Sequence record: ON528738
Strand: one strand, 5' to 3'
Source of the DNA: Shigella phage ESh28
DNA: 64,000 nt
Part shown: one piece after another, positions 1 to 64,000 of the stretch
How the letters are laid out: each line of letters starts with the position of its first letter
Numbering within the stretch: position 1 is the first letter of the stretch
Program-made: the position numbers and the translations under genes
The notes under the pieces: model-generated
Told to the model about the DNA's origin: nothing
Seen by the model: only the letters and a program-made list of their open reading frames with translations
The model's database searches: none

Positions 1-1121
1 ACCTTGGATATCATCATGGTGAAAACTCTGCGCAAGACGCAGGTGCTTTGATGGCTAACACTTGGAATAATAACTTTCCTCTGTTAGATGGTCAAGGAAA
101 CTTCGGTTCTCGTACTGTCCAAAAGGCAGCGGCAAGTCGTTATATTTTTGCTCGTGTAAGTAAAAATTTCTATAACGTATATAAAGATACTGAATATGCT
201 CCGGTACATCAAGATAAAGAACACATTCCGCCTGCTTTCTATTTGCCTATTATTCCTACTGTTCTTCTTAATGGTGTTTCCGGTATTGCAACTGGTTATG
301 CAACTTACATTCTTCCTCATAGTGTTTCTTCTGTCAAGAAAGCTGTACTACAAGCTCTTCAAGGAAAGAAAGTAACTAAACCGAAGGTAGAATTCCCAGA
401 ATTTCGCGGTGAAGTCGTTGAAATTGACGGTCAATATGAAATTCGTGGAACATATAAGTTTACTTCACGAACTCAAATGCATATCACTGAGATTCCATAT
501 AAGTATGATCGTGAAACTTATGTGAGTAAAATCTTAGACCCGCTTGAAGATAAAGGCTTCATTACATGGGATGATGCTTGTGGTGAGCATGGCTTTGGCT
601 TTAAAGTTAAATTCCGCAAAGAATATGCTTTGAGCGATAACGAAGAAGAACGTCACGCGAAAATTATGAAAGACTTTGGGTTGATTGAGCGTCGTTCCCA
701 AAATATTACAGTCATCAACGAGAAAGGAAAGCTACAAGTTTACGATAACGTAGTTGATTTAATTAAAGACTTTGTTGAAGTTCGTAAAACTTATGTCCAA
801 AAACGAATTGATAACAAAATCAAAGAAACTGAATCAGCATTTTGTTTAGCCTTTGCCAAGGCACATTTCATTAAGAAAGTAATTTCAGGTGAAATTGTTG
901 TGCAGGGTAAAACTCGCAAAGAACTGACCGAAGAACTTTCTAAAATTGATATGTATTCTTCTTATGTTGATAAACTAGTTGGAATGAACATTTTTCATAT
1001 GACTTCCGACGAAGCAAAGAAACTTGCTGAAGAAGCTAAAGCTAAGAAAGAAGAAAACGAATATTGGAAAACTACTGATGTAGTTACCGAATACACCAAA
1101 GATTTAGAGGAAATCAAATGA
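1..1121 (+). CDS. 52: DNA topoisomerase II medium subunit gp52, 5'-truncated by the window edge (frame begins at nt 3)
   Basis: Frame open from nt 3 to TGA 1119-1121; GyrA-like motifs YHHGE and DGQGNFGSR; recalled T4 gp52 sequence; track start 48 is a TTG inside the gene. Confidence 0.85.
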   Translation, partial: LGYHHGENSAQDAGALMANTWNNNFPLLDGQGNFGSRTVQKAAASRYIFARVSKNFYNVYKDTEYAPVHQDKEHIPPAFYLPIIPTVLLNGVSGIATGYATYILPHSVSSVKKAVLQALQGKKVTKPKVEFPEFRGEVVEIDGQYEIRGTYKFTSRTQMHITEIPYKYDRETYVSKILDPLEDKGFITWDDACGEHGFGFKVKFRKEYALSDNEEERHAKIMKDFGLIERRSQNITVINEKGKLQVYDNVVDLIKDFVEVRKTYVQKRIDNKIKETESAFCLAFAKAHFIKKVISGEIVVQGKTRKELTEELSKIDMYSSYVDKLVGMNIFHMTSDEAKKLAEEAKAKKEENEYWKTTDVVTEYTKDLEEIK

Positions 1122-1267
1122 GTCCATTCATAGGCATTACAAGCGCTGCATTAGTATCCGGTGGCATTTTACTGGCGGGTTTAGGTGTTGTTCCAGCCGT
1201 AGCAGGAGGTCTTCTTGCGTTCGGCATTCAACGTGTTATCATGACAGTTATCACAGTCATGCAGTAA
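1118..1267 (+). CDS. hypothetical 49-aa hydrophobic membrane peptide
   Basis: ATG overlaps gene 52 stop (ATGA); SD-like GAGG at 1107-1110; product MSPFIGITSAALVSGGILLAGLGVVPAVAGGLLAFGIQRVIMTVITVMQ is one predicted TM helix; below track length cut-off, found by hand. Confidence 0.35.
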   Translation: MSPFIGITSAALVSGGILLAGLGVVPAVAGGLLAFGIQRVIMTVITVMQ

Positions 1268-1272
1268 TTTTA

Positions 1273-1298
1273 GGGAGAGCCTCGGCTCTCCCTTTTTT
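1273..1298 (+). terminator. intrinsic terminator after gene 52 / small ORF
   Basis: GGGAGAGCC-TC-GGCTCTCCC stem-loop followed by TTTTTT. Confidence 0.7.
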
Positions 1299-1322
1299 AT
1301 TTTAAATTTTTTTCACAAAACG

Positions 1323-1352
1323 GTTTACAACCAAAGCATACTGTGGTACTAT
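1323..1352 (+). promoter_or_regulatory. early-type promoter (-35 GTTTAC, -10 TACTAT)
   Basis: GTTTAC 1323-1328, 18-nt spacer, TACTAT 1347-1352; AT-rich upstream; near-identical copy at 17993-18022. Confidence 0.55.
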
Positions 1353-1401
1353 ACAACTATCAAATAAATGAACTGAAACAAACAACCCGGAGATACAAAA
1401 A

Positions 1402-1629
1402 ATGAAATTTAAAATCGAAAACGAAATCGTTAAAGCTAAAAATGCTCTGACTGCTAACAAACTGGTTGTAGATGGTATTGAATATGATATCTGTGGAGTT
1501 CGTGAAGAAAAACCTGGTGTTCTGACTTTCTTCACAATGATTTTTAAATTTAAAGGTGACACAGAATTCAAACAGTTTGATTTTGCCCATGAAGACGAAA
1601 TCGAAGTTCGTAATCTGAACATTAAGTAA
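1402..1629 (+). CDS. hypothetical protein (75 aa)
   Basis: ATG start with upstream CCGGAG; sits downstream of an early-type promoter. Confidence 0.45.
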   Translation: MKFKIENEIVKAKNALTANKLVVDGIEYDICGVREEKPGVLTFFTMIFKFKGDTEFKQFDFAHEDEIEVRNLNIK

Positions 1630-1668
1630 GTACTTTATTAGAGCTCTTGAAAAAGAGTGCAAAAAAGT

Positions 1669-1697
1669 GTTTACTTCTGCTTTAAACATGATACTAT
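1669..1697 (+). promoter_or_regulatory. early-type promoter upstream of motA
   Basis: GTTTAC 1669-1674, 17-nt spacer, TACTAT 1692-1697. Confidence 0.55.
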
Positions 1698-1734
1698 AGA
1701 CCTATCAAATAAATGAACTGAAACGGAGATTAAA

Positions 1735-2370
1735 ATGTCTAAAGTAACTTACATCATCAAAGCTTCTAACGATGTTCTGAATGAAAAAACTGCTGCGATT
1801 TTAATTACCATTGCTAAGAAAGATTTCATTACAGCCGCAGAAGTTCGTGAGGTGCATCCAGATTTAGGTAACGCAGTAGTTAATAGTAATATTGGGGTAT
1901 TGATTAAAAAAGGCCTGGTGGAGAAATCTGGTGATGGATTAATCATTACTGGTGAAGCTCAGGATATTATTTCAAATGCGGCAACTTTATATGCACAGGA
2001 AAATGCTCCTGAACTACTGAAAAAACGAGCAACTCGTAAAGCTCGTGAGATTACTTCCGATATGGAAGAAGATAAAGACCTTATGCTAAAACTTTTAGAT
2101 GAAAATGGATTTGTTCTTAAAAAGGTTGAAACTTACCGCAGTAACTATCTTGCTATTTTAGAAAAACGCACTCACGGAATTCGTAATTTTGAAATTAATA
2201 ACAATGGAAATATGCGAATTTTTGGATACAAAATGATGGAACACCATATTCAGAAATTTACTGATATTGGAATGTCATGTAAAATCGCTAAAAACGGCAA
2301 TGTGTATCTTGACATTAAACGCTCGGCAGAAAACATTGAAGCAGTAATCACCGTAGCATCTGAACTGTGA
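1735..2370 (+). CDS. motA: MotA, activator of middle-period transcription
   Basis: 211 aa, starts MSKVTYIIKASNDVLNEKTAAILITIAKKDF; matches recalled T4 MotA; SD GGAG upstream. Confidence 0.85.
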   Translation: MSKVTYIIKASNDVLNEKTAAILITIAKKDFITAAEVREVHPDLGNAVVNSNIGVLIKKGLVEKSGDGLIITGEAQDIISNAATLYAQENAPELLKKRATRKAREITSDMEEDKDLMLKLLDENGFVLKKVETYRSNYLAILEKRTHGIRNFEINNNGNMRIFGYKMMEHHIQKFTDIGMSCKIAKNGNVYLDIKRSAENIEAVITVASEL

Positions 2371-2380
2371 GGAATAAATA

Positions 2381-2710
2381 ATGAACAAGTTAGAAATTGT
2401 TAATGAACTTCGTCGTTGTGCAGAACCCACTCAAGAGGGGTGGGATATCTGGTATCATGGAGCTTATCTTGGAACTATCGTAAAGATTAAGACTGGTAAA
2501 TACATGATTATTCGTGAAAGTAAAGATGCTCCAGTAGGTATTCGCAATAATTTTATGGCGGCGATAAGTTCATTTACGGATGCAGCTTACGAAATTTACC
2601 TTGCTGATTATAAAGAATTCCAGGAATCTCAACCAGTTATTCGCTCAATTGGTGTTAACAAAGCTCAACAGAAAACTTTGTGGCAGCGTATTAAAGGATG
2701 GTTTAAATGA
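2381..2710 (+). CDS. hypothetical protein (109 aa), motA.1 position
   Basis: ATG with GAGGA SD; synteny only. Confidence 0.45.
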
Positions 2711-3168
2711 ACCCATTTATTAATCGTTTAAAAATGCTGAATGTTCCTTTATGTCGTGAAACTCCAGAAAGTCTTGTTGAAAAATTTAAAGCGCATGGTT
2801 ATAAATGCACAGAAGAAGATATTCTAAAAGAAGTTCCTGAAATCTGTTGGCAGACCGCATACTGGGATGAAAACCAAAAGTATCAACGACGAATTGTTTG
2901 TGCCGCCAACCGTTTTAAATTAAAAGATGGACGAACTCTTGTTATTCCAGGTGCTCGTCATTATTCTAAAGATATGGCAGAAGTTTTAGATGTAGTTAAA
3001 CCTCAATTAGTTACTCAGCAAGTTTGTGATGATGACCAAGGGTTTATTGACCAATATAGTAATTATTGGACACGTGAAGAAGCAATGATTATTGCAACTT
3101 ATGCTGGACAAGTGCGTATTGAACGTGGTGGTAGTGAAAAAGAACTTTACTCTGAGGACCTTTACTAA
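2707..3168 (+). CDS. hypothetical protein (153 aa)
   Basis: ATG overlapping upstream stop (translational coupling); no family recognised. Confidence 0.5.
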
Positions 3169-3464
3169 TGAATATTAAAAAGTTTCAAATTGATGGAATT
3201 ATGAATCAAATCCAGGCATTAGAATATGCCAATAAAATGATGTCAACTAATTGGGGAATTTATGCCAATGAACCGGCATTTCAGTTCTGTAATATGGAAT
3301 TCACCAAAAAGCTCGTAGGAAAAGATTATGTGTGTCCATTTAGTTCTCCAATAAATGGAATGCTAAAACCTGCTTTACGCGATCTTTATATTGCGATGAA
3401 CGAAGAAATGATAAAAGAACTAAAACGTCAACTGAAGGTGATTCAATTTGGCCAGGGAAATTAA
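3168..3464 (+). CDS. hypothetical protein (98 aa)
   Basis: ATG at 3168 overlapping upstream stop. Confidence 0.45.
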   Translation: MNIKKFQIDGIMNQIQALEYANKMMSTNWGIYANEPAFQFCNMEFTKKLVGKDYVCPFSSPINGMLKPALRDLYIAMNEEMIKELKRQLKVIQFGQGN

Positions 3465-3666
3465 TTCAAAATCCGATTATTTTAACTCTCTCAATGATAA
3501 AGATAAAAATCTAATACGGCATTTTATTGTTGAGATGGGATATACTGACACACGTGATTTAAGAGAACATATATTTGAATGTGGTGTAGCTAAAAAGTTT
3601 TCATTCACATGCAAATGTTTAAGAGAGGTAATTCAGCACTATGAACAATTTAGTCGCAAAACATAA
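3448..3666 (+). CDS. hypothetical protein; start uncertain (track start is TTG; first in-frame ATG at 3535)
   Basis: ORF from track; overlaps preceding ORF; no convincing SD. Confidence 0.25.
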   Translation: MAREINSKSDYFNSLNDKDKNLIRHFIVEMGYTDTRDLREHIFECGVAKKFSFTCKCLREVIQHYEQFSRKT

Positions 3667-3749
3667 TTTTAATAAAGCTTCTGTCCATAAAGATAAGAAG
3701 AAAGCGTTTAAAGAATCTAATCGCAAACAGAAACATAAGGGGAAGGTCT

Positions 3750-4028
3750 ATGATTATTGATTCTCAATCTGTGGTTCAATATACAATCAAAATTGATATT
3801 CTAGAAAAGCTATATAAGCTTCTACCAAATTTATACCACTCAATTGTTAATGAATTAGTTGAAGAATTACATCTCGAGAATAATGATTTCTTGGTTGGAA
3901 CTTATAAAGACCTCTCAAAAGCAGGATATTTTTACGTAATTCCAGCTCCAGGAAAAAGTATTGATGATGTATTAAAAACTATAATGATTTATGTCCATGA
4001 TTACGAAATTGAAGATTATTTTGAATGA
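3750..4028 (+). CDS. arn: probable Arn, anti-restriction (McrBC inhibitor) DNA-mimic protein
   Basis: 92 aa, acidic, MIIDSQSVVQYTIKIDILEKLYK...; recalled as T4 Arn; position between motA and asiA. Confidence 0.5.
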   Translation: MIIDSQSVVQYTIKIDILEKLYKLLPNLYHSIVNELVEELHLENNDFLVGTYKDLSKAGYFYVIPAPGKSIDDVLKTIMIYVHDYEIEDYFE

Positions 4029-4177
4029 GTCATAATCTTGAAAAGGTAATCGAGCATAATGTAGCTCAGGAACGTGAGTCGTTCAAGGAATTCGTAGAAA
4101 AAATTTTTGAAGAAAATAACACAGACCAGTTTACAAATCAAGTGTCTGATGATATTATAATAAAGTCAACTAATTGA
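4025..4177 (+). CDS. hypothetical 50-aa protein (asiA.1 position)
   Basis: ATG overlaps arn stop (ATGA); below track cut-off, found by hand. Confidence 0.3.
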   Translation: MSHNLEKVIEHNVAQERESFKEFVEKIFEENNTDQFTNQVSDDIIIKSTN

Positions 4178-4189
4178 GTGGTATAGTTA

Positions 4190-4462
4190 ATGAATAAAAA
4201 CATTGATACAGTTCGTGAAATTATTACTGTTGCGTCTATTTTGATTAAATTTTCCAGAGAAGATATTGTTGAGAATCGTGCTATTTTTATCGCATTTCTG
4301 AATGAGATTGGAGTAACGCATGAAGGTAGAAAGTTAAATCAGAATTCATTCCGTAAAATTGTTTCTGAATTAACTCAAGAAGATAAGAAAACCCTCATCG
4401 ACGAATTCAACGAGGGTTTTGAGGGTGTATATCGATATCTAGAGATGTATACAAACAAATAA
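4190..4462 (+). CDS. asiA: AsiA anti-sigma-70 factor
   Basis: 90 aa, MNKNIDTVREIITVASILIKFSREDIVENRAIFIAFLNEIGV...; matches recalled T4 AsiA. Confidence 0.85.
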   Translation: MNKNIDTVREIITVASILIKFSREDIVENRAIFIAFLNEIGVTHEGRKLNQNSFRKIVSELTQEDKKTLIDEFNEGFEGVYRYLEMYTNK

Positions 4463-5119
4463 TTATTTAGCCCTTCCTAATATTCTGGCCGCCTGAGAAC
4501 ATATTGATTCAAGGCGGTCATTACTTATATGATCATTTCTATACCAGTACATGGTTATTGTTCCAGCATAGATATTATCCAAATTAAAATATGGACAACT
4601 GTACATGTAGTTTATTTCGGGAGTAGGCTTTTTAGTTGGTAAAAAAGCAAATTTTGAGTTGGAATAATAATGACGTCCATTTAAATGAACTATATATTCA
4701 TCCATAGTTTTATCGACAGGATATCCTCCAAGTGATTTTTCACTTATTGTTGAAGGTAATTTTCCTTCATATGCTATAATATCAACAAAATAGTTTAAGT
4801 TTTTAGGGCGGAAAGAATACACCGCACTAAAGTCTGCCTCAGATGATATATGAACTATCTGGAGTTGTTCCAGGGCGACAGATTCAAAGCGTGCATTTCT
4901 TTCCTTTTCAATAATTTCACTGTATGTTTCATACTTTGATTGCTTATAGTACTCAAAGAAACTATCTCCCCTATACCAAACAATCGCCATCATAAATAAA
5001 AGAATTACGACAGCTACCCGGGAAGCAAGAACCTTCCCAGTAGCGTTATCTTTGAACAAGCGATCTAGAACACCAAACAGAATACCAGAGGGCGAAAATG
5101 ATATTCTAGGTGCTGCCAT
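4463..5119 (-). CDS. t: holin T
   Basis: 218 aa with N-terminal TM segment; matches recalled T4 holin; SD AAGGAGGG upstream on minus strand. Confidence 0.85.
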   Translation of the reverse strand: MAAPRISFSPSGILFGVLDRLFKDNATGKVLASRVAVVILLFMMAIVWYRGDSFFEYYKQSKYETYSEIIEKERNARFESVALEQLQIVHISSEADFSAVYSFRPKNLNYFVDIIAYEGKLPSTISEKSLGGYPVDKTMDEYIVHLNGRHYYSNSKFAFLPTKKPTPEINYMYSCPYFNLDNIYAGTITMYWYRNDHISNDRLESICSQAARILGRAK

Positions 5120-5149
5120 AGACCCTCCTTTTAAGGGTATTTATTCACA

Positions 5150-5950
5150 TTATACTCTTGGTCCGTAAATTGTTCCAACAACACCCCAAGTTGGAGAAGA
5201 TCCAAACACTGCATGACCAGACGCACCACCAACACCAACTTTAAGAACTTTACCGCCGTCAGACCATGCATTCTGACCAGCAGCACCAGCATTACCACCA
5301 GCGCCGGAGTGTGCGTTACCATAGTCATAACCACCACCCGGACCTTCATACGAAGCAGCACCACCGGAATAACCGCCACCGCCAGCGCCACCGAAAGGTC
5401 GACCACCACCGCCACCGATATCTTGCCAGTTTGCCCCTGAGTGTGGACGATATGCAATACCACCACCGCCGCCACCGCCAGCAGCTATAACACCGTAGTT
5501 CCAAATACGAAGCCGTCCACCGATATCATTTTGAATAACATGACCGCCTTGTGTACCGTTACCGTCGCCTCCTGAGTGAGTGTATCCACCATTACCACCA
5601 CGACCCCACATATGAACACCACCATGAATATTAAGAACAACATATTCATTAGGCGTATCCCCGTACATGAAGAATAAAGGAACATCTTTAGAATATGATA
5701 CTAAATCACCTGTAATATTAAACACTATAGGTGCACTACCGGCCTCAAAACATCTATCTCGGAACCATTGACCATTGAAGTTATGGTCTGCTCCAAGTGT
5801 ATGAATAATTTCTCGTGAGCGACCTGCAAATTGACTCATCCAGCAAGGAACACCCAATCTTAATTGACCAGCCGCTTGACTCATCCATCGTTGCCCTGTT
5901 TCATTTGCGGCTGAACTTCCAATCCAACCAGGAACACCAACTACTGCCAT
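5150..5950 (-). CDS. 38: gp38 receptor-recognising adhesin, T2-type with glycine-rich motifs
   Basis: 266 aa with poly-Gly runs (GGGGGGG, GGGGG); N-terminus [13 protein letters not shown] like T2/T6-type gp38 rather than the T4 chaperone-type gp38. Confidence 0.8.
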
Positions 5951-5963
5951 AATTTATCTCCAA

Positions 5964-5980
5964 AGGGGGCGTTGCCCCCT
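5964..5980 (-). other. intercistronic RNA hairpin between gene 37 stop and gene 38 SD
   Basis: AGGGGGC-GTT-GCCCCCT inverted repeat immediately before the gene 38 SD on the minus strand. Confidence 0.5.
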
Positions 5981-5985
5981 TGTTG

Positions 5986-8931
5986 TTAGAATTTAAAATA
6001 TTTACTAATTTTGCGAGCAATTTTAGTAAAGAAAGGAGTTTTCAATTCTTTAATTTCTTCACTCATTTCCTGAATAGCCTTAATTAAAAGAGCATTCACA
6101 GCAGAGTTAGAAATTGTCAGAACATCAGATCCATCAACTTCAACTTTAGATACAGCTTCCGGTAATTCCTTTTCAAGGTCCTGAGCAATAATACCAACTT
6201 CACGTTTAATAACGCTACGGTCTTTAATAGACTTAACTTTATCGTAAATATAAACTTTCAGTCGGCATACTTTTTCAAGTGCTCCGTTTTCTAACTCTTC
6301 TTTATTAATCTTAAGACGATCATCAGAACGAATATAAACATCGTTAAAGTTGCCATTGGAAGGACAGTAGAAAGTTCCGTCATGATGGAACTCAAATATA
6401 GCTTGAGGATGACCAGCATCAGGAGAAGCCTCCGTGGATCCGACACGAATGATTGCTTGCCCCCACTGTGTTGGAACACGACGCATACCAAAGTCAACAG
6501 CGGTGCTATATCCTTGATTGGTTATAACGCTTCTTGCTTTAAGAATAGGATAATAACTATCTTGACCAACATAACCATGATCAACGAATAATGGAGCTTC
6601 TACTCGCCATTGGTTGCCCCAATCACCCGGTTGTCTAGCAATCCATCCAGAACCGTTAATGCGTACACGATCGCGGTTAACGTTAACCATTGCGGTATTT
6701 TGTGGATTTAGCGAAATCTCACCATTGTTTGTGATATGTACTGCCGCCTGAGTAGCATAGCTATAAAATGCTAGCGAATTATCAGCACCACCCTTGCCAA
6801 TATACCAGTTACCAGTCCCGTCTATGTCACCGCGAATATGCAAAGAATTACTAGCAGTTGTTGATAATACAATAGAATCATTAGGTGCATTGATTGTTAA
6901 CCGACCTGTCATCGTATCACCGCCTTTACCTACGCGAGTATTCAAGGCAGCATCTAAATTTGTCGCATTGTTATATTTCTTCCAGATTGAACCGGCAATA
7001 TTACCATCTGTATTAAGGAACGCATCACCGACATATACACGCCCTGGAGATTTAAAATAACCTGACGGCATGAAAGTCCATTGTTTTAACCCATCTGCTG
7101 TTCCATTAGCGGATAAATCACCCTGAGCAATGATCTTATATTCGGATGTACCTATAGCCATACCAGTGGCAAAGGTGATATTACTTACAGTATTTTTCTG
7201 TTTAACAATTGGCGCAAACTGGTTTTTATTTGAATCGTCAATGGCCTGATATAATGGTGCAATGGTAGTATTCTGATTCGCGTAAGTATTAGAACCAGAA
7301 CCGCTAGCAGGGGCTTGAATATATGCTCCTGGAGCAAGTGAAATTTTCTGATTAGCACCAAGATTAACAGCAGCAGTGATATTCAACAATCCCCTAAAGT
7401 TTTGTTGAGCAGTCCAAGTATGTGATCCGTCTTCAAGAACAACACGGTGAACTGTGCAAGTTCTATTTCCAGAATTACCGAACACACGAACGACAAAATA
7501 ACGGTAGTTTGTCTGGGATACAGTACCACGCCAAACCTGAACAGTACGTCCTGTGCTGGTGTGTTCGCTAGGACCGACAGAAAACATAACCAAGTTTCCG
7601 TCAATCGTCCCCCAATCCATATTTGCTGGCATATTCTTTATTTTGTTCAAAGGAACGCTAAACATACTACCAGGGACAAAATCAAAGGTTTGCCAATCTA
7701 GCTCCGCTAATTGGGCTTTAATACCACCCATACCCAAAGTAATTGGCAAAGAGTAAGATGTATATACTTCGTTCCATGCACCCCACACACCACCAGTATA
7801 TGCACGCTCAAAAATACGATCGCGAGTAGTTGCACCCGTTCCGGCAGTAGTAAATTTTTGGAAAATAGCACCGCCAGAAGCACGTTGTTTAACTTCCAGC
7901 AAACCAACAATAACAGTCGGCAAACCTTCACCTGTAGGACAGTTAATAACGGCATCAGTGCCTAAAATATTATATAACCCAGGGGTTTTAAAATCATTCA
8001 GATCTCCGTCATAGAAAGTCGCTGGTGTGCCATGACCAACCTGCTTCCATTCCTCCCACTTAGGTGCACTAGCATCCCATGCAGCAGCGAGACAACGAGT
8101 ATAAACCATACCCATGCGGGTAGTATAACGCTGAGTTCTCGTGTATAAACCACCTTCAAATATTTCTAAAAATCCTTGTGCGGCTGATCCTTCTTCTGGA
8201 TAATGGCGATCAAATGATGCGATTGCGCTTGAACTGTTTCGCCATAAGCCACAATGTTTTAATTCTCCCAAGCTATCAAGGTCAATCGTTTGTGAAAGTG
8301 GACGAGTTGACGCTTGAACATTACGCCACACACCCCATGGACCATCGACGCCATTCCATTTAGCAGATAAGGAACGAATATAGACGTTACCAGATCTTAC
8401 AGTATAACGCTGAGTGCCAGCAAATTGGCCGGCCACAAATACTTCTAGAACACCTACAGCATTTTCTTCTGGAAATTTATTTGCTGGTTGCGCATTTGTT
8501 GAAGTAGATTTCGACCAAACACCAAGATATTCTTCAATGGGCCCATACGTATCTAAATTAGCATCAGTAGGTAATTCGCCATTATTTTTTATAAATGTTG
8601 TGCTATTGACATTTATGTCAGATGGAGTTAAGGTAATGTCCTTTGACCCATCAAAAGATATACCATTAATTTTCCTAGGTGTTTGCAATTTAGTAGCTGT
8701 GCTAGAATTTCCAATTAAAGTTCCAGTTATATTTTCTGTAACCTCTAAAGACCCATTTATAGTTCCTCCATATTTTAAACCTAATTCTATAACACTACCT
8801 GAGTCATCTTTTGTGAAAATTGTTTTATCTTTTAAGTTTATAGCCAATTCACCTTCGGCTAATACTGAAGCAGCAGGACGTTGACCTGCAGTTTTGCTTC
8901 TTTTAAATTGTATTTGTTTTAAAGTAGCCAT
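5986..8931 (-). CDS. 37: gp37 long tail fibre distal subunit with C-terminal intramolecular-chaperone domain
   Basis: 981 aa; N-terminus [43 protein letters not shown]; C-terminal ~110 aa resembles a self-cleaving chaperone (S74-like) domain. Confidence 0.85.
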
Positions 8932-8939
8932 AAGTCCTC

Positions 8940-9590
8940 TTAATAATAGCCGAAATCTTGAACAGAATCCTTAATTACGATTTGGTCAAATCGTGGAACG
9001 TGTGAAGGTTGAGATGCAGGATTCTGTGAAAAAAGGTTTGGCGCAGTTAAATTTCCTGTCATAGTGTCTCCAGAGCGTAATACCCTAGAGTTTGCATTTG
9101 CTGTAACAGTATTTATTGCTCCATCAACATAATCTTTGCGAGTAACATCAGATGCTGCGGAAGGAGTAGATGTAACAGTTACCGATGGAGCCGTTACAGC
9201 CCTGGTAAATGTTGTCAAACCTTCTGGCGTAATAGTAATTTGTCCAGTAGTGATTTCACTACCTGCAGGTCTAAAACTAATACCACCGGAAGAGCCGCCA
9301 ACTACAAGAGTATTACCAGTGCCGCCACCAGAACGAATTCGGATAGGGGTTTCATTATTACTTAATTGAAGATAACTATTTACCCCGTAATTAATAGTAA
9401 TTGGACCGGCGTAAGTACCACCATTAGCTTTAGAAACGAAATCGTTATCAGCTGCCTGCGGTTTATTATATTCTGAATATATTTTAAATGATTTGTAGAG
9501 TACATCGTCACCGGCTGAATTCAATGGAAAATTTCCTTGATGCCAAATGACAGATCCACCCACAGTTGAACCTACTTTTAAATCAGCCAT
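8940..9590 (-). CDS. 36: gp36 long tail fibre distal connector
   Basis: 216 aa; synteny 34-35-36-37; late promoter upstream. Confidence 0.8.
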
Positions 9591-9613
9591 TATATGCCCC
9601 TTTATTTTAATAT

Positions 9614-9621
9614 TATTTATA
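9614..9621 (-). promoter_or_regulatory. late promoter (TATAAATA) for gene 36
   Basis: Minus-strand TATAAATA ~25 nt upstream of the gene 36 ATG. Confidence 0.65.
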
Positions 9622-9647
9622 AAGAAAAAGGGAACCCGAAGGCTCCC
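9622..9647 (-). terminator. terminator-like hairpin after gene 35
   Basis: Minus-strand GGGAGCC-UUCG-GGUUCCC followed by TTTTTCTTT. Confidence 0.55.
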
Positions 9648-9652
9648 TCAGT

Positions 9653-10768
9653 TTAAACTTCTCTAAATTCCTGTCCAAACACTTTGCCAGTTTTAGAAGA
9701 GGCTTGTGTAGGAAGTACCATTATATCTGGAGGTGAAGCCGATTCACAGACATAATTAACGCGAATACCGTTGACGCCAAATTCGGCAGGTTTTGAAATG
9801 CCGCCATTTCTTGATACTTCAGAAAAACTTAAATTTCTCATGCCGCCTTGACCTGCTTGAGCAGTTCTTTGTGCATATATCGTAAATCCTACGGCGTTTT
9901 CTGGAACAACTACATAGTCTTCTTTTAATTCCCAAGACCCAGCTTGCCCAGTAAACTCAGCTTGGGTCGAGGAAATATATCCATTTGATGCATCATAAAA
10001 ACGAATAGATATATTTGCAGTTCCAAGATCAAGTAAATCAGCATCAGCATATAGTTGTGCTTTAAGATAAAGAACATCACCAGGAATTAAATTGTAGTCA
10101 GAAAGTTTACTTATAGCAGCTGAAGTTGGCAATCGCGCAATTTCATTATTAGTTCCACCAACCGCAGACATAAATTGCTCAACGCTTTCGTATGTTCTTT
10201 TAGGAAATCCTGTAGCTCCGACGTCTTCTAAACTATCAAATACAACATCTAACATAGTTTGATAGTCATCTGTGCTTTTTCTATTACTTAGTTTAACATG
10301 CTCTAATGCGATAGCTCTTTTAGAAGAAGTGTAAAAAGCAGCATATGATACGTCAAATCTTGACAATACTGAATCTGATGGAAAAACTGAAGTTCCTGCT
10401 CCCCTTAACCAAGATACCACTTCAGGAGGAAAATTAACCTTTCCGCTAGTTAATATAGCAACAAGTCTATTGTTTGACAAAGAATTCATGAAACTGACAA
10501 AAGCGGCAGATGTTGTATTGTTTGAAGCAGAAAAAGCATATGACTTGCTATCAACTAATGCTCCCGTAGAAGGGTCAAAAACTCTTAAATGAAGACCTGC
10601 ACTAAATGTTTGATTTCCAACGGGATTATCCTGAAATTTAACATATGGTCCCGCAGTAGAAAGCGGGCAAGAACCCGCTATGCTTATTTTATATCTTACT
10701 GAATTGCTTTCCGATAAAAATGGCGTTTGGACATATCCTTGTCCAAACTCTGCCATAAATTTTTCCAT
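9653..10768 (-). CDS. 35: gp35 long tail fibre hinge connector
   Basis: 371 aa, MEKFMAEFGQ...; matches recalled T4 gp35 (372 aa). Confidence 0.85.
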   Translation of the reverse strand: MEKFMAEFGQGYVQTPFLSESNSVRYKISIAGSCPLSTAGPYVKFQDNPVGNQTFSAGLHLRVFDPSTGALVDSKSYAFSASNNTTSAAFVSFMNSLSNNRLVAILTSGKVNFPPEVVSWLRGAGTSVFPSDSVLSRFDVSYAAFYTSSKRAIALEHVKLSNRKSTDDYQTMLDVVFDSLEDVGATGFPKRTYESVEQFMSAVGGTNNEIARLPTSAAISKLSDYNLIPGDVLYLKAQLYADADLLDLGTANISIRFYDASNGYISSTQAEFTGQAGSWELKEDYVVVPENAVGFTIYAQRTAQAGQGGMRNLSFSEVSRNGGISKPAEFGVNGIRVNYVCESASPPDIMVLPTQASSKTGKVFGQEFREV

Positions 10769-10776
10769 AATACCTC

Positions 10777-13700
10777 TTATTCAATCCACTCAAATTTAAC
10801 AGTTTTATTCACTGGGTCAGGAATAATGCGAACATTACCAATTCGCAAGAAATCGCGAATAGTAAGATTACCTATTATTCCATTATCAGATGGGATCGCT
10901 CCTATATCTGAAGGTTGAGGAGGGTTACCTCCGTCAAATACCTGAACAAAACTTGACCAAGAGTTTTTGGTTTTCTGCCATGTACGTGTCCAGCGAGTGG
11001 TACGTGCTTCTGGGGTCGTTGGATAAGTAATCCAATCTTGGTAAAGTGAATCAAGTGTGTTACCAAACTGAGTCAATGTACCAGGAGATTTAACTTCTTC
11101 ACCACGTTCTAAGTATGGAAGTCCAGTCACTTCATTAGTTTTTTCAACCATCTTAAAATAACCCGGGAACTGGTTATAAGTGGCTGAATCATTAATATCG
11201 ATTGACCAGAATCCTACAGTATCAGATGTTGGAGCACGGGTATATAAATCAGAGGTTTTAGTACCCTGAGAACGAATTCTCGAGTTAACAGTTAAACCAC
11301 CTGAACTTATAGTAGCACCTTTGGCAATGATTAAGCTTTCACCAATCGTTACTTGACCAGATGCATTATTAATAGTTAAAGGACGTAATCCATTAAATCC
11401 ACCGGTCTGATCGCCAGATGCAGTAAGCATAAAATAGGTGTTAGCACCATCATTACGAATAAAGAATCCATAATCACCGTTTATTGCTCTAAAAGCATTC
11501 GATGATTTACTGATAAATTCGCCATTAGCAGTAACTGAACTACCGAATGTTGCAACGCCATTCGCATTCAATGTTCCTGAAGCATTCACATTTATCGGCG
11601 TTACTGTACCGTTGATATTAAATGTTATATTTCCAGCTTTATTACGCTGAGAATAAAAATGACTAGACGTTTCATCACTAACTTCAAATACGGTAGAACG
11701 TGTTGTGTCTGATTCCCCGCTAAATTGATTTCCCCACACTCTGACTGTCATCGTTTGAGCCGGGTTTGTTCCAGTTTGAGGTCCTTTTTCAAAAATCAGA
11801 CGAGTTGCCGTTCCAGTATTAGAAATAGTTAATGTACTATTTGCTGAAACTGATCCACCAAACGTAGCAGTACTAGATGATACAAGAGGGGCACTCAGAT
11901 TCGTTTGTTGGGTTAAGGTTAGTGAACCATTAACTGTTTGTGCAATGTCCCTACGAATGAACTGGAGCGAATCTAGACCATCTAATAAATTACTATCTAC
12001 AGCTTTTGCTTTTAATGGCAAATAATTTGCTAATACGCGATTTAATTCATATGGTGATACTGCATAACCATTTTTCTCATATGATTCTAATGGCTGTGTT
12101 GAACCTACCGTATCATTACCAACGAACGTAATTGAACCAGATGAGGTTTTAACAAAACCTCTTATTGCAGTAGTAGCTGCCCAAGTAGGTTCACTCTGCA
12201 CAATCCATTTTAAATTTTTTGGAGATACAGCAGTATTTGCTGACGTTCCAGCTACAGTTTCAGACCGAGTTGCAACTTTAATAACGCCTTCCTGTGCTTC
12301 AGTAGATTTAGTACCTAAAAGCTTTTTAGGAGTTATTAGAACATTATCCAATGTTCCTGCAGCAGCTTCAACTTGTGTAGCTACACGAAGTGTACCACGC
12401 TGTGTCTCATTTGCTTCAAGAATATTAAGGGTATAATGGTCCCAGAGAGTTCCTGATTCAACTAATCCAGATAGAGCAACAACAGAAGTACGATCAGTAC
12501 TATTAAATCTGGTTTTAATTTTTAATGGTGTAGAGATACGAGTATCGTCGACGCCTGCGTCGAATTCAACTTGCGTAGCAATTTCAGCTATACCACTTAA
12601 ACTTTCAGTTGCTCTACGGTCATTTAAAGTTTTAGGAGTGACTGCACGAGTATAATCAGTTCCTGTATTAACTTCACTTTGTGTAGCAATTTCAATTAAA
12701 CCAATTCTTGCATCAGTTGATGTCTTTTTATGTAACGTTTCTGGCGTTACAACCGCATTTGCCCATCCTTCTTGGCTTTGTCCAGCAATTACTTCACTTT
12801 CAACTGCTAAAATTACTGCGCCTTGTTGCGTTGGAGTAGCTTTATACTGATCCAAAGCTTTAGGTGAAACAACTAAATTATTAGTGTTTTTATTATAAAC
12901 ATTCGTACCATTTAATTCACGACTAGAAGCTGGAGTAGCTCCTGCGGTAGATACAAAAGTTACAATACCAGATAATGATTCAGAACCTTGACGAGCTTGA
13001 AGCTTTTTAGGAGTGATGATTGTAGTATCATCAGTACCTGTATTAGTTTCCTGCTGCGTAGCAATTTCAGCGACACCTCTGCGAGTTTCAGTAGCCGTTC
13101 TTTCATTCAGCTTTTTAGGAGTGATGATAAGGTCATCAGCAAAAGAGAATGTAGTATCCTGGTTAACTTGAGCAGTAGTTGCTATTCTTGCAATACCTCT
13201 GCGAGTTTCTGTAGCAGTACGGTTAGCTAATGTTTCTGGAGTAATTGCTAATTCTTTTTGTGGAGAATTTTCTAAATCAGCATTAGCTTGAGCTTGTGTA
13301 GCTAAAGCAATTACCCCTAATCTTGCTCTAGTAGAATCATTTAAAGAATCTACTCTTTCTACAGTTGGAACGTTTTGCTGTACAACCCAGTATTTTCCAT
13401 CAGAATCTTCAATATATGCAAGCTCTAAAACTGGAACATAATTAGTTTCACCGTTAAAAACTAATTCTTGAACTGTAACCCACTCAGCTTCAGGCGGATA
13501 TTCTGAGCGTTTTGGGAATTGCAGTAATTGAACTGAAGAAGCAATTTTATCTTCACCTGCAGCTTTGATTTTAACCGTTTGTCCTTTTCTCATGTAATTC
13601 ATGGAAATTTTGACAGTATCACCAACAGAAATATCAGTCGGAAGCTGAAGTTCAATTGTCTGAGCTGTTCCGTTATTCGCACCAAATACCATAACTTCTT

Positions 13701-14646
13701 CATTTGGACGAATATTAGAATTAGTTGTTATAATGCGTAAACGTGCTTTACTATCCCCGTCAAACAATCTCCACAATTTCTCATTATCATCAAACATCAA
13801 GAAACCGTCAATCGATGTACGACCTTCAATGGAATGAGTTCCAACTTCTTGTACTGAAGTTGTTTCATCATATGTAGTAACAATTGTGTGATAAAGAGGA
13901 TTTAATTTATCTAAATCAACGAAATTAATAATATCGCCATGATTAGCAAATCTTGGAAGTTTAATATTAATCGGCGCAGCGGAAGTAAATCTACGCACGA
14001 TAAAATCATTAGATTGCGCCTGATAAAGACTTGCCGGTGTTACAACTGCAGCTTCTCTGCTATAATCAGCAACATACATTTGCCACAGACGATTACTAAA
14101 AATTAAAACTATCTGTGATTTTGGATGAGTCATTAGTACTGAGCGTACTTGTTGACCTCTAAAGTTTACAATGCTTTGTACCGGAGCTGTAATTAAAACC
14201 TGGTTAACTCCAGGTTTTCCTCCAATATCTTGGAGAACGATAGTATCACCATCAATTGGAGAAGATGGTAAAGTAAATGTAATGTCATTACCAGCTGCAG
14301 TATCAACTGAAATTGATTCGCCTGATTTTAATTGATAAGGTCCTGATGAAACAGTTGTCCAGTTTGCATCAGTACGTAACGCTCTCCAGCGTACGCTATT
14401 AAAAGCTCCTGCTGGTTTCGGAATATCATTTATAGCAGCCCAAAAGCGGTTATCATAAATGATTACAAAATCTTTTAAATATCCACGAGTTGGATCATAT
14501 TGTTGAACTGTGTTTTCTTGAATTAAGTAATCAACGTTAACACCGTCAGTTCCTACGGCACGATCAGCTAAAGCTACGTTGATTATTTTATCGCCACCTG
14601 CGTCCAGACCGTCTTCTGCTCTGAACTTTCTTTTAATCTCGGCCAT
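10777..14646 (-). CDS. 34: gp34 long tail fibre proximal subunit
   Basis: 1289 aa (same length as T4 gp34); internal repeats of ~40 aa ending ITPKKL; N-terminus MAEIKRKFRAEDGLDAGGDKIINVALADRA. Confidence 0.85.
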   Translation of the reverse strand: MAEIKRKFRAEDGLDAGGDKIINVALADRAVGTDGVNVDYLIQENTVQQYDPTRGYLKDFVIIYDNRFWAAINDIPKPAGAFNSVRWRALRTDANWTTVSSGPYQLKSGESISVDTAAGNDITFTLPSSPIDGDTIVLQDIGGKPGVNQVLITAPVQSIVNFRGQQVRSVLMTHPKSQIVLIFSNRLWQMYVADYSREAAVVTPASLYQAQSNDFIVRRFTSAAPINIKLPRFANHGDIINFVDLDKLNPLYHTIVTTYDETTSVQEVGTHSIEGRTSIDGFLMFDDNEKLWRLFDGDSKARLRIITTNSNIRPNEEVMVFGANNGTAQTIELQLPTDISVGDTVKISMNYMRKGQTVKIKAAGEDKIASSVQLLQFPKRSEYPPEAEWVTVQELVFNGETNYVPVLELAYIEDSDGKYWVVQQNVPTVERVDSLNDSTRARLGVIALATQAQANADLENSPQKELAITPETLANRTATETRRGIARIATTAQVNQDTTFSFADDLIITPKKLNERTATETRRGVAEIATQQETNTGTDDTTIITPKKLQARQGSESLSGIVTFVSTAGATPASSRELNGTNVYNKNTNNLVVSPKALDQYKATPTQQGAVILAVESEVIAGQSQEGWANAVVTPETLHKKTSTDARIGLIEIATQSEVNTGTDYTRAVTPKTLNDRRATESLSGIAEIATQVEFDAGVDDTRISTPLKIKTRFNSTDRTSVVALSGLVESGTLWDHYTLNILEANETQRGTLRVATQVEAAAGTLDNVLITPKKLLGTKSTEAQEGVIKVATRSETVAGTSANTAVSPKNLKWIVQSEPTWAATTAIRGFVKTSSGSITFVGNDTVGSTQPLESYEKNGYAVSPYELNRVLANYLPLKAKAVDSNLLDGLDSLQFIRRDIAQTVNGSLTLTQQTNLSAPLVSSSTATFGGSVSANSTLTISNTGTATRLIFEKGPQTGTNPAQTMTVRVWGNQFSGESDTTRSTVFEVSDETSSHFYSQRNKAGNITFNINGTVTPINVNASGTLNANGVATFGSSVTANGEFISKSSNAFRAINGDYGFFIRNDGANTYFMLTASGDQTGGFNGLRPLTINNASGQVTIGESLIIAKGATISSGGLTVNSRIRSQGTKTSDLYTRAPTSDTVGFWSIDINDSATYNQFPGYFKMVEKTNEVTGLPYLERGEEVKSPGTLTQFGNTLDSLYQDWITYPTTPEARTTRWTRTWQKTKNSWSSFVQVFDGGNPPQPSDIGAIPSDNGIIGNLTIRDFLRIGNVRIIPDPVNKTVKFEWIE

Positions 14647-14680
14647 TCTCCCGGGCTCCTATTGTGTTTTCAATAATAAG

Positions 14681-14688
14681 TATTTATA
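14681..14688 (-). promoter_or_regulatory. late promoter (TATAAATA) for gene 34
   Basis: Minus-strand TATAAATA ~35 nt upstream of the gene 34 ATG. Confidence 0.65.
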
Positions 14689-14750
14689 CTTATTTACTTT
14701 AAGATTTGGATGGTATATAATAGAAATCTCACTAATTGAACGAGGTTCAT

Positions 14751-15668
14751 ATGGATTTAGAAATGATGTTGGATGAAGATTACAAAGAAGGAATTTGCTT
14801 TATTGACTTTAGTCAAATTGCGCTTTCAACTGCTTTGGTAAACTTCCCAGATAAAGAAAAAATTAATTTATCAATGGTTCGTCATTTGATATTGAACTCA
14901 ATTAAGTTTAATGTCAAAAAAGCAAAAACGCTTGGATACACTAAAATTGTACTGTGTATTGATAACGCGAAATCTGGATATTGGCGTCGTGATTTCGCTT
15001 ATTATTATAAGAAAAACCGTGGAAAAGCACGAGAAGAATCGACTTGGGACTGGGAAGGTTATTTTGAATCCAGCCATAAAGTTATAGATGAATTGAAAGC
15101 TTATATGCCATACATTGTTATGGATATTGATAAGTATGAAGCAGATGACCACATTGCTGTTCTTGTTAAGAAGTTCTCTTTAGAAGGACACAAGATTTTA
15201 ATCATTTCATCGGATGGTGACTTTACACAGCTTCACAAATACCCAAATGTTAAGCAATGGTCGCCAATGCATAAGAAATGGGTTAAAATTAAAAGCGGTT
15301 CTGCTGAAATTGACTGTATGACTAAAATCCTTAAAGGCGACAAAAAGGATAACGTTGCTTCAGTTAAAGTACGATCTGACTTTTGGTTTACCAAAGTTGA
15401 AGGTGAACGAACTCCTTCAATGAAAACTTCAATCGTTGAAGCTATTGCTAATGACCGTGAGCAAGCTAAGGTGCTTCTCACAGAATCTGAATATAATCGT
15501 TATAAAGAAAATTTAGTTCTAATTGATTTTGATTATATTCCTGATAATATTGCTTCAAACATTGTGAATTACTATAATTCATATAAATTACCACCGCGTG
15601 GCAAAATTTATTCATATTTTGTAAAAGCGGGTCTTTCTAAATTAACTAATAGCATTAATGAATTTTGA
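14751..15668 (+). CDS. rnh: RNase H (5'-3' exonuclease / flap endonuclease)
   Basis: 305 aa from ATG 14751 (MDLEMMLDEDYKEG...), SD GAGGT; track start 14736 is TTG. Confidence 0.85.
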   Translation: MDLEMMLDEDYKEGICFIDFSQIALSTALVNFPDKEKINLSMVRHLILNSIKFNVKKAKTLGYTKIVLCIDNAKSGYWRRDFAYYYKKNRGKAREESTWDWEGYFESSHKVIDELKAYMPYIVMDIDKYEADDHIAVLVKKFSLEGHKILIISSDGDFTQLHKYPNVKQWSPMHKKWVKIKSGSAEIDCMTKILKGDKKDNVASVKVRSDFWFTKVEGERTPSMKTSIVEAIANDREQAKVLLTESEYNRYKENLVLIDFDYIPDNIASNIVNYYNSYKLPPRGKIYSYFVKAGLSKLTNSINEF

Positions 15669-15676
15669 GGTGAATA

Positions 15677-15946
15677 ATGGCTAAAAAAGAAATGGTTGAA
15701 TTTGATGAAGCTATCCATGGCGAAGACTTGGCTAAATTTATTAAAGAAGCATCTGATCATAAACTGAAAATTTCTGGTTATAATGAATTGATTAAAGATA
15801 TTCGAATTCGTGCCAAAGATGAACTTGGTGTTGATGGCAAGATGTTTAATCGTCTGTTAGCTTTGTATCATAAAGATAACCGTGATGTGTTTGAAGCTGA
15901 AACTGAAGAGGTAGTTGAACTTTATGACACAGTTTTCTCTAAATGA
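15677..15946 (+). CDS. dsbA: DsbA double-stranded DNA-binding protein
   Basis: 89 aa; synteny between rnh and gene 33. Confidence 0.75.
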   Translation: MAKKEMVEFDEAIHGEDLAKFIKEASDHKLKISGYNELIKDIRIRAKDELGVDGKMFNRLLALYHKDNRDVFEAETEEVVELYDTVFSK

Positions 15947-16262
15947 TATTCGTCCGGTCGATGAGACCGGTCTTTCAGAAAAAGAACTTTCAATTAAGAA
16001 AGAAAAGGATGAAATTGCAAAGCTTCTTGACCGCCAAGAAAATGGATTTATTATTGAAAAAATGGTAGAAGAGTTTGGAATGAGTTATCTCGAAGCTACA
16101 ACAGCATTCTTAGAAGAAAATTCTATTCCTGAAACTCAATTTGCTAAATTTATTCCTTCGGGTATAATTGAAAAAATTCAGTCAGAAGCTATTGACGAAA
16201 ATCTTTTACGTCCTTCTGTTGTTCGTTGTGAAAAAACTAATACATTAGATTTTCTACTATGA
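15924..16262 (+). CDS. 33: gp33 late-transcription accessory factor
   Basis: 112 aa from ATG 15924 (MTQFSLNDIRPVDETGL...); track start 15915 is TTG. Confidence 0.8.
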   Translation: MTQFSLNDIRPVDETGLSEKELSIKKEKDEIAKLLDRQENGFIIEKMVEEFGMSYLEATTAFLEENSIPETQFAKFIPSGIIEKIQSEAIDENLLRPSVVRCEKTNTLDFLL

Positions 16263-16912
16263 TTAAACTCCGCATGCCTGCTGGTGGTGAAAGATATATT
16301 GATGGTAAATCAGTTTATAAATTATACTTAATGATAAAACAACATATGAATGGAAAGTATGATGTAATTAAGTATAATTGGTGCATGCGGGTGTCTGATG
16401 CCGCTTATCAAAAGCGAAGGGATAAGTATTTTTTCCAGAAGTTATCAGAAAAATATAAATTAAAGGAACTTGCTTTAATCTTTATAAGCAATCTGGTTGC
16501 TAACCAAGATGCTTGGATTGGTGACATCTCTGACGCTGATGCACTTGTGTTTTATCGTGAATATATCGGACGCTTAAAGCAAATTAAATTTAAGTTTGAA
16601 GAAGATATTCGCAACATTTATTATTTTAGTAAAAAAGTTGAAGTTTCTGCTTTTAAAGAAATCTTTGAGTATAATCCAAAAGTTCAATCAAGTTATATTT
16701 TTAAACTACTTCAATCGAATATAATTTCGTTTGAAACGTTTATCTTGCTTGATTCGTTTTTAAATATAATTGATAAACATGATGAACAGACTGATAATTT
16801 AGTCTGGAATAATTATTCTATAAAGTTAAAGGCTTATAGAAAAATTTTAAATATTGATTCACAGAAAGCTAAAAGTGTTTTTATTGAAACTGTGAAATCT
16901 TGCAAGTATTAA
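16259..16912 (+). CDS. 59: gp59 helicase loader
   Basis: 217 aa, MIKLRMPAGGERYIDGKSVYKLYLMIKQHMNGKYD; matches recalled T4 gp59. Confidence 0.85.
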   Translation: MIKLRMPAGGERYIDGKSVYKLYLMIKQHMNGKYDVIKYNWCMRVSDAAYQKRRDKYFFQKLSEKYKLKELALIFISNLVANQDAWIGDISDADALVFYREYIGRLKQIKFKFEEDIRNIYYFSKKVEVSAFKEIFEYNPKVQSSYIFKLLQSNIISFETFILLDSFLNIIDKHDEQTDNLVWNNYSIKLKAYRKILNIDSQKAKSVFIETVKSCKY

Positions 16913-16913
16913 T

Positions 16914-16937
16914 TGCTTATTATAAATAGATTATAAT
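16914..16937 (+). promoter_or_regulatory. MotA-dependent middle promoter for gene 32, with overlapping late promoter TATAAATA at 16921-16928
   Basis: MotA-box-like TGCTTA 16914-16919; -10 TATAAT 16932-16937; TATAAATA 16921-16928. Confidence 0.5.
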
Positions 16938-16944
16938 TATCTCA

Positions 16945-17011
16945 CTGACCAGCTATGAGGTCATACATCGTCATAGCACCAACTGTTAATTAAATTAAAA
17001 AGGAAATAAAA
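16945..17011 (+). promoter_or_regulatory. gene 32 translational operator (pseudoknot plus unstructured A/U-rich gp32-binding leader)
   Basis: Stem TGACC(16946-50)/GGTCA(16959-63); loop CTATGA(16953-58) complementary to TCATAG(16971-76); then A/T-rich leader to the ATG. Confidence 0.6.
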
Positions 17012-17920
17012 ATGTTTAAACGTAAATCTACTGCTGAACTCGCTGCACAAATGGCTAAACTGGCTGGAAACAAAGGTGGTTTTTCTTCTGAAGATAAAGG
17101 CGAGTGGAAACTGAAACTCGATAATGCGGGTAACGGTCAAGCAGTAATTCGTTTTCTTCCGTCTAAAAATGATGAACAAGCACCATTCGCAATTCTTGTA
17201 AATCACGGTTTCAAGAAAAATGGTAAATGGTATATTGAAAACTGTTCATCTACCCACGGTGATTACGATTCTTGCCCAGTATGTCAGTATATCAGTAAAA
17301 ATGATTTGTACAACACTGACAATAAAGAGTACGGTCTTGTTAAACGTAAAACTTCTTACTGGGCTAACATTCTTGTAGTAAAAGACCCAGCTGCTCCAGA
17401 AAATGAAGGTAAAGTATTTAAATACCGTTTCGGTAAGAAAATCTGGGATAAAATCAATGCAATGATTGCAGTTGATGTTGAAATGGGTGAAACTCCTGTT
17501 GATGTAACTTGTCCGTGGGAAGGTGCTAACTTTGTACTGAAAGTTAAACAGGTTTCTGGATTTAGTAACTACGACGAATCTAAATTCCTGAATCAATCTG
17601 CGATTCCAAACATTGACGATGAATCTTTCCAGAAAGAACTGTTCGAACAAATGGTTGACCTTTCTGAAATGACTTCTAAAGATAAATTCAAATCGTTTGA
17701 AGAACTGAGCACTAAATTCGGTCAAGTTATGGGAACTGCTGTGATGGGCGGTGCTGCTGCAACTGCTGCTAAGAAAGCTGATAAAGTTGCTGATGATTTG
17801 GATGCATTCAATGTTGATGACTTCAATACAAAAACTGAAGATGATTTTATGAGCTCAAGCTCTGGCAGTTCATCTAGTGCTGATGACACAGACCTGGATG
17901 ACCTTTTGAATGACCTTTAA
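17012..17920 (+). CDS. 32: gp32 single-stranded DNA-binding protein
   Basis: 302 aa, [38 protein letters not shown]; acidic Ser/Asp-rich C-terminus; upstream pseudoknot operator. Confidence 0.9.
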
Positions 17921-17942
17921 TAGATTATATTACTAATTAATT

Positions 17943-17967
17943 GGGGACCCTAGAGGTCCCCTTTTTT
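17943..17967 (+). terminator. intrinsic terminator after gene 32
   Basis: GGGGACC-CTAGA-GGTCCCC followed by TTTTTT. Confidence 0.75.
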
Positions 17968-17992
17968 ATTTCAAAAATTTTTTCACAAAACG

Positions 17993-18022
17993 GTTTACAC
18001 CCTTGTCCTTCCATGGTACTAT
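17993..18022 (+). promoter_or_regulatory. early-type promoter (-35 GTTTAC, -10 TACTAT)
   Basis: GTTTAC 17993-17998, TACTAT 18017-18022; flanks near-identical to 1301-1360. Confidence 0.55.
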
Positions 18023-18065
18023 ACAACTATCGGCAATACTGCTGATGATTAAAGAAGAAAATAAT

Positions 18066-18293
18066 ATGGCTAAAGTTGATATTGACATCGTTGATTTTGA
18101 ATATATCGAAGAAATTATTCGTAATCGTTATCCTGAACTTAGTATCACAAGCGTGCAAGATTCTAAGTTTTGGAGTATTCAAATCGTTATTGAAGGTCCT
18201 CTTGAAGACCTCACCCGCTTTATGGCTAATGAATATTGTGATGGTATGGATTCTGAAGACGCAGAATTTTACATGGGATTGATTGAACAATAA
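18066..18293 (+). CDS. hypothetical protein (75 aa)
   Basis: ATG 18066 ([12 protein letters not shown]...); track start 18003 is TTG. Confidence 0.45.
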
Positions 18294-18300
18294 TTATCAA

Positions 18301-18317
18301 GGGGCTATTACAGCCCC
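18301..18317 (+). other. intercistronic RNA hairpin
   Basis: GGGGCT-ATTAC-AGCCCC; no U-tract, followed by SD of next ORF. Confidence 0.4.
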
Positions 18318-18337
18318 GTTAAAATGAGGAAAACATA

Positions 18338-18703
18338 ATGTATATCGGTAAAAAGTATGAACTTGTTCCAAGACTTATTGATACATTTATTAATTATCGC
18401 CCACGTTCTAATTCAGCAATAGTTAAAATTATTCAAGAAAATGGCGGATGGTTTGAAGTTAAAGAAGCTTTCTTTGTTGATGGATTTAGAGTAATAAAAC
18501 ACATTGAATGCGCAAATGGAAAGCATTTTTACTTTAACGTTTGTGAAGACGAATTTCATTGTTTTCGTGAGTATAAAGAACCGACTTCTGAAGAAGATGA
18601 AGTCAAAGACAAAGTTTCTGGCGTAACAAAAATTCACTGCATTGTTGACGAAAACAATGTAGATGAAATCATTGAACTTTTGCGAAAAACTTTCAAAAAG
18701 TAG
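18338..18703 (+). CDS. hypothetical protein (121 aa)
   Basis: ATG with GAGGA SD. Confidence 0.5.
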   Translation: MYIGKKYELVPRLIDTFINYRPRSNSAIVKIIQENGGWFEVKEAFFVDGFRVIKHIECANGKHFYFNVCEDEFHCFREYKEPTSEEDEVKDKVSGVTKIHCIVDENNVDEIIELLRKTFKK

Positions 18704-18737
18704 TTTACAGAAGGGTAGTAGTGTGATACTATTACCC
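18704..18737 (+). promoter_or_regulatory. early-type promoter with -10 enclosed by an inverted repeat
   Basis: GTTTAC 18704-18709; TACTAT 18727-18732; inverted repeat GGGTAGT(18713-19)/ATTACCC(18731-37). Confidence 0.45.
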
Positions 18738-18841
18738 TATCAAAACTAATGGAGAAAAGAAAATGTTCGCACCTTATATTATGGCAGCAGTTATGTTGGT
18801 CTGTTTATATCTTTTGATTAAAGCTTGCTAAGGAGAATAAA

Positions 18842-19084
18842 ATGAGATTACAACGCCAGAGCATCAAAGATTCAGAAGTTAGAGGTAAATGGTATTTTAA
18901 TATCATCGGTAAAGATTCTGAACTTGTTGAAAAAGCTGAACACCTTTTACGTGGCATGGGATGGGAAGATGAATGTGATGGGTGTCCGCTTTATGAAGAC
19001 GGTGAAAGCGCAGGATTTTGGATTTATCACTCTGACGTCGATCAGTTTAAAGCTGATTGGAAAATTGTGAAAAAGTCTATTTGA
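18842..19084 (+). CDS. hypothetical protein (80 aa)
   Basis: ATG with AGGAGA SD. Confidence 0.45.
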   Translation: MRLQRQSIKDSEVRGKWYFNIIGKDSELVEKAEHLLRGMGWEDECDGCPLYEDGESAGFWIYHSDVDQFKADWKIVKKSI

Positions 19085-19094
19085 GGAAAATAAT

Positions 19095-19450
19095 ATGTCC
19101 GATATTCATGTAACCGGAATTACCCAAGTAAGAATTCGTTGCCAACTTAAAACTGCACCCGGGATGGCTTATATTAATTTATCACATGACCTAGATTCTC
19201 GCGAAAGTCTGTTAACTGGTGTAATTACGTTTTACACTGGAATCGGCGGAAACGAATTTACTGTAGGCGAGATTGTTGGTCATAAATTAAAAGTTCAGAA
19301 GAACGTGTTAGAACTTTTTAATGACCTTTATGATGATAGCGATGAAGTTTTTGATGAAATCGCACAAGCAGTTAACAAAGGAATGGTAACTTTAGTTAAA
19401 ATGATTAAAGATAGCGGATTTGCTTCTGGCCCCTTTCAGTGGGAGGTAAT

Positions 19451-19454
<4 letters not shown>
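19095..19454 (+). CDS. hypothetical protein (119 aa)
   Basis: ATG with GAGGA SD. Confidence 0.5.
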
Positions 19455-20479
<1,025 letters not shown>

Positions 20480-20480
<1 letters not shown>

Positions 20481-21340
20481 TGAAACAATACCAATTTTTA
20501 ATTAAAGATATCCTGGAAAATGGCTACAAAACCGATGACCGAACAGGCACAGGAACAATTGCTTTGTTCGGTACTAAATTACGCTGGGATTTAACTAAAG
20601 GTTTTCCTGCAGTAACAACTAAGAAGCTCGCCTGGAAAGCTTGCATTGCTGAGCTAATATGGTTTTTATCGGGAAGCACAAATGTCAATGATTTGCGATT
20701 AATTCAACATGATTCGTTAATCCAAGGCAAAACAGTTTGGGATGAAAATTACGAAAATCAAGCAAAAGATTTAGGATACCATAGCGGTGAACTTGGTCCA
20801 ATTTATGGAAAACAGTGGCGTGATTTTGGTGGTGTAGACCAAATTATAGAAGTTATTGATCGTATTAAAAAACTGCCAAATGATAGGCGTCAAATTGTTT
20901 CAGCATGGAATCCAGCTGAACTCAAGCAGATGGCATTACCACCTTGTCATATGTTCTATCAATTTAATGTTCGTAATGGATACCTTGACCTTCAGTGGTA
21001 TCAACGATCAGTAGATGTTTTCCTCGGTCTTCCATTTAATATTGCATCATATGCTGCGTTAGTTCATATTGTAGCTAAGATATGTAATCTTATTCCGGGA
21101 GATTTGATATTTTCTGGCGGTAATACTCATATCTATATGAATCACGTAGAACAATGTAAAGAAATTTTGCGTCGTGAACCTATGGATTTATGCGAATTAC
21201 AATTAAAATTCCCAGATGAATTTGATGAATGGGACACAGAATCACAGGTATTTTGGTTGAGTCAATTCGCAAAGCCGCATAATTTTGTTCTTAACGACTA
21301 TGTATCTCACCCGCCAATTAAAGGAAAGATGGCGGTATAA
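20480..21340 (+). CDS. td: thymidylate synthase, uninterrupted (no intron)
   Basis: 286 aa from ATG 20480 ([31 protein letters not shown]...); continuous ORF; track start 20468 is TTG. Confidence 0.9.
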
Positions 21341-21360
21341 TTTTATTATTGCGAGGATTT

Positions 21361-21624
21361 ATGATTTTACGATTTAAAGATACTTCTGGTGCAGTTCTTT
21401 TTACACTTCCTAATCCAAGTGAGCTAGAAGTTCCAGGACCAAATCAGCCTATTATCATTTATGGCAAAAAATATTATACTCATAAAATGACTCGTGAGTA
21501 TTTTGATAATAAAATTTCTACAGTTAAAACTTCTTCTGATTGTTACTATGATATTACTGTTTTAACGGAAAAACAATATGACGAATTATCACCGCGCGGG
21601 CCGTCTATGCCAGGTAGTGAATAA
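21361..21624 (+). CDS. hypothetical protein (87 aa)
   Basis: ATG 21361 with GAGGA SD; track start 21349 is TTG. Confidence 0.45.
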
Positions 21625-21904
21625 ATATAAATCCGACTTTGATGTTAATATTCACCGCGGTACATTTTGGGGAAATTACGTCGGTAAAGATGCTGGCAGC
21701 CGGGAGGCTGCCATTGAATTATTCAAAAAAGATTTTATACGTCGAATTAAATCCGGAGAAATAACTAAAGCACATTTAGAGCCTTTACGTGGAATGAGGC
21801 TAGGATGCACATGTAAACCAAAGCCGTGTCATGGTGATATAATAGCTCATATAGTTAACCGATTGTTTAAAGACGATTTTCAAGTTGAGGACTTATGCAA
21901 TTAA
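21578..21904 (+). CDS. hypothetical protein (108 aa) with Cys/His motif [12 protein letters not shown]
   Basis: ORF from track; overlaps upstream ORF by 47 nt; start not certain. Confidence 0.45.
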
Positions 21905-24159
21905 TTAATGTTATCAAAAGTAGTGGTGTTTCTCAGAGCTTTGACCCACAAAAAATTATTAAAGTTTTATCTTGGGCAGCTGAGGGAACATCAGTAGATC
22001 CTTATGAATTATATGAAAATATTAAATCTTATCTCCGTGATGGAATGACAACTGATGATATTCAGACTATTGTCATTAAGGCCGCTGCGAATTCTATTTC
22101 GGTTGAAGAGCCTGATTATCAATATGTAGCTGCACGTTGTCTAATGTTCGCTCTTCGTAAGCATGTTTATGGGCAGTATGAACCACGTTCATTTATTGAC
22201 CATATTTCTTATTGTGTAAATGCAGGTAAATATGACCCTGAATTATTGTCAAAATATTCAGCAGAAGAAATTACATTTTTAGAATCAAAAATTAAGCACG
22301 AGCGGGATATGGAATTTACTTATTCCGGGGCGATGCAATTAAAAGAAAAATATTTAGTTAAAGATAAAACCACTGGTCAAATTTATGAAACTCCACAGTT
22401 TGCATTTATGACTATTGGAATGGCATTGCATCAAGATGAACCTGTTGATAGATTAAAACATGTTATTCGTTTTTATGAAGCAGTATCTACTCGACAGATT
22501 TCATTGCCAACTCCTATTATGGCTGGTTGTCGTACTCCGACTCGACAGTTCAGTTCATGCGTTGTTATTGAGGCAGGTGATTCATTGAAGTCTATCAATA
22601 AGGCTTCCGCTTCAATTGTTGAATATATCTCTAAACGCGCTGGAATTGGTATTAATGTTGGCATGATTCGTGCCGAAGGTTCTAAGATTGGCATGGGTGA
22701 AGTACGTCATACTGGTGTTATTCCTTTTTGGAAACATTTTCAGACTGCAGTTAAATCATGTTCACAGGGTGGAATTCGTGGCGGCGCTGCTACTGCTTAT
22801 TATCCTATTTGGCATTTGGAAGTTGAAAATCTTCTCGTTTTGAAAAATAACAAAGGCGTAGAAGAAAACCGCATTCGTCATATGGATTATGGCGTTCAAC
22901 TGAATGATTTGATGATGGAACGTTTTGGAAAGAACGATTACATTACTTTGTTCAGTCCCCATGAAATGGGTGGAGAGCTTTATTATTCTTATTTTAAAGA
23001 CCAAGACCGTTTCCGTGAATTATACGAAGCAGCAGAAAAAGACCCTAATATTCGTAAAAAGCGTATTAAAGCCCGTGAACTATTTGAATTGCTCATGACT
23101 GAACGCTCAGGAACAGCAAGAATTTATGTACAGTTCATTGATAATACGAATAACTATACTCCGTTTATTCGTGAAAAGGCACCTATTCGTCAGAGTAACT
23201 TGTGCTGTGAAATTGCTATTCCAACAAATGATGTGAATAGTCCTGATGCTGAAATTGGATTGTGCACGTTATCTGCATTTGTGTTGGATAACTTCGATTG
23301 GCAAGACCAAGATAAAATTAATGAATTGGCAGAAGTCCAAGTTCGTGCTCTTGATAATCTTTTGGATTACCAAGGATATCCAGTTCCTGAAGCAGAAAAA
23401 GCTAAAAAGCGTCGTAACCTTGGTGTAGGTGTTACTAACTATGCAGCTTGGCTGGCAAGTAACTTTGCTTCTTATGAAGATGCTAACGATTTAACACATG
23501 AACTATTTGAGAGATTACAGTATGGACTCATTAAAGCATCCATTAAGCTCGCCAAAGAAAAAGGACCTTGCGAATATTATTCAGACACTCGTTGGTCTCG
23601 AGGCGAATTACCTATCGACTGGTACAATAAAAAGATTGACCAAATCGCAGCTCCAAAATACGTTTGTGACTGGTCGTCGCTGCGGGAAGACCTTAAGCTC
23701 TTTGGCATCCGTAATAGCACATTATCAGCACTTATGCCATGTGAGTCATCTTCCCAAGTTTCTAACAGTACAAACGGTATCGAGCCTCCACGTGGACCAG
23801 TCTCTGTTAAAGAATCAAAAGAGGGTTCCTTTAATCAAGTCGTGCCCAATATTGAACATAACATAGACTTATATGATTATACATGGAAATTAGCTAAGAA
23901 AGGTAATAAACCTTATCTTACGCAGGTAGCTATTATGCTGAAATGGGTATGTCAATCAGCTTCAGCGAATACATACTATGACCCCCAAATCTTCCCTAAA
24001 GGCAAGGTTCCAATGTCAATAATGATTGATGACCTTTTGTATTTCTGGTATTTTGGCGGAAAAAATTTCTATTATCATAATACCCGTGACGGTTCTGGTA
24101 CTGATGATTATGAAATAGAAACTCCAAAAGCTGAAGATTGTTCATCCTGTAAATTATGA
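21895..24159 (+). CDS. nrdA: ribonucleotide reductase large subunit
   Basis: 754 aa (T4 NrdA length); N-terminus [22 protein letters not shown]. Confidence 0.9.
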   Translation: MQLINVIKSSGVSQSFDPQKIIKVLSWAAEGTSVDPYELYENIKSYLRDGMTTDDIQTIVIKAAANSISVEEPDYQYVAARCLMFALRKHVYGQYEPRSFIDHISYCVNAGKYDPELLSKYSAEEITFLESKIKHERDMEFTYSGAMQLKEKYLVKDKTTGQIYETPQFAFMTIGMALHQDEPVDRLKHVIRFYEAVSTRQISLPTPIMAGCRTPTRQFSSCVVIEAGDSLKSINKASASIVEYISKRAGIGINVGMIRAEGSKIGMGEVRHTGVIPFWKHFQTAVKSCSQGGIRGGAATAYYPIWHLEVENLLVLKNNKGVEENRIRHMDYGVQLNDLMMERFGKNDYITLFSPHEMGGELYYSYFKDQDRFRELYEAAEKDPNIRKKRIKARELFELLMTERSGTARIYVQFIDNTNNYTPFIREKAPIRQSNLCCEIAIPTNDVNSPDAEIGLCTLSAFVLDNFDWQDQDKINELAEVQVRALDNLLDYQGYPVPEAEKAKKRRNLGVGVTNYAAWLASNFASYEDANDLTHELFERLQYGLIKASIKLAKEKGPCEYYSDTRWSRGELPIDWYNKKIDQIAAPKYVCDWSSLREDLKLFGIRNSTLSALMPCESSSQVSNSTNGIEPPRGPVSVKESKEGSFNQVVPNIEHNIDLYDYTWKLAKKGNKPYLTQVAIMLKWVCQSASANTYYDPQIFPKGKVPMSIMIDDLLYFWYFGGKNFYYHNTRDGSGTDDYEIETPKAEDCSSCKL

Positions 24160-24210
24160 TATAATTTGACTCATGGACGAGTCACCAACTATTAACTAAG
24201 TGGAAAATTT

Positions 24211-25389
24211 ATGAGCACAGTTTTTAATACAAATCCAGTTGATGTTTTAAAAGAACCTATGTTTTTTGGTTCAGGTCTTGGTATTGCACGTTATGATATT
24301 CAACGTCATAAAGTTTTTGAAGATTTAACCGAAAAGCAATTATCATTTTTCTGGCGTCCTGAAGAAGTAAACTTGATGATGGATGCTGCACAGTTTAATA
24401 AGCTTCCTCAGTATCAGCAAAATATTTTTACTAACAACCTGAAATATCAGTCATTGTTAGATAGTATTCAAGGACGTGCTCCTGCCGCAGTACTGATGCC
24501 ATTGATTTCTGACCCGTCATTAGATACATGGACTGCAACTTGGACATTCAGTGAAACTATTCACTCACGTTCTTATACTCACATCATGCGTAACCTGTTC
24601 AATGACCCTGCCAAGGTATTTGATGAGATTATTCTTGATGATGCAATCATGAAACGTGCTGAATCGATTGGTCGTTATTATGATGATGTTCTGGTAAAGA
24701 CTCGTGAATGGGAAAACGCTAAAGCTGACGTAGAATTCTACCTGGCAACAGAGCATGATGAAGAACTTGTCCAAGACGCTATTGACCATATTGCAGGTTG
24801 TAAACGTGACCTGATGAAGTCGCTTTATCTCTGCTTGCACGTTATCAATGCCCTGGAAGCTATCCGTTTTTATGTATCTTTTGCATGTACTTTCAACTTC
24901 CATAAGAATATGGAAATCATGGAAGGTAACGCGAAGATTATGAAATTTATTGCGCGTGATGAGCAACTCCACCTTAAAGGTACACAATATATTATTCGTC
25001 AACTTCAACTTGGCACTGATGGTGATGAATGGGTTAAAATTGCCAAAGAGTGTGAACAAGAAGCAGTTGATATTTTCATGGAAGTTAACCGCCAAGAAAA
25101 AGATTGGGCAGTTCATTTATTTAAAGATGGCGATGTTCCTGGATTAAATACAAATAGCATGTGGAGCTTTATTGATTACTTAACTGTATCTCGTATGAAA
25201 CAGTGTGGTCTTCCATGCCCAATTACCGGTGCTCCGGTTAAACATCCATATCCTTGGATTCGTGAATACCTTAATTCTGATAATGTTCAATCCGCGCCGC
25301 AAGAAGTAGAACTGTCATCTTATCTTGTTGCACAGATTGATAATGATGTTGATGATAAAGTTATGATGAGTTTTAAAAAATACTTTTAA
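24211..25389 (+). CDS. nrdB: ribonucleotide reductase small subunit, uninterrupted (no intron)
   Basis: 392 aa continuous ORF; recalled T4 NrdB sequence. Confidence 0.9.
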   Translation: MSTVFNTNPVDVLKEPMFFGSGLGIARYDIQRHKVFEDLTEKQLSFFWRPEEVNLMMDAAQFNKLPQYQQNIFTNNLKYQSLLDSIQGRAPAAVLMPLISDPSLDTWTATWTFSETIHSRSYTHIMRNLFNDPAKVFDEIILDDAIMKRAESIGRYYDDVLVKTREWENAKADVEFYLATEHDEELVQDAIDHIAGCKRDLMKSLYLCLHVINALEAIRFYVSFACTFNFHKNMEIMEGNAKIMKFIARDEQLHLKGTQYIIRQLQLGTDGDEWVKIAKECEQEAVDIFMEVNRQEKDWAVHLFKDGDVPGLNTNSMWSFIDYLTVSRMKQCGLPCPITGAPVKHPYPWIREYLNSDNVQSAPQEVELSSYLVAQIDNDVDDKVMMSFKKYF

Positions 25390-25394
25390 GGAGT

Positions 25395-25408
25395 GGGCCG
25401 CAAGGCCC
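25395..25408 (+). other. GNRA-tetraloop hairpin between nrdB and denA
   Basis: GGGCC-GCAA-GGCCC followed by ATTTTATT; weak terminator or RNA stability/processing element. Confidence 0.4.
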
Positions 25409-25416
25409 ATTTTATT

Positions 25417-27004
<1,588 letters not shown>

Positions 27005-27007
27005 GCT

Positions 27008-27063
27008 GTTTACAAGTCCCTCGTGTTGTGTTACAGTAGTCTTACTGACATAACATGAGGACT
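27008..27063 (+). promoter_or_regulatory. early-type promoter embedded in an SD-sequestering hairpin, upstream of alc (copy A)
   Basis: GTTTAC 27008-27013; -10-like TACAGT 27033-27038; inverted repeat AGTCCCTCGTGTT(27015-27)/AACATGAGGACT(27052-63) includes SD GAGGA. Confidence 0.5.
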
Positions 27064-27065
27064 TT

Positions 27066-27572
27066 ATGATGGATTTGCAGCTAATTACTACTGAAATGGT
27101 CGTTGAAGCATACGGTGATACTACAGATGGGATTTCTGTATTTAAAGGAAACCGTCGAGTTGGATATATCACCGATCTTAAGAAAGATTTAGCTAAGCAA
27201 GTCAAGCGGAAAACGACCATTAAAGAATATCGAAATCGTCGTCTTGAGCAAGCCCGTGATATGCTTCCTGATGCGGTTGAAGAGATGAAAGTCTTTTTAG
27301 AAAATCAGCTTGCGAAATATGATTGTGATGTATTTATTAATCAGACTCAACCTAATGTTCATATCAATAGTTGTAAATGCTATATCATCGTTAATCCTTT
27401 GACTGGAAAGCATCGTCTTGGAATTAGTAATCCAAATCGTAGTGCATCGGATATGGCAGAAGATGTTGAGGCATGCTTTAAAATTTCTAAATCTCCAGCT
27501 GAACATCATATTTTAATTAACGGTCTTTCTCAAGACGATATTATAGAGGTTATTAAAACTTTATGCATGTAA
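27066..27572 (+). CDS. alc: Alc, inhibitor of host transcription
   Basis: 168 aa (MMDLQLITTEMVVEAYGD...); true start may be second ATG at 27069. Confidence 0.8.
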   Translation: MMDLQLITTEMVVEAYGDTTDGISVFKGNRRVGYITDLKKDLAKQVKRKTTIKEYRNRRLEQARDMLPDAVEEMKVFLENQLAKYDCDVFINQTQPNVHINSCKCYIIVNPLTGKHRLGISNPNRSASDMAEDVEACFKISKSPAEHHILINGLSQDDIIEVIKTLCM

Positions 27573-27916
27573 GTAATTTTACAGCTGGATTGCTATTACT
27601 TGTAATAGCATTTGGCGGAACATCTATTATTTTAAAAAATAAGGTAGAAAGATTAGAAACATCAGTTACTGAAATTACAAAAACGGCCAATGAAAACGCT
27701 TTAGCATTAAATAATTTGCGAATTCAGTATAATTATATTGATGCGATGAATAATAAAAATCGTGAGGCAATTGCTGCTATTGAGCGTGAAAATGAAAAGC
27801 TGCGCAAAGACGCAAAGAAGGCGGATGTGGTGGCTCGTAAGCCAGGATTGGTTGAAAAACAAATCAACAACTCCTTCAACAAGTTCGCAGAAGACATCCA
27901 GGACCTTTCTAAATGA
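27563..27916 (+). CDS. probable i-spanin (Rz-like), pseT.3 position
   Basis: 117 aa; N-terminal TM (AGLLLLVIAFGGTSIIL) then coiled-coil-like region; overlaps next ORF, typical of spanin pairs. Confidence 0.6.
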   Translation: MHVSNFTAGLLLLVIAFGGTSIILKNKVERLETSVTEITKTANENALALNNLRIQYNYIDAMNNKNREAIAAIERENEKLRKDAKKADVVARKPGLVEKQINNSFNKFAEDIQDLSK

Positions 27917-28212
27917 TTAGACTATCAGCAGTAATATTATCTATCGGTCTTCTAGCTGGTTGTTCGACAAAGCCTCTAGAAGTAAAGAAAGAAACAGTTC
28001 ATCCTAATTGGCCTGTACAGATAAAGTCATATGATGAAGCTAAACTATCTTGGCAAGTTAAAGTTATTGATGGTAAAGCTTGGGTCGGTATGCCATTTGA
28101 AGATTCCCAGGAATTTCGTATTTGGCTTAATGATGTAAAACGATATGTACATGACCAAAAAACTATGATATGTTATTATCGTCAAGAGTTAAAAGAGGAT
28201 AAATGTAAATGA
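27913..28212 (+). CDS. probable o-spanin lipoprotein (Rz1-like), pseT.2 position
   Basis: 99 aa; signal peptide with lipobox LLAGC; ATG overlaps upstream stop. Confidence 0.6.
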   Translation: MIRLSAVILSIGLLAGCSTKPLEVKKETVHPNWPVQIKSYDEAKLSWQVKVIDGKAWVGMPFEDSQEFRIWLNDVKRYVHDQKTMICYYRQELKEDKCK

Positions 28213-28439
28213 TTTCATGGCATCAATTTGAACATCTCAAAGGATTGATTTATGAATCCGAGATGGCTGCAATGATTTATGGACGCCAGATTCAGCGGTT
28301 AGAATCTTTACCTCCAACTAATGATGTTTTATTAGCTCAATCCCGTGCTAATCTCAAAAATGAATATCAAAATAAGTGGGGTAAAGCATCTAAAGACCTG
28401 CATGATTATATTCAATCATTGGTTGAGAAAAATAAATGA
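28209..28439 (+). CDS. hypothetical protein (76 aa)
   Basis: ATG overlapping upstream stop. Confidence 0.45.
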   Translation: MISWHQFEHLKGLIYESEMAAMIYGRQIQRLESLPPTNDVLLAQSRANLKNEYQNKWGKASKDLHDYIQSLVEKNK

Positions 28440-28726
28440 AAACTCTGTTAGAACGTTATATTGAATGTTCAGACCGTTACATTGATGCATGCCGTGAAAA
28501 TGTATCAAGCATTAGCCAAGATATTGAATATGCTAAAGCTTTAGATGATGCTGGTAAAACCCTGCGAAAAGAAGCGAAAGCTCGTGGGCTTGATATGTAT
28601 CAGCTTAAAAATCACATGATAAAATTTATTTCATCCAATGTTCAGAGTAAATCAGCGAATCAATCAACAGCTGAATTGTACAAAGGACGGCGTGAGCATA
28701 ATATTCGTATTCTTGAAGTTTTTTAG
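28436..28726 (+). CDS. hypothetical protein (96 aa)
   Basis: ATG overlapping upstream stop. Confidence 0.45.
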   Translation: MKTLLERYIECSDRYIDACRENVSSISQDIEYAKALDDAGKTLRKEAKARGLDMYQLKNHMIKFISSNVQSKSANQSTAELYKGRREHNIRILEVF

Positions 28727-28733
28727 GAATTAA

Positions 28734-29638
<905 letters not shown>

Positions 29639-29639
<1 letters not shown>

Positions 29640-29836
29640 TGGCTTGGCACCATGAAACTTGGGCTATTGTTATTGTAAATAGCGGTTTAGTTGGTACTAG
29701 TAATGGGCAATTTTGTGTATTTACTAGTGAAAATAGAGCATGGGAGGAATGCCTTAAATTAAGAGAAAAGAATCCTGATGTTGAACTAGTAGTAAAGAAA
29801 ACTAAACTGCCTTTACCATGGAAAACGTATGAATAA
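29639..29836 (+). CDS. hypothetical protein (65 aa)
   Basis: ATG 29639 overlapping pseT stop (TAATG); track start 29609 lies inside pseT. Confidence 0.35.
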
Positions 29837-30029
29837 CCTAGAAAAGATTTATCGTCTTTGTGATAAAATTGAAAAAGAAAAGAAATATCTATTTTGTCTA
29901 TGGCCTATTGTTGACGGAAGAGTAGGCCTAGATGTTCTTGATTATGAAACAGAAGACAAAGTAGATGGCGCAACTTTTGATAACGCTTTGGATGTTATTG
30001 ATTGGCTTGAAGAAAATTATGTGAGGTAA
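29829..30029 (+). CDS. hypothetical protein (66 aa)
   Basis: ATG start; ORF from track. Confidence 0.4.
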   Translation: MNNLEKIYRLCDKIEKEKKYLFCLWPIVDGRVGLDVLDYETEDKVDGATFDNALDVIDWLEENYVR

Positions 30030-30031
30030 AT

Positions 30032-30307
30032 ATGTTTCCGACTTACTCTAAAATCGTAGAAGTAGTGTTTAGCCAAATTATCGCTAATAATATGTTTGAA
30101 AAACTTGATAACGCAGCTGAGCTTCGAATCCATGCTCAAGTGACTCATGTATTGAACACTTTGCTTCCAGACCAGGTGGATTCTGTTGCCATCACGTTGT
30201 ATCCAGGTTCCGCGCATATCATTGTCGTATTCGGTCTTGATGCTGAGCTAGTCATCAAAGGCGATATTCGCTTTGAATCACAGACATCAGAATTCAAAGC
30301 AATTTAA
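30032..30307 (+). CDS. hypothetical protein (91 aa)
   Basis: ATG with GAGG SD. Confidence 0.45.
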   Translation: MFPTYSKIVEVVFSQIIANNMFEKLDNAAELRIHAQVTHVLNTLLPDQVDSVAITLYPGSAHIIVVFGLDAELVIKGDIRFESQTSEFKAI

Positions 30308-30308
30308 A

Positions 30309-30347
30309 GTTTACTTTACGGTAGAGTTGTGATATTATAGCTCTACC
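30309..30347 (+). promoter_or_regulatory. early-type promoter with -10 enclosed by an inverted repeat
   Basis: GTTTAC 30309-30314; TATTAT 30333-30338; inverted repeat GGTAGAG(30320-26)/CTCTACC(30341-47). Confidence 0.45.
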
Positions 30348-30368
30348 AAAACAAACGAGGAAATTGAA

Positions 30369-30896
30369 ATGAGCGAATGGTTTGAAGAAGATAAGGTTTA
30401 TCGCTTTAAAACTGGGTATAAAGATATTTTTAATGAAACTTGCGGGGCTAATAAACGAATTGCCCAGTTTATTGGGGAAAATTCATTTAAAGTAAAAATA
30501 GATCCTGCGAAAAATGTTATTAGCATTAAACGTGAAATTGATGATTGTTGGTATAAAGCTGTTGATGTAATGGGTGAATCCTATAAAGTTAGCCCGTTAT
30601 TTTCAATTGCTTATATGTTAGAATATTCTTTTTTCGAAGAAGTTCAAAAAGATGATTCTGTAAGTAAATTTGAAATTAAAACTGATAAAGAAATTAAGTG
30701 GAAAGTAGTAGGTATTACTGGTTGTATGTTCTATATCTATGCTCAAACTGATACGAAGGAAGAAGCTAAAAAGAAAGCTCTAGAATATCTTGAAGAGCAT
30801 GAAGAAGGTCCGGTAATGATTACCCAAGATGCTGAATTAGTTTCTGTCAAATTAGTTAAAAATGTTGAAAGTAAGGAGCTAGGATCAACATGCTAA
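30369..30896 (+). CDS. hypothetical protein (175 aa)
   Basis: ATG with GAGGA SD; preceded by promoter-in-hairpin element. Confidence 0.5.
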   Translation: MSEWFEEDKVYRFKTGYKDIFNETCGANKRIAQFIGENSFKVKIDPAKNVISIKREIDDCWYKAVDVMGESYKVSPLFSIAYMLEYSFFEEVQKDDSVSKFEIKTDKEIKWKVVGITGCMFYIYAQTDTKEEAKKKALEYLEEHEEGPVMITQDAELVSVKLVKNVESKELGSTC

Positions 30897-31126
30897 GCGA
30901 AAAACCAATTACTGTTAAAGAATTCCAAGAAAAAGTTAAACTATTTGCTCAAGAATTGGTAAATAAGGTTTCTGTACGATTTCCTGAAACGTCGGTTCGT
31001 GTTATTACCGAAACTCCTCGTTCGGTATTAGTAATTGTGAATCCAGGTGATGGTGACCAAATAACACATCTCAAATTGGATTTTGATGGATTAGTTGAAG
31101 CACAAAGGGTGTATGGCGTACTATGA
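30890..31126 (+). CDS. hypothetical protein (78 aa)
   Basis: ATG with AGGAGC SD; overlaps upstream stop. Confidence 0.45.
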   Translation: MLSEKPITVKEFQEKVKLFAQELVNKVSVRFPETSVRVITETPRSVLVIVNPGDGDQITHLKLDFDGLVEAQRVYGVL

Positions 31127-31461
31127 TGAATTTAACTGATATAATTGATAATTGTCTTGAAAATGATACTGGCGATCATAGAGCGCTTGACTCTGAAACA
31201 GCAAAGTTCATTAGAATAACTTTAATGAATGATACTCTGGTGAATAGTATTCATCCTTCTGTGTATGATGCTATTATTGTGACGAAGTATCCGGTTGAGC
31301 TTCACAAAAAGATGGTTGGCGCAATTTTTATTGATAAGAAAAACCGCTTTAAAGATGGGCAGAATATAATTAGTTCTGTTATTAAAAGTATAACTAAACT
31401 TCGTCACGAAATTTATCGTGTTGAAACTGCTAAATCTGCTTATCTGGTGATTATGAAATGA
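31123..31461 (+). CDS. hypothetical protein (112 aa)
   Basis: ATG overlapping upstream stop. Confidence 0.45.
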   Translation: MMNLTDIIDNCLENDTGDHRALDSETAKFIRITLMNDTLVNSIHPSVYDAIIVTKYPVELHKKMVGAIFIDKKNRFKDGQNIISSVIKSITKLRHEIYRVETAKSAYLVIMK

Positions 31462-32039
31462 AAGCGAGTACAGTACTTCAAATTGCATATTTAGTATCAC
31501 AAGAATCAAAATGTTGCTCCTGGAAAGTAGGAGCAGTAATTGAAAAGAATGGACGTATTATTTCTACTGGATATAATGGTTCACCTGCAGGTGGTGTGAA
31601 CTGCTGTGATTATGCTGCTGAGCAAGGTTGGTTGCTGAATAAGCCTAAACATACTATCATTCAAGGTCATAAGCCTGAATGTGTATCGTTTGGTTCAACT
31701 GATCGTTTTGTATTGGCGAAAGAACATCGTAGCGCGCACTCTGAATGGTCGTCTAAAAATGAAATTCATGCTGAACTAAATGCGATTTTGTTTGCTGCAC
31801 GAAACGGTTCTTCAATTGAAGGTGCTACTATGTATGTAACACTTTCTCCTTGCCCAGATTGTGCAAAAGCAATAGCTCAATCTGGAATTAAAAAGCTGGT
31901 TTATTGTGAAACATACGATAAAAATAAACCTGGCTGGGATGATATTCTGCGAAATGCAGGTATTGAAGTGTTTAATGTTCCTAAGAAAAACTTAAATAAG
32001 TTAAACTGGGAAAATATCAACGAATTCTGTGGTGAATAA
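31458..32039 (+). CDS. cd: dCMP deaminase
   Basis: 193 aa; zinc-binding deaminase motifs HAELNAI and SPCPDCAKAI; recalled T4 Cd. Confidence 0.85.
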   Translation: MKASTVLQIAYLVSQESKCCSWKVGAVIEKNGRIISTGYNGSPAGGVNCCDYAAEQGWLLNKPKHTIIQGHKPECVSFGSTDRFVLAKEHRSAHSEWSSKNEIHAELNAILFAARNGSSIEGATMYVTLSPCPDCAKAIAQSGIKKLVYCETYDKNKPGWDDILRNAGIEVFNVPKKNLNKLNWENINEFCGE

Positions 32040-32278
32040 TGAAATTTCGTTTGGTACAGCTCACAGCAATTAGTTCTTATTCCAACGAGAACATTTCATT
32101 TGCTGTAGAGTATAAGAAGTATTTTTTCTCTAAATGGAAGCAGTATTATAAGTCAAACTGGGTTTGTATTGATAGACCACATAGTTGGAAATCTGATTTA
32201 GAAAAATGCCAAAAATTACTTTCCACTCTTAAAGAACGTGGAACAACTCATATTAAAACTGTAATAGGTAGTAAATAA
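32039..32278 (+). CDS. hypothetical protein (79 aa)
   Basis: ATG overlapping cd stop. Confidence 0.45.
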   Translation: MKFRLVQLTAISSYSNENISFAVEYKKYFFSKWKQYYKSNWVCIDRPHSWKSDLEKCQKLLSTLKERGTTHIKTVIGSK

Positions 32279-32587
32279 ATGAAACTGACGACTGAACAAA
32301 AAGTAGCAATTCGTGAAATTTTGAAAACTAAATTGTCCATGGGTGTTTCAAACGTAGTTTTTGAAAAGTCTGATGGTACTATTCGTACTATGAAAGGTAC
32401 TCGTGACGCAGACTTTATGCCAACCATGCAAACTGGTAAATTGACTGAATCAACTCGGAAAGAATCTACTGACATGATTCCAGTATTTGATGTTGAACTT
32501 GGTGCATGGCGAGGTTTTTCTATTGACAAATTGATTTCTGTTAATGGTATGAAAGTTGAGCATTTACTCCAATTTATTGGTAAATAA
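32279..32587 (+). CDS. hypothetical protein (102 aa)
   Basis: ATG start; ORF from track. Confidence 0.5.
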   Translation: MKLTTEQKVAIREILKTKLSMGVSNVVFEKSDGTIRTMKGTRDADFMPTMQTGKLTESTRKESTDMIPVFDVELGAWRGFSIDKLISVNGMKVEHLLQFIGK

Positions 32588-32588
32588 A

Positions 32589-32613
32589 TGCTTTAAGAAT
32601 TATTTGTTATTAT
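32589..32613 (+). promoter_or_regulatory. MotA-dependent middle promoter for gene 31
   Basis: MotA box AAATGCTTTA (TGCTTTA 32589-32595), 12-nt spacer, -10 TATTAT 32608-32613. Confidence 0.6.
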
Positions 32614-32643
32614 TAATTCATCTGTTAACAAAAAGGAAAAACG

Positions 32644-32979
32644 ATGTCTGAAGTACAACAGCTACCAATTCGTGCTGTCGGTGAGTATGTTATTTTAGTT
32701 TCTGAACCCGCACAAGCCGGTGATGAAGAAGTTACAGAATCAGGACTTATTATCGGTAAACGTGTTCAAGGTGAAGTTCCTGAACTGTGTGTAGTTCACT
32801 CTGTCGGTCCTGATGTTCCTGAAGGTTTCTGCGAAGTTGGTGATTTGACTTCTCTTCCAGTTGGTCAAATTCGAAATGTTCCGCATCCTTTTGTAGCTCT
32901 GGGTCTTAAGCAGCCAAAAGAAATTAAACAAAAATTCGTTACTTGTCACTATAAAGCTATTCCGTGTCTTTATAAGTGA
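32644..32979 (+). CDS. 31: gp31 co-chaperonin (GroES analogue)
   Basis: 111 aa, [30 protein letters not shown]...; recalled T4 gp31; middle promoter upstream. Confidence 0.85.
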
Positions 32980-32987
32980 TATAAATA
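32980..32987 (+). promoter_or_regulatory. late promoter motif (TATAAATA) upstream of rIII
   Basis: Exact TATAAATA right after gene 31 stop; ~140-nt leader to rIII ATG, so assignment is tentative. Confidence 0.45.
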
Positions 32988-33126
32988 ATAATATGAATTG
33001 GGTGTCGGAATAATAAGTTAACCGAACAATTCTATGTGGTAGTCTACAACTGAGAGATCTGTCGAAAGAAGATGAAATTCAGAAGAACGTGACTACCGAG
33101 TTTTAATCTCTAACGAGAATTTTTAA

Positions 33127-33375
33127 ATGATTAAACAATTACAACACGCTCTTGAACTGCAACGAAACGCATGGAATAATGGTCACGAAAACTATGGCGC
33201 ATCTATTGATGTTGAAGCCGAAGCTCTTGAAATCCTGCGTTATTTCAAACATCTGAATCCTGCTCAAACTGCATTAGCTGCTGAGCTTCAGGAAAAAGAT
33301 GAACTTAAGTATGCTAAGCCTCTGGCTTCTGCTGCACGAAAAGCAGTTCGTCACTTTGTGGTAACACTGAAGTAA
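33127..33375 (+). CDS. rIII: rIII lysis-inhibition accessory protein
   Basis: 82 aa, MIKQLQHALELQRNAWNNGHENYGASIDVEAEALEILRYF; recalled T4 rIII. Confidence 0.8.
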   Translation: MIKQLQHALELQRNAWNNGHENYGASIDVEAEALEILRYFKHLNPAQTALAAELQEKDELKYAKPLASAARKAVRHFVVTLK

Positions 33376-33620
33376 TTTATTGGAGATTCACTGCCTTAGT
33401 GTGAGCTAAAATCGAGGAGCCATCGAACTGTCTGATTAATGATTTGCGAATCATTATAGTTTTAAGACCCCGGCAGTTTTACGGTGTACCTCTTGAATGT
33501 GAATGATGACGGGTTTATGGTTATCCTGGTCGTTAAATATCCAAAAACCTATGTTCCCCTTGAGGGCTTGCGCAGGCAATGCCAATAAGTCCTGCATTTT
33601 CATTTAAAAGAGAATTTATA

Positions 33621-33797
33621 ATGGCAAAACAAGCTAAAGCAAAGAAAGCAGTTGAAAAGAAAGTTGGTGATTCTAAACGCGCTGGCTACAAGCGTGGGTC
33701 GAACTCTCGTATCAATCAAACTGTTGAGAAGATCATGCGCCGAGCACGTGCGGTTCTTCGAGATGATGCTTCTCGTTTTGGTAAGCAGAAAGCATAA
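33621..33797 (+). CDS. hypothetical small basic protein (58 aa)
   Basis: MAKQAKAKKAVEKKVGDSKRAGYKRGS...; followed by strong terminator; track start 33579 is an upstream ATG without SD. Confidence 0.4.
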   Translation: MAKQAKAKKAVEKKVGDSKRAGYKRGSNSRINQTVEKIMRRARAVLRDDASRFGKQKA

Positions 33798-33802
33798 GTT
33801 GA

Positions 33803-33826
33803 GGACTCCTTCGGGAGTCCTTTTTT
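33803..33826 (+). terminator. intrinsic terminator (UUCG tetraloop)
   Basis: GGACTCC-TTCG-GGAGTCC followed by TTTTTT. Confidence 0.75.
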
Positions 33827-33850
33827 ATTTTCCAAAGATTGCATAAAGTT

Positions 33851-33880
33851 GTTTACAGTATGGTTCCTTTGTGATAGTAT
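33851..33880 (+). promoter_or_regulatory. early-type promoter
   Basis: GTTTAC 33851-33856; -10-like TAGTAT 33875-33880; imperfect inverted repeat TCCTTTGTG/CACAAACAAAGGA reaches the SD. Confidence 0.45.
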
Positions 33881-33907
33881 TATCTTACACAAACAAAGGA
33901 GAATAAA

Positions 33908-34240
33908 ATGAAAACGATTAATCTGAACGCTGCAGTTAAAACTAAATGCTTCAATGGTAAATATGATGAAACTATGTGGTTCTTAATGGCAGTTGAAGGT
34001 GATATTATTGAAGTAGAAACAACAGAAGGTATGGGAACAGATTTCACCTTTACAATTCAAGTTCATAATTTCTTTACTGGTTGGATTTATGAATTGAATA
34101 CAGTAATCGTTGGAAAAATTGAACAAAATGAATTAGGTGAATGGTATTATGTTACAGCTCGCCAACGTGCCGAACGCTTAATTGAGAAGATGAAAAAAGT
34201 TGGTAAACTTGACATGCAGCATTGGAAAGTAGTAAAATAA
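33908..34240 (+). CDS. hypothetical protein (110 aa)
   Basis: ATG with AAGGAG SD. Confidence 0.5.
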   Translation: MKTINLNAAVKTKCFNGKYDETMWFLMAVEGDIIEVETTEGMGTDFTFTIQVHNFFTGWIYELNTVIVGKIEQNELGEWYYVTARQRAERLIEKMKKVGKLDMQHWKVVK

Positions 34241-34242
34241 TT

Positions 34243-34282
34243 GTTTACTTTGGTACAGGATATGATATTATATACCTGTACC
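34243..34282 (+). promoter_or_regulatory. early-type promoter with -10 enclosed by a perfect 8-bp inverted repeat
   Basis: GTTTAC 34243-34248; TATTAT 34266-34271; GGTACAGG(34252-59)/CCTGTACC(34275-82). Confidence 0.5.
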
Positions 34283-34308
34283 GCAATTAAACATCTCGGA
34301 GAATAAAA

Positions 34309-34674
34309 ATGAACTACATCAACTTTGAGCGTAAATATGTTTCTAATGGTATTGCAGGTTCTATTGATACTATCTGCCTTTGGAAACATCAAAATGGATC
34401 AGTATGCGAAATTGAACAGTATATGACTCCTAACTACGTTTATATGCGATTTGAAAATGGCATCACGGTTTCAATCACAATGGAAGGTTCCAACTTCAAA
34501 ATCGCTCTGGATGATGATTTTCGTCAACGCGATTTAGGGACCCATCCTTGCTGGAATGGCGCTAATCGTAAGCTTCTGGTTAAAACTTGGATTCGTCATA
34601 TTTTGAGTAACAGAGCTAAACCTGAGCATCTTGAAGCAATCTTTGATGTAGTTCTCAACGAATTTGATATTTAA
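34309..34674 (+). CDS. hypothetical protein (121 aa)
   Basis: ATG with GGAG SD. Confidence 0.5.
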   Translation: MNYINFERKYVSNGIAGSIDTICLWKHQNGSVCEIEQYMTPNYVYMRFENGITVSITMEGSNFKIALDDDFRQRDLGTHPCWNGANRKLLVKTWIRHILSNRAKPEHLEAIFDVVLNEFDI

Positions 34675-34683
34675 AATAAAATG

Positions 34684-34699
34684 AGGGGCTTCGGCCCCT
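34684..34699 (+). other. UUCG-tetraloop RNA hairpin without U-tract
   Basis: AGGGGC-TTCG-GCCCCT followed directly by SD GAGGA of the next ORF. Confidence 0.45.
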
Positions 34700-34715
34700 T
34701 ACTGAGGAAAATACT

Positions 34716-35003
34716 ATGTTTATGACTACTTATTTTGACACCCGCAAAAATTTCTGTGAAGTGGTTTTCTCTAAGGCGCCTAAAGACCTTCCTGCTCATT
34801 TGCAACCTACCAGTGAATCGATTAAAAACTATGTTAATGTAGTCTGCCCTTTAGAGTTCCGTACTGTAAATGGGCGCGATACTTTAGCTATCACTAAACT
34901 CAATCGTGAAATTGACATTGACCCTTCAATTGCGCGTGAAATTAATATTTCTGATATTGGCGGCGGTAATGTTAAATCACACGGCTTTCAGATGAGGTTC
35001 TGA
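34716..35003 (+). CDS. hypothetical protein (95 aa)
   Basis: ATG with GAGGA SD. Confidence 0.45.
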   Translation: MFMTTYFDTRKNFCEVVFSKAPKDLPAHLQPTSESIKNYVNVVCPLEFRTVNGRDTLAITKLNREIDIDPSIAREINISDIGGGNVKSHGFQMRF

Positions 35004-35200
35004 TGAAATTCTTTTTAGGTCAAACTGTTGAATTAAAGGGAGTTGGTATACCTGGATTAATTTCTAAGGTTCTACCTCCATTTAAATGGAGTGGTGTTCA
35101 AATAAAAGAGGCTTATATTGTTTCCTGGGTAGATGGAAATGAAGACCTTCGTATGGGTGATGAATTATCTCCTATTTACGGATTAAAGGAATTAGTATGA
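35003..35200 (+). CDS. hypothetical protein (65 aa)
   Basis: ATG overlapping upstream stop. Confidence 0.4.
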   Translation: MKFFLGQTVELKGVGIPGLISKVLPPFKWSGVQIKEAYIVSWVDGNEDLRMGDELSPIYGLKELV

Positions 35201-35403
35201 ATATAATTAATAAGATTTTTGGAATTCAGTACATTAAGGTCACATATAAAGTAACAGATAAAAATCCATATACTGATGAACATGAAGAACCACAAGTTAA
35301 GTCTATTATATTAGAAAAGGACCCTAACTGGCCAGTTGAATTTCGTCTTCCTTGCTATGGTCATTGGGCTGATGTTGAAATTATAAGTATTGAAAATGCC
35401 TGA
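35197..35403 (+). CDS. hypothetical protein (68 aa)
   Basis: ATG overlapping upstream stop. Confidence 0.4.
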   Translation: MNIINKIFGIQYIKVTYKVTDKNPYTDEHEEPQVKSIILEKDPNWPVEFRLPCYGHWADVEIISIENA

Positions 35404-35854
35404 GTTAGAGATTAGAAGCAATTTTAGATGGCCATCGTGTGCATTAAGTAATTTCGCCCAATGGCCTTTTGTTATGGATGGTATCCAATTTGGAGGTCTT
35501 GAAGGATTTCTCCAAGGATGTAAGGTGAAAAATGTTGAACAGCAACGTCGTGTATTTGGGTTATCCGGGCTTGCCGCCCAACAAGCTGGAAGGTCTTATG
35601 CTAGAGCTCAGGACCGTGGGACCCTCTTCTGGCTCGGAGTTCCGTTTTCAAGATACTCTCCAGCGTGGAAAGAATTATACACAAATGCGTATTTTGAGGC
35701 AGCGATTCAAAACAAGGGCTTTCGTGATGCATTACTAGCCTCGAAAGGAAAAGTTTTGAAGCATAGCATGGCTAGTGGTCTAACAAAAGATGATACAATA
35801 CTAACCGAAGCTGAATTTATTGATGTGTTAAACCTATTAAGAGACTCTCTATGA
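35396..35854 (+). CDS. NADAR (YbiA-like, DUF1768) family protein, 30.3 position
   Basis: 152 aa from ATG 35396; motif LSNFAQWPFVMDGIQF resembles E. coli YbiA FSNFAAWPIKVDGKTW; track start 35390 is TTG. Confidence 0.65.
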   Translation: MPELEIRSNFRWPSCALSNFAQWPFVMDGIQFGGLEGFLQGCKVKNVEQQRRVFGLSGLAAQQAGRSYARAQDRGTLFWLGVPFSRYSPAWKELYTNAYFEAAIQNKGFRDALLASKGKVLKHSMASGLTKDDTILTEAEFIDVLNLLRDSL

Positions 35855-36483
35855 AGCCTACTATTTTGACTGATATTGACGGGGTGTGTTTAAGCTGGCA
35901 ATCGGGCCTTCCTTATTTTGCCCAAAAATATAATCTTCCGTTGGAACATATTTTAAAAATGATTCAGGACGAAAAATTTATTTCTCCTGGTAAGCTCTTT
36001 AATTGCGATGAAGAACTTGGTGTTAAATTAATCGAAAAGTATAATCGTTCAGATTTTATTCGTTATTTGTCTCCATATAAAGATGCTCTATGTGTAATTA
36101 ACAAATTAAAAGAAGATTATAATTTTGTAGCTGTTACAGCATTGGGTGATTCTATTGACGCTCTGCTGAATCGTCAATTTAATTTGAATGCTCTTTTTCC
36201 TGGTGCCTTCTCAGAAGTATTGATGTGTGGTCATGATTCTTCAAAAGAAGAGTTGTTCAAAAAGGCAAAAGAGAAATATAACGTAATTTGTTATATTGAC
36301 GATCTCGCTCACCACTGCGATCACGCGAGTGAAATATTAAATGTTCCTGTTTATTGGATGGCTCGAGGAGAGCGTGACAATATTCCAAAAACTGCGCAGC
36401 GAGTTTATACATGGAATGATGTAGAGAATAAGCTTTTCCATCGAAGGAAAATAAAGAAAGTTTTGATAGTGAAAAAGTTATAA
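35851..36483 (+). CDS. HAD-superfamily hydrolase, probable 5'(3')-deoxyribonucleotidase-like (30.2 position)
   Basis: 210 aa; HAD motif I ILTDIDGV and motif IV ICYIDD; ATG overlaps upstream stop. Confidence 0.6.
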   Translation: MKPTILTDIDGVCLSWQSGLPYFAQKYNLPLEHILKMIQDEKFISPGKLFNCDEELGVKLIEKYNRSDFIRYLSPYKDALCVINKLKEDYNFVAVTALGDSIDALLNRQFNLNALFPGAFSEVLMCGHDSSKEELFKKAKEKYNVICYIDDLAHHCDHASEILNVPVYWMARGERDNIPKTAQRVYTWNDVENKLFHRRKIKKVLIVKKL

Positions 36484-36500
36484 AAGATGTAATTGAGAAG

Positions 36501-36686
36501 ATGATTAAAAACGATTCTTTTCCTTGGAACACTACCTGGAGAACTCCTGGATTTAATCCTTATAATCTATATCATCCATATCAGACGCATCCGTTTCAGA
36601 CATGGAACTATATTAAACCCGGTGGCATAGAGTATTTGTATAATAGACCTACTAGTGGTGATAATATTTTCCAAGGAGCATTCTAA
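36501..36686 (+). CDS. hypothetical protein (61 aa)
   Basis: ATG start; ORF from track. Confidence 0.35.
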   Translation: MIKNDSFPWNTTWRTPGFNPYNLYHPYQTHPFQTWNYIKPGGIEYLYNRPTSGDNIFQGAF

Positions 36687-36955
36687 TGTTTGTCGTTCAC
36701 ACTATTTATGAAAATGAAGGTAATACTACACGTGATTACGGTCACGTAAATCAATTTTTTAGATGCAATCCAGAATTTCGAGCTCAAAAAGACGAACGAA
36801 TTTTTAAAAAATGTGTAGAGCAAGGTTTCATTTACGTCAAGCACTGGATGCAAGGAAATAAAGTTAGAACCACGTACCACAAGTCTTTGACTGAGCTTAA
36901 TGATGAATTGATTTATAATAGAGCTGTAAACCAAACTCTAAAGGATGAACAATGA
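36686..36955 (+). CDS. hypothetical protein (89 aa)
   Basis: ATG with AAGGAG SD. Confidence 0.45.
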   Translation: MFVVHTIYENEGNTTRDYGHVNQFFRCNPEFRAQKDERIFKKCVEQGFIYVKHWMQGNKVRTTYHKSLTELNDELIYNRAVNQTLKDEQ

Positions 36956-38415
36956 TTCTTAAAATTCTGAACGAAATAGCATCTATTGGTTCAACTAAGC
37001 AGAAGCAAGCAATTCTTGAAAAGAATAAAGATAATGAATTGCTTAAACGAGTATATCGTCTGACTTATTCTCGTGGGTTACAGTATTATATCAAGAAATG
37101 GCCTAAACCTGGTATTGCTACCCAGAGTTTTGGAATGTTGACTCTTACCGATATGCTTGACTTCATTGAATTCACGTTAGCTACTCGGAAATTGACCGGA
37201 AATGCGGCAATTGAGGAATTAACTGGATATATTGCTGACGGTAAAAAAGATGATGTTGAAGTTTTGCGTCGGGTGATGATGCGAGACCTTGAATGCGGTG
37301 CTTCAGTATCTATTGCAAACAAAGTTTGGCCAGGTTTAATTCCTGAACAACCTCAAATGCTGGCAAGTTCTTATGATGAAAAAGGCATTAATAAGAATAT
37401 CAAATTTCCAGCATTTGCCCAATTAAAAGCTGATGGAGCTCGATGCTTTGCTGAAGTCAGAGGTGATGAATTAGATGATGTTCGTCTTTTATCACGAGCT
37501 GGTAATGAATATCTAGGATTAGATCTTCTCAAGGAAGAGTTAATCAAAATGACTGCAGAAGCTCGCCAGATTCATCCAGAAGGTGTGTTAATTGATGGCG
37601 AATTGGTATACCATGAGCAAGTTGAAAAGGAACCAGAAGGCCTAGATTTTCTTTTTGATGCTTATCCTGAAATTAGTAAAGCTAAAGAATTCGCCGAAGT
37701 AGCTGAATCACGTACTACTTCTAATGGAATCGCTAATAAATCTTTAAAGGGAACCATTTCCGAAAAAGAAGCACAATGCATGAAGTTTCAGGTCTGGGAC
37801 TATGTTCCATTAGTAGAAATATATGGTCTTCCAGCATTTCGTTTAAAATATGATGTACGTTTTTCTAAACTAGAACAAATGACATCAGGCTATGATAAAG
37901 TAATTTTAATTGAAAACCAGGTAGTAAATAACCTAGATGAAGCTAAGGTAATTTATAAAAAGTATATTGACCAAGGTCTTGAAGGTATTATTCTCAAAAA
38001 TATCGATGGATTATGGGAAAATGCTCGTTCAAAAAATCTTTATAAATTTAAAGAAGTAATTGATGTTGATTTAAAAATTGTAGGAATTTATCCTCACCGT
38101 AAAGACCCTACTAAAGCGGGTGGATTTATTCTTGAGTCAGAGTGTGGAAAAATTAAAGTAAATGCTGGTTCAGGCTTAAAAGATAAAGCTGGTGTAAAAT
38201 CGCATGAACTTGACCGTACTCGCATTATGGAAAACCAAAATTATTATATTGGAAAAATTCTAGAGTGCGAATGCAACGGTTGGTTAAAATCTGATGGCCG
38301 CACTGATTACGTTAAATTATTTCTTCCGATTGCGATTCGTTTACGTGAAGATAAAACTAAAGCTAATACATTCGAGGATGTATTTGGCGATTTTCATGAG
38401 GTAACTGGTTTATGA
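36952..38415 (+). CDS. 30: ATP-dependent DNA ligase
   Basis: 487 aa (T4 ligase length); MILKILNEIASIGSTKQKQAILEKNKDNELLK; ligase motif QLKADGARC. Confidence 0.9.
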   Translation: MILKILNEIASIGSTKQKQAILEKNKDNELLKRVYRLTYSRGLQYYIKKWPKPGIATQSFGMLTLTDMLDFIEFTLATRKLTGNAAIEELTGYIADGKKDDVEVLRRVMMRDLECGASVSIANKVWPGLIPEQPQMLASSYDEKGINKNIKFPAFAQLKADGARCFAEVRGDELDDVRLLSRAGNEYLGLDLLKEELIKMTAEARQIHPEGVLIDGELVYHEQVEKEPEGLDFLFDAYPEISKAKEFAEVAESRTTSNGIANKSLKGTISEKEAQCMKFQVWDYVPLVEIYGLPAFRLKYDVRFSKLEQMTSGYDKVILIENQVVNNLDEAKVIYKKYIDQGLEGIILKNIDGLWENARSKNLYKFKEVIDVDLKIVGIYPHRKDPTKAGGFILESECGKIKVNAGSGLKDKAGVKSHELDRTRIMENQNYYIGKILECECNGWLKSDGRTDYVKLFLPIAIRLREDKTKANTFEDVFGDFHEVTGL

Positions 38416-38600
38416 AAGCTTACTTAGAAACAATTGTCATTGCTCAAAAAGAAGGTGGAGATGTTTCTACTTCTGTATCACAAGTCATTCTCGAATTTGT
38501 AGATGCATATGCTTACAATAAATTTACAGAAACATTTGATGCCTATGAAAAAGGTCCAAAGTTTGAAATATACCGTACTCTCTTACCACTAGATTACTAA
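38412..38600 (+). CDS. hypothetical protein (62 aa)
   Basis: ATG overlapping ligase stop. Confidence 0.4.
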   Translation: MKAYLETIVIAQKEGGDVSTSVSQVILEFVDAYAYNKFTETFDAYEKGPKFEIYRTLLPLDY

Positions 38601-38616
38601 AGGCCTTCGGGCCTTT
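38599..38616 (+). terminator. UUCG-tetraloop hairpin, weak terminator
   Basis: AAAGGCC-TTCG-GGCCTTT followed by AATTTTA. Confidence 0.5.
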
Positions 38617-38621
38617 AATTT

Positions 38622-38629
38622 TATAAATA
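38622..38629 (+). promoter_or_regulatory. late promoter (TATAAATA) for alt
   Basis: Exact TATAAATA 21 nt upstream of alt ATG. Confidence 0.7.
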
Positions 38630-38649
38630 GAATAAACACTAGAGAGGAT

Positions 38650-40746
38650 ATGATGGAACTCATTACAGAATTATTTGACGAAGATACTACTCTTCCGATT
38701 ACAAACTTAAATCCAAAGAAGAAAATACCACAAATTTTTTCAGTTCATGTTGATGACGCAATTGAACAACCAGGCTTTCGTTTATGTACCTATACATCTG
38801 GAGGTGATACTAATCGCGATTTAAAGATGGGCGATAAAATGATGCATATTGTTCCTTTTACATTAACTGCTAAAGGTTCAATTGCTAAATTAAAAGGTCT
38901 TGGTCCAAGCCCAATTAATTATATCAATTCAGTTTTTACTGTTGCAATGCAAACAATGCGCCAGTATAAAATTGATGCTTGTATGCTTCGTATTCTTAAG
39001 TCTAAAACTGCTGGCCAAGCTCGACAAATTCAAGTTATTGCTGATAGACTTATCCGTAGTCGTTCAGGTGGCAGATACGTCCTTCTTAAGGAACTCTGGG
39101 ATTATGATAAAAAGTATGCATATATTCTTATACATCGCAAAAATGTATCACTAGAAGACATTCCAGGAGTTCCGGAAATTAGTACCGAGCTCTTTACTAA
39201 AGTTGAATCGAAGGTCGGTGATGTTTATATCAATAAAGATACTGGGGCTCAAGTAACTAAAAATGAGGCAATTGCAGCATCTATTGCACAAGAAAATGAT
39301 AAACGTTCTGACCAAGCTGTAATCGTTAAAGTTAAAATTTCACGTAGAGCAATTGCGCAAAGTCAATCATTGGAATCTTCTAGATTTGAAAGTGAATTAT
39401 TCCAGAAGTATGAATCTACCGCAGCTAATTTCAATAAACCTGCTACAGCTCCTTTAATTCCTGAAGCAGAAGAAATGAAGCTTGGAATTAATTCATTAGC
39501 TTCTAAAACTAAGGCAGCAAAAATTATTGCTGAAGGAACTGCAGATGAACTTCATTATGACTATAAATTCTTTTCAAAAAGTGAGGTTAATGAAGTTTCT
39601 GAAAAAATTAAAGATGTAATTCTTAATGCGATTAAAAATGAACCAACTACTTCAATAAAATGTTTAGAGAAATACGCAGCAGCTGTTAATCAATTATTTG
39701 AAGAATATAAAGATAACTGGCTTGATAAACATAATAAAACTCGTAAAGGACAGACAGATGAAGTCTGGGAAGAAATAACTAAAAATTCCTGGAACGCAGC
39801 AAAAACTAAATTCCTCAAACGAATGATTTATAGCTTTTCTGGAATTGGTGCAGGTCCAATGATTGATATTACTATTGCCCGTGATGGTTCTAAATATACT
39901 CCATCACAAAAGCGCGGCATTAGAGAGTATTGTGGTTCAGGATATACTGACATCAATAATCTTCTTTTAGGACGCTACAATCCAGAACGATATGATGTAA
40001 TGAGTGAAAAAGAAATTGAATCTGCTATAAATAACTTAGATTCAGCTTTTGAAAATGGTGACCGTATACCAGAAGGCATTACAGTTTATCGTGCTCAAAG
40101 TATGACTGCTCCTATATATGAAGCGTTAGTTAAAAATAAAGTGTTCTACTTCAGAAATTTTGTATCTACTTCTTTAACTCCTATCATTTTTGGACGTTTT
40201 GGAATCACACATGCTGGTATTGGTCTTTTAGAACCAGAAGCTCGCAATGAATTAACAGTTGATAAAAATGAAGAAGGAATAACTATTAATCCAAACGAAA
40301 TAAGAGCGTATAAAGAAAATCCTGAATACGTTAAAGTTCAAATAGGATGGGCAATTGATGGAGCTCATAAAGTTAATGTTGTATATCCAGGAAGTCTCGG
40401 AATAGCAACAGAAGCTGAAGTTATTCTACCGCGTGGATTGATGGTCAAAGTTAATAAAATAACTGATGCTTCTAATAATGACGGAACAACATCTAATAAT
40501 ACAAAACTCATTCAAGCTGAAGTTATGACCACGGAAGAGCTCACCGAATCGGTAATCTATGACGGAGACCATTTAATGGAAACCGGTGAAGTAGTTGCAA
40601 TGACAGGTGATATTGAAATAGACGACAGAGTTGACTTTGCATCATTTGTTTCATCAAATGTTAAACAGAAAGTAGAATCATCTCTTGGAATTATTGCGTC
40701 TTGCATAGATATTACAAACATGCCTTACAAGTTCGTTCAAGGATAA
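38650..40746 (+). CDS. alt: Alt ADP-ribosyltransferase (virion-packaged; modifies host RNA polymerase)
   Basis: 698 aa; ART-like R-S-E elements (YRAQ, FVSTSL, EAEVILPRG); late promoter TATAAATA 28 nt upstream. Confidence 0.8.
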   Translation: MMELITELFDEDTTLPITNLNPKKKIPQIFSVHVDDAIEQPGFRLCTYTSGGDTNRDLKMGDKMMHIVPFTLTAKGSIAKLKGLGPSPINYINSVFTVAMQTMRQYKIDACMLRILKSKTAGQARQIQVIADRLIRSRSGGRYVLLKELWDYDKKYAYILIHRKNVSLEDIPGVPEISTELFTKVESKVGDVYINKDTGAQVTKNEAIAASIAQENDKRSDQAVIVKVKISRRAIAQSQSLESSRFESELFQKYESTAANFNKPATAPLIPEAEEMKLGINSLASKTKAAKIIAEGTADELHYDYKFFSKSEVNEVSEKIKDVILNAIKNEPTTSIKCLEKYAAAVNQLFEEYKDNWLDKHNKTRKGQTDEVWEEITKNSWNAAKTKFLKRMIYSFSGIGAGPMIDITIARDGSKYTPSQKRGIREYCGSGYTDINNLLLGRYNPERYDVMSEKEIESAINNLDSAFENGDRIPEGITVYRAQSMTAPIYEALVKNKVFYFRNFVSTSLTPIIFGRFGITHAGIGLLEPEARNELTVDKNEEGITINPNEIRAYKENPEYVKVQIGWAIDGAHKVNVVYPGSLGIATEAEVILPRGLMVKVNKITDASNNDGTTSNNTKLIQAEVMTTEELTESVIYDGDHLMETGEVVAMTGDIEIDDRVDFASFVSSNVKQKVESSLGIIASCIDITNMPYKFVQG

Positions 40747-40749
40747 ATC

Positions 40750-42807
40750 ATGGAACTTATTACAGAATTATTTGACGGCGCTTCGGCGCCGGTTGTTAAC
40801 TTAAATCCTAAGCATAAAATACCACAAATTTTTGCTATTCAAGCCGGTGAAGAAAGCGTTCTTCCTGGATTTAGATTTTGTACATACACCTCTGGCGGTG
40901 ATACGAATAAAAACGTTAAGCCAGGCGACAAAATGATGCATATCGTAATGATAGGTGTTAATGAAAAATTATCATTAGTTAAGCTTAAAAACTTGGGTGG
41001 AAATCCAATTGGCGTCATTAATGCTGTTTTTGATACTGCTCTTCAAACAATGAAACAGTATAAAATTGATGCATGCCTATTCCGCGTACTAAAAAGTAAA
41101 ACAAATGGCGCTGCTCGTCAAATGCAAGTTATTGCTGACCGTTTAGTACGTACTAAAGGAGCAGGTCGATATGTTCTTTTAAAGGAAATCTGGGACTATG
41201 ATAAGAAATATGCATATATTATGGTTTACCGTAAAAATGCCAATTTAGAAGACATTCCAGGTGTACCTCCTATTTCAACTGAGTTATTCACAAAAGTTGA
41301 ATCGAAAGTCGGTGATGTTTATGTAGATGTTAAAACAGGTAATGCTGTTCCTAAAGCTGTTGCTGTTGCTGCTTCTATTGCTTTAGAAAATGATAAGCGC
41401 ACGGACCAAGCTGTTATTCAGAAAACTAAAATTAGTCGTCGATTAGCAGCACAAGCTCAATATTCTACTGTTGATGCTTCACTTCAGGGTGATAGCTTCG
41501 CTGCTAAGAAATATCAAGAGTTTGAATCTAAAGTTCCGGTGTATAAAGCAGAAGGACCAATGAACTCTGGCGTTATTCAAATTGGTTCAAACTTCAGCAA
41601 AGGAGCTATAGGCGGTATGAGAAGCGCTTCTCGTTTTAAATCTAGTGATTATGAACTCGAAAGCTTCCGAAATCATATTGCATTAGCCCATGCACGTTTA
41701 CGTGATCCATCTATCAAGTTACAGAGCGATATAACATATCAAGGTTCTCAAGAATATTTAAAGAATAAAGAATTCTTTGATTATAAGACTGATAAAATTT
41801 TAAGCGATCTTGCTGATATTAATATTTCTAATAGCTTTGATGTTATTAAGAAAATTATCAATGATTTGGTTAAAGGTTCTAAAGCTACGCCAGATGAAAA
41901 GACAGCTATTATTCAATTTGTCATGAATGGCATTTATAAATTGATTAATGAATCTGCTGCTCAGGCATATGAATACGCAAGCACTGAAGTAACTCCAAAA
42001 GGATTAACTCAAGCTGAATCTGATGTAATTGAAGATTATTGTGCAGATTCATATGTTGAAATGAACTCGTTCCTTTTGGGTAAACCAGATTCTACCCGTG
42101 AAGAATATATGGAACGAGCTATTAAACATATTGAGACGCTTGATTCTGCATTCGCTAAAGGTTCAGTTCTTCCTCCAGGAACTACACTTTACCGTGGACA
42201 AGAAGTTACCTTTAAAACTTTGCGTCATAACATTGAAAATAAAATGTTCTATTTCAAGAACTTCGTATCGACATCACTTAAACCAAATATATTCGGTGAG
42301 CATGGTAAAAACTATATGGCTCTAGATGATTCCGGCGCAGTATTTTCTGGCGAAGGAGAAGGTTCTGTTGATGCAGAAGATTTGATGCATATGGGTAGTC
42401 ATTCTACATATGCTAATGAAGATGCTGAAACTAGCGTGGGTATGGTAATTAAAGGAGCTGAGCGAATTAAAGTTATCGTTCCGGGTCATTTATCAGGATT
42501 TCCATCAGAAGCTGAAGTTATTCTACCGCGTGGAATTTTACTGAAGATTAATAAAGTAAGTACTTACTTTATGAAAGAAACTGCTTATAACAAGTATCTA
42601 ATCGAAGGTACAATCGTTCCTCCTTCTGAACAATTAGAGGAATCAGTATATGATGGCGACCATCTAATGGAAACTGGTGAAGTTCGTCCAATGACTGGAT
42701 TTAATCAATTCCTTGTCGAAGAATCAAAAGAAGAGGAAAACGAAGTTTCTCAAATCTTAGCTTCTTTGGTTAACATTAACGGAATGTCTAAAAAGTTCAA
42801 AATGTAG
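40750..42807 (+). CDS. Alt-like ADP-ribosyltransferase paralogue (second tandem copy)
   Basis: 685 aa; N-terminal ~230 aa roughly two-thirds identical to upstream Alt by eye; diverged middle; same ART elements (YRGQ, FVSTSL, EAEVILPRG). Confidence 0.75.
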   Translation: MELITELFDGASAPVVNLNPKHKIPQIFAIQAGEESVLPGFRFCTYTSGGDTNKNVKPGDKMMHIVMIGVNEKLSLVKLKNLGGNPIGVINAVFDTALQTMKQYKIDACLFRVLKSKTNGAARQMQVIADRLVRTKGAGRYVLLKEIWDYDKKYAYIMVYRKNANLEDIPGVPPISTELFTKVESKVGDVYVDVKTGNAVPKAVAVAASIALENDKRTDQAVIQKTKISRRLAAQAQYSTVDASLQGDSFAAKKYQEFESKVPVYKAEGPMNSGVIQIGSNFSKGAIGGMRSASRFKSSDYELESFRNHIALAHARLRDPSIKLQSDITYQGSQEYLKNKEFFDYKTDKILSDLADINISNSFDVIKKIINDLVKGSKATPDEKTAIIQFVMNGIYKLINESAAQAYEYASTEVTPKGLTQAESDVIEDYCADSYVEMNSFLLGKPDSTREEYMERAIKHIETLDSAFAKGSVLPPGTTLYRGQEVTFKTLRHNIENKMFYFKNFVSTSLKPNIFGEHGKNYMALDDSGAVFSGEGEGSVDAEDLMHMGSHSTYANEDAETSVGMVIKGAERIKVIVPGHLSGFPSEAEVILPRGILLKINKVSTYFMKETAYNKYLIEGTIVPPSEQLEESVYDGDHLMETGEVRPMTGFNQFLVEESKEEENEVSQILASLVNINGMSKKFKM

Positions 42808-42862
42808 TTTACAAGTCCCTCATGTTGTGTTATAGTAGTCTTACTGACATAACATGAGGAAC
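42807..42862 (+). promoter_or_regulatory. early-type promoter embedded in an SD-sequestering hairpin (copy B, near-identical to 27008-27063)
   Basis: GTTTAC 42807-42812; TATAGT 42831-42836; inverted repeat CCTCATGTT(42818-26)/AACATGAGG(42851-59) includes SD GAGGA. Confidence 0.5.
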
Positions 42863-42867
42863 ACAAA

Positions 42868-43158
42868 ATGAAATCTTCTTTGCGCTTTTTAGGTCAAGAA
42901 CTCGTCGTTGAAGGCGTTATTCCCGCTGATAACGCTTTCAATGAAGCAGTTTACGATGAATTTATCAAAATTTTTGGAACAGATAAAAAGTTCGGAATTT
43001 TTCCTTCTGAAAATTTTTCAAAGCCAGAACAGACTGAAAGTATTTTTCAGGGTGTAGTAACAGGTAAATTTGAGTCAGAAGCTCCGGTAAAAATTGAGGT
43101 TTATATTGAAGAAACCTCTGTTGCTTCAGTTGCTGCTTTTATTTCATTCCGTAAATAA
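42868..43158 (+). CDS. hypothetical protein (96 aa)
   Basis: ATG with GAGGA SD; preceded by promoter-in-hairpin element. Confidence 0.45.
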   Translation: MKSSLRFLGQELVVEGVIPADNAFNEAVYDEFIKIFGTDKKFGIFPSENFSKPEQTESIFQGVVTGKFESEAPVKIEVYIEETSVASVAAFISFRK

Positions 43159-43162
43159 AAAC

Positions 43163-43184
43163 ATGGGGACCTTTCGGTCCCCAT
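43163..43184. terminator. bidirectional terminator between convergent ORF 42868-43158 and gene 54
   Basis: ATGGGGACC-TTTC-GGTCCCCAT perfect 9-bp stem. Confidence 0.6.
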
Positions 43185-43186
43185 TG

Positions 43187-44152
43187 TTATATTGCTCCTA
43201 ATATTTTACTTTGCGAGTTGACAATTCCTGTCATAGTATTAATATTTGAAATGCTTCCTGCAGTTCCCCCTAATCTACTAAGTCGTGAAAGCGAATTAGA
43301 TAGTCCAGTAACACCTCCACTATTTCCGAGAACGCTTTGAATACCATTTATAGTAGCAGATTCAAGCCATTCAAGGGCAGCTTGTCTATCAACTGCTCCA
43401 GCCTGCATGACTCTATAAGCGAAAGTAACATCAAATGTAGTTATTTGGTTATCTCCATCATATGATAACTCAGGAGCACTCACAGATATTGGAATACAGC
43501 CAGTGAACATCACCGCAGTATGTGGTAATCCATTGCGAGAATGAAGATTAACCTGAATATCTGCCTCGACATCTTGTGGTAAAGCACGCAATCCAGTTAC
43601 TGGGTCTTGAACAGCGTTAACCCAGTCTTGCATTGCACGATAGTTACAAGCTTCTGAATCCATTCTAAATGAAATAACCAAAGGGTCTAATTCTCTCCCA
43701 GTTATACGAATATTAGGAGAGTTGTAGTTCCAGTCAGTTTCATAGGATAATCTATTCTCTGGCATTTTTACAGAGTATATCATCAATCCAGATGAGTTAT
43801 ATGCCATGTTAAAGAAGTCAATTAAATATGTACCAACTGTAAATGAGCCTAATAAACTTTGAACTGTACGTTGACTCATGGCACCAATAAGATATTTACT
43901 AACCCCTGATTTTCTTATCAGTTTTTGTGTGCCAGCTGTAATTAGCGTGGTAATTCCCTGATTAATATCACCTTGAGTTAATCCTAGCCAATCTGAACTT
44001 AGGCCCAAGTTATTATAAGAAAAGTTGCTAATTGAACTTATCAACGAAGAGCTTTTAGTTGATGGAGTTGTTGCAAAAACGCAGCTAAACATATTATTAC
44101 GTTGGAAATCTGCGTTTATTGCTTGATTATTAAATTCCTCTAAAGAATACAT
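43187..44152 (-). CDS. 54: gp54 baseplate tail-tube initiator
   Basis: 321 aa; synteny 54-48-29; recalled T4 gp54. Confidence 0.85.
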   Translation of the reverse strand: MYSLEEFNNQAINADFQRNNMFSCVFATTPSTKSSSLISSISNFSYNNLGLSSDWLGLTQGDINQGITTLITAGTQKLIRKSGVSKYLIGAMSQRTVQSLLGSFTVGTYLIDFFNMAYNSSGLMIYSVKMPENRLSYETDWNYNSPNIRITGRELDPLVISFRMDSEACNYRAMQDWVNAVQDPVTGLRALPQDVEADIQVNLHSRNGLPHTAVMFTGCIPISVSAPELSYDGDNQITTFDVTFAYRVMQAGAVDRQAALEWLESATINGIQSVLGNSGGVTGLSNSLSRLSRLGGTAGSISNINTMTGIVNSQSKILGAI

Positions 44153-45246
44153 TAAAAAGTCCCCGCATATAAAGAAGCACGATTTAACGTGATAATTTCT
44201 CTCATAGTAATCTCAAGAGTAAATGTACTAGGGAGGTTTGGAGCAATAGCTAATCCGTTAAAATTACCATTCGGAGTTTTATCAAATCTAATACTTTGAA
44301 TTTGACACGGTCCAAACACTTCTGTTTTTCCGTCAAATTTAGAAGTTGCGCCAAAGTTTTTAACCATCCAAATTGTCGGGTTTGAAACTACAAGAACGTT
44401 AGTTAAACTCGATGTCATTTTCTCAAATAACGTCTTATTTTTAACTGCATCTTCTGGAGTTAATGGCTCAATAAAAGTAGAGCGATACCACTCATCTAGA
44501 TATCCTTTTATTTCAGCAGCATATTGAGATTTACCCGTTTCACCATAAGAAAAATAGTTAAAATATTGATAGATATTAATAATAGCCATTAAATCTTCTG
44601 TGGAACGTGGAGTCAAATCCCATGTAAACACTTTAGTTCTATTTTCAGCGCCACCATACATACTTCTGGCTGTCGTATAAATCTGTTCATTATTATCAGC
44701 CATTATACCTTGTGTTATACTTTCCAGTGCCCCAAATACTGCAGTTGAAGCAATATTACTTAGCACACCAGTAGCAGTACCTCCGCCTCTACTGATAAGG
44801 CTTTCTTGAACATCGTTAAATCTATGCGATGATGTGTCAACATCAGATTTAGATCTCGGTAAAAGAATATTTGCAACAGGGGCTTTACTTATTGTTCCTG
44901 AATTATTATCTGATATTAATCCATTTGACAGTTTTGATACTGTATTACTGATAGTGTTTCTGGCTGTACGTAAAATACTCGAAGATGAAGAAGAGTAGTT
45001 AGATCTCATCGATCTAAGACTTCCAGAATCCCTAGATGACATATTGTATGCAGTAAATAATAATCCATTCTTATATAGATCTGTTACCTGGAAGTCCCCT
45101 GTAGTGTCATTACCACTAGCACGCCCAGTTGGAAACTGGGCTGTGTATGTTTTAGTTCCTACTTCTGATTTAGTACTCTGTCCGGCTGAAATTTTCTCAC
45201 CGGACTTTTTAATTAAATCAGCAGTTATTTCTTTAACAATTGCCAT
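44152..45246 (-). CDS. 48: gp48 baseplate tail-tube cap
   Basis: 364 aa (T4 gp48 length); synteny. Confidence 0.85.
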   Translation of the reverse strand: MAIVKEITADLIKKSGEKISAGQSTKSEVGTKTYTAQFPTGRASGNDTTGDFQVTDLYKNGLLFTAYNMSSRDSGSLRSMRSNYSSSSSSILRTARNTISNTVSKLSNGLISDNNSGTISKAPVANILLPRSKSDVDTSSHRFNDVQESLISRGGGTATGVLSNIASTAVFGALESITQGIMADNNEQIYTTARSMYGGAENRTKVFTWDLTPRSTEDLMAIINIYQYFNYFSYGETGKSQYAAEIKGYLDEWYRSTFIEPLTPEDAVKNKTLFEKMTSSLTNVLVVSNPTIWMVKNFGATSKFDGKTEVFGPCQIQSIRFDKTPNGNFNGLAIAPNLPSTFTLEITMREIITLNRASLYAGTF

Positions 45247-45254
45247 ATTATTCC

Positions 45255-47027
45255 TTAATTAACTCCAGTCGCGCCAAATACACCAGGAGCAGTTGTGCTC
45301 GTTACGGGTGTCATATTATGAACGACAGTATTTTTCTTAATAACATTATTAGTATTATTGATCGAAGGAGATGCTTGTTGAACAGGAGCTTGCTGTGCTT
45401 TGTTCTTTTCTATTACCTGGACTTGTTTTGCTTCTGGCGATTTAGCAGAAGTTTCAGGTTTGGCATTAGGCTGATTTTTCTTGAGCTCTTGATAAGTAGC
45501 ATCAATTTTAGAAAATCTAGCAGCAAGTTCTTTTTTAACTGCCGGTGAATTATTTAAATCCGGGTCATCCATCCGTTTTTTAAGGTCTTCATAGGCAGCT
45601 TCAACTGATTTAACTGTTGAGTCTTTACTCATATCAGCTGAATCAGCATATTTTTCAAAACGAATCATCGCGGCACGGGCTTCATTAGCCTTCATTAAAG
45701 CATTTTTTCTTTCTTCTGGTGAAAGCTGCTTTAATTTTTCTTCTTCTGCTGCGCGTTCTTCATCAGTTGTCAATGCTTCTTTATTATCAACACCACGAAT
45801 CCAGTTAGATGCACGAGTTTTCCAGTTCGCAATTTTGTCTAGTCCTTCTGCTATCGGACCAAGGTCTCCATTCATTCGTTTATCTTGATAATTCGCAACT
45901 TTTTCCTGGTCTTCTTTATTGAGAGATGCTCCAGTAGAATTTTGGAAATTTTCCAGTGCTCTTCCTTCTACTTCGTCAGCAGTATCTTTCATACCAGGAA
46001 TAACTCGAAGAATTGCTGCTGATAATTTAGCCATTCCAAGCTGAATAAGTTCTCCTAAATTATAAAGAACCTTTCCAAGCCCTTCTACAATAGCTACCGT
46101 CAAACCGCCCCAATCTCCCGCTTCCCAGAACTTTTTAATTTCATCAATAGATTCAAAGATGCTCTGTAATAAAGGACCCCAAGTTCCGGTTTCGCTTGAA
46201 AAAGTTTTAAAATCAGTGCTAAACAAATCCCAGGCTTTTGAAAATTTATCTGACCAATATTTAAAATGAACCATCAGTAGGTCTATTCCAATAACAACAG
46301 CCATTATTAATGCAACCATTTTAGCAGCTTCAATAGCAGCACTGACAGTATACTTAAATAGCATGCTTGATATTTTATCAGTAATTGAAATGGATTTCTT
46401 AAATCCAAAATCAACTGTCTTTGTTAATTTATCTAAAGCTTGAGATAATTTTAAGTTAAATGCGTCTTTTTTCTGTTTTTCTTCTGGAGATTCTTGTTTA
46501 GGTTCAACTGGCTGAGGGGTAGGGAAAAAATCAGCATCAGGATCATTATTAACTGCTTCAGGAGCTGGTAATAAAGGACCCACAGATTCAGCTGTATCAT
46601 CCTCAACAACTTTAACAGGAATAGCATTTTCGACTACTGCTAAACTCGTTCCAGTCTGTTGAATTCCAGCTGTCTGAATTTTTTGTTCTAATAAACTCGT
46701 TAATTTATCTAATTTGCTTCCGAGTGATTCACCGATTTCTTTATTAATATTGTTGCCAATTTCAACAGTCTCGGCAATTAACTCAGAACCTGCGGTAGTA
46801 TCACTCACTGCGCTTTCAACGTTATCAATTGCTCCAACTATTTCATTTGATTTTTCTTCAACAGTTTGAGCTATTAATTCAGAGGCAGCTTGAGCATCAT
46901 CCAATTTCGTAGATATATCGTTAAGTCCAGATAAAGTGTTGGAAGCGGATTTAGCCGCTTCCTGTGTTGGTTTATTATCTGAAATAACTTTTCTGCGCAT
47001 CGTTTGCATTTCTTGTGGCTTTTTCAT
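45255..47027 (-). CDS. 29: gp29 tail-length tape measure / baseplate hub protein
   Basis: 590 aa (T4 gp29 length); synteny. Confidence 0.85.
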   Translation of the reverse strand: MKKPQEMQTMRRKVISDNKPTQEAAKSASNTLSGLNDISTKLDDAQAASELIAQTVEEKSNEIVGAIDNVESAVSDTTAGSELIAETVEIGNNINKEIGESLGSKLDKLTSLLEQKIQTAGIQQTGTSLAVVENAIPVKVVEDDTAESVGPLLPAPEAVNNDPDADFFPTPQPVEPKQESPEEKQKKDAFNLKLSQALDKLTKTVDFGFKKSISITDKISSMLFKYTVSAAIEAAKMVALIMAVVIGIDLLMVHFKYWSDKFSKAWDLFSTDFKTFSSETGTWGPLLQSIFESIDEIKKFWEAGDWGGLTVAIVEGLGKVLYNLGELIQLGMAKLSAAILRVIPGMKDTADEVEGRALENFQNSTGASLNKEDQEKVANYQDKRMNGDLGPIAEGLDKIANWKTRASNWIRGVDNKEALTTDEERAAEEEKLKQLSPEERKNALMKANEARAAMIRFEKYADSADMSKDSTVKSVEAAYEDLKKRMDDPDLNNSPAVKKELAARFSKIDATYQELKKNQPNAKPETSAKSPEAKQVQVIEKNKAQQAPVQQASPSINNTNNVIKKNTVVHNMTPVTSTTAPGVFGATGVN

Positions 47028-47557
47028 TCAAATAATCCAATAATATTTCCAATTCCAGTTATTGGACCATTAGGGCCAGGAATTGCTAAAGTTGTAAAAA
47101 TATCGTTTGCCCATTTTAAAACGAATGCTGGCATCTCAAGAAAATTAATTTCTTTAACTTCATCGTTGACCTTAAGCAAGCATTTGGATAACATATCGCT
47201 CACCGTTAAAAATTGTTCAAATTTTCCAGGAGGTCTAAAATAAAATGTATTTCCTTGGTATTGAAATTCTAATCTTTGACACACATAAACATCATTAATG
47301 TCATAAGCATAACCATCTATTTCTTTACGAGATTTAATCTTTCCATTAAATTCCAATAAATGAATAGAAACGAAATCAACTTCTGCCGGTGATAAATTCG
47401 GACAAATAGAATCAATAAGAAGTTTTAAATTTTCATCAGGACCTTTAACATCTTTTAAAATGTTATAATGTTTAAGACCCATTTTAGGAATAGAAACTTC
47501 TTTATTGCTTATTGGAAGAACTACTTTCTTCAGTGGTAGTATCAGATTTAAATTCAT
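47024..47557 (-). CDS. 28: gp28 baseplate hub distal subunit
   Basis: 177 aa (T4 gp28 length); N-terminus overlaps gene 27 by 56 nt. Confidence 0.75.
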
Positions 47558-48677
47558 TTTTAACCTTAACTGGGTCTATTGTTTCCAGTTTCGTTGCATT
47601 AGTGAACATATATAGATGAGTTATTGAATTATTATTGGATAATTCATGGATAACTTCATCAACGTAAAATTCTGTTTTAAATTGGTTTTTACTATCATTA
47701 AAAATAATTTTAACACCAGGAGTCAAGTTAAAATTACCGACAGTAGAACATTTAGCATAGCCATCATATTGCGCCATAGTTTGAAGACGAATAGCTTCTT
47801 CATATCCATTCCTATAAGTCATTTCAGAATAAGCACCTGACCTTGACACTACAATAGAGTTTTCTCCTTTTCCTGTAGTAATCATTGGCAATGAAGAATC
47901 TAAAAATGAATGCGCGTAGATAGTAGCGTTTTTCATTGGGTCACGTTTGTGAGGATTCGATTTAGTCAACCAAACGAAATCATATGCTAATGGGTATTTT
48001 AATTCTTGGATGAATTGACCTATTAAAGATGGCTCGCCGACAATCATTGGATATGGTTCTTGATTTATCATCATATCATAGTCCATCATGTTAACTCCCA
48101 TGATGTCTTGCCATACAAATACAAATTTGTCGCTTCCTACAGCTAGAGCAACTTCTCTTACATATGACAAATAGTTTTCAAATGTGCTAGTCCATGGAAT
48201 ATCAGGAACATAAGCATTTATAGCATTTATTGCTGGAGTTAATAACGTGCGATCCTGATAAATGACACCAAGCATTTCTTTTATAGATTCACCTGCATCA
48301 GGGAAAAATGGTCTACCAAATTTAAGATTTTCTATAGAATGAATAGTTCCCAATTCAATAGCAATGATGTTATCACCTTTTGAATCTACTGACACGGAAA
48401 AATGCTTACATCCATAAATTCGTGTTTTAACATTATTAATATCGTTTGCATTAGCTACAGAAATTTGAATTATTTCATTTCCATCCATTTTTGTGTGGAT
48501 ATTTTTAGAATCATAAAACTGCAGCATTCCTTCATTTCGTCCATAAAGAGAATCCCGCATAGTTAATGTGGTAATAGTAGCAGCTAATTCAACAAATCTA
48601 TTATTACTCCAAGCGTCGTAGCTATCAAATAATTTAACGCTGAGATTTGGATATCCGGGGCGTTGCAACATACTCAT
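47502..48677 (-). CDS. 27: gp27 baseplate hub subunit
   Basis: 391 aa (T4 gp27 length); synteny. Confidence 0.85.
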
Positions 48678-49426
48678 TATTGTTTATCCTTCTCAATCAG
48701 TTTTAATACGAATCCGCGCTCGGCAGGAATCATTTTCATTATTGAATTTAAGCTATAATTACTTTTTACAAGTGTGTGATTAATTTGATAAAAAGTAAAT
48801 ATTTCATCTGGGTTAACTAATAGCTTAAACACATCTACTATATCAGTGTATTTTTTAATGTACTTATTACAGCATGACATATGTAGAGTTAAATTAATAG
48901 GATTCATTGCATCGAGAATTTTTTCTAATGTTTCTATCTCGATGGCATCAACAAGTTCTATTTGACTTGATTCGCTAATTTCCTTCCAATCATACCATAT
49001 TTCATCTACTTGAACAGAATGAATATTTTCAGTAATCATCTTTGCTTTATTTTCATAAAACTCAGAAGGAAACTTTAATTTAATTTTAACATTAGCTACA
49101 TCAAAAACAGGTTCCTTTAATTCTTTTTGATATATTTCAAATGGAACTGTCTTTTCTTTTTTACATTTTGGACATACAAATGTGACCGGTACTTTTGTTT
49201 TACCTATTGACCCTACAAATACCTGCAAAAATATAAATGGCTGCCAAGTCTTCGGATAGTCTCCAAAATAATCGGCAATTAAATCAGCAATTATTTCTTT
49301 TTGTTCTTGTGGTGACCGATGTTCTATATCGTTTCGAACTAACAAAAAATCTCGATAATCTTCTACCGTAAATGGTTTAAAACGATGAACACCATCTGGT
49401 AATTTACAGCGAATAATGTTTGCCAT
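48677..49426 (-). CDS. 51: gp51 baseplate hub assembly catalyst
   Basis: 249 aa (T4 gp51 length); divergent from gene 26 across a late-promoter palindrome. Confidence 0.8.
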
Positions 49427-49443
49427 AGATGCTCCTTTTATTC

Positions 49444-49451
49444 TATTTATA
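49444..49451 (-). promoter_or_regulatory. late promoter (TATAAATA) for gene 51
   Basis: Minus-strand TATAAATA; part of palindromic TATTTATAAATA. Confidence 0.6.
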
Positions 49452-49455
49452 AATA
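49448..49455 (+). promoter_or_regulatory. late promoter (TATAAATA) for gene 26
   Basis: Exact TATAAATA 22 nt upstream of gene 26 ATG. Confidence 0.65.
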
Positions 49456-49476
49456 TGATAAATAAAGGAGCTAAAT

Positions 49477-50103
49477 ATGTATGAATACAAATTTGATGTG
49501 AGAGTTGGTTCTAAAATAATCAATTGTCGCGCATTCACGCTTAAAGAATATCTAGAACTTATTACTGCCAAAAATAATGGTTCTGTAGAAGTAATTGTTA
49601 AAAAGCTAATCAAAGACTGCACAAATGCAAAAGATTTAAACCGCCAAGAATCAGAACTATTGTTGATTCATTTATGGGCACATTCTCTCGGCGAAGTTAA
49701 TCACGAAAACTCCTGGAAGTGCACCTGTGGAACTGAAATACCGACCCATATAAATCTATTACATACACAAATAGATGCACCAGAAGACCTCTGGTATACA
49801 CTGGGTGACATTAAAATTAAGTTCCATTACCCTAAAATTTTTGATGATAAAAACATAGCCAACATGATAGTATCATGTATAGAAACGATTCATGCTAACG
49901 GTGAAAGCATTCCAATTGAAGACTTAAATGAAAAAGAGTTGGAAGATTTATATTCTATCATCACAGAGTCAGATATTGTAGCTATAAAAGATATGCTTTT
50001 AAAGCCTACTGTTTATTTGGCTGTTCCAATTAAGTGTCCAGAGTGTGGAAAAACTCACGCTCATGTAATAAGAGGACTCAAAGAATTCTTTGAGCTATTG
50101 TAA
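49477..50103 (+). CDS. 26: gp26 baseplate hub subunit
   Basis: 208 aa; late promoter upstream. Confidence 0.8.
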
Positions 50104-50501
50104 TGGCAAATATTAATAAGCTTTATTCTGACATTGACCCAGAAATGAAAATGGATTGGGACAAAGATGTTTCAAGATCTCTTGGATTAAGGTCAATTAA
50201 AAATAGCCTTTTAGGAATTATTACAACCAGGAAAGGGTCAAGGCCATTTGACCCAGAATTTGGATGTGATTTATCTGATCAGCTTTTTGAGAATATGACT
50301 CCTCTTACTGCTGATACTGTTGAGCGTAACATTGAAAGCGCAGTAAGAAACTACGAGCCACGTATTGATAAATTAGCAGTTAATGTAATACCGGTTTATG
50401 ATGATTATACTCTGATAGTAGAAATACGCTTTTCAGTCATCGATAACCCTGATGATATTGAGCAGATAAAACTACAACTAGCTTCCAGTAACAGAGTATA
50501 A
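50103..50501 (+). CDS. 25: gp25 baseplate wedge subunit
   Basis: 132 aa; ATG overlaps gene 26 stop. Confidence 0.85.
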   Translation: MANINKLYSDIDPEMKMDWDKDVSRSLGLRSIKNSLLGIITTRKGSRPFDPEFGCDLSDQLFENMTPLTADTVERNIESAVRNYEPRIDKLAVNVIPVYDDYTLIVEIRFSVIDNPDDIEQIKLQLASSNRV

Positions 50502-50527
50502 TGCTTCACGTATAAACGTGGTATAAT
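50502..50527 (+). promoter_or_regulatory. MotA-dependent middle promoter for uvsY
   Basis: MotA box TAATGCTTCA (TGCTTCA 50502-50508), 13-nt spacer, -10 TATAAT 50522-50527. Confidence 0.65.
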
Positions 50528-50567
50528 GAATCTAAGTCCATCCAATAACAATTGAATAGAGAACAAT

Positions 50568-50981
50568 ATGAAATTAGAAGATCTTCAAGAAGAATTGAAG
50601 AAAGATGTGTTTATAGATTCGACTAAATTACAGTATGAAGCAGCTAATAATGTGATGTTATATAGTAAATGGCTTAATAAGCATTCAAGTATTAAAAAGG
50701 AAATGCTTAGAATTGAAGCACAGAAAAAAGTTGCTCTTAAAGCTAAATTAGACTACTACTCGGGACGAGGAGATGGTGATGAATTTAGTATGGATCGTTA
50801 CGAGAAATCAGAAATGAAAACAGTTCTATCAGCTGATAAGGATGTTTTAAAGGTTGATACCTCGCTGCAGTATTGGGGGATTTTATTAGATTTCTGTAGT
50901 GGAGCTCTTGATGCTATTAAATCACGTGGATTTGCTATTAAGCATATTCAAGACATGCGAGCATTTGAGGCTGGAAAATAA
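50568..50981 (+). CDS. uvsY: UvsY recombination mediator
   Basis: 137 aa; MKLEDLQEELKKDVFIDSTKLQYEAANNVMLY; MotA-box middle promoter upstream. Confidence 0.85.
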   Translation: MKLEDLQEELKKDVFIDSTKLQYEAANNVMLYSKWLNKHSSIKKEMLRIEAQKKVALKAKLDYYSGRGDGDEFSMDRYEKSEMKTVLSADKDVLKVDTSLQYWGILLDFCSGALDAIKSRGFAIKHIQDMRAFEAGK

Positions 50982-51205
50982 TGAGATATAGCATTGATGA
51001 TGCTTTTAATTATGAAGAAGAATTTGAAACGGAAATTCAATTCTTAATGAAAAAGCATAATCTTAAGCGTCAGGATATTCGTATCCTGGCCGACCACCCA
51101 TGCGGTGAAGATGTACTTTATATTAAAGGAAAATTTGCCGGATATCTAGATGAATATTTTTATTCTAAAGATATGGGCATTGATATGCATATGAGAGTTA
51201 TATAA
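50981..51205 (+). CDS. hypothetical protein (74 aa), uvsY.-1 position
   Basis: ATG overlapping uvsY stop. Confidence 0.45.
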   Translation: MRYSIDDAFNYEEEFETEIQFLMKKHNLKRQDIRILADHPCGEDVLYIKGKFAGYLDEYFYSKDMGIDMHMRVI

Positions 51206-51208
51206 ATA
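51201..51208 (+). promoter_or_regulatory. late promoter (TATAAATA)
   Basis: Exact TATAAATA 26 nt upstream of the 55-aa ORF at 51234. Confidence 0.55.
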
Positions 51209-51233
51209 GATATATAATTTAGAGGAGACAATC

Positions 51234-51401
51234 ATGTCAGATAAGATTTGCGTTGTCTGTAAAACTCCAATCGATTCTGCATTGGTTGTTGAAACAGACA
51301 AAGGTCCTGTACATCCTGGGCCTTGTTATAATTACATTAAAGAACTACCAGTTTCAGAAAGTTCGGAAGAACAATTAAATGAAACACAACTTTTGCTATA
51401 G
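51234..51401 (+). CDS. hypothetical 55-aa Cys-containing protein, uvsY.-2 position
   Basis: Hand-found ORF MSDKICVVCKTPIDS...HPGPCYNY; SD AGAGGAG; late promoter 51201-51208 just upstream. Confidence 0.35.
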   Translation: MSDKICVVCKTPIDSALVVETDKGPVHPGPCYNYIKELPVSESSEEQLNETQLLL

Positions 51402-51456
51402 TGTGACCTTTAGTCTATAGTTTTGGCCCTTCCTTTTTGGTTGGGCCTTTTTTAAT

Positions 51457-51687
51457 TTAAAAGCTTTCTTCTACTTCATCGTCTGAATCTTCTAATTCAG
51501 CTCTTTTTCCTGCCAAAGCATCTCTGACTGAGATGTCATCAGTATCTTTTAATTCAGTTTCTTTAACTCTTTTCTTATAATAAGCTTCAAGTTCTTCTAG
51601 ACCTTCTATTGTTTGACAAGAGGCAATTTTACCCATAAATTCATCAATAGAAGCTTCATAAAGAAATTGTTTAAATTCTAGTAACAT
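51457..51687 (-). CDS. UvsW.1-like small protein
   Basis: 76 aa from ATG (MLLEFKQFLYEASIDEFMGK...), SD GGAG; track start 51699 is TTG. Confidence 0.6.
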   Translation of the reverse strand: MLLEFKQFLYEASIDEFMGKIASCQTIEGLEELEAYYKKRVKETELKDTDDISVRDALAGKRAELEDSDDEVEESF

Positions 51688-51712
51688 CTTTTTCTCCAAA
51701 GGGCCGAAGCCC

Positions 51713-53224
51713 TTATAAATTAACTGTTTTCATTACGTAATTAAATTTTTCATCTGCGTAGCGCTGAATACGATCAATGCCGTGTTTTAAAAGATAGTTC
51801 AAATGAACGTATTTCTTTTTCGTATTAGCAGATTTTGGCTTGACGCCTGCGTCATCTATAAGATCCCAGACTGTTGCGATTGTTTTAGAACCATGTTTAC
51901 GTAATACGCGACCTATTGTTTGCAATACAATAATTTTAGATTTAACACCGTGTGCTAAAACAACGTGATGCAGATTTTTAACTGAAATACCAGTAGAAAA
52001 TACACCATAACTAGCTACTATAATTATTCCTTTACCGTTTTCAGCTAAGGTTTTCATTATATTGCGGGTTTCGGTATCAACTTCCCCTGATACGTAATAA
52101 ACTTTATCGTATTCATTTTTAATTAAATCGAAAATAGCTTTACCGTGCGATACGTGTTTAAACATGACAAAAGCGTTTTCATCTTTTTGCGCAAGCTTAA
52201 TAGCTAATTTAGCGATCCATTTATTTCTTTTACTAAGCCCAGTAATAATTTTTATTTCTTCTTGATAAGTTTTTCCCTTTAATTTGGTAGTGAACTCATC
52301 AGGATAACGAAGAAAAATACTATTAATTTTTAGCTCAGTTACTTGTCCATCTTCCATTAACTTAGAAGTCGTTACTGGCTTAAATATTTCACCAAACATT
52401 CCAACATACTGCATGATATTGGCTTTGCCATCACGTAATGAACCAGACAAACCGAATTTGAACATGCAGTTATTTAAACCTGATATGATAGATGAAATAC
52501 TTTTTCCTGTAGCAAGATGGCATTCATCATTCATCATCATTCCAAACTGTGAGAACCATTCTTTTGGTTGTTTTACTACAGTTTGCCATGTACCAACAAC
52601 AACTGGTGCATCATTTTTATATTTATCATCTTTTGATGCTCCGCCACCAATTTTCTTTATCATTGCATGACTGAATAAACGATAGTCAACGAAGTCATCA
52701 GCCATCTGAGTTGTCAGAGCAGTTGTTGGAACAATGATAAGAATTTTACCTTCATAATTTTCCAAATAATATCGCGCAAGCAAAGCTTGAATTAACGATT
52801 TACCAGCGGATGTTGGAAGATTAAGAATTCTACGACGATTAACTAATCCTTCGAACACTGCATCTTTTTGATACCAGTGTGGTTCAATTCTTTTATTTCC
52901 TGAATAGATTTCTAATTTAGAAAGCCATTCATCAAAATCTTTTCTTGATAATTCTTCTTTTTCGTTAATTTGTGGGTCAATCCAGGCTTTATAGCCAAAG
53001 TTATCACAGAACTTTTTAATTTGCCCGACTAAGCCGAATGGAAGAAGACGATTATAATCTAACAGACGGATTCGTCCATCCCAGTGGCCATATCTGTACT
53101 TCGGATTAAAACGATACCCATCAGCTTCAAAGCTAAAGAAATCACGGAGTTCATGAAATGTACTTTCTTCACAATCAATTCTCACGTGACTAAAATCATA
53201 AAAATGTACTTTAATGTCAGTCAT
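51713..53224 (-). CDS. uvsW: UvsW RNA-DNA / DNA-DNA helicase
   Basis: 503 aa; helicase motifs (PTSAGKS Walker A; DECH box); recalled T4 UvsW. Confidence 0.85.
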   Translation of the reverse strand: MTDIKVHFYDFSHVRIDCEESTFHELRDFFSFEADGYRFNPKYRYGHWDGRIRLLDYNRLLPFGLVGQIKKFCDNFGYKAWIDPQINEKEELSRKDFDEWLSKLEIYSGNKRIEPHWYQKDAVFEGLVNRRRILNLPTSAGKSLIQALLARYYLENYEGKILIIVPTTALTTQMADDFVDYRLFSHAMIKKIGGGASKDDKYKNDAPVVVGTWQTVVKQPKEWFSQFGMMMNDECHLATGKSISSIISGLNNCMFKFGLSGSLRDGKANIMQYVGMFGEIFKPVTTSKLMEDGQVTELKINSIFLRYPDEFTTKLKGKTYQEEIKIITGLSKRNKWIAKLAIKLAQKDENAFVMFKHVSHGKAIFDLIKNEYDKVYYVSGEVDTETRNIMKTLAENGKGIIIVASYGVFSTGISVKNLHHVVLAHGVKSKIIVLQTIGRVLRKHGSKTIATVWDLIDDAGVKPKSANTKKKYVHLNYLLKHGIDRIQRYADEKFNYVMKTVNL

Positions 53225-53253
53225 GTCTAAATACCATGTAATAAATATATCTA

Positions 53254-53261
53254 TATTTATA
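53254..53261 (-). promoter_or_regulatory. late promoter (TATAAATA) for uvsW
   Basis: Minus-strand TATAAATA ~30 nt upstream of uvsW ATG. Confidence 0.6.
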
Positions 53262-53274
53262 CTGAGGAAATATT

Positions 53275-53955
53275 ATGATAGATAAAGATTATATTGCAGA
53301 GCTGAAGGCTCTTGATGATAACAAAGAAGCTAAAGCTAAATTAGCTGAATATGCTGAACAGTTTGGTATAAAGGTCAAAAAGAATAAATCTTTTGATAAT
53401 ATCGTTGCTGATATTGAAGAAGCTCTCCAGAAGCTCGCTAGTGAACCTATGCCAGAGACTGATGGGTTATCTATTAAAGACTTAATCAATGCTGCTGATG
53501 CCGCAGAGGGATTAAAATATGACGATGAAGAAGTCAATCCAGAAGCAGCACTTTTGATTGATTCTCCGGTTAAATCTGACATTAAAATTGAAGTAGTAGA
53601 AACGGATAAAATTCCTGAAAATACCTCAGTTTTGATTGAAGATACTCCTTTTGTTGAAGAAAAATTCGAACAAGCTGTAGCTGAGATTATTGAATCTGAA
53701 AAGCCGTCTGTATTTACTCTTCCGGAAAACTTTAGTCCGAATCTTCAGCTGATTGGAAAAAATCCAGGATTCTGCACTGTTCCTTGGTGGATTTATCAAT
53801 GGATTGCTGAAACTCCTGATTGGAAATCTCACCCAACTAGTTTTGAACATGCGTCAGCACACCAAACTTTATTTAGCTTAATTTATTACATTAACCGCGA
53901 CGGATCAGTTCTAATTCGTGAAACACGCAATTCTTCTTTCGTAACATTAAAATAA
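53275..53955 (+). CDS. inh: probable Inh, inhibitor of prohead protease
   Basis: 226 aa; position between uvsW and hoc; assignment by synteny and partial recall. Confidence 0.65.
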   Translation: MIDKDYIAELKALDDNKEAKAKLAEYAEQFGIKVKKNKSFDNIVADIEEALQKLASEPMPETDGLSIKDLINAADAAEGLKYDDEEVNPEAALLIDSPVKSDIKIEVVETDKIPENTSVLIEDTPFVEEKFEQAVAEIIESEKPSVFTLPENFSPNLQLIGKNPGFCTVPWWIYQWIAETPDWKSHPTSFEHASAHQTLFSLIYYINRDGSVLIRETRNSSFVTLK

Positions 53956-53964
53956 GGATAACTT

Positions 53965-55383
53965 ATGACTTTTACAGTTGATATAACTCCTAAAACACCA
54001 ACGGGGGTTATTGATGAAACCAAGCAGTTTACTGCTGCACCCAGTGGTCAAACTGAAGGTGGAACTATTACCTATGCTTGGAGTGTAGATAATGTTCCAC
54101 AGGATGGAGCTGAAGCAACCTTTAATTATGTATTAAAAGGACCTGCTGGTCAAAAGACTATTAAAGTGGTTGCAACAAATACAGTTCCAGAAGCTGAAGC
54201 TGAAACAGCTGAAATTAGTACAACTATCACAGTTCAAAATAAGACACAGACAACTACCTTAGCTGTAACTCCTAATAGTCCTCCAGAAGGAGTAATCGGA
54301 ACAGCTGTTGAATTTACTGCTGCTTTAGCTTCGCAGCCATCGGGCGCAACTGCTACGTATCAATGGTACGTTGACGATTCTCCTGTGGGCGAAGCAACTT
54401 CTGCTACATTCAATTATACTCCTACTACAAGCGGAGTTAAAAAAATTAAGTGTGTAGCTCAAGTAACTGCTGATGATTATAATGCACTGAGCGTTACTTC
54501 TAATGAAGTATCATTGACGGTTAATAAAAAGACGCAGACAACTACATTGGCAGTAACTCCTGCTAGTCCTTCAGCTGGAGTAATTGGAACCCCAGTTCAA
54601 TTTACTGCTGCCTTAGCTTCTCAACCGTCTGGAGCGTCTGCTACGTATCAATGGTATGTAGATGACTCTCAAGTTAGTGGAGAAACTAACTCTACATTTA
54701 ACTATACTCCAACTACAAATGGAGTCAAAAGAATTAAATGCGTAGCCCAAGTAACTGCTGATGATTATAATGCAAAAGAAGTTACTTCCAATGAAGTATC
54801 ATTGACAGTTAATAAGAAGACAATGAATCCACAGGTTACATTGACTCCTCCTTCTATTAATGTTCAGCAAGATGCTTCGGCTACATTTACGGCTAATGTT
54901 ACGGATGCTCCAGAAGAAGCACAAATTACTTACTCGTGGAAGAAAGATTCTTCTCCTGTAGAAGGGTCAACTAACGTATATACTGTCGATACCTCATCTG
55001 TTGGAAGTCAAACTATTGAAGTTACTGCTGTCGTTGCAGCAACTGATTATGATAGCAAAACAGTTAAAACAACAGGTCAAGTTCAAGTGACTGATAAAGT
55101 TGCTCCTGAACCAGAAGGTGAATTACCTTATGTTCATCCTCTTCCACATCGTACTTCAGCTTACATCTGGTGCGGTTGGTGGGTTATGGATGAAATCCAA
55201 AAAATGACTGAAGAAGGTAAAGATTGGAAAACTGAAGATCCAGATAGTAAGTACTACTTGCATCGTTACACTCTTCAGAAGATGATGAAAGATTATCCAG
55301 AAGTTGATGTCCAAGAATCGCGTAATGGATACATCATTCACAAAACTGCTTTAGAAACTGGTATCATCTATACCTATCCATAA
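53965..55383 (+). CDS. hoc: Hoc highly immunogenic outer capsid protein with an extra Ig-like domain
   Basis: 472 aa vs 376 in T4 as recalled; MTFTVDITPKTPTGVIDETKQFTAAP; tandem near-duplicate ~96-aa Ig-like modules; conserved capsid-binding C-terminus. Confidence 0.85.
   Translation: MTFTVDITPKTPTGVIDETKQFTAAPSGQTEGGTITYAWSVDNVPQDGAEATFNYVLKGPAGQKTIKVVATNTVPEAEAETAEISTTITVQNKTQTTTLAVTPNSPPEGVIGTAVEFTAALASQPSGATATYQWYVDDSPVGEATSATFNYTPTTSGVKKIKCVAQVTADDYNALSVTSNEVSLTVNKKTQTTTLAVTPASPSAGVIGTPVQFTAALASQPSGASATYQWYVDDSQVSGETNSTFNYTPTTNGVKRIKCVAQVTADDYNAKEVTSNEVSLTVNKKTMNPQVTLTPPSINVQQDASATFTANVTDAPEEAQITYSWKKDSSPVEGSTNVYTVDTSSVGSQTIEVTAVVAATDYDSKTVKTTGQVQVTDKVAPEPEGELPYVHPLPHRTSAYIWCGWWVMDEIQKMTEEGKDWKTEDPDSKYYLHRYTLQKMMKDYPEVDVQESRNGYIIHKTALETGIIYTYP
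54238..54522 (+). repeat. hoc: hoc internal tandem repeat, copy 1 (one Ig-like domain)
   Basis: Encodes NKTQTTTLAVTPNSPPEGVIGTAVEFTAALASQPSGATATYQWYVDDSPVGEATSATFNYTPTTSGVKKIKCVAQVTADDYNALSVTSNEVSLTV. Confidence 0.8.
54523..54810 (+). repeat. hoc: hoc internal tandem repeat, copy 2
   Basis: Encodes NKKTQTTTLAVTPASPSAGVIGTPVQFTAALASQPSGASATYQWYVDDSQVSGETNSTFNYTPTTNGVKRIKCVAQVTADDYNAKEVTSNEVSLTV; high nucleotide similarity to copy 1 by eye. Confidence 0.8.
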
Positions 55384-55387
55384 TCGT

Positions 55388-55414
55388 AGGGGCTTCGGCC
55401 CCTTTCTTCATTTT
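55388..55414 (+). terminator. intrinsic terminator after hoc (UUCG tetraloop)
   Basis: AGGGGC-TTCG-GCCCCT followed by TTCTTCATTTT. Confidence 0.65.
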
Positions 55415-55471
55415 GAAAGCACACAAAACACAATCAGAAAATGATGTATATAATGGCACCAACTCGATAAC

Positions 55472-55687
55472 ATGAGATTGATTATGAGAACTGAGGTTGT
55501 GGTGTTTACACTCCATGAGTCTGGAAAGTCATTCATTGAAATTGCTCGTGAATTGAACTTACAGGCAAAGGAAGTGGCTGTATTATGGGCTCGAGCTATG
55601 ACTGCTAAGAATAAATTTGAGACTCGAGAAAAAGTTGTCTATAGAAAAAGACATATCAATAAAAAGGTGAAAAATGGAACAGTATGA
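55472..55687 (+). CDS. hypothetical protein (71 aa)
   Basis: ATG start; ORF from track; alternative ATG at 55484. Confidence 0.4.
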   Translation: MRLIMRTEVVVFTLHESGKSFIEIARELNLQAKEVAVLWARAMTAKNKFETREKVVYRKRHINKKVKNGTV

Positions 55688-55952
55688 TCTTTATGAAAAT
55701 GAATCTTTTGCTAATCAATTACGTGAAAAAGCATTAAAAAGTAAACAGTTTAAGCTAGAGTGTTTTATTAAAGATTTTTCGGAACTTGCTAATAAAGCAG
55801 CTGAACAAGGTAAAACATATTTTAGTTATTATTGTACTGCTCGCGATAAATTGATTACTGAAGAAATTGGTGATTGGCTGAGAAAAGAAGGATTTAGCTT
55901 TAAAGTCAATAGTGATCAGCGTGATGGTGATTGGTTAGAAATTACATTTTGA
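55674..55952 (+). CDS. hypothetical protein (92 aa)
   Basis: ATG with AAGGTGA SD. Confidence 0.45.
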   Translation: MEQYDLYENESFANQLREKALKSKQFKLECFIKDFSELANKAAEQGKTYFSYYCTARDKLITEEIGDWLRKEGFSFKVNSDQRDGDWLEITF

Positions 55953-55961
55953 GGATTAATT

Positions 55962-56966
55962 ATGTTTAAAAAGTATAGCAGTCTTGAAAATCATTACAAT
56001 TCTAAATTCATTGAAAAACTTTATAGTTTAGGATTGACTGGTGGCGAATGGGTAGCTCGTGAAAAGATTCATGGCACAAATTTCTCATTAATTATTGAGC
56101 GTGATAAAGTAACTTGTGCTAAACGCACTGGTCCTATTCTTCCTGCTGAAGATTTCTTTGGGTATGAAATTATTTTGAAGAATTACGCTGATTCCATTAA
56201 AGCAGTACAAGATATTATGGAAACTTCAGCGGTTGTATCTTATCAAGTCTTCGGTGAATTCGCCGGACCTGGCATTCAGAAGAATGTCGATTATGGCGAT
56301 AAAGATTTTTATGTATTTGACATTATTGTTACTACAGAAAGTGGTGATGTGACTTATGTCGATGATTATATGATGGAATCATTCTGCAATACATTTAAAT
56401 TTAAAATGGCTCCACTTTTAGGTCGCGGTAAATTTGAAGAACTTATTAAATTGCCAAATGATTTAGATTCTGTCGTCCAGGATTATAATTTTACGGTAGA
56501 CCATGCTGGATTAGTTGATGCAAATAAATGCGTTTGGAATGCTGAAGTAAAAGGCGAAGTATTTACCGCTGAAGGATATGTATTGAAACCTTGTTATCCT
56601 TCTTGGATGCCTAATGGCAATCGCGTAGCTATCAAATGCAAGAACTCTAAATTTAGTGAAAAGAAAAAGTCTGATAAGCCTATTAAAGCTAAAGTTGAAC
56701 TGTCAGAAGCTGATAACAAATTGGTTGGAATTTTAGCTTGTTACGTTACACTGAACCGAGTAAATAACGTTATTTCTAAAATTGGTGAAATTGGTCCAAA
56801 AGATTTTGGAAAGGTGATGGGGCTAACTGTTCAAGATATTTTGGAAGAAACTTCTCGTGAAGGTATTACTCTAACTCAAGCGGATAATCCTTCTTTGATT
56901 AAGAAGGAATTAGTTAAAATGGTACAAGATGTACTTCGTCCGGCTTGGATTGAATTGGTAAGTTAA
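55962..56966 (+). CDS. rnlB: RNA ligase 2
   Basis: 334 aa (T4 Rnl2 length); nucleotidyltransferase motif KIHGTN; recalled sequence. Confidence 0.85.
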
Positions 56967-56970
56967 ATAA

Positions 56971-56992
56971 AAAGGGACCTTTCGGTCCCTTT
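56971..56992. terminator. bidirectional terminator between convergent rnlB and gene 24
   Basis: AAAGGGACC-TTTC-GGTCCCTTT flanked by A-run upstream and GTTTTATT downstream. Confidence 0.7.
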
Positions 56993-56995
56993 GTT

Positions 56996-58279
56996 TTATT
57001 CATCAATGATAATTTTTGGTAGCTTAACACCTAATAAAACAGACAAATCTGAACGACCCGCCATTTTATCCATGTCTCCACCATCAATTACTCTTGCTTC
57101 TTTTTCATCTTTTGCTACAGTGTAAGGATTTGCAGATAAAGCATATCTAACTAATAAACCGATAGATGGCTGCAAACTTTCTGGATCAACTACAACTTTA
57201 AATGCACCTACATGTTCAGGGTCATCTAAGTCAAGACCTTCTGTATACGGGGCATAGAAAATTGATCCAACAATTTCTTTTTCACCAATATTTTCTACTA
57301 CGCCAACGATTACATAATCTAATGGACTGTTGGTATCGCAATAAAGCGGTAAACCATTAGCTAAGAACCCGTAGGCATTTTGTGAAAGATATTTATCATC
57401 TTCTGGTTTATGTTTTAACCAACCTGATGCAGCAAGAATCGCAGCGGCACGAGCTGAAGCAACACAGAACGTTGCTGTATAAGTTGATTCTTTTTGGATA
57501 TGTGAAACCATTTCACACACCATTCGGTATAATGAACGACCAGCTTCAGGTGCAGATGCATAACTCAAATCAATGAATCCAGTATCAGTAATTCCTGTAA
57601 CTTTATAGCGTTTTGACACTGTAATCAAAGACTGCAGAATATCTTTATTGATTTCATCTGCCATTTCGGTTGCAAGCAAATCTTCCAAGAAATTAGGAGC
57701 ATCGAATCCATTTGCTTCTAAATCTTGTGCTAATTCGACTGTGATGCCAGTTTTAAGTTTACGAGATTTAACTGCGGTTTGCCATTTATTAATCTGGAAT
57801 CTAGCATCCGCAATTTCGCTATCAGAGCTTTCAAATTTGCTTGTTACTGCAGCATCAGAAAATAGACGAACTTTTAAAAGAACAATTGCAATCTGAAGAG
57901 CTAATTCTAAATCGCTTTCTTCAATATCAGCAAATGGTGTATCTTCTAATACTTTATAAACGATATTATTATATTTGAATAAATCACCTTTATTGAGAGT
58001 TAATTTAGACTCTTCTGTTAATTCTGTGATTTGTTCTCGGTCTACATATCCAGCTTCGCCCGCATAAGTAGCACCAGTTTTAAATGTAAATTCGTTGTCT
58101 GGGTTAAGGTATTTGATACCATAAAAAGCAGCAACAGGTTGATTAGTTCTTTGCGTTGCTACAATGTCAGAATATATTAATTTAGTGGTAGCGCGAGTCA
58201 AAGCAACGAGATTTGGGCGACCGATTGAGTTGCTATTCGTTGTGGTTGATTCGCGCAGAAGTTCGTTGATTTTAGCCAT
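56996..58279 (-). CDS. 24: gp24 capsid vertex protein
   Basis: 427 aa (T4 gp24 length); late promoter upstream on minus strand. Confidence 0.85.
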   Translation of the reverse strand: MAKINELLRESTTTNSNSIGRPNLVALTRATTKLIYSDIVATQRTNQPVAAFYGIKYLNPDNEFTFKTGATYAGEAGYVDREQITELTEESKLTLNKGDLFKYNNIVYKVLEDTPFADIEESDLELALQIAIVLLKVRLFSDAAVTSKFESSDSEIADARFQINKWQTAVKSRKLKTGITVELAQDLEANGFDAPNFLEDLLATEMADEINKDILQSLITVSKRYKVTGITDTGFIDLSYASAPEAGRSLYRMVCEMVSHIQKESTYTATFCVASARAAAILAASGWLKHKPEDDKYLSQNAYGFLANGLPLYCDTNSPLDYVIVGVVENIGEKEIVGSIFYAPYTEGLDLDDPEHVGAFKVVVDPESLQPSIGLLVRYALSANPYTVAKDEKEARVIDGGDMDKMAGRSDLSVLLGVKLPKIIIDE

Positions 58280-58306
58280 TGCGCTTTCCTTTTGGTTTAT
58301 ATGATT

Positions 58307-58314
58307 TATTTATA
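58307..58314 (-). promoter_or_regulatory. late promoter (TATAAATA) for gene 24
   Basis: Minus-strand TATAAATA ~30 nt upstream of gene 24 ATG. Confidence 0.65.
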
Positions 58315-58330
58315 CCATAAAAACAACTAA

Positions 58331-58348
58331 AGGGACCCGAAGGTCCCT
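58331..58348 (-). terminator. terminator-like hairpin after gene 23
   Basis: Minus-strand AGGGACC-UUCG-GGUCCCU followed by U-rich TTAGTTGTTTTTATGG. Confidence 0.55.
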
Positions 58349-58362
58349 TAAATCGTCAAAGA

Positions 58363-59928
58363 TTAGATACCTTTAACATATACACGTCTAAAGTAAGCGT
58401 TTTTACCAAGGCTGTTCAGGATAGAAGGCATACCACTCTGAATGCGAGAAGCCGGAGCCTGAGCAGCGGATTCTGCAAATGGGTTGATACCGATACCGTA
58501 ACGAGTTTTGAATCCCATTACTGGTTGGAAGTTCTTCGGATCGGAACCACGCAGCGGAGTCAGAGCTACATATGGAGCATAGTAAATACCAGCATCCATT
58601 TCGTTCGGACCTTTATAACCTACAGTGAAATAATCCTGTTTAGCATACTGGTCGATATATACACGGTATTTACCACCCAGAACACCAGCAAATACTGACT
58701 TGGTAGTATCAGTGTTAAAGCCGGTAGCCAGACCCTGTGCAGCATAAGAAATGCCGGTATCAACTGAAGCCAGAACGTTAACTACGTTACGGGAAGCGAT
58801 AATGAAGTTACCTTCACCACGACCAGTCTGACGAGCAATTTCAACTGCTTCTTTGTCAATCTGGAACAACAGAGCTTTAAAGGATTCACCTGCCCAGCGA
58901 GCACCACGAATATCGATTGGGTCCTGGAAGTCAAATACACCAGCTTTAGAACCCGGAGTCAGGGTCATACCAGATTTACCAACCTGAGCTGAGTAGTTAA
59001 TCCAATCAACAACTTCACGGTTGATTTCCAGCATGATTTCTGTAGCCAGAATACCAGACAGTTCAGCATCAGCATCCATACCGTGAACAGCGCGGAGGTC
59101 CTGTGCTAATTCGATAGAGTAAGCAGCTTTCAGCTGGCGAGATTTAGCTTCGATAACTTGTTTATCGATACGGAAGCCCATTTCATTCCATGGGTTATCG
59201 GTAGAACCGTTGAAACCTTCCTGGAGTTCAGCGATAGAAGTAGCCATACCTTCAGCGATTTCTACCAGTACACCAGCTTCCATTTGTTTCTTAATTTCAG
59301 CATCTAATTTAGCTGCGTCAGATGCAGTAGAACTAATTGTTACTTGAGCAGAAGCCTGCAGATACACAGTACCAGTGTCCTGGAAGAAGTGAGTATAGAT
59401 ATCACCTACTGTGGTTTGTGTGCTAGCAGCCAGAGCTGTGAATTTCTTAGCAGCACCCTGACCAGAGAACATTGCATCTGGACCATACATTGGGTGGAAT
59501 GCTTCTTTAGCACCGGCAGCGATTGGGTCTTTACCGTATACTGCACGCAGTGCGAATACCTGACCGGTCGGGCTGTTCATCGGCTGAACACCACAAATAT
59601 CGAAAGCAATCAGGTTAGGAATAGCACGACGTACCATACCCATAACAGCTGGGCCAATCTGAGTTACTGCGCCAGAAGTCTGACCTGCAGCGATGTTGGT
59701 AGCATTGTAACCGTGGTCACCACCGATTTCAGCTTCTGTTAAGAAAGAACCGAATGCCTGGGCAATTTTTTCGTCTTTATATTCCGGAGCTGTCTGGAAA
59801 TCTTTTTCCTGGTTTTCAAAGATTTTAGCGATAATCGCTTGTTTGCTATTAGCAATTTCCGGTAAACCTTCACCTTCCAGTAATGGCTTCCATTTGTTCA
59901 AAAGTTCAGCTTTAGTTTTGATAGTCAT
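58363..59928 (-). CDS. 23: gp23 major capsid protein
   Basis: 521 aa (T4 gp23 length); MTIKTKAELLNKWKPLLEGEGLPEIANSKQAIIAKIF. Confidence 0.9.
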   Translation of the reverse strand: MTIKTKAELLNKWKPLLEGEGLPEIANSKQAIIAKIFENQEKDFQTAPEYKDEKIAQAFGSFLTEAEIGGDHGYNATNIAAGQTSGAVTQIGPAVMGMVRRAIPNLIAFDICGVQPMNSPTGQVFALRAVYGKDPIAAGAKEAFHPMYGPDAMFSGQGAAKKFTALAASTQTTVGDIYTHFFQDTGTVYLQASAQVTISSTASDAAKLDAEIKKQMEAGVLVEIAEGMATSIAELQEGFNGSTDNPWNEMGFRIDKQVIEAKSRQLKAAYSIELAQDLRAVHGMDADAELSGILATEIMLEINREVVDWINYSAQVGKSGMTLTPGSKAGVFDFQDPIDIRGARWAGESFKALLFQIDKEAVEIARQTGRGEGNFIIASRNVVNVLASVDTGISYAAQGLATGFNTDTTKSVFAGVLGGKYRVYIDQYAKQDYFTVGYKGPNEMDAGIYYAPYVALTPLRGSDPKNFQPVMGFKTRYGIGINPFAESAAQAPASRIQSGMPSILNSLGKNAYFRRVYVKGI

Positions 59929-59946
59929 TTGTGTTAACCTTTAAAA

Positions 59947-60756
59947 TTAGAAACGAGATGCGACTTTCGCATATACACTTACAATATCTTCTGCACCAGG
60001 TGCAGCTTTATCTTCTACAGCTTCAGTGACGAAATTCAGTCCGGCTGCTTCAGTATCAGGAGTATTTATACCCTCAGTAATAGTGCTTTCATCTTTATTA
60101 GATTTCTTCACCATTTCTACGATTGCACTCAATTTACTTGAGAATGCATCTGAATAATCCATACCTTCGACCAGAGCAGAGACTTTTTCTTTTTGAGACT
60201 CAGTCAGATCTTTAGTACTTTCGCTCAATGCCACTTCACGCTGCACATAATTGATATATGCGTCGCGCATATTGAGTTCTTCGAACAGACGAGCTGATTC
60301 TTCTTTATGTTCTTGCAGCTCTTCTTCCATTTCAGCTACAACATCAACTGATTCTTCTGGAACAACAACGTTGTGTTCAACAAAGAGCTCTTTTAATCCA
60401 CCAAGCATGGATTCAAACAGTTCGGCTTTGATACCTTTATCAACTGCTAATTTATTTTCAGCGAGCCATTCTTTCGCAAGATGGTCAATGAATTTAGAAG
60501 CTTGCTCAGCGATTTTCTTCTCAGCTTTTTCTTCGGCTTCTTCTTTATTTTTTTCTACTTCTTCTTCTGCTTTTTCAGCAATTTTAGCGATATGAGATTC
60601 AGCTAATTTAACGGCGTGCTGCTTGACGGTAGCTTCGAATACAGTGCCGAAAGTTTCTTTTGCTTCCGGAGAAATATTAACTGATTCGAAAATACTATCA
60701 AGAGCAACGGAAGCATCAATTTTCTGCGCTTCGGCAATCAGTTGTTCTTTAAGCAT
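59947..60756 (-). CDS. 22: gp22 prohead core scaffold protein
   Basis: 269 aa; acidic coiled-coil-like; synteny 20-67-68-21-22-23. Confidence 0.85.
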   Translation of the reverse strand: MLKEQLIAEAQKIDASVALDSIFESVNISPEAKETFGTVFEATVKQHAVKLAESHIAKIAEKAEEEVEKNKEEAEEKAEKKIAEQASKFIDHLAKEWLAENKLAVDKGIKAELFESMLGGLKELFVEHNVVVPEESVDVVAEMEEELQEHKEESARLFEELNMRDAYINYVQREVALSESTKDLTESQKEKVSALVEGMDYSDAFSSKLSAIVEMVKKSNKDESTITEGINTPDTEAAGLNFVTEAVEDKAAPGAEDIVSVYAKVASRF

Positions 60757-60783
60757 TTTGTAGTCCTGTTGTTTAGATAATAA

Positions 60784-60791
60784 TATTTATA
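60784..60791 (-). promoter_or_regulatory. late promoter (TATAAATA) for gene 22, overlapping the 3' end of gene 21
   Basis: Minus-strand TATAAATA ~30 nt upstream of gene 22 ATG. Confidence 0.6.
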
Positions 60792-61425
60792 ACGCTTTTT
60801 TCATGGCCTCTGCGAGAGCCATATAGGCGTCATCGGCACTTGTATCGGCTTCCGCCGTCTGTGATTCGGTAATTTCCTTAGGAGTTACCCATGCATCTGG
60901 AGCACTTGGACCCCATACTGCATCAACACCTACAGTTAATTTGAATCCTTCGTTTACGATACGATAACCTTTATTTGTGTCAGTCAATGAACCTAATCCA
61001 CGAGAAGAAACTCCTGGAATCCATCCGGCACGAATATTAGCTGCTAATTTATCTCCAGGACCATGGTCACCTTCAATAACACGAGCTCGTCCGTATACGT
61101 CATTTCCTTTCCACCACATATCTTCTATAATGATAGCGGCTTGCATCGGGTCAACATTAGCGCGTGGAGGATGATTTAATTCTCCGAGAGCTTGTTTAGT
61201 TAAAACTTGCTCATTAATATAGTCTTTTACCGCTTTTTCTAATATACGTTTTGGATAAAGACGTTTATTTCTATTGACGACTTCCGCTTGCATGAATATT
61301 CCTTCGATGTATAAACCCGGTTTTAAACCTAAGTCTTTTCCATCATGAGATTCAAGCATTGGCACGCCATCAATAATTTCGCCAGGTTGACCCCAAGTTT
61401 CAATTAGTAATTGGGGTTCATTCAT
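60787..61425 (-). CDS. 21: gp21 prohead protease
   Basis: 212 aa (T4 gp21 length); synteny. Confidence 0.85.
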   Translation of the reverse strand: MNEPQLLIETWGQPGEIIDGVPMLESHDGKDLGLKPGLYIEGIFMQAEVVNRNKRLYPKRILEKAVKDYINEQVLTKQALGELNHPPRANVDPMQAAIIIEDMWWKGNDVYGRARVIEGDHGPGDKLAANIRAGWIPGVSSRGLGSLTDTNKGYRIVNEGFKLTVGVDAVWGPSAPDAWVTPKEITESQTAEADTSADDAYMALAEAMKKAL

Positions 61426-61850
61426 TAGCTTAATCCTAATGCTTTACGGCGTTTAAGAGCTTTTTTACGCTTACGCTGAGCACGAGATTGACCTGCTGGA
61501 TTGGCAATCTTCGTTTTGGTAGCTTTACGAGCAATTTGTCTACGTTTTGCTTTAGACAGCCCAGTGGTTTGAAATGCATTTCGTTCGCGGGTTTTGCGAT
61601 CTTTAGTGCGAGTAATTTCACCACGGGCGGAAACATGTTTAACGATGAATTCATTTAACGGCATATTTTCATTAATAGAAGCTAATGCAACCGCTAAATC
61701 AGTTTCATCATCAAGCATATTCTCGACAATTGTATTTATATCGTCTTTATTTAAAGCAGAAGACAATTCGTCAAAGCGACCCTGTGCTTCAGGAATAAGT
61801 GCTTCGACATTCTCGAGAACTAATTCATGAGTTTCAGGGATCAGAAGCAT
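61425..61850 (-). CDS. 68: gp68 prohead core protein
   Basis: 141 aa; synteny. Confidence 0.75.
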
Positions 61851-62097
61851 TATTCATCATCCTCGTCTTCGTCATCTTCGTCAGAGTCTTTGTCTTTTTT
61901 ATCGTCTTTATCATCACCATCTTCGTCTTCGTCATCATCCTCGTCTTCAGGTTCTTCACCTTCGATTAAGAAATTACGAGCGATAGCGATTTTTTCTTCT
62001 TTAATTAAATCAATCGTTCTTGCAGCCATGGCTTCAGCAAATAATTTACGAGCGGCTACGAGGTCGTTTGATTTAATAGCTTCAATTAAACCTTCCA

Positions 62098-62098
<1 letters not shown>
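61850..62098 (-). CDS. 67: gp67 prohead core protein
   Basis: 82 aa with poly-acidic Asp/Glu C-terminus; synteny. Confidence 0.75.
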
Positions 62099-63723
<1,625 letters not shown>

Positions 63724-63732
63724 TTAAGCAGG

Positions 63733-63750
63733 ATGGGGATTTCTCCCCAT
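63733..63750 (-). other. RNA hairpin just downstream of gene 19 stop
   Basis: ATGGGGA-TTTC-TCCCCAT perfect 7-bp stem; no clear U-tract. Confidence 0.45.
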
Positions 63751-63755
63751 TCATT

Positions 63756-64000
63756 TTATTCCCAATAATCGAGAGCGAGAGTTACTTCAAAGGTTTGGAT
63801 TTCATTGTTTGAATCCCAATCTAATTGAAGTTCACCCACGTTAGTAGGCCACAGGCCTTTAATTTCAACTTCTTTTGTTACAGTTTTAGCGTCACGAGCA
63901 TATTGGCGAACAACAGCGCTCTTTTTATACTCTGCTGGTTTTCCACCAGTAATTTCGTTCCCTTGCCCAGCAGCAATGCTTTGCCAATCAACAAACTTCT
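63756..64000 (-). CDS. 19: gp19 tail tube protein, C-terminal part (runs beyond window end)
   Basis: Minus-strand frame open from window end to stop at 63756-63758; C-terminus ...NVGELQLDWDSNNEIQTFEVTLALDYWE matches recalled T4 gp19; absent from track because no start lies in window. Confidence 0.8.
   Translation of the reverse strand, partial: KFVDWQSIAAGQGNEITGGKPAEYKKSAVVRQYARDAKTVTKEVEIKGLWPTNVGELQLDWDSNNEIQTFEVTLALDYWE

Follow-up and report, generated by a model that had tools for sequence, protein, structure and literature searches.

Genes and signals at the two loci

We analysed a window of 64,000 nucleotides (the whole stretch of DNA under study, Shigella phage ESh28, record ON528738), which comes from a Tequatrovirus (T4-like phage). 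The window contains two copies of a short module made up of an early promoter, a hairpin and a Shine-Dalgarno (SD) sequence. Copy B lies between the second of two Alt paralogues and alt.-3, and copy A lies between rnlA and alc (Table 1). The product of alc shuts down transcription of the host, and when it is made is important for the takeover of the cell by T4. The bidirectional terminator behind alt.-3 is also annotated as a terminator in OE5505. In T4, just the remnants alt.-1 and alt.-2 are left of the second Alt paralogue, and the module is kept. The site 5' of rnlA is probably a middle promoter by the published definition of this class in T4 (PMC2988021). The T4 omics data class alt as a late gene, alt.-3 and alc as early at both the RNA and the protein level, and rnlA as early RNA with a late protein class (PMC9697503, with its supplement for alt.-3).

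Table 1. Positions of genes and signals in the window
Feature	Position	Strand	Remarks
Middle-promoter-like site 5' of rnlA	25828-25853	+	MotA-box TGCTTC 25828-25833; TGg + TACTAT 25845-25853
rnlA (gene 63)	25880-27004	+	5' of copy A
Module copy A	27008-27061	+	between rnlA and alc; -35 27009-27014; -10 TACAGT 27032-27037
Copy A hairpin arms and SD	27019-27032 and 27047-27060 (arms); 27057-27061 (SD)	+	
alc	27069-27572	+	inhibitor of host transcription; alternative ATG at 27066
Third promoter-in-hairpin, non-homologous	33850-33910	+	5' of gene 30.8 homologue; SD paired, CCUUUGU/ACAAAGG
Terminator-like hairpin, then late promoter TATAAATA	38598-38629 (hairpin 38598-38617; promoter 38622-38629)	+	just 5' of alt
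alt (698 aa)	38650-40746	+	first gene of late unit reading towards copy B
Second Alt paralogue (685 aa)	40750-42807	+	stop overlaps first module base
Module copy B	42807-42860	+	early promoter + hairpin + SD, between second Alt paralogue stop and alt.-3
-35 hexamer TTTACA, copy B	42808-42813	+	promoter scan, 10/12 matches, 17-nt spacer
5' hairpin arm CCUCAUGUUGUGUU, copy B	42818-42831	+	minimum-free-energy fold; in promoter spacer; carries anti-SD CCUC
Extended -10 TGT + TATAGT, copy B	42828-42836	+	
3' hairpin arm GACAUAACAUGAGG, copy B	42846-42859	+	fold; takes in most of SD GAGGA (42856-42860)
alt.-3 (96 aa, DUF5498)	42868-43158	+	gene behind copy B; 97% identical to T4 Alt.-3
Bidirectional intrinsic terminator	43163-43184	.	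closes alt.-3 unit against gene 54

The two copies form one module

Pairwise alignment showed that the two copies are identical at 52 of 54 positions, with 2 differences. The identity starts at the G of GTTTACA and ends with GAGGA, and the flanks are unrelated. The window has 11 strong early promoters. Pairwise comparison of these over 54 nt gave 96% identity for copies A and B, 70% for the next-best pair and a median of 44%, ruling out a chance resemblance of promoter consensus as the source of the A/B identity. A search that allowed 3 mismatches found only these two copies in the window, and 0 were expected from 100 shuffles. These results agree with the initial annotation, which had described near-identical promoter-in-hairpin elements at two unrelated loci and had called for an alignment, to see whether the similarity went beyond the -35/-10 hexamers, and for a search for further copies. 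Copy B had also been said to begin at the last base of the Alt-paralogue stop and to precede a 96-aa open reading frame; the TAG indeed ends on module base 1, and the frame is alt.-3.

Copy A is annotated as 'promoter' in the record of phage Lutter. Rfam covariance models gave no match at gathering scores in the whole window, which rules out membership of a curated Rfam family, and the remaining hits within 42700-43250 were at chance level only.

Promoter and predicted hairpin

The promoter scan identified an early promoter in each copy; in copy A it consists of TTTACA, a 17-nt spacer and TACAGT. In copy B, the TAG that overlaps the first base is followed by the promoter, the SD and the ATG at 42868. 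Using the usual 7-nt distance from the -10 element, we predicted that transcription of copy B would start at about 42843, in the apical part of the hairpin. The 5' arm lies upstream of this predicted start and would therefore be missing from the promoter's own transcript. A late promoter within the hairpin was ruled out, as neither module contains TATAAATA. A RegB site was also rejected, the GGAG motif not being seen in the module when the sequence was read by eye.

In 81-nt contexts, copy B was predicted to fold at -23.4 kcal/mol (z -4.7) and copy A at -29.1 kcal/mol (z -4.3), and none of the shuffled sequences of either module folded as stably as the native one. The predicted energy of the 14-bp hairpin is -23 to -26 kcal/mol. 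In the predicted fold, the SD bases GAGG pair with CCUC of the promoter spacer. The fold prediction for a transcript beginning at 42838 gave no significant structure (z +0.5).

The stems are followed by ACACAAAAUG and CUUUAUGAUG, neither of which contains a U-run, and the terminator scan called neither module copy while it did call the site at 43163-43184. The hairpin is thus not a classical terminator, and an intrinsic (Rho-independent) terminator was rejected. Since the hairpin holds the SD, the separation that it brings about is most likely translational.

Variation of the module within Tequatrovirus

The module was carried by 499 records of the phage collection, all of them Tequatrovirus, and it occupied two places in every record listed. 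Pattern scans for further Tequatrovirus copies gave only 8 loci in IMG/VR and 7 in metagenome contigs. The variants hold predicted energies of -19.6 to -25.7 kcal/mol with one exception, and most B variants hold -19.6 to -24 kcal/mol. Module pair 16-49 was seen as A-U, G.U and G-C. In copy B, pairing is preserved or improved by C15T and C11T in T2, by T49C together with G16 in LH2, and by G40A in T4. All 3 pair-breaking substitutions were found in B copies and 0 in A copies. Among them, C12A breaks a pair in ZN18, and two C.A mismatches bring the hairpin of LF73P3 down to -12.3 kcal/mol. The tolerance of such changes in copy B suggests that the constraint at the alt.-3 locus may be weak.

Among about 35 module copies, 6 pair-preserving and 3 pair-breaking substitution types were counted, a difference that is not significant. 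The module also showed no extra conservation over its coding flanks within the genus; we gave this comparison little weight, because the sample is biased, having been picked for divergent modules, and one flank carries a T4-type deletion. As the changes within the genus were too few for significance, the test was moved to other genera.

The alc cassette in other genera

We collected 35 distinct rnlA-alc intergenic sequences, in 25 of which the promoter spacer pairs with the SD of alc. These 25 form 10 arm classes from several genera, with stems of differing sequence (for example CCUCAUUUUGUUG/CAACAAAAUGAGG, CCUCAUCAG/CUGAUGAGG and CCUCGUUUGUU/AACAAACGAGG). In a plain MAFFT alignment the 5' arms were in register and the 3' arms were not, because loop lengths differ; a chimera test and a covariance-model alignment were therefore used instead. 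The alignment-free chimera test gave a mean folding energy of -20.1 kcal/mol for native pairs of 5' and 3' halves, compared with -10.9 for between-lineage chimeras, and none of 20000 permutations reached native stability. In the model-guided alignment, which is biased towards the modelled structure, 91.6% of cells were paired versus 63.6% after shuffling, and double-sided changes occurred at 14 of 14 pairs. SD occlusion at alc was absent in about 8 lineages, including Mosigvirus and Gaprivervirus. No lineage has a U-tract after the hairpin, and the tails are A-rich.

A covariance model built from non-Tequatrovirus alc cassettes only recovered both modules in the 64-kb window, scoring copy B at 35.5 bits (E 7e-6) and copy A at 29.9 bits. 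The same model scored the hairpin before the gene 30.8 homologue at 27.6 bits; that hairpin folds at -12.1 kcal/mol (z -2.1). Among the six promoter hairpins of the window, three (18704, 30310 and 34244) enclose the -10 element and not the SD, indicating that promoter-embedded hairpins have some function independent of SD pairing. Hairpins are frequent at the intergenic promoters of this genome.

These results indicate that the alc cassette is ancient, and the compensating stems in ten lineages support selection on its structure. The initial annotation had taken the conservation of the whole module, loop and arms included, as a sign of a selected cassette. This holds for the structure but does not extend to every base, as the near-identity of loop and arms between A and B stems from a recent shared origin and from sequence exchange between the two sites rather than from selection on each base.

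Origin of copy B and exchange between the loci

In other genera, a different cassette is present at alt.-3, which identifies copy B as a secondary copy specific to Tequatrovirus. By these sequence comparisons, copy B replaced the ancestral alt.-3 promoter cassette through recombination and still swaps sequence with copy A. Identical variant haplotypes turn up at either locus across phages; for instance, haplotype TATAATAATC sits at locus A in REP3 and at locus B in other phages. The alc promoter of Mosigvirus resembles the alt.-3 cassettes of other genera. Copies A and B have the same orientation, and the 15.8 kb that separate these direct repeats include essential genes. A crossover between them would consequently be lethal, leaving gene conversion as the only option.

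A proposed model of early-only translation and its alternatives

We propose, with a probability of roughly 0.55, that translation of alc and alt.-3 is confined to their own immediate-early transcripts and that read-through RNAs are silent. At the DNA level, the module is a strong early promoter for the host RNA polymerase (sigma-70), with TTTACA, a 17-nt spacer and TGnTATAGT. In RNA started upstream, the spacer (anti-SD CCUC and 10 more bases) would pair in vivo with the bases 5' of the start codon, and the resulting 14-bp hairpin would bury the SD GAGGA and block translation. RNA from the module's own promoter would start within the loop, without the 5' arm, and its SD would be free. At copy B the silent carriers would be late RNAs from the promoter of alt; at copy A they would be RNAs of early or middle type that run through rnlA. 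The initial annotation, which left the mechanism unnamed, had suggested that the cassette separates an early gene from late read-through. This suggestion fits copy B, where the late promoter TATAAATA lies at 38622, alt is late and alt.-3 is early; at copy A, the read-through would instead be early or middle, a MotA-box promoter preceding rnlA. Our literature search turned up neither mapped 5' ends nor structure probing nor translation assays of the two sites.

In its wider form, to which we give about an even chance, the proposal describes a conserved Tevenvirinae origin-of-transcript gate, in which an immediate-early promoter lends its spacer as anti-SD strand to the gene that it drives, so that Alc, in Tequatrovirus also Alt.-3, and possibly gp30.8 would be made only from RNAs born there and not from read-through of middle or late origin. 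If the model holds, a dense phage genome could silence an immediate-early gene carried in longer RNAs of the middle or late period without spending any space on it. The model would also help to explain the decoupling of RNA and protein timing of some genes in the T4 omics data. The 54-nt design could also become a synthetic part that makes translation dependent on the promoter that made the RNA.

Alternatively, the stem-loop might act mainly as an attenuator or terminator of upstream transcription, in a cassette that is a recombination site shuffling genes and promoters, with the SD pairing incidental. The anatomy is that published for PeSL cassettes (early promoter, stem-loop commonly between the boxes or over the -10, SD and ATG), PeSLs are reported for the PST/T4 pair (PMC4122927), and the drop in downstream lacZ expression caused by one RB49/phi1 PeSL stem-loop was close to that of a strong terminator (PMC2839356). 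Cassette swaps are visible at Tequatrovirus alt.-3, at Mosigvirus alc and in the TATAATAATC haplotype, and the three window hairpins that leave the SD untouched point the same way. However, the A-rich tails without a U-tract in any lineage and the negative terminator scan of both copies speak against termination, the lethality of a crossover between the repeats speaks against shuffling, and attenuation does not account for a 3' arm that stays linked to the SD through compensating changes in ten lineages; we therefore consider this explanation unlikely, though credible. For copy B alone, the hairpin might matter at alc and have arrived at alt.-3 with a copied strong promoter, with no role of its own. 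Such a passenger would be consistent with the derived origin of copy B, known from the different alt.-3 cassette of other genera, and with the finding of all three pair-breaking substitutions in B copies, but it is made improbable by the stability that most B variants retain and by the changes in T2, LH2 and T4 that keep or improve pairing. In addition, the late alt unit runs straight into alt.-3, so a gate would be useful there.

Early-only translation was also weighed against two accounts of the long RNAs. Ribosomes ending at the upstream stop might open the lower part of the stem and so free the SD, in which case downstream translation on long RNA would be coupled and not blocked. In nearly every lineage the upstream stop does overlap or abut the -35 (TAGTTTACA), which puts it close to the anti-SD, at a distance of 7-15 nt, but compact intergenic spacing also forces this proximity, and a terminating ribosome, judged by its footprint, would open only a few pairs at the start of the 12-17-bp stem. 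The T4 proteome classes, early for Alt.-3 and late for Alt, do not suggest coupling either, and we consider it very improbable. The remaining account, that the hairpin shields rnlA and alt mRNAs from 3' exonucleases after processing or is an RNase III-type site, receives very little credence from us: a stable stem-loop does stand right after the upstream stop codons, and hairpins are common at intergenic promoters of the genome, but such a role leaves the coincidence of the 3' arm with the SD unaccounted for, we found no evidence of processing, and a canonical terminator already ends the unit after alt.-3.

Comparison with known regulatory systems

The module resembles the T4 early promoters (Pe) in its GTTTACA -35, TGn extended -10 and A-rich upstream DNA (PMC2988021). 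It differs in that both copies have a hairpin, whereas 5 of the window's 11 strong early promoters have none.

Both copies also share the anatomy of the PeSL cassettes (Arbiol et al. 2010; Comeau et al. 2014). They carry a sigma-70-like early promoter with approximately 17-nt spacing in intergenic space, a stable stem-loop in the promoter (a 14-bp stem that encloses the -10 element), an upstream stop at the 5' end, and an SD and start codon at the 3' end. The promoter of copy B fits TTTACW...N17...TAYWAT, the consensus given for PST/T4 PeSL promoters (PMC4122927). Like PeSLs, the module is repeated in the genome, with two copies in each Tequatrovirus record, and is exchanged between loci (PMC2839356, PMC4122927). 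The same sources take the stem-loop to terminate or attenuate transcription and to be a site of recombination, and the words translation and ribosome are absent from the 2010 paper (PMC2839356). The module differs from PeSLs in that its 3' arm is the SD, a U-tract is absent, and the pairing is kept by covariation at the orthologous alc across genera. Early-only translation, if true, would give some members of the PeSL class a function at the level of translation that had not been recognised before.

In T4, ribosome-binding sites of e, soc, 49 and I-TevI are sequestered by hairpins with an internal late promoter, and such hairpins are also reported for I-TevII/III, mobE and segB; the e hairpin lowers lysozyme synthesis 100-fold (PMC3014915). 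alc and alt.-3 are absent from the cases listed in that review, and our literature search found no described hairpin for either gene. As in the e, soc, 49 and I-TevI hairpins, the SD of the module is predicted to lie in a helix on RNA started upstream, and RNA from the internal promoter is predicted to lack the 5' strand, here placed between -35 and -10, and to be translatable (PMC3014915). Translation would likewise be gated in time by where the transcript starts, which for the module is predicted from sequence. The two designs differ in the promoter, which in the e-type hairpins is the late promoter TATAAATA and gives late-only translation, whereas that of the module is of the sigma-70 type and would be immediate-early-only. 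Moreover, the 5' arm of the module is the promoter's own spacer. The cassette is real and conserved in evolution, and it is a variant of designs for regulation already known in T4 phages. By this analogy, it most likely mirrors the hairpins of e, soc, 49 and I-TevI with the timing inverted, within an anatomy that fits the published PeSL cassettes; if early-only translation is true, it would be the mirror image of these late-only switches.

Identity, position and fold of the two module copies

We compared copy B, at the alt.-3 locus, with copy A, at the alc locus. The results showed 52 of 54 positions identical between unrelated flanks, bearing out the near-identical second element of the initial annotation, and the ORFs agreed with its placement of copy B between an Alt-paralogue stop codon and a 96-aa ORF (Table). 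A search of the 64-kb window for further copies with up to three mismatches found only A and B (0 expected by chance). Among pairs of the 11 strong early promoters in the window, compared over 54 nt, copies A and B were 96% identical, the runner-up pair 70% and the median 44%; the likeness therefore goes well beyond the common promoter consensus and is not confined to the -35 and -10 hexamers. The duplicated promoter-in-hairpin module is real.

The window is a Tequatrovirus, has T4 early transcription running along its plus strand, and shares about 97% identity with OE5505 and similar phages across the compared region 41000-45000. The module was present in 499 phage-collection records, 100% of them Tequatrovirus, with two sites in each record among those listed. 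Both copies occur in T4, although all that is left of its second Alt paralogue is the N-terminal remnants alt.-1 and alt.-2 and, fused to them some 20 nt ahead of the module, its last codons.

Features of the ESh28 window
Feature	Position	Strand	Details
Related early promoter pair	1287-1361; 17957-18031		79% identical over 75 nt, including A/T-rich upstream region and first transcribed bases (TGGTACTATACAACTATC); no hairpin
Strong early promoter	18704-18765		Hairpin encloses -10 box; SD outside stem
Copy A	27008-27061	+	Between rnlA (gene 63) and alc
Strong early promoter	30310-30371		As 18704-18765; drives 175-aa ORF without match in T4 122.6-141.5 kb
Third early promoter	33850-33910		Upstream of gene 30.8 homologue; spacer pairs with own SD (CCUUUGU/ACAAAGG); -12.1 kcal/mol, z -2.1; stem sequence unrelated to alc module
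Strong early promoter	34244-34311		As 18704-18765; drives gene 30.7
Terminator-like hairpin	38598-38617		Upstream of alt
Late promoter TATAAATA	38622-38629		Upstream of alt
First Alt paralogue	38650-40746		Full-length ADP-ribosyltransferase; tandem repeats about 2094 nt apart, 72-88% identity
Second Alt paralogue	40750-42807	+	Full-length; last stop-codon base is first base of copy B
Copy B	42807-42860		
alt.-3 ORF	42868-43158	+	96 aa, Alt.-3 (DUF5498); ATG 7 nt past copy B end
Bidirectional terminator	43163-43184		Terminator scan
Repeat family D1	54229-54804		288-nt unit in tandem duplicate, copies 80% identical
Repeat family D3	61854-61960		Short imperfect direct repeats, TCATCATCCTCGTCTTCGTC type; would be an acidic low-complexity stretch if coding on minus strand

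The module consists of G-TTTACA (-35), a 17-nt spacer, TGT-TATAGT (extended -10; TACAGT in copy A), 19 nt and GAGGA. In the predicted RNA fold of copy B, 42818-42831 and 42846-42859 form a 14-bp stem, above which sits a small apical stem; the 3' arm holds the Shine-Dalgarno (SD) bases GAGG and the 5' arm the complementary CCUC. In 81-nt contexts, copies B and A folded at -23.4 kcal/mol (z -4.7) and -29.1 kcal/mol (z -4.3), respectively. The 5' arm is located between the -35 and -10 elements and is therefore absent from every transcript begun at the module promoter (predicted start of copy B about 42843); such transcripts showed no significant structure (z +0.5 and +0.9). Neither copy has a U-run 3' of the stem or was called by the terminator scan that called the terminator after alt.-3, and Rfam gave no family match.

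Covariation of the alc cassette

Within Tequatrovirus alone, the evidence for selection on the hairpin was only suggestive. Stem pair 16-49 varies among A-U, G.U and G-C, and several further changes retain pairing; the three pair-breaking changes are all in B copies. Fold energies of all variants lay between -19.6 and -25.7 kcal/mol, apart from LF73P3 copy B (-12.3), and in a biased sample the module was no more conserved than its flanks.

The alc cassettes of other genera provided what we regard as the decisive evidence that the hairpin is selected. We compared rnlA-alc intergenic regions from 6 phage records and 41 IMG/VR loci, comprising 35 distinct sequences. The alc SD region pairs with the sequence immediately 3' of TTTACA in 25 of these, among them Kagamiyamavirus EcS1, LQ5 and the Klebsiella phages Mexia and Clarke_MM3. 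Their ten arm classes differ from one another and match within (CCUCAUUUUGUUG/CAACAAAAUGAGG, UCUCCAUUUGG/CCAAAUGGAGA, CCUCAUCAG/CUGAUGAGG, CCUCGUUUGUU/AACAAACGAGG, CCUCUCGUUUUUG/CAAAAACGAGAGG and others); SD occlusion is missing in about eight lineages, e.g. Mosigvirus and Gaprivervirus. Hairpins of the arm classes folded at -17 to -26 kcal/mol (z -3 to -7), and stability was lost when 3' halves were swapped between lineages (chimera mean -10.9 vs native -20.1 kcal/mol; native mean reached by 0 of 20000 permutations). A covariance model trained on non-Tequatrovirus alc cassettes only matched copies B and A in the 64-kb window at 35.5 and 29.9 bits, the third early promoter at 27.6 bits and a weak site at 30308-30369. 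The model-guided alignment, which is fitted to the model and leans towards structure, had 91.6% of cells paired (63.6% when shuffled) and double-sided changes in 14 of 14 pairs.

Origin of copy B

Five other genera (Dhakavirus, Mosigvirus, Marfavirus, Mosugukvirus and Kagamiyamavirus) likewise have an early promoter at the junction of alt and alt.-3, with its -35 abutting the stop codon. In Dhaka-, Marfa- and Kagamiyamavirus, a small hairpin of the CCACAAGGAUGUGG type lies between the boxes; Mosigvirus has a related one, also small, and Mosugukvirus lacks one there. Spacer-SD pairing was found in 0 of the five genera. Because all five carry cassettes other than the alc type, the alc-type cassette at alt.-3 is a replacement specific to Tequatrovirus. 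The two-site haplotype TATAATAATC occurs at locus B in ZN18, HY01, T2 and others and at locus A in REP3, whose copy B carries TATAGTAGTT; this suggests that A and B occasionally exchange sequence. That the copies are nearly identical thus reflects copying and gene conversion, not base-by-base selection. Selection, proposed from whole-module conservation, is therefore retained for the pairing kept at alc across ten arm classes and not for that near-identity.

The Mosigvirus JM17 alc promoter TTTACAAACACCAAGGATGGTGATACTAT (region L039) resembles the Dhaka-, Marfa- and Kagamiyamavirus alt.-3 promoters TTTACAACACCACAAGGATGTGGTACTAT (regions L086, L088 and L090); over evolution, promoter cassettes seem to have moved between alc and alt.-3 in either direction. 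At a third locus, the ndd region of Mosigvirus phi25-307 (L003, 1484-1543), a partial relative TATAGTAGTCCTACTGA-ACATGAGGAACACAAAATG precedes a small ORF, with the -10 box inside the hairpin and the SD outside.

Expression timing and proposed function

Because a terminator-like hairpin and a late promoter precede alt, RNAs reaching copy B from upstream are mainly late. Upstream of rnlA, we found a MotA box with an extended -10, an arrangement typical of middle promoters (PMC2988021). Time-resolved omics of T4 place both the RNA and the protein of alc and alt.-3 in the early class; rnlA combines early RNA with late protein, and alt is a late gene (PMC9697503). To be early RNA directly 3' of a late alt, alt.-3 must have an early promoter of its own, and the module fits.

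The module most likely acts as a translation gate set by transcript origin. RNA begun at its promoter would have a free SD, while in RNA arriving from upstream the spacer would fold onto the SD and prevent translation; the start site, in vivo folding and translational block are steps that we infer. The main rival, a function of the hairpin independent of the SD, draws on promoter-early stem-loop (PeSL) cassettes of T4-type phages, whose stem-loop was read as a terminator or attenuator (PMC2839356, PMC4122927); the words translation and ribosome do not occur in the 2010 paper (PMC2839356). A hairpin surrounds the -10 in 6 of the 11 window early promoters. Three of these six lack SD involvement, and a general PeSL function is therefore possible; the hairpins at 18704, 30310 and 34244 (z -3.5 to -5.5) fit the PeSL class and hint at it. 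The element has solid comparative sequence evidence behind it at alc. The suggested shielding of an early gene from late read-through is partly supported by anatomy, timing and covariation at alc, but read-through at copy A would be early or middle, not specifically late.

Comparison with known systems

In T4 e, soc, 49 and I-TevI, a late promoter lies within a hairpin, and the e structure cuts lysozyme synthesis 100-fold (PMC3014915); alc and alt.-3 are absent from the list in that review of T4 translational structures. As predicted here, upstream-begun RNA hides the SD in those genes and internal-promoter RNA does not. The internal promoter is late there, whereas that of our module is early; under the gate, Alc and Alt.-3 would therefore be made only during the immediate-early burst. 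Published PeSLs are repeated and recombinogenic, with an early promoter, a stem-loop mostly between the boxes or over the -10 box, and SD and ATG after it (PMC2839356, PMC4122927), and the module anatomy satisfies this definition. These comparisons suggest that the element belongs to two known kinds, as a variant of each: the PeSL cassette and the RBS-sequestering hairpin that houses an internal promoter.

Follow-up and report, generated by a model that had tools for sequence, protein, structure and literature searches.

The hoc gene of Shigella phage ESh28 is longer than that of T4, which raises the question of whether the extra length is a structural novelty of this phage or a form that it inherited. 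We examined the gene in a window of 64,000 nt from sequence record ON528738. The hoc ORF is intact and its product has 472 aa, against 376 aa for T4 Hoc, encoded by a CDS of 1131 nt; the ORF map and the T4 Hoc sequence (PDB 5vf3_Z) thereby confirm the two lengths given in a preliminary description of this DNA. The ESh28 product matches T4 Hoc at E 7.7e-219 and the PHROG 1149 family, "Hoc-like head decoration", at E 6e-139, and none of our results speaks against this identification. Our reading, to which we assign a probability of roughly 0.92, is that this ORF is Tequatrovirus hoc in a common long allelic form that was inherited and has spread by recombination among Tequatroviruses.

The neighborhood of the gene is the expected one. 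According to the ORF map and PHROG matches, the gene order in the window is uvsW (minus strand), inh, hoc, the equivalents of 24.3 and 24.2, rnlB and gene 24 (minus strand), and the position of hoc between inh and 24.3/24.2/rnlB is that of the T4 and EP01 records. Over the 24 kb surrounding hoc, identity with many Tequatrovirus genomes is about 97%. The terminator-like element listed in Table 1 has a counterpart in phage NBG2, whose record carries an annotated terminator under its match to the ESh28 hoc region.

Table 1. Features of the ESh28 hoc locus, by position in the window; residue numbers are those of ESh28 Hoc unless T4 is named.
Feature	Positions	Strand	Support or remark
inh, prohead protease inhibitor, 226 aa	53275..53955	+	PHROG 1051 at E 4.5e-102; same place in T4 and EP01
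hoc CDS, long allele with two D2 modules	53965..55383	+	T4 Hoc match; PHROG 1149; colinear 1419-nt hoc genes
Ig-like domain 1, D1 (residues 1-91)	53965..54237	+	AlphaFold2 β-sandwich, pLDDT ~87-94; T4 Hoc 1-91
288-nt tandem repeat, full DNA-level extent, 2.1 copies	54229..54822	+	TRF period 288, score 785, 80% matches
D2-type module copy 1 (residues 92-187), divergent "type A"	54238..54525	+	Repeat finders; AlphaFold2 pLDDT ~90-94
D2-type module copy 2 (residues 188-283), "type B", mostly the counterpart of T4 domain 2	54526..54813	+	
Domain 3 of T4 numbering, D3, fourth Ig-like domain here (residues 284-376)	54814..55092	+	Pfam; AlphaFold2
C-terminal capsid-binding domain (residues 377-472)	55093..55380	+	T4 281-376; PHROG 21694, 14282, 11091
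Terminator-like GC-rich hairpin AGGGGCTTCGGCCCCT with T-run TTCTTCATTT	55388..55413	+	5 nt past the hoc stop

Several smaller observations concern the same neighborhood. The gap between uvsW (51713-53224) and inh is 50 nt in ESh28 (53225-53274), and the 618-nt homing-endonuclease gene that T4 and EP01 have at this spot is missing; this mobile endonuclease beside hoc is polymorphic, present in some phages and absent from others. Minus-strand ORFs within hoc (55156-55341, 61 aa, for example) were rejected as chance; the conserved hoc CDS covers the entire stretch. A scan for sigma-70 promoters gave no enrichment, with 9 found and 8.5 expected. The T4 late-promoter core TATAAATA occurs at 16 sites in the window, against 8.6 expected, and one of 100 shuffles reaches 16; the sites include 53254-53261 and 58307-58314, both on the minus strand. 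No exact TATAAATA core was found on the plus strand immediately 5′ of hoc or inh, and the nearest similar sequence on that strand, AATAAATA, lies at about 53241, upstream of inh.

The extra length lies in a direct, head-to-tail repeat of 288 nt. Two independent tools detect it: besides the TRF result in Table 1, a second repeat finder places its two copies at 54229-54516 and 54517-54804, with 80% identity, and the protein modules that correspond to them fall within 3 nt of where the preliminary description had put them. That description called the modules near-identical, which overstates the case: 79 of 96 residues (82%) and 232 of 288 nt (80.6%) are the same, so they are clear paralogues. Neither D2 module contains a frameshift or stop in the window sequence. 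In the alignment to T4 Hoc, T4 residues 1-106 correspond to ESh28 1-106 and T4 93-376 to ESh28 189-472, and hence the ESh28 protein has exactly one extra 96-aa module. T4 Hoc (PDB 5VF3, 8T1X) is the product of the same gene at the same locus, colinear with ESh28 Hoc through D1, D3 and the capsid-binding domain; it has a single D2 module, to which ESh28 adds residues 92-187 (96 aa, ~10.4 kDa). The domain counts of the two proteins are therefore not equal, T4 having one D2 module fewer, as had been supposed.

Tandem repeats are prone to mis-assembly, and the UFV09-11 records have hoc divided into several CDS, so an artefact of assembly or sequencing, in which a single repeat unit was rendered as two, deserves consideration. 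It is hardly credible here. With 56 of 288 nt different between them, the copies cannot stem from reads of a single copy that were collapsed or expanded; moreover the reading frame is intact, and colinear 1419-nt genes are present in many independent genomes.

We compared the copies with one another and with T4 to gauge their age. Copy 1 and copy 2 are separated by a dS of 0.71 and a dN of 0.115 (dN/dS 0.16). Against T4 D2, copy 2 gives dS 0.32 (0.319), dN 0.075 and dN/dS 0.23, and copy 1 gives dS 0.745. The corresponding values against T4 are dS 0.30, dN 0.068 and dN/dS 0.22 for D1, and dS 0.23, dN 0.045 and dN/dS 0.20 for D3 together with the C-terminal domain, so that the dS of copy 2 is similar to that of the flanking domains. 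The D2 paralogues are older than the divergence of ESh28 hoc from T4 hoc (dS 0.71 versus 0.23-0.32). Purifying selection acts on each of the two (dN/dS 0.16), and we thus expect either copy to yield a folded, functional domain.

The same conclusion was reached from other two-copy proteins. We compared 31 of these, namely that of the ESh28 window and 30 public cluster representatives. In all 31 the two copies within a protein differ, at 14-42 of 95 sites, and across the set the nearest neighbors of copy 1s are copy 1s and those of copy 2s are copy 2s. Copy 1 is of type A in 29 of the 31 and copy 2 of type B in 21; ESh28 has A followed by B. Since the copy-1/copy-2 order is common to all 31 proteins, the arrangement is old and shared, and does not stem from a recent event in ESh28.

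The gene has wide distribution. ESh28 hoc matches 656 of 50,697 phage records. The shares of long and short forms were estimated from 60 evenly spread rows of the 656, 51 of them with full coverage; among these 51, 21 show the form of 1419 nt (or 1425 nt) that is colinear with ESh28, and the other 30 show that of T4, with 1131 nt. The long form with two D2 modules thus makes up roughly 40% of the sampled Tequatrovirus hoc records, and the related phages that have it number in the hundreds; carriers include PP01, RB27, RB30, Sf23, NBG2, ECO4, G28, IME340, teqskov, KRT47 and many more. The two-module form is real, as the preliminary description had it, and is one that ESh28 shares with about 40% of the sample.

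Protein lengths fall into discrete classes. The top 120 clusters from a collection of 5.8 billion proteins comprise 81 of 376-378 aa, 30 of 468-472 aa and 9 of 567-570 aa, and an HMM of the module finds one, two and three D2 copies in the ~376-, ~472- and ~568-aa classes, respectively. The three-copy class includes the Hoc proteins of UGKSEcP1 and UGKSEcP2 (568-570 aa), which belong to the same family and locus and have three D2-type modules where ESh28 has two. A 283-aa class at the same locus (EP01, and ΦPNJ-9, PQ100635) has lost D3, whereas ESh28 keeps it; the D3-less Hoc of ΦPNJ-9 has been published (PMC11853027). Among the best protein matches none has four or more D2-type modules. Tequatrovirus hoc is accordingly polymorphic in domain number, with products of 283, 376, 472 and 568-570 aa that carry one to three D2-type modules, with or without D3.

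Public records name the gene variously, and in some cases wrongly. It appears as "capsid vertex protein" (SP1), "baseplate wedge subunit" (FP43), "PKD domain protein", "capsid whiskers protein" (BASEL phages) and "endonuclease" (a Shigella sonnei assembly), and several copies lie in assemblies labelled Escherichia coli.

The extra domain has been annotated before. The GenBank entry for the hoc gene of RB30 (AY101183) includes a repeat_region that attributes an additional immunoglobulin-like domain to an intragenic repeat, along with five domain features. RB30 Hoc (AAM52483.1) agrees with that of ESh28 in its 1419-nt CDS, its tandem 288-nt modules, its position and its five annotated domains; the two genes align in one piece over 1-1419 at 92.3% nt identity, and the proteins align without a gap. 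The hoc genes of RB30, PP01, RB27, Sf23, NBG2, ECO4, G28 and IME340 are colinear with that of ESh28 at 92-95% nt identity and show allelic differences only. The closest public hoc genes (215Ecol030PP, SP1) have 95.4% DNA identity, and identity to the nearest protein cluster is 94%. Among the papers covered by our literature search none describes RB30 hoc, and within that scope its documentation is the GenBank annotation. Among 650 Hoc homologues, the domain that binds the capsid, at the C-terminus, is kept and the number of Ig-like domains ranges from 1 to 10 (Fokine et al. 2023, PMC10385173). An extra Ig-like domain is already known both as an allele class and as a property of the family, because of the RB30 annotation and the published range of 1-10 domains. 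The upper end of that range is represented by a distant homologue, the Hoc of Serratia phage Muldoon (1174 aa, 10 Ig-like domains), with a variable Ig string (PMC10385173); the ESh28 case differs from homologues of this kind in that the variation lies inside one genus and concerns one identifiable module.

These data bear directly on the idea that a recent tandem duplication, private to ESh28, created a fresh structural novelty. The exact 288-nt period, the preserved frame and the adjacency of the copies are what such an event would leave. The idea is refuted, however, by the divergence of the copies (80.6% DNA identity, dS 0.71) and by a copy-1/copy-2 order that dozens of cluster representatives share and that hundreds of phage genomes also have, and RB30 had already been annotated with the extra domain; we give it next to no credence. 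What stands of the earlier claim of a tandem duplication is an in-frame extra module that is a paralogue of T4 domain 2; what falls is its implied standing as a noteworthy departure, the arrangement being old, widespread and annotated.

The long hoc gene would have originated when one 288-nt module was duplicated in tandem and in frame, probably by unequal recombination at similar linker or boundary sequences of adjacent Ig modules. The D1/D2, D2/D2 and D2/D3 junctions have in common the sequence …ACAGTT-A-AA-AAGACA…. The two-module arrangement is inherited and swapped among Tequatroviruses by recombination, and it was not born in the ESh28 genome. Type A/B patterns at the discriminating sites of 169 modules show that single-copy alleles are extensively mosaic for the two module types. 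The sharpest difference between the copies of ESh28 is a loop patch, SPVGEATSA at residues 139-147 (54379-54405) in copy 1 and SQVSGETNS at 235-243 (54667-54693) in copy 2, which in copy 1 lies between modelled strands 129-136 and 148-151. Overall the patch types are SPVxEATSA (copy 1) and SQVxGETNS (copy 2), and both segregate among single-copy alleles: of 81 such alleles, 43 have the type A patch and 24, T4 included, type B, and there are many mosaics besides. The mosaic alleles fit frequent recombination or gene conversion.

Two further accounts differ from ours on how the module number came about. One makes the two-copy form ancestral in Tequatrovirus and the T4-type protein of 376 aa a product of collapse, in which case T4 would have one domain fewer rather than ESh28 one more. 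Frequent collapse or gene conversion predicts just what is seen among single D2 alleles, some of them copy-1-like, some copy-2-like and many mosaic; the divergence of types A and B (dS 0.71) exceeds that of the rest of hoc, and domain loss is known in this gene from the D3-less EP01 and PNJ-9. Yet the same mosaics can come from two old alleles with one copy each, through ordinary homologous recombination, and collapse by a single crossover predicts chimeras with a copy-1 5′ part and a copy-2 3′ part, whereas in T4 D2 the nine discriminating sites are copy-2-like up to the eighth, and the 3′ end resembles copy 1. We regard this account as possible, if on balance doubtful.

The other account has the long form arise in a mixed infection, by unequal recombination that joined two already diverged hoc alleles, one of type A and one of type B. 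That both types exist singly (the 43 and 24 of 81 at the loop patch), that A precedes B in nearly every case, and that the junctions share the short similar sequence given above, which could mediate unequal exchange, all agree with such a birth, which would mean that most of the divergence between the copies predates the duplication. The same data would be expected, however, had the copies diverged and collapsed after an old duplication, and we consider a birth of this kind rather unlikely. Both accounts are tentative, and neither alters the verdict that ESh28 carries the common long allele.

We next consider the architecture of the product. For ESh28 Hoc we predict four Ig-like domains and a capsid-binding one, five in all, and the preliminary description was right in proposing this number, which Pfam, the T4 alignment, AlphaFold2 and PHROG all support. 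The AlphaFold2 model was built from an alignment of 22 long-form sequences and has a mean pLDDT of 82.7 and a pTM of 0.54; because of the latter value its inter-domain geometry is unreliable. It contains four β-sandwich domains (1-91, 92-187, 188-283 and 284-376) with pLDDT about 88-96; its C-terminal domain is partly helical and of low confidence. This last domain, residues 377-472, differs from T4 Hoc 281-376 by just 2-3 substitutions. The fourth Ig-like domain is aligned to T4 188-280 and has a Pfam Ig_3/I-set stretch at 289-356 and pLDDT ~88-94. The PKD family (PF00801) scores 41.4 bits against a cut-off of 23.5, its best stretch being 197-253 in module copy 2; the other Pfam matches are Ig_3, Ig_2 and I-set.

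Foldseek against the PDB gave as best matches strings of four Ig domains (Sidekick, ICAM-5 and Dscam, E ~1e-12), and neither RB49 nor T4 Hoc is listed among the top 50. This search confirms the fold type, and membership in the Hoc family rests on sequence. The predicted mass and pI are 50.8 kDa and 4.6 for ESh28 Hoc, versus 40.4 kDa and 4.7 for T4 Hoc; copy 1 has a computed pI of 4.3 and a charge of about -4. Compared with one another, D1, the D2 modules and D3 share 24-37 identical residues over ~94-100 alignment columns, and the whole Ig string therefore looks like the outcome of older serial duplications, the two D2 copies being the youngest pair.

Hoc, the highly immunogenic outer capsid protein of T4, sits as one copy at the center of each gp23 hexamer on the mature capsid and is dispensable for growth. 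The C-terminal domain of ESh28 Hoc would bind gp23 hexamer centers like that of T4 Hoc. From the usual size of Ig domains, one Ig-like domain adds ~4-5 nm. The T4 Hoc fibre measures ~18 nm (PMC10385173). The ESh28 fibre would project one Ig domain further, ~4-5 nm beyond that of T4, and the extra acidic domain (copy 1) would add negative surface.

Hoc mediates adherence to mucus and glycans (PMC9271167, PMC11150434). Fucosylated mucin glycans are ligands of its Ig domains, and binding is changed by D246N in T4 D3 (PMC9271167) and by E29/G33 substitutions in D1 of φPNJ-6 Hoc (PMC11150434). Because single substitutions in these domains change glycan binding, altered surface binding by the long Hoc is plausible. 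A longer fibre is likewise a reasonable expectation from the architecture. We think it improbable that the two D2 types, which differ most at the surface loop patch, correspond to two glycan specificities held as an old balanced polymorphism, which the two- and three-copy alleles would combine on one fibre; were this so, copy number and type would tune mucus or cell-surface adherence beyond the effect of fibre length.

Hoc is in use for phage display and vaccine scaffolds. In practical terms, a five-domain fibre protein of ~51 kDa is to be expected from ESh28 instead of the four-domain, 40-kDa protein of T4. The discovery value of the extra domain is slight, as it is a known and widespread Hoc allele and an ordinary feature of ESh28. 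For the family, the series of 283, 376, 472 and 568 aa within one genus offers a natural set in which fibre length or domain content can be tested against adherence.
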